A DNA stretch of 36,000 nucleotides from Chiloscyllium plagiosum (taxonomy: Eukaryota), in the NCBI RefSeq assembly GCF_004010195.1, contig NW_025213785.1, positions 1 to 36,000 of the forward strand. The letters run 5' to 3'. The notes below the pieces were generated by a model, which was not told the DNA's origin, searched no databases, and was given only the letters and a program-made list of their open reading frames with translations. Position numbers and translations under genes: made by a program. Shown piece by piece: positions 1 through 36,000 of this stretch. Every line of letters begins with the position of its first letter. Positions within the stretch are counted from its first letter, which is position 1.

Positions 1-540
1 TTTTCAATATTCTTACTTTCTGTGCAAGGAAGAATATCTTGCTAGGTTGGATATCAGAAAACACCCCAGGCCTGTCAGGTTGGCGGAAGATTGTTATGGA
101 GCATATTCCCCTGGATTTTCTCACAAATATGGTACACCACAAAACTGAGAATTTTTACAAGACATGGCAGCCCTTTTTGAAATACTTGGACACAGATTTA
201 TCTGTCACATTAACAAGGGCTTTTATATAGCCGTAACGATTGTGTTTCATGAGTCCAATATCCAGGGAGGAGGAACTGTGAATGTATAAGTGTTTTGTTT
301 GGCTGGACTGAGTTATTACTATTTACTTGTTTGTTGTTAGATTTTTAAAAAATTTTATACTTCTCTATATATGTTTATACATTCATATAGGAGGGTGGGT
401 TGGGGAATTTTTTTTATTATTTGAGTTTAGTTTTGTACTATTTTTGTACTGTTGTACTGTTTTGAATTGCATTGTTTTGTATTTGTTGTAATATTTAAAA
501 ATCTATTTTTTCTTAATAAAACTATATTATAAACAAAAAC
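1..540 (+). mobile_element. 3' end of an L1/Tx1-clade LINE (ORF2 C-terminus, 3' UTR, decayed poly(A))
   Basis: Frame from nt 3 reads FNILTFCARKNILLGWISENTPGLSGWRKIV...FYKTWQPFLKYL, stop at 230, resembling fish L1-type ORF2 C-termini. T/G-rich UTR, AATAAA at 515-520, A-rich tail. Confidence 0.8.
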
Positions 541-983
541 TTTCTGAACCAGTGTGTGACAGTGTGACAGAAAATTCTCAGGAAGATTTGCTGCTTCAAG
601 TAGACATCCAATTCAAGTAGACATAGCATGCATGCATGTGTGGATGGTGGTTATTATGTAGCCTGCTTACACATCTGTAGGCCAAAGCATTCAGTCTGCG
701 TTTACATATTAATCCAAGATTGTACATCTGGGATGAGAAGATACAGTAAAGAGGCGTGGATTTGTTGAATGACTGTTGGAAAAGCCAGCCTGGACACATT
801 GCCTCATTAACATGCATTGTGAATATTTTTGAAATTTTGTTTTAGTTAAGTCACTGATCAAAGTCTGAGAACAGATTCTTAGATGTGGATAAGTTGCTGT
901 ATGCACTTTATTGTGAACCTCTGTAGTAAGGCCATAACCATAGTCCATCCAAGTACATGGGACATTTATGAGCATAAATTCAA

Positions 984-1100
984 GGGCCCTCTTGTGGTGC
1001 AGTGGTAGTGTCCCTACCCTTGAACTGGGAGGCCTTGGTTCAAGGCCCACCTATTTTCAGAGATGTGTAATAACATCTCTGAACAGATTGGTTAGAAAAG
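984..1100 (+). mobile_element. Short tRNA-derived SINE
   Basis: A-box-like TGGTGCAGTGG, B-box-like GGTTCAAGG, perfect 11-bp hairpin 1056-1083; related copy at 3060-3165. Confidence 0.7.
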
Positions 1101-1565
1101 TAGGTTTTTAAAAAAAGTGATTGTGCAATGGAATAGTTTATGTCCTTGAAATGTCCCACGATACTGACAAGATTGGGAGTCATTGGTGTATGTGATTGCA
1201 AAAGTGTACTAATTAAGATTAGTGAGTTACAGATGCAAACTACCACATAGAATGATATTATTGGAGCTAAACTAGAGACCTGGTTCAAGGAAGGCAAAGA
1301 CTAGGCGGTGAATATCTACTAACCCCTTGCGTTCCTCATGTCGCCTCCCTGAGTGCAGACCTGTATTGCAGGGCATACTGGCAACTGCCATTGAAAGGCT
1401 TCTGCAAGGACACTTTGAATGCAGGGACCGAACTCATGGATGAAACCAAGCAGCATCTGTTTGCTTGCTCTTTTCGTACTCACTTATCTAGTGTCCACCA
1501 GCCTGCACCCAGCATCCATGCCTGTTCGCAAGTTGGTGCTAAGGGCTCTCAGTACTGCCAAAAAC

Positions 1566-1700
1566 TTTCCTCATTCCTGAAGAAGGGCTTATGCCCGAAA
1601 CGTCGATTCTCCTGTTCCTTGGATGCTGCTTGACCTGCTGCGCTTTTCCAGCAACACATTTTCAGCTCTGATCTCCAGCATCTGCAGTCCTCACTTTCTC
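1566..1700 (+). mobile_element. Solo Penelope-like pseudo-LTR (family A) insertion
   Basis: Matches the terminus of the PLEs at 14076-16668 and 33195-33897; TSD CTGCCAAAAAC at 1555-1565 and 1701-1711. Confidence 0.9.
1573..1608 (+). ncRNA. Minimal type-I hammerhead ribozyme motif (intact core)
   Basis: CUGAAGA-A-GGGC(UUAU)GCCC-GAAA-CGUC; palindromic ACGU helix III; predicted cleavage after GUC at 1604; short, imperfect helix I. Confidence 0.8.
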
Positions 1701-1759
1701 CTGCCAAAAACATTGTAAGGTTCAGATGAATGTCTGTGCTAGCTTTGTATAAGAGTGAA

Positions 1760-2760
1760 ATATCTCATCCCACTCCCTCACATTTTCCCTGTAATCCTGC
1801 AATTTTTTTGTTTTGTTCTCTTACTTGAACACTTTTCTTTAGAAAATCATGATTAACTCTGCTTCCATCACACTCTTAAGAACATTTGAAAGTATAAACA
1901 CTTGCTTTGGCTCTGCTGGCTCTTTTGCTTATCACCTTAACTCTGTATCCTTTAATTCTCCATCCTTCTGGTAGGACCAGTTTCTCCTGATCTTACTGTT
2001 TGGTTTCCCTCGTGGTTTTGAACTCCCAAACCTTCTCGCAAGCCTCTCTAAAGAGAACAGCTGCAGCTTCACCAAACTCTGTCAACCTGAAGTCTCTGAT
2101 CCTTGGGACTATTCTTGTAAATCTTCTCTGAACCTTATCAATACTTCCACATTCTTCCTAAAATATGCTGAATTAATCAAAATGCTCCAGGTATTGTGGT
2201 CGTATTTGTGGTCAAACTTGTGTTTTATGGAGGTTCAGGTTATTTGTTTTTGTGCTCTATGCCTGTAGTTTCTGAAGCCCAGGGTCCTGTATGCCTTATT
2301 AATCACTCGCTCAACATGCCCTTCCACCTTCAATGATTGGTGCATATATAACTGCAGGGTCCCCTGCTCCTGCACCTACTTTATCCTTTTACTTTATATT
2401 GCCTTTCCCTGTACTTCCAACTTGAATGGATCATTTTATACTTCATTGCATTAAATTTCATATGTTACACATTGGTCTGTTCCATGAGCCTGTGTCCTGT
2501 TGACAGCCACCACTGACCTCTTTGCTTTTTGCAATGCTTTCAAACTCCTGTCATCTGCAAAAATTGAAATTACTTAGAGGTCATTAAAACAGTTCAAGAG
2601 CAGTATTTGTCATTATACCAATCTCTGAGGAATCCCACTACATAAGTTCCTCCAGTGTGAAAAGTCAATCATTCGCCACCACAGAGTCTCTTCTACCTAT
2701 GTACTGAGCTGCTGCCATCCATTTTATTTTTGGGTTTCAATTTGTCGGCAAAATTGTGGC
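1760..2760 (-). mobile_element. Old degraded CR1-type LINE 3' half
   Basis: Minus-strand FADD RT motif (TCATCTGCAAA at 2551-2561); collinear similarity with the CR1 copy at 10262-11195. Confidence 0.65.
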
Positions 2761-3059
2761 ATTTTGAGGAATGTGGATATATTGATGCTCTCCTCGGTGC
2801 CTCAAAAAGGATCATTTAGAAACTTTCATCTCTGGGCAATATGCTAATAGCTTTTCTGTAAAATGTATTTTTTCATGCATTTAAATATTCTTGATGTCTA
2901 AACTTAATTACATAATATTTAATAACTGGATCCTCCTGCACCCACTGTTGGATGTAAAAAGCGCCAACAACTCTTATTTTGATGGTGTTTTCTTTCACAC
3001 CATTTTGGATGGGAAAATATTGAAGTGCCCTAGATATCAGTTAAAATGAGCACGAAGAA

Positions 3060-3165
3060 GGCTCTTGTGGTGCAGTGATAGTGCCTTTATCTTGGCCAGA
3101 TGGTTCAAGTTCCACTTGCACCAGAGGTGTGTCACAAAATGGCTGAAGAGATTGCTTTGGATATT
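3060..3165 (+). mobile_element. Short tRNA-derived SINE, diverged second copy
   Basis: GGCTCTTGTGGTGCAGTGATAGTG...GGTTCAAGTTCCAC aligns with 984-1100. Confidence 0.6.
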
Positions 3166-4943
3166 TTCTAATCAATCATTAAGTTTCCTGAATATGTTAA
3201 CGAGGAGATTAACCCCTATTTCAGCATTCAGCCTGGGACAATTGGTCAGCTCCGAACAGACAACCTGCTGCGCTAGTTTAGTTAGTGCATTCTTACTTCA
3301 ATTTTTTAAAAAAGAGTTTATTTGTAAATCACCTACATATGGGGTGAGCCTGAATGAAGAGGTATGTACCTGCCTGCTCCACAGCACTACAAAGCACAGT
3401 TGTCAGACAACCTTTAGATTCTTGTATTTGGGTTTTAAGTTCTGTGTGCTCTAGTGTACATGGTTCTCTCAGCTAATTTGTTGCTTTTGTAATAAGGTGA
3501 AGTCTGTGCTCCAGTGAGTGAATATTAACATGCTTTATTCAATCTAACTATTTCCAAGACATGATGAGAAAGGATTTCCTGCTGGAACCTTATAGATTCA
3601 GGAACCTAGACTGTGTGGTTGGCTGTAAATGTGATTTAGCTCCATTTGCACATGCTCCGTAGTTATTTCTAGAGTAAAGATGCAATTAATTTTTTACTTT
3701 ATAGTATTATCTTGTCCCACTTATCACATGACTCAGATTGTTGGGGTCAATTATTTGAAGTTGCAGAAATTGATAAAATGAAGTCTTTCAAAACCCATCA
3801 AAGTAATTTGTGATTTAAGTGGAAATAAATCCTCACATTGATTCAATGTGAGGAATCTTGGGGTTATAAGATAGAATAGAATGTTAAAATGCTTGAAAGA
3901 AACAGTTGATTAATTGCACCATATTTCCAGAAAATAGTAGAAGTGGCTCAATAAATGATCCCTAATGAATAACAGTTCTGGATTAAAGGAATACTGCAGC
4001 TAGGAACGGGGAGCCTTGTTTTTGCCTGTTGAACCTTTCATACCTGCATTACAAAATCTCAGGCTCTAGCTACCACTAGGTGGGGACAAAAATATTTGTT
4101 GTTTCTAGTTAGGGCATCTAAAGCAACTTTTCAAAATTAATTGTGCATTAACTACATTCCAGTTTTAAAATGTTACAGCCATTCAATTCCATGAAAGTCT
4201 GATTGCAATCACGGTATGTTTGTTGCAAGAACCATATTTTCCAGTTTTATTTCACTTTGACTCTTCTTGGGTTTGCTCTCTTTGGACATTAAGTGTCAGC
4301 GGTTTATTCAGCCATAATGGTATCACAACTGCGATTGATTTTTATTTAAGTAGTGTGCAATATGTTTGGATAAAAATCCTGAATGGGAATCAAGGCTCTT
4401 TTTGTAAAATTCCTTTGTGTCCTGGCTTAGGTCTGTTATAGTTCTCCACATGTTTTTCTCGTTGAGGTCAGTTAGCTCAGAGCAGGGATTAAGGCTGGGA
4501 AATCGGAATATGCATTTTCGTCATGGGCTTCAGAAGCGCGCACTGTGAGAGAAACAGTCACACGTTGTAATTTCCCCTCACATGATGATTTAATGGCCAG
4601 AAGTCAGGCATCTGAGTGAATTAAGGATGTCATGAAAGACCCTGTAGCTGGGGGTACAGTCAGAGGTCTGTCACATTGGAAGATATTGAAGGCTGCAGTG
4701 GAAGGTAAATAAGACTGATGGTGTGTCAAAGTGAAGGTGTCTGCTCAACAATGTGTAAACTGTCAGCTGCTGAGTGGCTGTCTAGACCCTCTTTAAGGAG
4801 AATAAGTAGCTCTGCCTGGTGTGCTGGCCACCCATTCTGCTGTTGGGATATCAAGTTCATTCAAGCAGTTAAGCTGGTCTGCAATGCCAGTGGAGATTTG
4901 GAGTTTCCTGTTAACCTCCCTTAAGTGGACATTAATGTGGATA

Positions 4944-5156
4944 AATGCTGGAAAAGCACAGCTGGTCAGGCAGCATCCGAGGAGCAGGAGGGTTGATGTT
5001 TCAAACATAAGCTCTTCATCAGGAATGTCCGATGAAAGCTTATGCTCGAAACATCGATTCTCCTGCTCCTCAGATGCTGCCTGAACGCCTGTGCTTTTCC
5101 AGCACCAAACTTTTTGACTCTGATCTCCAGCATCTGCAGTCCTCATTTTCTCCCAC
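4944..5156. mobile_element. Palindromic (inverted) pseudo-LTR pair, PLE family A
   Basis: Arms ~4946-5025 and ~5028-5104 are imperfect reverse complements, each with a degenerate hammerhead; TSD ATGTGGATA at 4935-4943 and 5157-5165. Confidence 0.88.
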
Positions 5157-5276
5157 ATGTGGATAGATAGCTGTGCTACCAACCTATCCTGCCACTGCAA
5201 AATGATTTGACGTGGAGTTGAAGCTATTTCAACACTTGCCTACTTCCACTGCTGGCCCTGCAGCAACCTATAACTT

Positions 5277-6508
5277 ATTGTGGTTCTGTTCGCCGAGCTG
5301 GGAATTTGTGTTGCAGACGTTCNNNNNNNNNNNNNNNNNGCGCTTCTGTGATCTTTCCTCCGGCATTTGTACTGGTTTGTATCTGCTGCTTCCGGTTGTC
5401 AGTTCCAGCTGTCCGCTGCAGTGGTCGGTATATAAGGTCCAGGTCAATGTGCTTATTGATTGAATCTGTCGATGAGTGCCAAGCGTCTAGGAATTCCATG
5501 GCTGTTCTCTGTTTGGCTTGGCCTATAATACTAGTGTTGTCCCAGTCGAACTCCTGTTGCTTGTCCTCTGCGTGTGTGGATACTAAAGATAGCTGGTCGT
5601 GTCGTTTCATGGCTAGTTGGTGTTCATGGATGAGGATCGTTAGCTGTCTTCCTGTTTGTCCTATGTAGTGTTTTGTGCAGTCCTTGCATGGGATTTTGTA
5701 CACTACATTGGTTTTGCTCATGCTGGGTATCGGGTCCTTTGTCCTGGTGAGTTGTTGTCTGAGTGTGGCTGTTGGTTTGTGTGCTGTTATGAGTCCTAGT
5801 GGTCGCAGTAGTCTGGCTGTCAGTTCGGAAATGCTCTTGATGTATGGTAGTGTGGCTAGTCCTTTGGGTTGTGGCATGTCCTTGTTGCGTTGTCTTTCCT
5901 TTAGGCATCTGTTGATGAAATTGCGGGCTATCCATTTTTGACGAATACATTGTATAGGTGTCCTTCTCCCTCTTTTTGCAGTTCTGGTGTACTGCAGTAT
6001 GTTGTGGCCCTTTTGAACAGAGTCTTGATGCAACTTCTTTTGTGTGTGTTGGGGCGGTTGCTTTCGTAGTTCAGGACTTGGTCTGTGTGTGTAGCTTTCC
6101 TGTATACCTTTATGGTGAATTCTCCATTAGGTGTTCTCATTACCATCACGTCTAGGAATGGGAGTTGGTTGTCCTTTTCTTCCTCTCTAGTCAATCGGAT
6201 TCCTGTGAGTGTAGCGTTGATGATCCGGTGTGTGTTCTCTATTTCTGTGTTCTTAATGATTACAAAGGTGTCATCCACATATCTGACCCAGAGTTTGGGT
6301 TGAATTTGCACCTTTGAACTCACAAACTTTGAAAACCTACGAGTGAGAGACCCTAAGACAAGCCAGTAAATGGGAATCCTGTGCCAACCGTCTAAGCGTC
6401 ACATATGAACAACACCTAGACAGGGGACGAAATGTCTGCAACACAAGCTCGCCGAACAGAACCACAACAACGAGCACCCGAGCTACAAATCTTCTCACAA
6501 ACTTTGAA
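5277..6508 (-). mobile_element. 5'-truncated Penelope-like retrotransposon (family B): RT C-terminal part + GIY-YIG endonuclease, frameshifted, with inverted pseudo-LTR
   Basis: ORF 5928-6323 has WVRYVDDTF and LPFLDV; ORF 5275-6033 has VVYKIPCKDCTKHYIGQTGRQL. 6427-6470 is an inverted copy of 5278-5322. TSD AACCTATAACTT at 5265-5276 and 6509-6520. Confidence 0.93.
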
Positions 6509-7107
6509 AACCTATAACTTGAATACTGAAGGACCATATTTTCCTGTTCTGACGCAGGTCTGATCATGTTAGACAGGATTTAACCATGAGGTGGGGGAAA
6601 AGGCAACCCTTAATCCCGGCACAGATGGTTTTGATGGTAGTAGGATATGGGGACAAGTTGCAAGTCTGCACCTAGCTGACGCAACATTGCTAGCTCCATT
6701 GCTGAAGTGGGCATTTCAGACCCTAGCCAGTTGCACGCAGAGACTAGCCTTGAAAGGTAACATGATTCACACAAACTCTGAGAGGTTGTGAAGCTTAGGC
6801 AACCGTGCTTTAGCGTCAAACCTCATCTACTAGGATGAAGTTGCTGCTAACTTCACGTGTCATAATGAAATGTTGCTTGACAAATTACAGATGTTTTTAA
6901 TTCAGGAAGTGATGGGGCTGTTGGTTTTGGAAAAGGTATGTCTATTAAGTTAAACAGCATTGCGAAATTGAAACAAATATTTATATGCAGTCAAATTCAT
7001 TATCTACAAGATAAAGTGTTATCCTGCTTACACAAAAGTGAACTTCAGATTTGACGGTATCAGTTAGACTCCATACGTTCATATTTTCAAATCGCAGAAT
7101 TCAGCCA

Positions 7108-8722
7108 TTGTCGAGAGTGTGGTGCTGGAAAAGCACAGCCGGTCAGGCAGCATCCGAGGAGCAGGAGAATTGATGTTTCGGGCAAAAGCCCTTCATAGAA
7201 ATGAGGAAACTGGTGAAATCCACACTGATGCCATGGAGTTGGAGGGTCCCAAGGCAGAAGATGTGGCATTCTTTCTCCAGGCATCATGTGGTTAGGGTGT
7301 GGTGATGGAGGAGGCCCAGGACCTGCATGTCCTCGGCAGAGTGGGAGGGAGAGTTGAAGTGTTCAGCCAGGGGGCGGTGGGGTTGGTTGGTGCAGGTGTT
7401 CCAGAGATGTTCTCTGAAGTGCTCTGCAAGGAGGCGTCCAGTCTCCCCAATGTAGAGGAGACCACATTGGGAGCAACAGATTTGGTAAATGACGTGTGGA
7501 AGTGGAGGTGAAACTTAAATGGATGAGGAACACTCCTTTGGGGTCTTGGACGGAGGTGAGGGGGGAGATGTGGGCGCAGGTTTTGCAATTCCTGCAATGG
7601 CAGAGGAAGGTGCCAGGAGGGGATGGTGGGTTGGTGGAGGTAACGGTCTTTACGGAAAGCAGATGGGGTGGGGAGGGAAATATATCTCTGGTGGTGGGGT
7701 CCACTTGTAGCTGACAGAAATGGCGGAGGATAATACATTGTATAAGGTGATTGGTGGGGTGGAAGGTGAGGACCGGGGGTTTTTGTCCTTGGTGCGGTTG
7801 GAGGGGTGGAGTTCAAGGGCAAAGGTGCGGGAAGTGGAAGAGATGCGCTGGAGGGCATCATCAACCATGTGGGAGGGAAAATTGTGGTCTTTAAAGAAGG
7901 AGGTCATCTGGTGTGTTCTGTGGTGGAATTGATCCTCCTGGAAGCAGATGCGGTGGAGGCAGAGGAATTGGGAATAAGGGATAGCATTTTTACAGGAGGT
8001 GGGGTGGGAGGAGATGTAGTCTAGGTAGCTGTGGGAGTTGGTGAGTTTGTAGAAGATGTCAGTGTTGAGTTGGTCACCATTGATGGAGATGGAGAGGTCC
8101 AGGAAGGGGAGAGAGGTGTCAGAGATAGTCCAGGTGAATCTAAGTTTGGGGTGGAATGTGTTGGTAAAGTTGATGAACTGTTCAACTTCCTTGGGGGAGC
8201 ACGAGGTGGCACCAATGCAGTCATCAATGTAGTGGAGTAAAAGGTGGGGAATGGTGCCAGTTTACGATGGACAGTACCACATAGCCGACAAAAAGACAGA
8301 CAAGTGCCCATTGCTATCCCTTTCATCTGGAGGGAGTAGGAGGATTCAAAGGAGAAATTTATTGACGGTGAGGACCAGTTCAGCCAAACAAATGAGAGTG
8401 TCAGTGGAAGGGTACTGGTAGGGATGTCATGGCAAATGAAGGTGTATAGGGACTGGATGTCCATGGTGAAGAAAGTCATTGGGGGCAAGGGAAACAAAAG
8501 TCTTGGAGGAGGTGGAGTATGTGTGGAGGTGGGATGGTGTCCCAAACGTATGTTCCTGGACCTGGGGGAATAGGATAGTATCAAGGTATGTGGAGATGAG
8601 TTCGGTGGGGCAGGAGCAGGCCGAGATGATGGGGTGGTATGGGGTTCCCGAACTGTGACGTTGGAAGCTGTGAGAGGAAATCCCCTGAGGTGATGAGGTT
8701 GCGTACGGTCTGGGAGATGATC
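7108..8722 (-). mobile_element. Degraded Penelope-like element (family A), RT + GIY-YIG remnants
   Basis: FTMDIQSLY and GIAMG motifs in ORF 8021-8584; homologous to 14076-16668; pseudo-LTR with degenerate hammerhead at 7108-7200. Confidence 0.9.
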
Positions 8723-8869
8723 AGTCTGCTTCAGTTTTATGTCATATTGTCAATCTCCTGTCTTTTTCTTCTTGTATCGCTGCACACATTCTGTCAAAAT
8801 AATAATCCAGTGCCCTCTTGAATTATTCAATTTAACTTGCTACAGGATTCATTCTGCCTACTGACCAAC

Positions 8870-9045
8870 TATGCTGTATCCTCTACCTGTCTTCATCTAT
8901 CCCCACCTCTCCACCCTGCCCCTGCCACCCACTTTATCTGCAGCTCCCCTTACAATCCTGAAGAAGAGTTATACCCGAACTGTCAACTTCTCCACCTCCT
9001 GATGCTGCCTGGCTTGCTGCGTTTTTCCAGCCCTCCTGCTTGTCC
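8870..9045 (+). mobile_element. PLE pseudo-LTR fragment (family A-related variant)
   Basis: CCTGAAGAAGAGTTATACCCGAA...GATGCTGCCTGGCTTGCTG resembles other pseudo-LTRs in the window. Confidence 0.75.
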
Positions 9046-9049
9046 ATCG

Positions 9050-9370
9050 CTTTTCCAGGCAATCCATTCCACGCTCTAAATACTTGTCATGTGAAAAAGT
9101 TTCTTCTCCCACCATCCTTCCTTTGCAGATCACTTTAAATCTATATCCTCCCATTCTTTATCTTTTACGAGCAGAACAACTTCACCCAATCAACTTTATC
9201 CAACCGACTCATGGTTTTGAAAACCTCTATCAAATGCTGCCTCAGCTACCTCTCTCGGGAGAACAGTCCCAACTTTGTTCACTCTGTCATCATCATTGAA
9301 GTTTCTTATCCTTGGAACCATTCTTGTAAATCATTTATGCGCTCCTATAATGTGCCACCCAATACACAGT
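9050..9370 (-). mobile_element. Degraded CR1-type LINE 3' fragment
   Basis: Similar to 10460-10800 and 34000-34300 (e.g. TTTTGAAAACCTCTATCAAAT, GGAACCATTCTTGTAAATC). Confidence 0.65.
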
Positions 9371-9744
9371 GCTCCACATAATACACCAGAAACAGTCATC
9401 TGACTAATTAATCTGTAAGTGCTTTATATTTGACATAAGTTAATGAAGTATTTATGATGGAAAAATAATTGCAATCTTACTGGGTATAAGAAAAAATGCC
9501 ACTTGTTGGTTTGTCACATTTGAACTTGGTGTGTAGGTTTCAGGTTCAGTTCAAATATCAATTTGCCTTGTAACACAAAATGTTTTAAATAATATAACTG
9601 TAAAGTGCCAGATTTGCTCTGTTCTTTCTTACAAGATCGTACATCCCTCCAGAAAATGTCTAGTATCGTATCAAATATACTGAAATACTGGCTTAACTGA
9701 TTTGGCTGCGAATATCGTACTCTGTGGGCACTTTCTGAGATGTT

Positions 9745-9990
9745 ATGCTGAGTAAGATGAGGTAACTCCACAAGGCTGGCTGGATGGCTGGTCATGGATT
9801 CAATTCCCACACAGGCTGAGGTGACTATGAAGGATTTCCCCCTTCTCACCCTCTTCCCTCAACTGGTGACCCTCGGGTTAAACCAGCACTGGTTCTCTCA
9901 CCCTCCCCGCCCCTCGTTTTGCCTGCCTCTCACTCTCCCGAATGAAAGAGCAGCCGTATGACCCTATAGGACAATGGTGACTTGACCTTT
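9745..9990 (+). mobile_element. tRNA-derived SINE (second family)
   Basis: B-box-like GGATTCAATTCCC; body GGTGACCCTCGGGTTAAACC matches the reverse complement of 24325-24497. Confidence 0.6.
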
Positions 9991-10261
9991 TTTGTCCTAA
10001 TTGTAAAAACAATCTGCTTTATGAAAGCTCTGTATATTGTAGCAGGAGCTGTTCACTTAAAGATGTATTATTCTGCACTGATGGAATAATCCATATATTT
10101 TGAAAAGGAGCAGTTGTTTTTCAGGATAAGTCAAAAACCCACGGTTCAGGAATCCTGGTAGGATCATTTTCATTTTTGCTCATGGACAATGTTGAGTTGA
10201 CAACCTATTTTATGCATTCCCTGCGTATTTTCTTTGTCAGTTAAAGTTGTGGCTGCACAAA

Positions 10262-11195
10262 ATAGAGTCATAGAGTCACAGAGATTACAGCATGGAAATA
10301 GACCCTTGAGTCAAACTTGTCCATGTTGACCAGATATCCTAACCCAATCTAGTCCCATTTGCCAGCACCCAGCACATATCCATCCAAACCCTTATGATTC
10401 ATCTACTCATCCAGAAGCCTTTTAAATGTTATAATTCTACTAGCCTTCACCACTTCCTCTGGCAGCTGATTCCATACACGCACTACTCTCTAAATGAAAA
10501 AGTTGCCCCATAGGTCTCTTGTATCTTTTCCCTCTCGCCCTAAACATGTGCCCTCTAGTTCTGGACTCCCCCATCCCAGGGAAACGACTTTGTCTATTTA
10601 CCCTATCCATATATCTCATGATTTTATAAATCTCTATAAGGTCACCCCTCAGCCTCTGACACTCCAGGGAAAACAGCCCCAGCTTGTTCAACCTCTCCCT
10701 ATAGCTCAAATCCACCAACCCTGGCAACATCCTTTTATATCTTTTCTGGACCCTTTCAATTTTCACAACATCCTCCCGATAAGGAGTCCAGAATTGCAAG
10801 CAATATTCCAGAAGTGGCCTAGCCAATGTCCTGTACAGACACAACATCACCTCCGAATTCCTGCACCCAGTACTCTTGACCAATAAAGGAAAACATACCA
10901 AACACCTTCACTATCCTATCTACCTGTGACTCTATTTTAAAGGAGCTATGAACCTACACTCTAAGGTCTCTTTGATCATCAACACTCCCTAGGACCTTAT
11001 GTGTATAAGTCCTGTTAAGATTTGCTTTCCCAAAGTGCAGCACCTCGCATTTAACTAAATTAAACTCTGTCTGCCACTTCTCAGCCCATTGGCCCATCTG
11101 ATCAAAATCCCGTTGTAACCTGAGGTAACCTTCTTCACTGTCCACCAACCTCCCATTTTAGTGTCATCTGCAAACTTACTAACTATACCTCTTAC
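10262..11195 (-). mobile_element. CR1/HER1-type LINE 3' part (RT C-terminus and tail)
   Basis: SKFADDTK; LYRTLARPLLEYCLQFWTPY; RLRGDLIEIYKIM; tandem (CATAGAGT)-type tail at 10262-10283. Appears to resume briefly after the SINE (~11528-11548). Confidence 0.93.
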
Positions 11196-11209
11196 CCTCC
11201 CCTTTCGAT

Positions 11210-11527
11210 GGGAGGCATAGTGGCCCAATGGATGGAAATGCAGCCTCACAGAGCAAGGGACCCAGGTTTGATTCCAGCCTCTCACAACTGTCTGTGTGGA
11301 GTTTGCACATTCTCCCTGTGTGTGCGTGGGTTTCCTCTGGGTACTCCGGTTTCCTCCCACAATCCAAAGATGTGCTGGTCAGGTGAATTGGCCATGTTAA
11401 ATTTCTCATATTGTTCGGTATATTAGTCAGAGGGAAATGGGTCTGGATGGGTTACTATTCGGAGGTTTGATGTGGATTTGTTGGGCCAAGTGGCCTGTTT
11501 CCATGCTGTAGGGAATCTGATCTAATC
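11210..11527 (+). mobile_element. HE1-type shark SINE inserted in the CR1 copy
   Basis: tRNA-like head, V-domain-like body TGTGTGGAGTTTGCACATTCTCCC...GGTTTCCTCCCAC, (AATCT)-type tail; three more copies in the window. Confidence 0.88.
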
Positions 11528-11567
11528 AAATCATTTATGTAAATAATGGAACATTGAAAGGGTTCCT

Positions 11568-11998
11568 CTGGTCAGAAGGGGTTATGCCCAAAATGTCAGC
11601 TCTCCTGCTCCTCAGATGCTGCCTGGCCTGCTGTGCTTTTCCAGCAGCACACTCTTGACTCTGATCTCGAGCATCTGCAGTCCTCCCTTTCTCCTAGTTA
11701 TTTATAACCTTACTGTGAAGCTTCTTCCAAGGATGCCTACCTTGAAGAAGTTCTCCTCCTCTCTCTACAAGTGTCTCAGTGAGTCTCTCTCTCTCTCACT
11801 GCAACCCCCAGGTCATCTTCACTGCCCTGAAGCTCTTCAGCCATGTCCTGAAACAGACTTGCTATCAACCGGCCACATCTCCTTCCTCAGTGCCAAAATT
11901 CCTGATGAAGGGCTTATGCCCGAAACATCGATTCTCCTGCTCCTCAAATGCTGCCTGACCTGCTGTGCTTTTCTAGCACCATACTCTCGCCTCTTATC
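11568..11998 (+). mobile_element. Short PLE family A derivative: pseudo-LTR + ~200-nt spacer (probable 5' ORF start) + second pseudo-LTR in direct orientation
   Basis: Direct repeats ~11570-11697 and ~11898-11990; hammerhead core at 11902-11929; spacer carries MPTLKKFSSSLYK. Confidence 0.8.
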
Positions 11999-12179
11999 TC
12001 TCCAATGCCATCGATCAAGTGGTGTGGTAAATCACATTCAATGGAAAAAAATGAGCCAGATTTCCGGTTGCATCCTCAGGTCTACCTTTTGTTTTGGTTT
12101 AGATTTTGCCTAATGTGGCAATCCCAGCTGAGATGTGAAAAAACACTGCAGAGTTTTAATATTCGCTTGGTTTAAAAGG

Positions 12180-13195
12180 ATTCATTTATGGAAACAAAAT
12201 ATGGCAAGTTAGAGGAAAATGGAATAAAAGGAAACTGAAAAGAGAGAGTGAGAAGAATCTGACAGTTAATATAAAAGGCAATCAACAAGTCTTCTACAGT
12301 CATATAAGTAGTAAAAGTGATGAAAGGAGGAATGGGCTGATTGGATATTCCAGGGGTCTGGCTGAGATACTAAATGAATACTTCCTATTTGACTTTATCA
12401 GGGAAGAAGATACTGACAAAGACATTGTGGAAAAAACAGATCGTTGAGGCTTTAACTTGATGAAAAATTGATGAAAAGGTAAGGCTGAAAATTGCTGGAG
12501 AAGCTCAGCAGATCTGACTGCATCTGTGGAGAGAAAGCAGAATTGATGTTCCATGTCCAGCGAGTCTTCTTCAGAACAGAAGAAGGCTGGCGTAGTGTTG
12601 TTAAGATACTGGGGACGAGACCAATTGTAATTGAGGGAAGTACAAATGGGAATCTATGTAAACTGGCTATAATCATGGAATCCTCCTTAGATATGAGAGT
12701 GATGTCAATTGCTTGGAGAATTTCAGATGTTACAATTTTCTAGGAGAAAATGTCGTTAAAGGTTAGATTAGTCCTTTTGACTTTGGTGGCGGGAAATCGT
12801 TAATAAACAATAACTGGGGTCGCAATATACACAGAAAATGTGGATTACTTAAAGAAAGCCAGGTTAGTTTTTTTTTAAAATGCCTAATTGTGTTCAAACT
12901 AACTTAACTGTATTTTGTAATGAGGCAATAAGAACAATTGATGAGAGAAATACAGAGTTTACATGGATTTCCAAAAGGCATTTGTCATAGTGATACATAA
13001 CCCACAAGTCTGTTAAGTTAGCCTGTAGATTAAGAGGGATACTGGTATAACGGATGCAAAATGGGCAGAATGACAGGAAACAATGCATGAATTAATGGTT
13101 ACTTTATGGAGTGAGATATATGGTTGGATTCTCCACAAGTCAATATTAAGGCTGCTGCATTTCCAGACCTGTTTAATGACCTAGATTGGGGGTAG
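12180..13195 (+). mobile_element. Highly degraded CR1-type LINE ORF2 fragment
   Basis: Remnants AEILNEYF (12361), YMDFQKAF (~12960) and AWRISDVT recall CR1 RT motifs. Confidence 0.6.
12484..12578 (-). mobile_element. PLE-type pseudo-LTR fragment (related to 29995-30123)
   Basis: Minus strand TTCTGAAGAAGACTCGCTGGACATGGAACATC...CTCTCCACAGATGC; degenerate hammerhead. Confidence 0.65.
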
Positions 13196-13465
13196 TTTGA
13201 AGGGGAAAACAATGGAGGAGTGGGACCAGCTAAATGCAGAGAGGTAGTGTATGTGCAGTTGGCTGATTGCTTCCGTCCTGAGTTCATGCAATGATTCCAT
13301 GATGTAATTTCTTTGTTCAGGTGGAAGTACCTTTTGGATTAGAGTGATGTTATGTTTTGTATTGTCATGTATTGTCAATTCGGACATTTTTATCGCCAGG
13401 TAGAGTTCAGATGCATCCCTCCAGGGATTCAAGCTATAAAAAATGAAGGTAAAGGGAATTATGTT

Positions 13466-13612
13466 TTTCATTCATAGGATAAGACCGTTGCTGGTTGAGC
13501 CAGCATTTATTGTCCAACCCTATTTGATCTTCAGAAAGTGGCAGTAAATTGCCATTTTAAACTATTGCAGACCATTTGCTGTAGTTAGACCAACAATGCC
13601 ATTTGGAAGTGA
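13466..13612 (-). mobile_element. 3' tail of a CR1/L2-group LINE (family sharing its tail with Deu-type SINEs); continues at 16720
   Basis: CCAGCATTTATTGTCCAACCCTA motif shared with 19915-20066, 22165-22250 and 22845-22905. Confidence 0.7.
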
Positions 13613-14075
13613 ACAGTTTTGAGCCCTGTATCTAAAGAAAGATGTACTGGCCTTGGAGGAGGTTGACAAGAATTGATCCGGAGATGAAGGGTGGTTAAGA
13701 ATCTAGGTTGTAATAGATGGAGTTTAGAAAGATGAGGGGGGAGTCTGATTGAATCTTACAGAATACTACGAGGCCTGGAGAGAGTAATCATAGAGAAGAT
13801 GTTTCCATAGTTGGAAAGACATAACCTCAGGGCAAAAGAATGACCCTTTAGAACTTTAGATGAGGAGAAATTTCTTCACACAGAGGGTGGTTAATCTGTG
13901 GACCTCACTACTACAGAGGGCTGTGGAGGCCAAGACATTGAGTGTATTTAAGACAGAGTTACATGGATTCTTGATTGGTAAGGGGATCAAGGGCTGTGAG
14001 GGGTGGGGGGAGGGCAGGAGAATGGGGCTGAGAAACAATCTCAGGCACGGTCAAATGGTGAAGCTGACTTGATGG
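13613..14075 (+). mobile_element. CR1-type LINE 3' fragment, split by a PLE; tail resumes 16669-16718
   Basis: MRRNFFTQRVVNLWTSLLQRAVEAKTLSVFKTE, a typical CR1 ORF2 C-terminus. Confidence 0.88.
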
Positions 14076-16668
14076 ACCACCAACATCACTCAGCGGAACA
14101 CCAGCGACAAACACGCAGTCATTGCCGAAGACATCACAAACGTCACACGGAATGTCGCTTCAGCCCCCATGGATGCCACCAAATGCATCGCCTGCCCCGC
14201 CTGGCCCCCATGGTGTGTATTATTTCATTTTGGTAACGTCACCCATGCTGCCATAACCACACCCACTCCAGCGACTGTCTCCAGCCCTACACCAGGACCT
14301 CGGCCCCAACCCTGCCATGCCTTTACCATCCCCACAGACATCCCCCGCACTGAGGATGAACGATCAGTCCTCCTTAAAGGCGTCCTCTTCATCCCCCTAT
14401 GCTCCCAGATCAACGAATTCAACACGCATTGCAACATTGAATTATTCTTCCACTACATTTGCCCTCCGGGCTTACTTTTTCCATCAGGATTCCCACCAGC
14501 CCTCCGAGAACCCTTTCTCCCATGTCCAGCGTACTCCATCCACTTGGACACCTGGTACTGGTCACCGACCCTCGACCTCTTCATCTCCAACTGCCACTGC
14601 AACATTGACCGCTTCAACCTGTCCATCTCTTCACCCATTCCAACCTCTCATCCTTGCAACGTGCAGTCCTCCACTCCCGCTGCTCCAACCCCAACCTTGC
14701 CATCAAGCTAGCAGACAAGAGGGGAGTGCACCAATCTCTACACCGCTGAAGCCAGGTGCCAACTCAAAGACATCTCCTCCTACTGCCCCCTTTATCACGA
14801 CTTCACCTCCCATCACCAAACTATCATCTCCCAGACCATCCACAACCTCATCACCTCAGGTGATCTCCTATCCACAGCCTCCAACCTCATAGTCCGGGGA
14901 ATCTGCACCGCCCGGTTCAAACTCCACAAACCTGACTGCCCCAGTTGACCCATCATCTCCGCCTGCTCCTACCCCACCGAACTTATCTCCGCATAGCTTG
15001 ACACCATCCTGTCCCCCTTGGAGCAACATCTCTCCATATACATTCGGGACACCACGCACAGCCTCCACCTTCTCCATGACTTTCTGATCCCGGTCCCCAA
15101 TGTCTCATCTTCACCATGGACATCCAGTTCCTGTACCCGTCCATCTGCCATGATGAAGGTCTCCAAGCTTTGTTTCTTCCTTTTCTAGCGAACCAATCAA
15201 CGCACTCGTTCGATTGGTCCTCACCCTTAACAATTTCTCCTTCAAATCCTCCCACTTCCTTCAGACCAAGGGGTAGCCCATGGGCACCCGCATGGCCTCT
15301 GCTATGCATGCCTCTTTGTTAGGTGCGTGGAATAGTCCATCTTCCACAGTTACACCGCACCATTCTCCACCTTTTCCTCCACTACATTGATGGCTCTATC
15401 GACACCACATTGTGCTCCTACGAGGTGGTTGAACAGTTCATCAACTTAATGAACATCTTTCACCCTGATCTCAAGTTCACTTGGACCATCTCAGACCCCT
15501 CCCTTCCCTTCCTGGACCTCTCCATCTCCATTTCTGATGACCGACTCAACACAGATATCTACTTCAAACCCACCTACTCCTACCTAGACTACACCTCCTC
15601 CCATTGCCCCCCTGTAAAAATGCTATCTCTTATTTCCAATATCTCTGCCTCTACCCCATCTGCTCTCAGGAGGATTAATTCCACGCCAAAACATTCCAGA
15701 TGGCCTCCTACGTCAAGGACTGCAATTTCCCATCTCACATGGTCAACAATGCCCTCCAGCATATCTCCCCCACTTCCTGCACCTCTCCCCTTGAACCCCA
15801 CCCCTCCAATCGCAACAAGGACAGAACCCCCCTCCGGTCCTCACCTTCCACCCCACTAATCTCTGGATACAGTGCATCACCCTCCACCATTTCCACCACC
15901 TACAGTTAGACCCCTGCACCAGAGATATATTTCCCTCCCTACTCCTTTCGGCGTTCCACAGAGACTCTTCCCTCTGCGACTCCTCGTTAGGTCCATGCCT
16001 CCCACCAACCCACCCTCCACTCCAGGCACCTTCCCTTGCCATCACAAGAGGTGTAAAGCCTGTGCCCACACCTCCGCCCTCACCTCCATCCAAGGCCTCT
16101 AAGAATCCTTCCAGATCCAGCAGAGATTTTCGTCCACATACACGCACCTCATCTACTGTGTCTGCTGCTCTGAATGTGGTCTCCTCTACATTGGGGAGAC
16201 AGGATGCCAACTTGCAGAATGTTTCAGGAACCATCTCTGGGGCACATACACGCAACAATTCCACCGTCCTGTGGCTGACCACTTCAACTCCCCCTCCCAC
16301 TCTGCCAAGGGCATGCAATTCTTGGGCCGCCTCCACTGCCAAATCCTAGCCACCCGACGACTGGAGGAAGAACGCCTCATCTTCTGCCTTGAGTCCCATC
16401 TATCCGCTCCAACGTCCTCTCTGATCTATCACTTTCACCTCCACCTTCATCTACCTATTGTATTCCTAGCTACCTCCACCCCCCTCCAGCCCCAGCTTAT
16501 CACATTTATCTCTCAGCCCCCTTGCTCCCTCCCTCACCACATTCCTGCTGAAGAACTTATACTCAAAACATTGATTCTCCCGCTCCTCAGGTGCTGCTTG
16601 ACCTGCTGTGCTTTTCCAGGGTCATACTTTTGACTCTGATCTCCAGCATCTGCTGTCCTCACTTTCTC
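14076..16668 (+). mobile_element. Long degraded Penelope-like retrotransposon (family A): RT, GIY-YIG, terminal pseudo-LTR
   Basis: MDIQFLYPSI, HYIDG (YIDD variant), LPFLDLSI, LIYCVCCSECGLLYIGET (16148-16201), many frameshifts; TSD CTTGATGG at 14068-14075 and 16669-16676. Confidence 0.93.
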
Positions 16669-16719
16669 CTTGATGGGGCAAATAGCCTAATTCTGCTCCT
16701 ATATCGTGGTCTTGTGGAA

Positions 16720-17565
16720 ATACAGGACTTGATCCATTGACTCTGAAGAAACAGCAATATATTTCAAAGTCCGAATGGTGATTGGCCTGGAGGGAATCTT
16801 GCAAGTGACAGTTTCCATGTATCTGCTGCCCTTGGTCTTCTCTGCAGTGGTCAAGGTTTTGGAAGGTGCAGTGCAAAGAGCCTCAGTGAATTTCTGCAGT
16901 GCATATTGTAGACAGTATACATTGGTGATGGAAGAACGGATGTGGTGTCAACCCAATGGGCAGCATTGTCCTGGATGGTGTTAAGCTTCTTGAGTATTAT
17001 GCAATCCATAAAAAGTAGAACTCAAAATGCAATCATTAATTTTAAAGAATCTGTATAGCTTCTGCATGTTCATTTTCGGAGAAAGGCAAGACTAGATTAC
17101 TATCTAGCTACATTCATCCAGGTAAGTGTGAAGTATTCTATTACACCCCCAACTTGGGTGAGGTCACTGGTCAATGATGGACAGGCTTTGGGGAATCAGA
17201 AGGTTAGTTACTTGCTGCTGTATTCCTAGTCTCTGACCTATTCTTGTAGCCACTGTAATTGTATAGTTAGTCCTGTTGACTTTCTGGTCAATGGTAACTT
17301 CCAGGATGTTGATAGTGGTGAATGTCAAAGAATAATTTCTATATTATCCCTTGTCGGAGATGGTCATTATCTGGCACATTTGTGGTACAAATGTTACTTG
17401 CCACTTGTCATTCAACGTATATATTGTCCAGGTATTGCTGCATTTGGACATGGACTGCTTCAGTATCTGAGGGGATATGTGCATCACTGAATATGCCCAA
17501 TTCTGACCTTTGATGGAGAGAAGGTCATTGATGAAGCAGCTGAAGATGGTTGGGCTGACGACACC
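16720..17565 (-). mobile_element. CR1/L2-group LINE 3' region (continuation of 13466-13612)
   Basis: Reverse complement aligns with 32500-33130; also similar to 22260-22690. Confidence 0.8.
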
Positions 17566-18783
17566 ATACTTCTGTGTTTTAAGATTTTTGAAGATATGTT
17601 AGCATGTCCAACATTAACACTTTACAGAAATCCAGTTACTGAGGGCTTTTGAGAAAAGTTCGACTTGCTCATTGTACACCCATTCATTTAATCAATTAAC
17701 TGTTCAGTTTAAGATGTGATAATGATGTAAAATGTCTCATTAATTGATAAGCCTATTTGAACTGTATTTTGTACATTACTGTGATTTTCATTTGAACTTT
17801 CCCAGGTGATTGTTATAAGCCTGACAGAACTCCCATCATAGAATCAAACAAAGAAACATAGTAATCTAGCGTTGTCTTTGTCTGAAAATGAACAAGCAAA
17901 AGCCAAACTGGTTCTTTAAAATGAATGATTGATTGATTGTATTTTGAGTTCTACTTTTTATGTACTGCATGTATAATTATGTTGCAATTTCAAAAACTTA
18001 GCAGTTCAAAAAATAACTGGATCAACAAAGGGCATGCATTCATTATAATGCTTTGTCATTTGATAAATGTTTGGAAGTTACAGAGATTAAAATAGAAACA
18101 GTCATAACTGAGTATAACTCACCTCAAGCATTTGATGGAGATCCGGAAAATCAAATCCAGAAAATTATCATGGAATAGCTCAATAAAAATGTTTAGAGGG
18201 CACAAATGCAATTTGTTTAATCAATCTTCACAAATATCCCTCTAAAGCTCCATAATTGCAATTTGAATAAATCCTTTTTGATGTCTCTTATTTTGGTAAA
18301 TTCTAATTTTAAACATTTTAGCACTTCCTGTAATAAATGAGTGAGATTGTCATATTCATGCAAGCAAACATGTCAGACATAATTTACTGTTACTTGTAAC
18401 TTCAAATTAATAATTACAAGTAGTACATAAATCATAGCTGTACAGTAATAGATAAAAATGTTATCAACAATGCTGAACTTCCTTTCAGCTGACTGGTGTG
18501 AATGTCTTGTCTTGGTAGGAAGAGAGAAGCAAGCTTGGGCTGATAAGTGGCAAGTAACATACATGTCACACAAATGCCAAGTAACAACCAACTTCAATAT
18601 AGTGCATGTTGCCCTTTTGTGTTTAAGGCTAAGTATAGACCCTGGTAATAGATGAAATTAAAAATCCAGTAAAATTATTTATGCTTGCAAAATTCATGAA
18701 TACTTAAATTGTGATATGATTTATCATGAAGCATATTAATATATGTAATGATTCCATTATTATTCATACTTCCATTATTTCAG

Positions 18784-18854
18784 CCATCAGTGGATTCATT
18801 GCTGTTTCTAGGTACATCATAAAGTTTTTAACACAACCTGCTGACATGTTTGAT
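18784..18854 (+). other. Candidate host exon (unidentified gene)
   Basis: Unique AT-rich context; acceptors TTATTTCAG (ends 18783) or TTTCTAG (ends 18811); consensus donor GTAAGT 18855-18860; one open frame (ISGFIAVSRYIIKFLTQPADMFD). Confidence 0.35.
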
Positions 18855-19914
18855 GTAAGTCCTTTTTATTGGCAAATTTATAACTTTTTCTTGAGGTATT
18901 TATGTGCAATAATAAAAGAATTGTTGCCTCTAATCACTTACCAAGGAATTTAGCGTGCAACCTATGTGAGAGAAACTCATTTTTGAATGTAATCTGAGTC
19001 CTGACATGAGATTATAACGTCAAAGTTGCTTCCATCTGTACATTTGCAACAATTGTTCATTCAAATTCAGCTGCTGAACAGATATTTCAGTGACTTTGCC
19101 TTAGTTAAGTGGTAAACACTTTATTTGTGGGAAATATTGTAATTAGCTTTGAGTTACATGGAAATGACTCTCTTTGTTCATATGCACATTTTATTTGATA
19201 CTTTTTGACCTTGTAGAATACACATCTGGAAATTACTGATTGTGCAAGCACTTAACATGTGAAAGATTAAATTCTTTCTTTTCCAGTATTTTTAAAGGGG
19301 TCACACTCATAAAAGTTTGGAATGATGAGTTTTATTTTAATTACATCCTGCATTCGTATAATAAATCAAAGAATATCAGTAATTATTAGGTGCTATTACA
19401 AATTATTTGATTTCATAGAAAAATTAATTGCTATGTTGCTAGTGGATCATTGATTCAGTTGGTTTCAATTTGAAGCATGCAAATTTAAAATAGGTTAAAC
19501 AAACTACATTTTAAACAGAGCAAAATATTATGATCTGCCTCTAGTGGTGTTGGAAATAGGTTCAATAATAACTTTCAAAAGGCGATTGGATAAATAATAA
19601 AAGAGGAAACATTTGCAGGGTATAGCAAGGAAATTAAACTGATTGGATAGCTATTTTTATGAGTTGACAGGCATCATATGACAAATGGTGTCCTCCTGTG
19701 CTGTATCATTCAATGATTATCTTCTGTGAATGCTGTAAGGTAGTTTTCTTTATGTGCTCGCAAATAGTCACTGCTGAAAATTTGAAGTGTTTAGACTCTG
19801 TTTTCACTTAGCACATTGTAGACTGTTCCTTCTAGATAATTACTTTGTTTATTTTTGTGACTGCAGCTAAAGGCACCTGCCACTCGCCATAATAAGAGAG
19901 AGAATTTTAAAAGG

Positions 19915-20066
19915 TTTTCATGGAATGTAGGTATTGTGGGTTAGCATTTATTGCCCATCTACAACTGCCTTTGAGAAGATGGTGGTGAGCCACCTCCTTG
20001 AACTGTCCAGTCCTTAGAGTGAAGGGACACCTACATTGTTTTTCGGGAGTGAGTACCAGGATTTTG
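19915..20066 (-). mobile_element. 3' tail of CR1/L2-group LINE
   Basis: GCATTTATTGCCCATC...GAGAAGATGGTGGTGAGCC, same family as 13466-13612. Confidence 0.75.
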
Positions 20067-20634
20067 GTTGCACTTCAGTCCCACGCTCCTGACCTTTGGG
20101 CACCCAGAATGGAGGAGGGAGGGCAGGTCTGAAGCTCTCCTCGTGTGTCTGCTCCTGGGCCTGGCCAAACTGGCCATAAAAAGGTCCAGGCAGCGGGCCA
20201 TGGAAGGGGTTGTTGCAGCCAATTGCCTGTCCCTCTTCCGCGGTTATGTCAGAGCCCAGGTGTCTGTGGAGAAGGAGCACGCGGTGTCCACCAACACCGT
20301 TGAGCTGTTCAGGGAGAGGTGGGCACCGGAGGGAGTGGAGTGTATTATTTCCCCGTCCAACTCTATTTTGATTTAATCCCTGCCCTCCCCTTCACTGTTT
20401 GATCACACAGCATTGCCCTTTGACGTGAAGGGTACTGCTTGTCACTGGCCACTCGGGTGTTTCCGTTCTTCCTGGTGGTGGAAGTTGAATAAAGATTTGT
20501 GCACCTTGTGTCTTTCACTGTGTCTCACGCCTGCATACACACAACATGGGTGCTAGGGAAAAATAAGCACGACCGCAGTTGGGCAGTTGTGTGAGGGTTT
20601 TAAAAGGTAAAAAGAGAAAAGGGGAAAAAAAGAA
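20067..20634 (+). mobile_element. Tx1-clade LINE 3' end
   Basis: ORF 20068-20376 HFSPTLLTFGHP...LLLGLAKLAIKRSR...FRERWAP resembles Tx1 ORF2 C-termini; AATAAA 20488-20493; A-rich tail. Confidence 0.82.
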
Positions 20635-20639
20635 CCGCG

Positions 20640-20761
20640 TGTCAGGGGTTTGTTCACTCTGAGAGCTGGCTCTGAGGGAGCTAGATCAGTGTCAAGAACT
20701 CTCCATGTGTAAATAAAGGGTGAATTGGTGATGGGATACTGGCCTCTGTGGAGTTATTTCA
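20640..20761 (+). repeat. LTR-like 3' fragment; partial copies at ~20859-20945 and ~22081-22145
   Basis: GTTCACTCTGAGAGCTG(G/C)CTCTGAGGGAGCT occurs twice and TGGTGATGGGATACTGGC(C/T)TCTGTGGAGTT twice; AATAAA at 20712; ends in ...TTCA. Confidence 0.5.
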
Positions 20762-20975
20762 TGTGTGTTTGAGAGTGTGTGTGTGTTCGTGTATGAGAAA
20801 ATCAAAACATTTGGACTTGGATTGGGCTAAGAAAGGTAAATCTATTCTTAAAAAAAAGTATAAAGTAAACTGGAGACTCAGATCTCCTGTTCACTCTGAG
20901 AGCTGCCTCTGAGGGAGCTTTATCAGTGAGAGTGAAAGACTCCCCATTTTTCTTAGAGAAAAAAGGGAGGTGTAG

Positions 20976-21460
20976 GAGACTGTAAGGCCAACAACCATTT
21001 CGTAAGAAAGCGGCCCAGGGTAATCCGGTCAGTACTCGGGGTGACTGGGAGCTGGGTGGTGGACAACCAGCCTGGAGGAAAGCGGGCCTGGGGAGGGTCG
21101 GTCAGTACACAGGGCGGGCGGAGACCAGAAGGCCGATGACTGTCCCGCAGGAAGGATAACCAAGGACTGTCTGATCAGTACGTGGTAGGGACTGATGTCA
21201 GGTGTCTTTTAGCTATATTGGGTCTGTGCTCTATGCATTGTTTCTAATTTGATTGCACTGTCTTGTCTGTGTTTATTACTGTTGTCTTTGTGATGAATGA
21301 ACGTGGGATTTGAGGTTTGTCCTCATCTCCCTGAAAACTGGTTGAATGGTGGGGTTTGGGGTTTGGCTTTGCTGCTCTTTCCCATCTATGTAGTGTTTTT
21401 TTTTGTGAACTGCTGCTTTCTGTTTATTGTCAACTCTATTTTGTACTGTTTAATAAAATA
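20976..21460 (+). mobile_element. Poly(A)-tailed non-coding retroelement with GC-rich 5S-rRNA-like triplicated head
   Basis: TSD AAAAAAGGGAGGTGTAG at 20959-20975 and 21461-21477; AATAAA 21452-21457; TCAGTAC motif three times at 73-nt spacing. Confidence 0.7.
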
Positions 21461-21477
21461 AAAAAAGGGAGGTGTAG

Positions 21478-21725
21478 CTTTCCTTTTTGTCTCTGCCCCT
21501 TGGTTCCGGTAGACTTTGTTTTGATTTTTTGATTTACTTTATTGTTTGTTGTGATTGTTGTTTTTCTGGGTTTTCTTTCTGTTTATTTCCTTTAATAAAG
21601 AAGAAAAAAAAGGAGGTGTCTTTACTGCCCCTACCCCAATATCTACTGTTTTTTTGTGAACTGCCGCTTTCTGTTTATTGTTAACTGTGTTTTGTACTGT
21701 TTAATAAAATAATGAAAAATAAAAA
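21478..21725 (+). mobile_element. Two further stacked poly(A) retroelement tails
   Basis: AATAAA 21594 + A-run then GGAGGTGT 21612-21619; 21634-21725 duplicates 21381-21466. Confidence 0.7.
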
Positions 21726-21728
21726 GAG

Positions 21729-22038
21729 AGATTAGATTACTTACAACGTGGAAACAGGCCCTTTGGACCAACAAGTGCACACTGACCCTCCGAAGAGCAA
21801 CCCATCCAGCCCCATTCCACCCTTCACATAGCATGACGGGCAATTTAGCATGGCCAATTCACCTGACCTGCACATCTTTGGACTATGGGAGGAAACCAGA
21901 GCACCCGGAGGAAACCCACGCAGACACTGGGAGAATGTGCAAACTCCACACAGGCAGTTGCCAGAGCCGGGAATTGAACCCGGGTCTCTGGCACTGTGAG
22001 GCAGCAGCAGTGCTAACCACTGTGCCACTGTGCCACCC
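21729..22038 (-). mobile_element. HE1-type SINE
   Basis: Reverse complement of 11210-11527 and 35126-35452; GGTTCAATTCC B-box on the minus strand. Confidence 0.92.
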
Positions 22039-22259
22039 ATCTGTGTTAGAGATAGTGATGCTCTGAAGAAACAGTACTAAAGTCAAGGACTGTTCATGTG
22101 TACACAAGGACATGGTGATGGGATACTGGCTTCTGTGGAGTTTCTTTTGACCATGTTTACCTATGACACTGCCCTCAGGGCAATTAGGGATGGGCAGTAA
22201 ATGCTGGCCTGATCAGTGACACCCTCTTCCTGTGAATAGATTAAAGAAAGAATTTTCAG

Positions 22260-22690
22260 TCTTTGTACTACTCTTATAGCCATAGTATATGATTGGTCCA
22301 GTTTAGTTTCTGGTTAATGGTAACCTCCTAAGATTGGAGAGTGTAAGATTCAGTGATGTTAATATCAAGGGTGATAATTGGACTCTTGTCCTGACATTAC
22401 CTGACATCTGTATGACATAAATGTGACTTGCCACTGATTAGTTAGTCACAAAGTTGTTATCCAGAGTTTGTTGGGTGAAAACATGGACTGCTTCAGTATC
22501 TGAGGAATCGTGAATGGTGCTGAACATTGTGCAATCATCAGTGAACATCTCCACTTCTGATCTTATGATGGAGGGAAGTGATGGAGATGAAGCAACCGAA
22601 GATGGTTGGGCCTTGGACAGTACCCTATAGAATGCCTGAATTGGTGCCCCTGGGGTAACATGATTAACTTCCAATAGCCACAACCAGTGG
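22260..22690 (-). mobile_element. CR1/L2-group LINE RT fragment
   Basis: LPSIIRSEVEMFTDDCTMF (FADD variant); shares CATGGACTGCTTCAGTATCTGAGG with ~17450. Plus-strand tails of the same family lie at 22165-22250 and 22745-22910. Confidence 0.8.
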
Positions 22691-22964
22691 AGAGCTTTTC
22701 CAATTTTTTTGGCCCATAATTTGCAACATTTATTATTACTATTACTTCACTGTAACTGTGTCAAAATCCGGGAACCTGCTTCCTACCAGCACAATGGACA
22801 CCCAAAAGACTACAGCAATTGCGAGCTGACCATGAACTCCTCCAGGGCCATTAGGGATGGACAATACATGCTGGCCTAGCCAGCCATATCCACATCCGAT
22901 GAATAATTCAAAACCATCACATCAGCTAATCAGAAGCTTAGTTGGTTATTGGAGTGTCTGATAG

Positions 22965-23280
22965 AAAAAGATGGAGAGATTAGGAGGAGTGTATTTTGGA
23001 TTTAGGTGCATAGATGTCTGAAAGTGTAACCACTAACAGTGGAACGATTAAATCATGGATGCACAGAAGGCCAGAATCAGACGATAGATATCTCGAAAGG
23101 CTGTGGGACTGGAGGAGATTTCAGAGATAGAGCTGGCAGAGGGCTTGAAAAGATTTGAAACAAATTAGAATTTTAAAATCAGAACATTGCTTGATTGGGA
23201 GAAAATGTAGATTACCAAACATAGGATTGTTGTGGAACTGGAAATTATTGTAAGTTAGGACATAGGTAACAGAGCTTGTG
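22965..23280 (-). mobile_element. Old L2-like LINE fragment
   Basis: Resembles degraded fish L2 3' sequence; recalled similarity only, no second copy in the window. Confidence 0.4.
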
Positions 23281-23692
23281 AAGTGGGCATAGTGCAATAC
23301 AAGGGTAAGATCTCATCCCTTCAGAATTGTTGAAGAAAATTCCACCTCATTCAGCAATCGGTCCAAGAACCTCCAAATTAAATTATGCTACTAGGAGTTT
23401 GTCATGTTTGCAAATTTCAGTGAGAACTATCCCTTTCTAAAGCCAAAGATATCACTAAATTGATTTGTTTGTATATTGCACTCGTCTTTGTGTTGATATA
23501 GTCTGCAGAGAGATTTAGATATATAACAAAGCATCAAAGAGGAGGAGTGAAAGGTTATTTGGGATCAAGCGCATAAAAGAGTAAATATAGGGATCAAGTC
23601 AATATGCATATGAAATGTACCCCATTACTTCATACATTATGGTCTCTATGCCATGGGTATATGGGAAGGTGTTTGGAATGGAGGAGGAGCAT

Positions 23693-24045
23693 TTTTCATT
23701 CATGGAATTTAGTCATTGGCCAATAACCCTAGGCCAATAACCCTAACCCTAACCCATGCCTAATTGCCTAGAGTGCAGTTAAGAGTCAACCACATTGCTG
23801 TGGGTCTGGAGACACACGTAGGCTGGTAAGAATGGCAGATTTCCTTCTCTTAAGGGCATTAATGAACCAGGTGGGTTGTTCCTAAAAATTGGCAACAATT
23901 TTATGGTCATCATTAGACTTAATATAAGATTTTTATTGATTTAATATTCCATCATCTGCCATGACAGGATTTTAATCTGCATCCCCAGCTGAGACTGTAG
24001 ATTAATAATGGTATTAAATTGTGTTCATACCACTAGGCAATCACG
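23693..24045 (-). mobile_element. SacSINE1/Deu-domain-like SINE
   Basis: AAGAGTCAACCACATTGCTGTGGGTCTGGAG...GGCAGATTTCCTTC...CATTAATGAACCAG; reverse complement matches 30300-30450; tail matches the CR1/L2-group tails. Confidence 0.75.
23718..23755 (-). repeat. Interstitial telomeric repeats (TTAGGG)n with 14-bp tandem duplication
   Basis: GGCCAATAACCCTA twice (23718-23745); (TAACCC)3 at 23738-23755. Confidence 0.8.
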
Positions 24046-24634
24046 TTTCCCAATGAATATCTCAGTTAAATAAGTTGAATAGCATGTTGTCACATCACAC
24101 ACTTTTATATATCTCTGAGTTCTTTTCAAATCTAAACATTTTGAAAAACCATCTGGGATGTCCCAAAAGCCAGCACAAACATTTATGATTTATTCCCTTG
24201 TATATTAGACCTGTTCCAAGGTTTGCAAAAGCCTTCAGGGATGCACACTGTAGTGCAAAAATTTAAAATTCTATTTAATAAGAAATGGAAAGAAAATTTT
24301 AAGCAATTGTGAACGAAATTTAGAAGGCCACAATCCTCTCTATCATTAGAGGGAAATGAGTGATGGTGATTTTAACTTGAGGATCACCACACTTCAGCGA
24401 AATGGTGAAGTTGAGAAGGTTAGACTTTCATAGCAATGTCAACCAAAGTAGGGATTAAACCCATGTTTTTGGTGTCACTCTTCATCATAAGTCAGTTCAC
24501 AGAATCATGGGATCCCTACAGTAGATGCAGACCATTTGGCCCAGGGAGTTCTCACTGAACCTCTGAAGGGCATCCCACCCAGACCCCTTTCTCCCCAACC
24601 TTATTCCCTCTAATCTTGCATTTCTCCATGAATA

Positions 24635-24833
24635 GGAGAAAGTGAGGGCTGCAGATGCTGGAGATCAGAGCTGAAAATGTGTTGCTGGAAAAGCGCAGCA
24701 AGTCAGGCAGCATCCAAGGAACAGGAGAATCGACGTTTCGGGCATAATTCCTGAAGAAGGGCTTATGCCCGAAACGTCGATTCTCCTGTTCCTTGGATGC
24801 TGCCTGACCTGCTGCGCTTTTCCAGCAACACAT
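24635..24833. mobile_element. Young palindromic pseudo-LTR pair (PLE family A)
   Basis: Near-perfect arms ~24673-24747 and ~24763-24837; TSD TTTCTCCATGAATA at 24621-24634 and 24834-24847. Confidence 0.92.
24747..24782 (+). ncRNA. Minimal hammerhead ribozyme motif (intact core)
   Basis: CUGAAGA-A-GGGC(UUAU)GCCC-GAAA-CGUC at 24751-24778, identical to 1577-1604. Confidence 0.8.
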
Positions 24834-26291
24834 TTTCTCCATGAATAAGCTACTTAAACTACACATCCCTGAACACAATGGGCAATTTAGCTTGGCCCAT
24901 CCACCAAACTGCACATCTTTGGACTGTGAGAGGAAACCCACACAGAGAGTGGGAGAGCATGCATGATCTATGCAGATAGTTGCCCAAGGAATCGAACCCG
25001 GATTTCTGGTCTGTAAGGTAGCTGTGCTTAACTACTGAGCCACTGTGCCACCAGTTGTCCAGTCATGTGAGCTAACTGGGCTGAAGGATATTGTATGGTA
25101 GGCATTGAATACCTGCAAATAATAAATGAATTATTTGGGCATGTTGTAATTGTTAGCACATGATGATATATGGACATTTGGCTGTTTGTTTATTTCTTTG
25201 TTTCAGATGTGTCCTTTTTGAAATTTCACAGTTCATTGTATGCCTTTGTAACCTCTGATAATCACCTGAAATATTAGGGACAAAAAGGCACTGCTGGCTC
25301 AGATTTCATACTAATCAGCTTGGAACATTAAGCATTCACTTTATTATAAATTAAACAACAGATTATTATGCAGCTCAGCTTGTTTGAGCTCTTTCGGATT
25401 TCTGTACAAATTTGACTGAAATTTAGATGTGTCAAGAGGCATATTTAATATGAACAATAATTTGTTTGAACCTTCAGACGGAGAATCTGTATTTTGTCTA
25501 TATAAAAGAAAGTCTTGGGGCCAGTTCAATATTTTGCCAACAATTGTGTTTTACAATTCTTGGAAATAATCCATTCTGAGTTTTATCGTGATCTACTTTA
25601 TGGTTAAACTATTTCTCCACAAAAGGCTAGCTTAGTTGAATATAAGTAATCCTAGACGACGTAGAATCTGACCTTCAGATTGGCAGGCACCATGTTTCTA
25701 TACACCTCCAGGCTTTTCCACATGGTACCTCATGCTGGTAAAGGTGGTAGTGTAGGTCTTCTAGGGTAGAAGCATTCCCAATGGTTTCGGGAACCTTTGA
25801 ATGAATGTCCCCAGGGCTCTGTATTAGAACCACAACAAATACAGCTTTACCAAAGTGTAGCTGGTACATGACTATGCCTGAATGATCATGGCATTAAATG
25901 CCCCCTGAATTCTAGCCCCTTGATAGTGACTAGAGTTTATCTGGCAGGCCTGCAAATAAACCAAAAAGCTTTATGTGCATGATGATCTGTGTAGGCTAGC
26001 CTGTCAAAATCCTCATTGGGGCCCTAATAGCTGAATTCTTCTGCAAACTCACTATTCTTAACAGCTGGCAAGTGAACTGTCCTCTCCATTTTCCTGGCTA
26101 TGGCTGTGCTTAGTGACTCCACTCTGTGTAGATTCTGACTCTATACTACTCACTAAGGTATGCGCTGTGCCAGAATATAAGCATGTGGCTGTGTTTGGAT
26201 CAGATGATTGTGCTTCTGTATCAATGTTACAGTATTGTTCTTGCCCTTTCCTCTGAGGCTCTTGCAGCTGGTCAGTATGATGTTGAGGTGG

Positions 26292-26478
26292 ACTTGGATG
26301 GACAAGATCAGAAGTCACATGACACCAGTTTAGACTCCAACAGGTTTATTTGAAATCACAAGTTTTCAGAGCACTGCACCCTCGTCAGGTCACATGTCAC
26401 CTGAGGAAGGAGCAACACTCTGAACGCTTATGATTTCAAATGAATCTATTAGAGTCTAAACTGATGTCATGTGACTTC
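26292..26478. mobile_element. Palindromic pseudo-LTR pair (PLE family C-related)
   Basis: 26308-26390 and 26398-26481 are imperfect inverted repeats, each with a degenerate hammerhead; similar to 31440-31550; TSD TGAGGTGG at 26284-26291 and 26479-26486. Confidence 0.82.
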
Positions 26479-26821
26479 TGAGGTGGTTAGTAGGCAGTGC
26501 TGGGGTATCTGAAAGCAGAAATGCAGAGGAGGAAGGTCTGGTGAGGGATGGCAAAAGAGATGAAAAGCAAGGAGCCCATGTTCACATTACAGAAGCTTGT
26601 ACTTCCTGTTAGGGAGAAGTATAACACTGAGGGTTTTCATGGGCAAAAACCTGAAACTTGTGGTAACCCTCCATCTTCTTGGCAATGCCGGATGTAAATG
26701 TCCCTTGCACTGCCAGTCCCAAGATGCTGAGCATGCCTCTGGTTTAACTCTGCATCCTGTGATCATTTGTTTTTGTTTTGGCATGTGAACATCCCTCGCA
26801 AAATGGTGAGCTGCCTTGTCC

Positions 26822-26860
26822 TGTGTGTGTGTGTATGTGTTTGTGTGTGAGAGAGAGAGA
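26822..26860. repeat. Imperfect (TG)n(GA)n microsatellite
   Basis: Direct reading. Confidence 0.8.
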
Positions 26861-27329
26861 AGTCAGTGAGTGATTTGTAAGGTATTTGGGTGATGTGCCG
26901 AATAAACAAGAGTTATCTGAGGCAGCCTTCATTTGTGTGAGAATTATGCTGAGCAACTGAATGTTAGGCTTAAGTCCTGATTGTAATAAATTGGAGGTGA
27001 ATAAGTAATGGGGATGCAGTGCAGTGAGTTTTGAAGAGGGTAGGTGTGTGGTAGGTGCGAGATGTTAATGGCAAACACATTCATGAACTTTGGCTACTTG
27101 TGTGAGGTAATTGAAATTATTATAGTACTGTTGCTGGATTATTTGGATCAGACTCCTGGAATTGACCTGTTTACTTGCTCCCTCATCTCCTCTTCTGAGG
27201 GTTTTCCTCAAAGGGGATCAAGCCCTCTCTCCCTGCCACCAAGTGAAACCTGGTCTATCTTGTCTTGTCTTGTCAATCTCCTCGACTAAGGTTTCCAGCA
27301 TTGTAGCTGAGAAACCCAGACCCCTTTCT

Positions 27330-27620
27330 TTGGAGAAATTTAAATCATTCCTCATGTGGAAATACTGGAATTATCATTGGAGCAAGAGTCTCTGTTGGAT
27401 TTAAACAGACTGAGATAAACAGTGGCTGTAGAGATGTGCACAACCAGAAGAGAAGAAAATGTGAAAAGGTTTAAAAAGATAAACAACAAGTAATTAAAAG
27501 ACAAATGCCAAAAATTGTCCAAAACATTTCTGAAATAAGTTGAAGAATATAGGCATTTTCACTTTAGATTTGTAAACTGAGAATTTACTGAAAAACTTAT
27601 AAATTTTAAAAGTTTTCAAT
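27330..27620 (-). repeat. Left arm of long inverted duplication
   Basis: Reverse complement of 28909-29206. Confidence 0.97.
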
Positions 27621-28908
27621 ATGTGCAACATATATGCATCATCTGTTTAAACAGTGAAGACCAGCATTTCAATGACATTTTTGATTATCTTCTGGATCTG
27701 CTCATGATATTTTAACGGTCTATGTACCTGGGCGTCCGAGGGTCCTTGACCCTCCAATTTTAGCTATTTGGAGAATGCCCAGTTTTACCCCTCTTTTTAG
27801 GTTCAAACTAGATGACTTCATTTACATCCATTTCCCACAGTTTTACCTCATTCACCGAATCTTCCAATATCACTTTTGTAACATCCCACTTCTGTTTCCA
27901 CACATTATACTAATGCCTGTGCTTGTGTCAAAGGCAAATTTGAATATGCAGCTTTCTATCCCCTCACCTTTGTTATTAAAAAAATACGGTGAGTTGTTGA
28001 GCCACCAACACTGACACCTGCAGGACATTCTGTCAATTAGATACGAGTTGGGGCATCTCTTCCACAGAATGCAGTTGCGGCTGGATCAGTGAATATTTTC
28101 AAGCCTGAGTTCAACTTTTAATTTACAAAGGAGTCAAAAATTTCATATTGGCAACAGGGTTCTCACCTATTGGCTGGGGAACTGGTGTGAGACTCACATC
28201 ACCTCATTTAGGGAAGATCCACTGAAATTAAGTCGCCATTAGATAGATATCCAATTGGTTCTCTGATTTTCCGTGATTTAGAATTGCATTCAATGAGAGT
28301 TGACATTCAGTCAGAAGCCAGAAGCACTCCTTTCCTTGTCAGCACTCCTGGAAGTAATGGCTGCTGCTGGTCATTCATTTGCCAAAGGCCTAGGAAGAAG
28401 AGGGACCCAGGCAATGAGTGAGGGCAGGATGTGGGTGGTGGGAAAGTGGGTCAGCAGAAATGGCAAGCGTGGTTCACAGTGGACAGGTATCTTCCTTTCT
28501 GATGCTGGATCACTTAATTGAAGAGAACAAGGAACCCTGTCCCTGTCCATTCCCAATTTCAGGTCTCTCCTCTAAGCCTATTTTATTACAATTTCCTTTC
28601 CAACCCATGCTATCTCTCAGATGTATTCGCAGGAATTTCTTTCCACCTTGCTATCTCCCACAAGATTGAATGTTTTGTAATTTCCTCCTTAACACATTCT
28701 GCACCTATACCTTCTTTGCTCCTTCTGGAATTCATGGTCTAGAATTCCTCTTGACCCCTCTCCACTTCCTTCTCTTCTTTCAGACCCTTTTGCAGACCCT
28801 TTGGCAATCTTTTGTCACGTCCTCTATTATCTGCTTCGATTATTGTGAGATTGTACTTCTGCAAACCACTTTCTATGTTAGCACATTTTAGGAAAGTAAT
28901 GTAGGTTT

Positions 28909-29206
28909 ATTAAAAACTTTTAAAAATTAAAAGTGGGATGTTTTCCAGTAAATTCTCAGTTTACAGATCTAAAGTGAAAATGCCTGTATTCTTAAACTTA
29001 TTTCAGGAATGTCTTGGACAATTTTTGGCATTTGTTGTTTAATTACTTGTTGCTTATCTTTTTAAACCTTTTCACATTTTCTTCTCTTCTGGTTGTGCAC
29101 TTCTCTGCAGCCACTGTTTATCTCAGTCTGTTTAAATCCAACAGAGACTCTTGCTCCAATGATAATTCCAGTATTTCCACATGAGGAATGATTTAAATTT
29201 CTCCAA
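28909..29206 (+). repeat. Right arm of long inverted duplication
   Basis: Reverse complement of 27330-27620. Confidence 0.97.
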
Positions 29207-29227
29207 CTATGGCAAGAGACTTGAAGG
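29111..29227 (+). other. Candidate host exon, possibly carrying a start codon (MARDLK...)
   Basis: Long polypyrimidine tract 29056-29107 + CTGCAG acceptor; ACTATGG Kozak context (ATG 29209); GC-type donor GCAAGT 29228-29233; stops in all three frames upstream of the ATG. Confidence 0.45.
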
Positions 29228-29994
29228 GCAAGTCACTTGGGAATTCTTGTTTCAAATTGGGAGTTCAGCAATTAGTTGCTTATATTATCTTTGGACCATA
29301 TATTATCCATTGACGTTTAGTCAAAATTCTGTAGCTTTTAGTTAGGAAAATCTGTTAAAAGATACTTGAGAGTGGCATTAAGACAGTAAAGTGATAATGC
29401 ATGTGCTTTTGTTCAGGAAGAAGTTGCATTCCAATTCCAGTTATTAAATTTCTATTCTTGTTGCTATTTATTTTTCTGGCATTTTGTGCTGGCAACTAAG
29501 AATTGTATGTATTATTACCACCTTAATTATCCTTTTCTTAAAAAAAATGCAAGTGAGCCAGAAATGCTTTTGTTTTAAAAGATTTTGGGACTGAATAAGC
29601 TTAGCCATTGATTGGACTTGTTTATGAATTTGAGCCAAGTTTTCTCAGGGGAGTAGCCCTGAGTTTAACCAAACACAATTAAAACTTTTGATTTTCTGTT
29701 CGAAAATGTAATTGCTACTCAAGGTGTATTGTAAATCTTGAATGTAATGTCCCTACTGATCATGTTACTGTAAAAGAAAATTATGTTAACAATGCTGGGA
29801 TGTCTATCGACCCATATGGTACTCAATTTTTGCTACTTGCATTGTGAATCTAGATAATGTTATGAACCTGGATGTTTCCAAGACTTACACTAAAGTTTTA
29901 TTGGCAGCAGTAACGCTTTCTTTTTTTCTCGGATAATTGTCAAAAAACAGACTAATTCAACTAACAGGAAAATACTATGAAGGTTGGAAATTTG

Positions 29995-30123
29995 AAATAA
30001 AAGCAGAAATTGCTGGCAGCATCTGTGGAGAGAAATAGAGTTAGCATTTTGAGTCCAATATGACACTTCTCTCTCCACAGATACAGCCAGACCTGCTTAG
30101 TTTCTCCAACATTTTCTGTTTTT
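29995..30123. mobile_element. Degraded palindromic PLE-type pseudo-LTR pair
   Basis: ATCTGTGGAGAGA (30021) is inverted versus TCTCTCCACAGAT (30070); related to 12484-12578. Confidence 0.65.
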
Positions 30124-31424
30124 AATCCATACTTTTTTTCACATTTCAGAGCATGTAAGTTTATAATCATCAATTTTTTAATAATTATTTGCACTTGTTT
30201 GTGTAACTGACCTACAGATTCCGTGCACTTGATTGTTGGTACCAGGATACAGCATTTGAGTTACAAAGTTCATCTTGTTTATTGGGAAGGTAATTGACAG
30301 TCTGATGATCATGAAACCAGTGTTGATTGTTGTAAACACCGATCTGGTTCACTCATGTCCTTTAGGAAGAAGGCAAACTGTGGTCATTACCTGGTCTTGC
30401 TGACCTGTTACTCCAGGCCCACAGTTGACTTTGAACTGCCTTCTGAGATTACTAGAATGACATTCAGATGCAAATTGTCATTAAATTGTCAAAAAAATAT
30501 CAAAAGAGGAATGAAACCATTCAGAGCCCTTGAAATAGATTAAGGCACTGGAAATGATAACAGAAAACACAGCCCTTTTGATCCTCAAAATCCTCCTTAG
30601 CAACATCTGAGCGTTGCTGCCAAAATTAATAGAGCCGTCTCACGGATTAGTCAAGCTGCAGCATGAGATATTCATGCTCATGGGATCATACTTTACACAC
30701 AACATCCCAGACAACGACATCACCATTCCTGGACAGGTCCTGTTCCAAAGGCAGGACAGGCGTAACAGAGGTGGCGGCACAGTGGTGGAACCTGTTACAA
30801 CATTGGACTCTAGGAAGTCCAATGGTATTAGGTCAAATCACCTGCTGATTACCATGGATCTCCCCATGTCAACTGATGAATTGGGACGCCTCCAAGTTGA
30901 ACAAAACTTGGAGGAAGCAATGAGGGTGGAAAAGACATAGAATATACCGTGGGTCAGGATCCTCAATGTCCATCACCAAAGGTAGCTTAGCAGCACCACC
31001 ACTGCTTAGTCTGGTCATGACCTAAAGGGCATGGCTGCTGGACTAAGTCTGTAGTAGATGATGAGGGAAAAACATACTTGATCTTATCCTCAGCAATCTG
31101 CCTGCTGCAGATAGATCCATCCGTGACATTATTGGTAGGAATGACTACTGCTACTAGTCCATCCTCACATTAAAGACATTATCTGATGTATTGTTGGCTA
31201 TTTATCACCATGCTAAAAGCAATAGACTTCAAACAGATCTAGACTCTCAAGACAGGGCATCTGTGAGACACTGTGGGCCACCAGCAGCAGCTAAATTGTA
31301 CTCCAACACAATCTGCAACTTAATGGCCGGACACATCCCTCATTCTATTGTTACTATCAAACAAAAGGATTGACTCTTGTTCAGTGCAAGATCAAATGCC
31401 AAGAATAGAACCAGGCATTACTAA

Positions 31425-31670
31425 GATTCGGAGATGCCAGTGTTGGACTGGGGTGTACAAAGTTAAAAATCACACAACACCAGGTTATAGTCCAACAGGT
31501 TTAATTGGAAGCACACTAGCTTTCGGAGCGACGCTCCCTCATCAGGTGATTGTGGAGGGCTCGATCGTAACACAGAATTTATAGCAAAAATTTGCAGTGT
31601 GATGTAACTGAAATTATACATTGAAAAATTGATTGTCTGTTAAGCCTTTCATTTGTTAGAATACAGTGAT
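31425..31670 (-). mobile_element. PLE family C 3' terminal (pseudo-LTR) insertion within the LINE
   Basis: TSD AGGCAT(T/A)ACTAA at 31413-31424 and 31671-31682; contains a hammerhead. Confidence 0.82.
31514..31548 (-). ncRNA. Minimal hammerhead ribozyme motif (intact core)
   Basis: Minus strand CAC-CUGAUGA-G-GGAGC(GUC)GCUCC-GAAA-GCUA-GUG: helix I CAC/GUG, 5-bp helix II, palindromic AGCU helix III, CUA cleavage triplet. Confidence 0.85.
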
Positions 31671-33194
31671 AGGCATAACTAAAAGTGAGACACCAATCTG
31701 ATAAAGCTACAAGCAAAACTGCTTGCATGCCCAAAAACAAAAGAAGCAATTGATAGAAAAGGCAAAGTGATTCTCCAACCAACAGATCAGAACTAAGCTG
31801 TGCAGTCCTACCACCTCCAGTCATAAATGATGGTGGAAAATTAAGCAATTCACTCAAGGAAACTCCATATATAATCCCATCCTCAGTGAAGGGGGAGCCC
31901 AGTTCATCAATGCAGATCAATCACAGATACCAGTTTTCAGCCAATTCAGTTCCTTCCATGTGATATCCAGAACTGGTTGGAGGTATTAAATGTTGCAAAG
32001 GCTTTGGGCTATGACAACATTCTGGCAACCAAAGCATGAACTGCAGAACTTTTGCATCCCTCGCCAAACTGTTCCAGTATAACGAGAACACTGGCATTTG
32101 TCTGATAATGTAGAAAATTATCTACGAATGCCCTGTACACAAAAAGCACAGCAAGTCCAATCTGGGGAATTACCAACTCATCAGTCTACTCTATCATCAG
32201 TAAAGTGATGGAAGGTGTCATCACCAGTGCAATCAAGCAGCACTGCTCAACAATAACCTGCTCGCTGATTCTCGATTTGTGTTCTGCCAGTGTCTCTGAG
32301 CTCCTGAAAGCATTTAGAGCCTTGGTTCAAACATGGAAGAACGAACTGAGATCCAGAGGTGAGGTGGGAGTGCCAGCTCTTGACATAAGGCCACGTTTGA
32401 CTGTGTGGCACCAAGGAGCCCGAGCAAAGGTGAATTCAGTGGGAATTGGGGGAAACTCATCCGGGTACTGAAGCTGTCCATGTCTAAGGTCAGCAAGACT
32501 GAGACAATATTCAAGTTTAGACTGACGAGTGGCAAGTACATTTGCACCACACAGGGGTCATACATTGACCATCTCCCCCTGAAATTCAATGACATCACCT
32601 TCACTGAATCCCTCACTATCAACATACTGGAGGTTAATATTGATCAGAAACTGAACTGGACGAGCCATATAAATACTCGGGCTACAAGGGCAGGTCAGAC
32701 GTTAGGAACTTGCAATGAATGACTCACCTCCTTCTCCCCAAAGCATCTCTAACATCTACAAGGCATAAGTCAGGAGTATATTGAAATATTCCCCACTTGT
32801 CTGGATGGGTGCAGTTACAACAGCATTCAAGAAGTGTGACACCATCCAAGACAAAGCAGCCCACTTGATTTGCCACAACATCCACAAACATTCATTCCCT
32901 CCACCCTCCAGTCTCAGTAGCAATGGTGTAGCTTTCATAAGATGCTGTGCAGAAATTCACTGTGGCTCTTTAGACAGCACCTTCCAAACCCACTATCAAT
33001 ACTATTTCGAAGGACAAGCTGACATTTGGGGATTGCACCACTTGCAAACTCCCTTCCAAGCCACTTATCATCCTGACTTGGAACTGTGTCACTGTTGATT
33101 CAGTGTCACTAGGTCAAAATCCTGAAACTCTCTTCCTAATAGCTTTGTGGGTGCAATTACACCAAATAGAATGCTGTAGTTCAAGCAGGTACAA

Positions 33195-33897
33195 GCTGAA
33201 AATGTGTTGCTGGAAAAGCGCAGCAGGTCAGGCAGCATCCAAGGAGCAAGAGAATCGACGTTTCGGGCATGAGCCCTTCTTCGGGAATGAGGAGGGTGTG
33301 CCGAGCAGGCTAAGATAAAAGGTAGGGAGGAGGGACTTGGGGGAGGGGCGTTGGAAATGCAATAGGTGGAAGGAAGTTAAGGTGAGGGTGATAGGTCAGA
33401 GTGGGGGTGGGGGAGGAGAGGTCAGGAAGAAGATTGCAGGTGCAGAAGGCGGTGCTGAGTTCGAGGGTTAGGACTGAGATAAGGTGGGGCGAGGGGAAAT
33501 AAGGAAACTGGAGAAATCTGAGTTCATCCCTTGTGGTTGGAGGGTTCCTAGGCGGAAGATAAGGCGCTCTTCCTCCAGCCGTCGTGTTGCTATGGTCTGG
33601 CGATGGAGGAGTCCAAGGACCTGTATGTCCGTGGTGGAGTGGGAGGGGGAGTTGAAGTGTTGAGCCACGGGGTGGTTGGATTGGTTGGTCCGGATGTCCC
33701 AGAGGTGTTCTCTGAAACGTTCTGCAAGTAGGCGGCTTGTCTCCCCAATATAGAGGAGGCCATATCAGGTGCAGCAGATGCAGTAAATGATGTGTGTGGA
33801 GGTGCAGGTGAATTTGTGGTGGATATGGAAAGATCCCTTTGGGCCTTGGAGGGAAGTAAGGGGGGAGGTGTGGGTGCAAGTTTTGCATTTCTTGCGG
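33195..33897 (-). mobile_element. Penelope-like element (family A) 3' part: GIY-YIG + pseudo-LTR
   Basis: Minus frame IIYCICCT*YGLLYIGETSRLLAERFREH; RRLEEERLIFRLGTLQPQGMN; hammerhead 33257-33284 with CUGA>CCGA change. Confidence 0.92.
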
Positions 33898-34575
33898 TCC
33901 ATATCCCTCCAAATATTTCTTATTTATACACATTTCAAAATTCTTTTAAATGTTATAACTGTACCCACATCCAACACTTCTTCTGAAAATTCATTCAACA
34001 TGAGAACCACTCTGTGTAAAAATAATTTGCCCCTTATGGCTTTATAAAATCCTTCTCCTCTGACCTTAGTCCCTCGTCTTGATATCCACCATCCTAGGGA
34101 AAGGACACCTTCCACTCACATTATCTGTACCCCTCATTATTTTATAAACCTCTATAAGGTCACCCCTTAAACTCCAACAGTCCAGTGAAAAATGTCCCAG
34201 CCTATCCAGCCTTTCCTTATAACTCAAGCCCTACATTCCTGGCAACATCCTGATAAATCTCTTCTGAACTGTCTCCAACTTAATAATATCCTTCCTATAC
34301 TAGGGCAGCCAGAACTGGACATGGTACTCCAGAAGAGGCCTCATCACTGTGCTGTACAACCTCAACATGATTTTCAAATGCTTATACTCAAAGGTCTGAG
34401 TAATGAAAGCAAGTGTGCTAAACGCCGCCTTAATCACTCTGTCTACACGTAACACAAATTTGAAAGAATTATGTACCTGAACCCCTTGGTCTCTGTTCTA
34501 TAACACCACCTAATGCCATACTTATGGTTGTACAAGTCCTGCACTTGTATTTTGTCACCAGAATGTAATACCTCA
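33898..34575 (-). mobile_element. CR1/HER1-type LINE 3' fragment
   Basis: Collinear with 10380-11050 (e.g. TTTTATAAACCTCTATAAGGTCACCCC, CCTGGCAACATCCT). Confidence 0.88.
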
Positions 34576-35125
34576 TGAAAAGGGATGCCAGAAAAGTAGT
34601 AAGCAATTTTTCAGCTTGTTGAACTTGCTCCACCATTCCATTAGATCAAGAACAATTGTCTAATTTGATGCCACATCACTGTGCAGTCTCCAAGTAAGAT
34701 GCTAAATAAGAGTGCAGGCTATCGCCACAATTGATTCTGTATCTGTATGGCAGACTTGGGCAAAGTAAAAATACTGTATTTTGAGTTCTAACTTCAGATT
34801 CATATTTGAAAACTACCATTCGAACATCCATCCACTCTGAAGATGAAATAAGAGTTGGTTGCCTATGGATATGTAAGAACACAGATTTGCAGCTACTTAT
34901 AATAGAAACACAGATGTGTTCAAAGGTGAAGCAATTGTTGCAAATTAATGTTTGTACCACTGAGAAATGTGACTAGAATTCTTGAAGATCTTAACCCTTT
35001 AACTAATCTAGTGTGCATTAATTATCAAATTTCCAAGACCAACAAATGAAAAAGCATGATTACAAATTAACAAAACTAAACACCAGAGTATTATCCAACA
35101 TTTACAAAAGATGAAATAATTGCGT

Positions 35126-35452
35126 GGGTGGCGCAGTGGTTCAGTGGTTAGCACTAATGCCTCACAGTGCCTGGGACCAGGATTTGATTCCAGCCTCGGT
35201 CGACAATCTGTGTGGAGTATGTACGTTCTCCCCGTATCTGTGTGGGTTTCCTCCGGGTGCTCTGGTTTCCTCCTACAGTCCAAAGATGTGCAGGTTAGGT
35301 GAATTGGCCATGTTAAATTGCCCATAGTATTCAGGGATGTGTAGATTAGGTGCATTAGCCAGGGGAAATGTTGTGTAATGAGTCTGGTTGGGATACTCTT
35401 CGGAGGGTCAGTGTGGACTTGTTGGGCTGAAGGGCCTATTTCCACACTGTCA
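35126..35452 (+). mobile_element. HE1-type SINE
   Basis: GGTGGCGCAGTGGTTCAGTGGTTAGCAC head and a body matching the other copies. Confidence 0.92.
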
Positions 35453-36000
35453 TAATTATAATTTTGTATATGCACATTTTTTTTTATATTGTCAAACTGT
35501 TGGAAAATGTTTAAAATCTGGTACGGACCAGTAGGAATAACATTTGCAATGGATCAACTTTTTAAAATGCAGCCATAATTTTTTCATAAACCAGAATTTT
35601 TAAAGATAGTGATTCAGTGTTTGAATTATTACTTAGGCAGCAGAATGGACTCTACCTGGTAACACATTTGCATCTGTTCAACATCGAGAATATATTATGC
35701 AGCATAAAATTGATCCCTATTTCCATCATCAAAACCAGCCTGCGGGCCTTTCACTTTTGGAGGCTTGCAAAAATGTTTGAAACAAAATTTCATTCTCCTT
35801 TTAATCTTTCTGTGGGAAGTGCAAATGACCTTTAAGCAACACTTTCGTTTAGTGACAAGCTAAGAGCCAACTTTCCAGAGAATAGTTGGGACAGAAACCT
35901 CTCATGTTACGTTGTGAACCATTAGACCTTTCTATGAAGAACAGATTTATGTTTTGCTTCGCACATTTCCCCACTGAAGAAGACTAGCCCTATTTTCTAG

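Follow-up and report, generated by a model that had tools for sequence, protein, structure and literature searches.

Here, we identify a single-copy inverted duplication in Chiloscyllium plagiosum in which a putative intron end, its splice acceptor and most of a candidate exon are repeated in mirror orientation a short distance upstream. We confirm that this inverted repeat is real, that it is single-copy and that it represents a local duplication within the window, i.e., the whole stretch of 36,000 nt of DNA analyzed here. The right arm looks, from its conservation between species, like the working copy and the left arm, here called the mirror, like a derived copy. We give a probability of roughly one half to the reading that the two arms stay matched through occasional arm-to-arm gene conversion, and not through selection on the mirror, with the mirror predicted to pair with the exon when the pre-mRNA folds.

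A single-copy inverted repeat shared by three species

Several lines of evidence support the reality of the repeat. The two arms (Table 1) align in inverted orientation over 299 columns with 93.0% identity, and the blastn E value of 8e-127 for the arm-to-arm match is beyond chance. A first-pass annotation, made from the letters of this DNA, had described an inverted duplication of ~290 bp with copies ~1.3 kb apart, and this description holds with the arm borders refined as in Table 1. The match is patchy along the arms. The outermost 99 nt of the mirror (27330-27428), corresponding to 96 nt of the candidate exon plus the CAG, pair perfectly, and the next 162 nt (27429-27590) carry 10 substitutions, which on the plus strand amount to five G-U, two A-C and three other mismatches; the inner arm end, beyond this stretch, holds a 1-nt and a 6-nt indel. 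The same pattern had been read by eye as a perfect 99 nt followed by about 11 intronic mismatches, the 11th being an A-C pair at 27591 in an ungapped register. For the perfect 99 nt at the outer end, the departure from expectation is only moderate (Fisher p 0.015): when 10 mismatches are scattered randomly over 261 sites, 99 consecutive matches arise at the outer end with a probability of 0.007 and anywhere with one of 0.084.

Table 1. Features of the inverted repeat and of the sequence between and within its arms (window coordinates)
Feature	Position	Strand	Description
Mirror (left arm)	27330..27621	-	Inverted copy of intron end, acceptor and first 96 nt of candidate exon
Outer mirror	27330..27499	-	170 nt; 0 old arm-to-arm differences; 4 present differences are young (letters of X12, X16, X19)
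Inner mirror	27500..27621	-	122 nt; all 6-7 old differences
Spacer (predicted loop)	27622..28907	.	1286 nt
Old LINE fragment	27655..28029	-	In spacer; profile of 20 copies, E 1e-45; reverse-transcriptase-like text on minus strand of other copies; presumably CR1
Right arm	28908..29206	+	Probable original: intron end, acceptor, 96 nt of candidate exon
Candidate 3' splice site	29007..29110	+	102-nt AG-free zone, 70% pyrimidine, ending in CAG (29108-29110)
Candidate exon	29111..29227	+	117 nt; stops in all three frames
Candidate GC donor	29228..29233	+	AGG/GCAAGT; non-canonical; not covered by the duplex; unchanged in B and C

The arms had also been described as sequence not recognizable as a transposon, and the genome search bears this out. 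A query with the right arm against the 3.56-Gb genome gave two matches, both in the window and identical with the two arms; this search skips very common words, yet it returned both arms. In 383 kb of background sequence from 40 chromosomes, we found no single-copy inverted repeat of at least 100 nt and at least 85% identity with arms less than 5 kb apart, which bounds the rate of such repeats only below ~8 per Mb. The one inverted repeat in this background within the same thresholds was an interspersed repeat, and repeats of the background covered 0% of the arms. Because the genome search gave only these two copies, the arms are not transposon ends. Terminal inverted repeats of a transposon or MITE are also not supported by the outer junctions, where no target-site duplication is visible by eye and the junction sequences share nothing.

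The arms were compared in 6 of 24 listed runs, among them X12 (organism B), X16 and X19 (organism C) and X5 (a second sample of organism A, the species of this window). In X12, two contigs cover the inner arm ends, one the left arm's together with its flank, the other the right arm's together with the spacer. A 170-nt contig adjoins both of them and stops precisely at 29206/27330, the point from which the left- and right-flank contigs branch. X16 has both flanks attached to the arm at this same position, the left flank runs into the arm in X19, and the loose ends (30 letters) of X12 and X16 match the window's 29207-29236. Both arms are thus present in B and C with the same outer breakpoint, and the duplication therefore predates these species. 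Because the runs from these two relatives are independent DNA data, an assembly artefact is excluded as well. That the window stands as its own 36-kb contig would fit an explanation of the arms as an artefact or as transposon termini, but arms that differ at 10 or more sites, that occur in independent runs of two other organisms and that have two copies genome-wide with no target-site duplication visible by eye leave this explanation with a negligible probability.

Divergence of the flanks is 2.9% for B and 3.2% for C, the rates for both being derived from per-contig counts. Six of the 15 B differences at sites covered in both organisms are common to C, and the shared differences yield branch lengths of ~1.2, 1.7 and 2.1%, with ~1.2% as the neutral branch of the present lineage. 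The spacer in B has 45 differing letters in 1345 nt (~3%). In C, at least 1.1 kb of other sequence apparently begins at ~27770 (region 27770-28690) and interrupts the old LINE fragment; the depth of X19 over the spacer falls to 0.76 and then to 0, and the X19 contig record has 1348 nt. On these comparisons, the loop sequence is not conserved and changes neutrally. The B spacer also carries a 12-nt insertion after 28055.

With regard to its origin, the locus consists of a segment bordered on either side by inverted copies of a non-repetitive sequence, an arrangement as compatible with a staggered-break inversion as with a template-switch insertion. The LINE fragment starts 20 to 30 nt into the spacer, and a split-repeat test detected no continuation of it in the left flank or arm. 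The T-over-A skew of the spacer has the same sign as that of the flanks, a weak hint against inversion of the spacer. The mirror lacks the ATG and the donor that come after the right arm, and we infer that it is the derived copy.

The window contains other inverted and repetitive elements. A common short repeat lies at 24673-24837 as two head-to-head copies with 80-nt arms that are 96% complementary and 5 nt apart, giving a second predicted hairpin. A 174-nt palindromic, MITE-like element at 26308-26481 (87-nt arms, 83%, no spacer) is related to a repeat at 31444-31547. The window begins (1-530) within the apparent 3' end of an ORF2-type frame with a T-rich tail, which we take to be of L1 type, and decayed reverse-transcriptase and endonuclease-like frames at 5275-6579, 7100-8750, 15100-16400 and 33300-33900 are presumably of Penelope type; the copy at 7.2-8.3 kb is inverted relative to that at 15.4-16.4 kb, with ~80% identity. 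Elsewhere in the genome, the non-adjacent contig G000:C100381 holds a nearly perfect tandem array of ~34 kb with a 52-nt period and 13-nt units.

The candidate exon and its mirror

The strong acceptor and candidate exon that had been proposed for the right arm stand in part. The AG-free pyrimidine zone before CAG 29110 is long, ranking 8th among 2255 plus-strand AGs; on a crude 16-nt matrix, the same CAG ranks only 120th of 2255, and the nearest plausible donor is the GC site after 29227, a stronger GT donor following after 29552. Three of the candidate exon's ATGs (29159, 29181 and 29188) lie inside the predicted duplex, and the fourth, at 29209 and in strong context, lies 2 nt outside it. 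On the plus strand, most of the unique segments nearby have more T than A, which is what a plus-strand intron would show, although the signal is weak and 2 of 15 segments outside the left arm are reversed. Within the spacer, a strong-scoring plus-strand acceptor at 28783 ranks 3rd of 2255 and an acceptor-donor pair lies at 27800-27988; these sites are too little conserved in B to be trusted.

The host gene was not found via proteins, Pfam, Rfam or the literature. Protein searches with each of the three exon frames gave no match at E<=10, a search that is weak for a 6-codon start. None of 163 open frames (at least 45 aa, from non-repeat segments) reached the Pfam cut-off, with six sub-threshold hits disregarded; Rfam gave 0 matches, and the exon's peptide start had no occurrence in the literature searched. 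The contig stops at 36000, and its right end has no match among the other contigs. Single-cell polyA data, covering ~2% and ~6% of two runs, gave 80 partial reads, all on repeats, in one run and 0 reads in the other, a result that does not bear on expression either way. Positions 28500-30000 are partly present in 20 of the 24 listed runs, which cover three organisms and 7 studies and of which none is recorded as RNA.

The right copy and the mirror differ in how they have changed. Over the exon and GC donor of the right copy (29111-29236) there are 0 changes in B or C, compared to 4.7 expected when merged contigs are allowed for (P 0.009). The only exon change on any arm contig is at 27338 on C's left-flank contig, and C's right-flank contig is unchanged. 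Among the letters listed, the only acceptor change is a C>T at 29108 in B, which turns CAG into TAG and keeps a YAG. The right element thus appears, in these alignments, to be conserved as an exon would be. By contrast, the mirror has six changes specific to this species (27429, 27435, 27483, 27570, 27603 and 27617), i.e., 6/292 or 2.1%, which is no lower than the neutral branch. Of these six, three face the acceptor or polypyrimidine tract and none faces the exon (P 0.09). Counting all changes opposite the exon, the mirror has 1 compared to 3.4 expected since the species split (P 0.15) and compared to ~5.8 expected since the duplication (P 0.02). These statistics on constraint and conversion come from small counts and unphased data, and the trend in them is toward a conserved right copy and a drifting mirror.

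The age of the differences between the arms is also distributed unevenly. There are 6-7 old ones, namely those at 27500, 27523, 27542, 27550 and probably 27617 and the 1-nt and 6-nt indels, and all of them fall within the inner 122 nt; the outer 170 nt have none (one-sided P 0.008-0.016, also with the exon side frozen). Because the old differences are confined to the inner part, the outer part would have been homogenized or held before the species split and its mismatches gained since then in this lineage.

Gene conversion, selection and RNA pairing

Exon complementarity had been proposed to be kept by selection or by gene conversion. This idea retains support in that the outer part is more alike than its age predicts, but the mirror overall is not slower than neutral. 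For this patchy identity, episodic gene conversion fits best, and selection is also possible. A C-specific letter at 27431/29105 occurs in both C runs even though their contigs follow different arms at 27495-27550, and by our own estimate the odds are about four to one that it records one conversion event. The 29108 letter of B (pair 27428/29108) sits on a shared contig. Both may be conversions; both are also candidate compensatory changes and rest on merged contigs. Assembly of the public contigs may collapse the near-identical arms and lose one of the variants, and contig depths (12.3 seen vs 12.1 or 11.1, and 20.9 vs 25.2 or 22.4) do not settle such merging. Because of this, derived letters shared by both arms are suggested at most, and organism B is no proof of concerted evolution.

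The scheme that we prefer is as follows. One repair or replication event, by template switch or staggered break, would have set a copy 1.3 kb upstream before the species split. Conversion would then now and then copy one arm onto the other; conversions that damage a working exon would be purged, so that the mirror would be reset toward the exon while the indel-bearing inner end escapes. In a plus-strand transcript holding both arms, the ~280-bp duplex is predicted to compete with recognition of the acceptor and to attract ADAR, and it would lower exon inclusion as a tolerated side effect. Two observations tell against the mirror as a passenger of conversion: the deficit of changes opposite the exon (1 vs ~5.8) is explained equally by selection, and so stable a duplex should carry a cost if the exon matters, yet it has persisted in three species.

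The duplex itself is predicted to be long and stable. The arms pair with a predicted energy of -438.6 kcal/mol on the plus strand and -436.4 kcal/mol on the minus strand, and folds of 2.1 kb contain 256 (plus) and 281 (minus) arm-to-arm pairs; on the plus strand, the predicted duplex covers the acceptor and 96 of the 117 exon bases. The fold agrees with the proposed plus-strand pre-mRNA duplex, but neither the energies nor the G-U/A-C pattern favor the plus strand: five G-U compared to three A-C pairs give p 0.73 and no strand bias, and we rejected a wobble-pair bias as a sign of the transcribed strand. If both arms share a transcript, duplex formation is likely, because inverted Alu pairs less than 2 kb apart are edited and can alter splicing (PMC2533698).

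The mirror could instead be a selected, built-in antisense element that tunes inclusion or ADAR editing of a start-codon exon, with conversion possibly keeping the match. It would pair with the acceptor and the three upstream AUGs and spare the main AUG and the donor. Retention of the mirror in three species, the persistence of the arms while the loop changes, the deficit opposite the exon since the duplication, the 256 arm-to-arm pairs and a 1.3-kb loop, which does not exceed the 2-kb limit described for inverted Alu pairs that undergo editing (PMC2533698), all speak for such a role. Strict selection for pairing is disfavored by the three species-specific mirror changes opposite the acceptor and tract and by a rate not below neutral. 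Two of these three young mismatches do not pair on the plus strand, the deficit since the split is not significant, and the wobble pairs lack a strand bias. The first-pass annotation had correctly placed the end of the duplicate 2 nt before the ATG at 29209, but with four ATGs in 117 nt an arm end near one of them is unremarkable. We regard a selected element as possible but somewhat unlikely. A bolder version, which we consider speculative and improbable, holds that a duplication of a vertebrate gene's own start-codon exon became an antisense switch. In this version, a ~280-bp duplex, renewed by conversion, would mask the acceptor together with the three upstream AUGs and leave the main AUG and the donor free; through pairing or ADAR editing it would decide on exon inclusion and on survival of the upstream frames. 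Shark genomes may contain such exon mirrors as a recurrent class.

Two further explanations would leave the RNA duplex out or make the spacer invertible. The arms might never be in one RNA, or the right element might be no exon but, e.g., an enhancer or part of a transcript starting inside the spacer, so that the repeat is a scar at the DNA level only. The lack of a host gene or second exon in our searches (0/163 open frames at the Pfam cut-off and no protein match in three frames), the middling acceptor score and the GC donor fit this view; the 102-nt AG-free pyrimidine zone, the YAG-preserving change in B, conservation that extends through the donor and, weakly, the T-over-A excess argue against it, and a promoter in the spacer was rejected because the spacer is not conserved. 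We think that a scar of this kind is unlikely. Alternatively, crossing-over within the identical outer part could invert the spacer together with the inner arm halves, conversion tracts keeping the outer part identical and either inner half being able to serve as the intron end. In X5, an 809-nt contig runs from the left flank into an arm that has the right-arm letter at all 10 listed sites and the right arm's inner end, and a contig of the left type is absent; the mirror keeps an intact CAG and a 102-nt AG-free zone; and recurrent inversion between human inverted repeats of 1.6-24 kb is documented (PMC3961182). The X5 contig reflects either an allele that is flipped or rearranged or the path taken by the assembler: a walk through the shared 99-nt node would yield an identical contig, only 0.69 of the region's words occur in X5, and the arms here are far shorter than the repeats treated in PMC3961182. 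We consider a flip switch highly improbable. In this region (27180-27720), X5 also has a second contig with 21 loose letters before 27646 that have no match in the window. Our preferred reading remains that of a duplication matched by occasional conversion.

Comparison with known inverted repeats

Most known cases of long duplexes covering splice sites involve transposon pairs or short conserved stems. Conserved complementary regions of the latter kind are short and deeply conserved, and exon-intron editing-complementary sequences form a related class. Complementary conserved regions are reported to control splicing in, e.g., BRD2/BRD3 and ATE1. Like these, the mirror is an intronic sequence complementary to a splice-relevant region and retained across species; unlike them, it is 290 nt long and clearly made by duplication, is seen in three species ~3% apart and changes near the neutral rate.

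Editing of inverted Alu pairs less than 2 kb apart, and their effects on splicing, are known from the NARF Alu exon and from a case of two Alus in an upstream intron (PMC2533698); such pairs can also cause exon skipping by looping out (PMC13019027). The present repeat resembles these pairs in being a ~300-nt inverted pair less than 2 kb apart, near or over a candidate exon, with a predicted long duplex as a candidate ADAR substrate. It differs from them in that its arms are single-copy and neither transposon-derived nor SINE copies, and from the loop-out cases in that one arm is the acceptor and the candidate exon itself, so that the predicted duplex covers the splice signal.

Breakpoints of staggered-break inversions carry inverted duplications (PMC1885836), and as in those scars inverted copies of non-repetitive sequence flank a segment here, whereas the segment is only 1.3 kb long and inversion relative to an ancestor is putative. 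Gene conversion and recurrent inversion between inverted repeats are the subject of PMC3961182; in common with the repeats described there, the arms here have a homogenized tract of a few hundred bases or less and one contig compatible with a flipped spacer, but they are 0.3 kb and not 1.6-24 kb long, and conversion and flipping are putative and come from unphased contigs. Judged from titles and abstract openings, the literature searched contained no precedent for a transposon-free inverted copy of an exon, which does not imply its absence from print.

Altogether, a transposon-free mirror of an exon's own acceptor in three species would provide a clean natural test of two questions: does a nearly perfect duplex of 280 bp block splicing in vivo, and can conversion alone keep two arms matched? 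A mirror under selection would show that new splice regulation can arise in a simple way. A neutral mirror would show that high identity between an exon and its mirror does not imply function.
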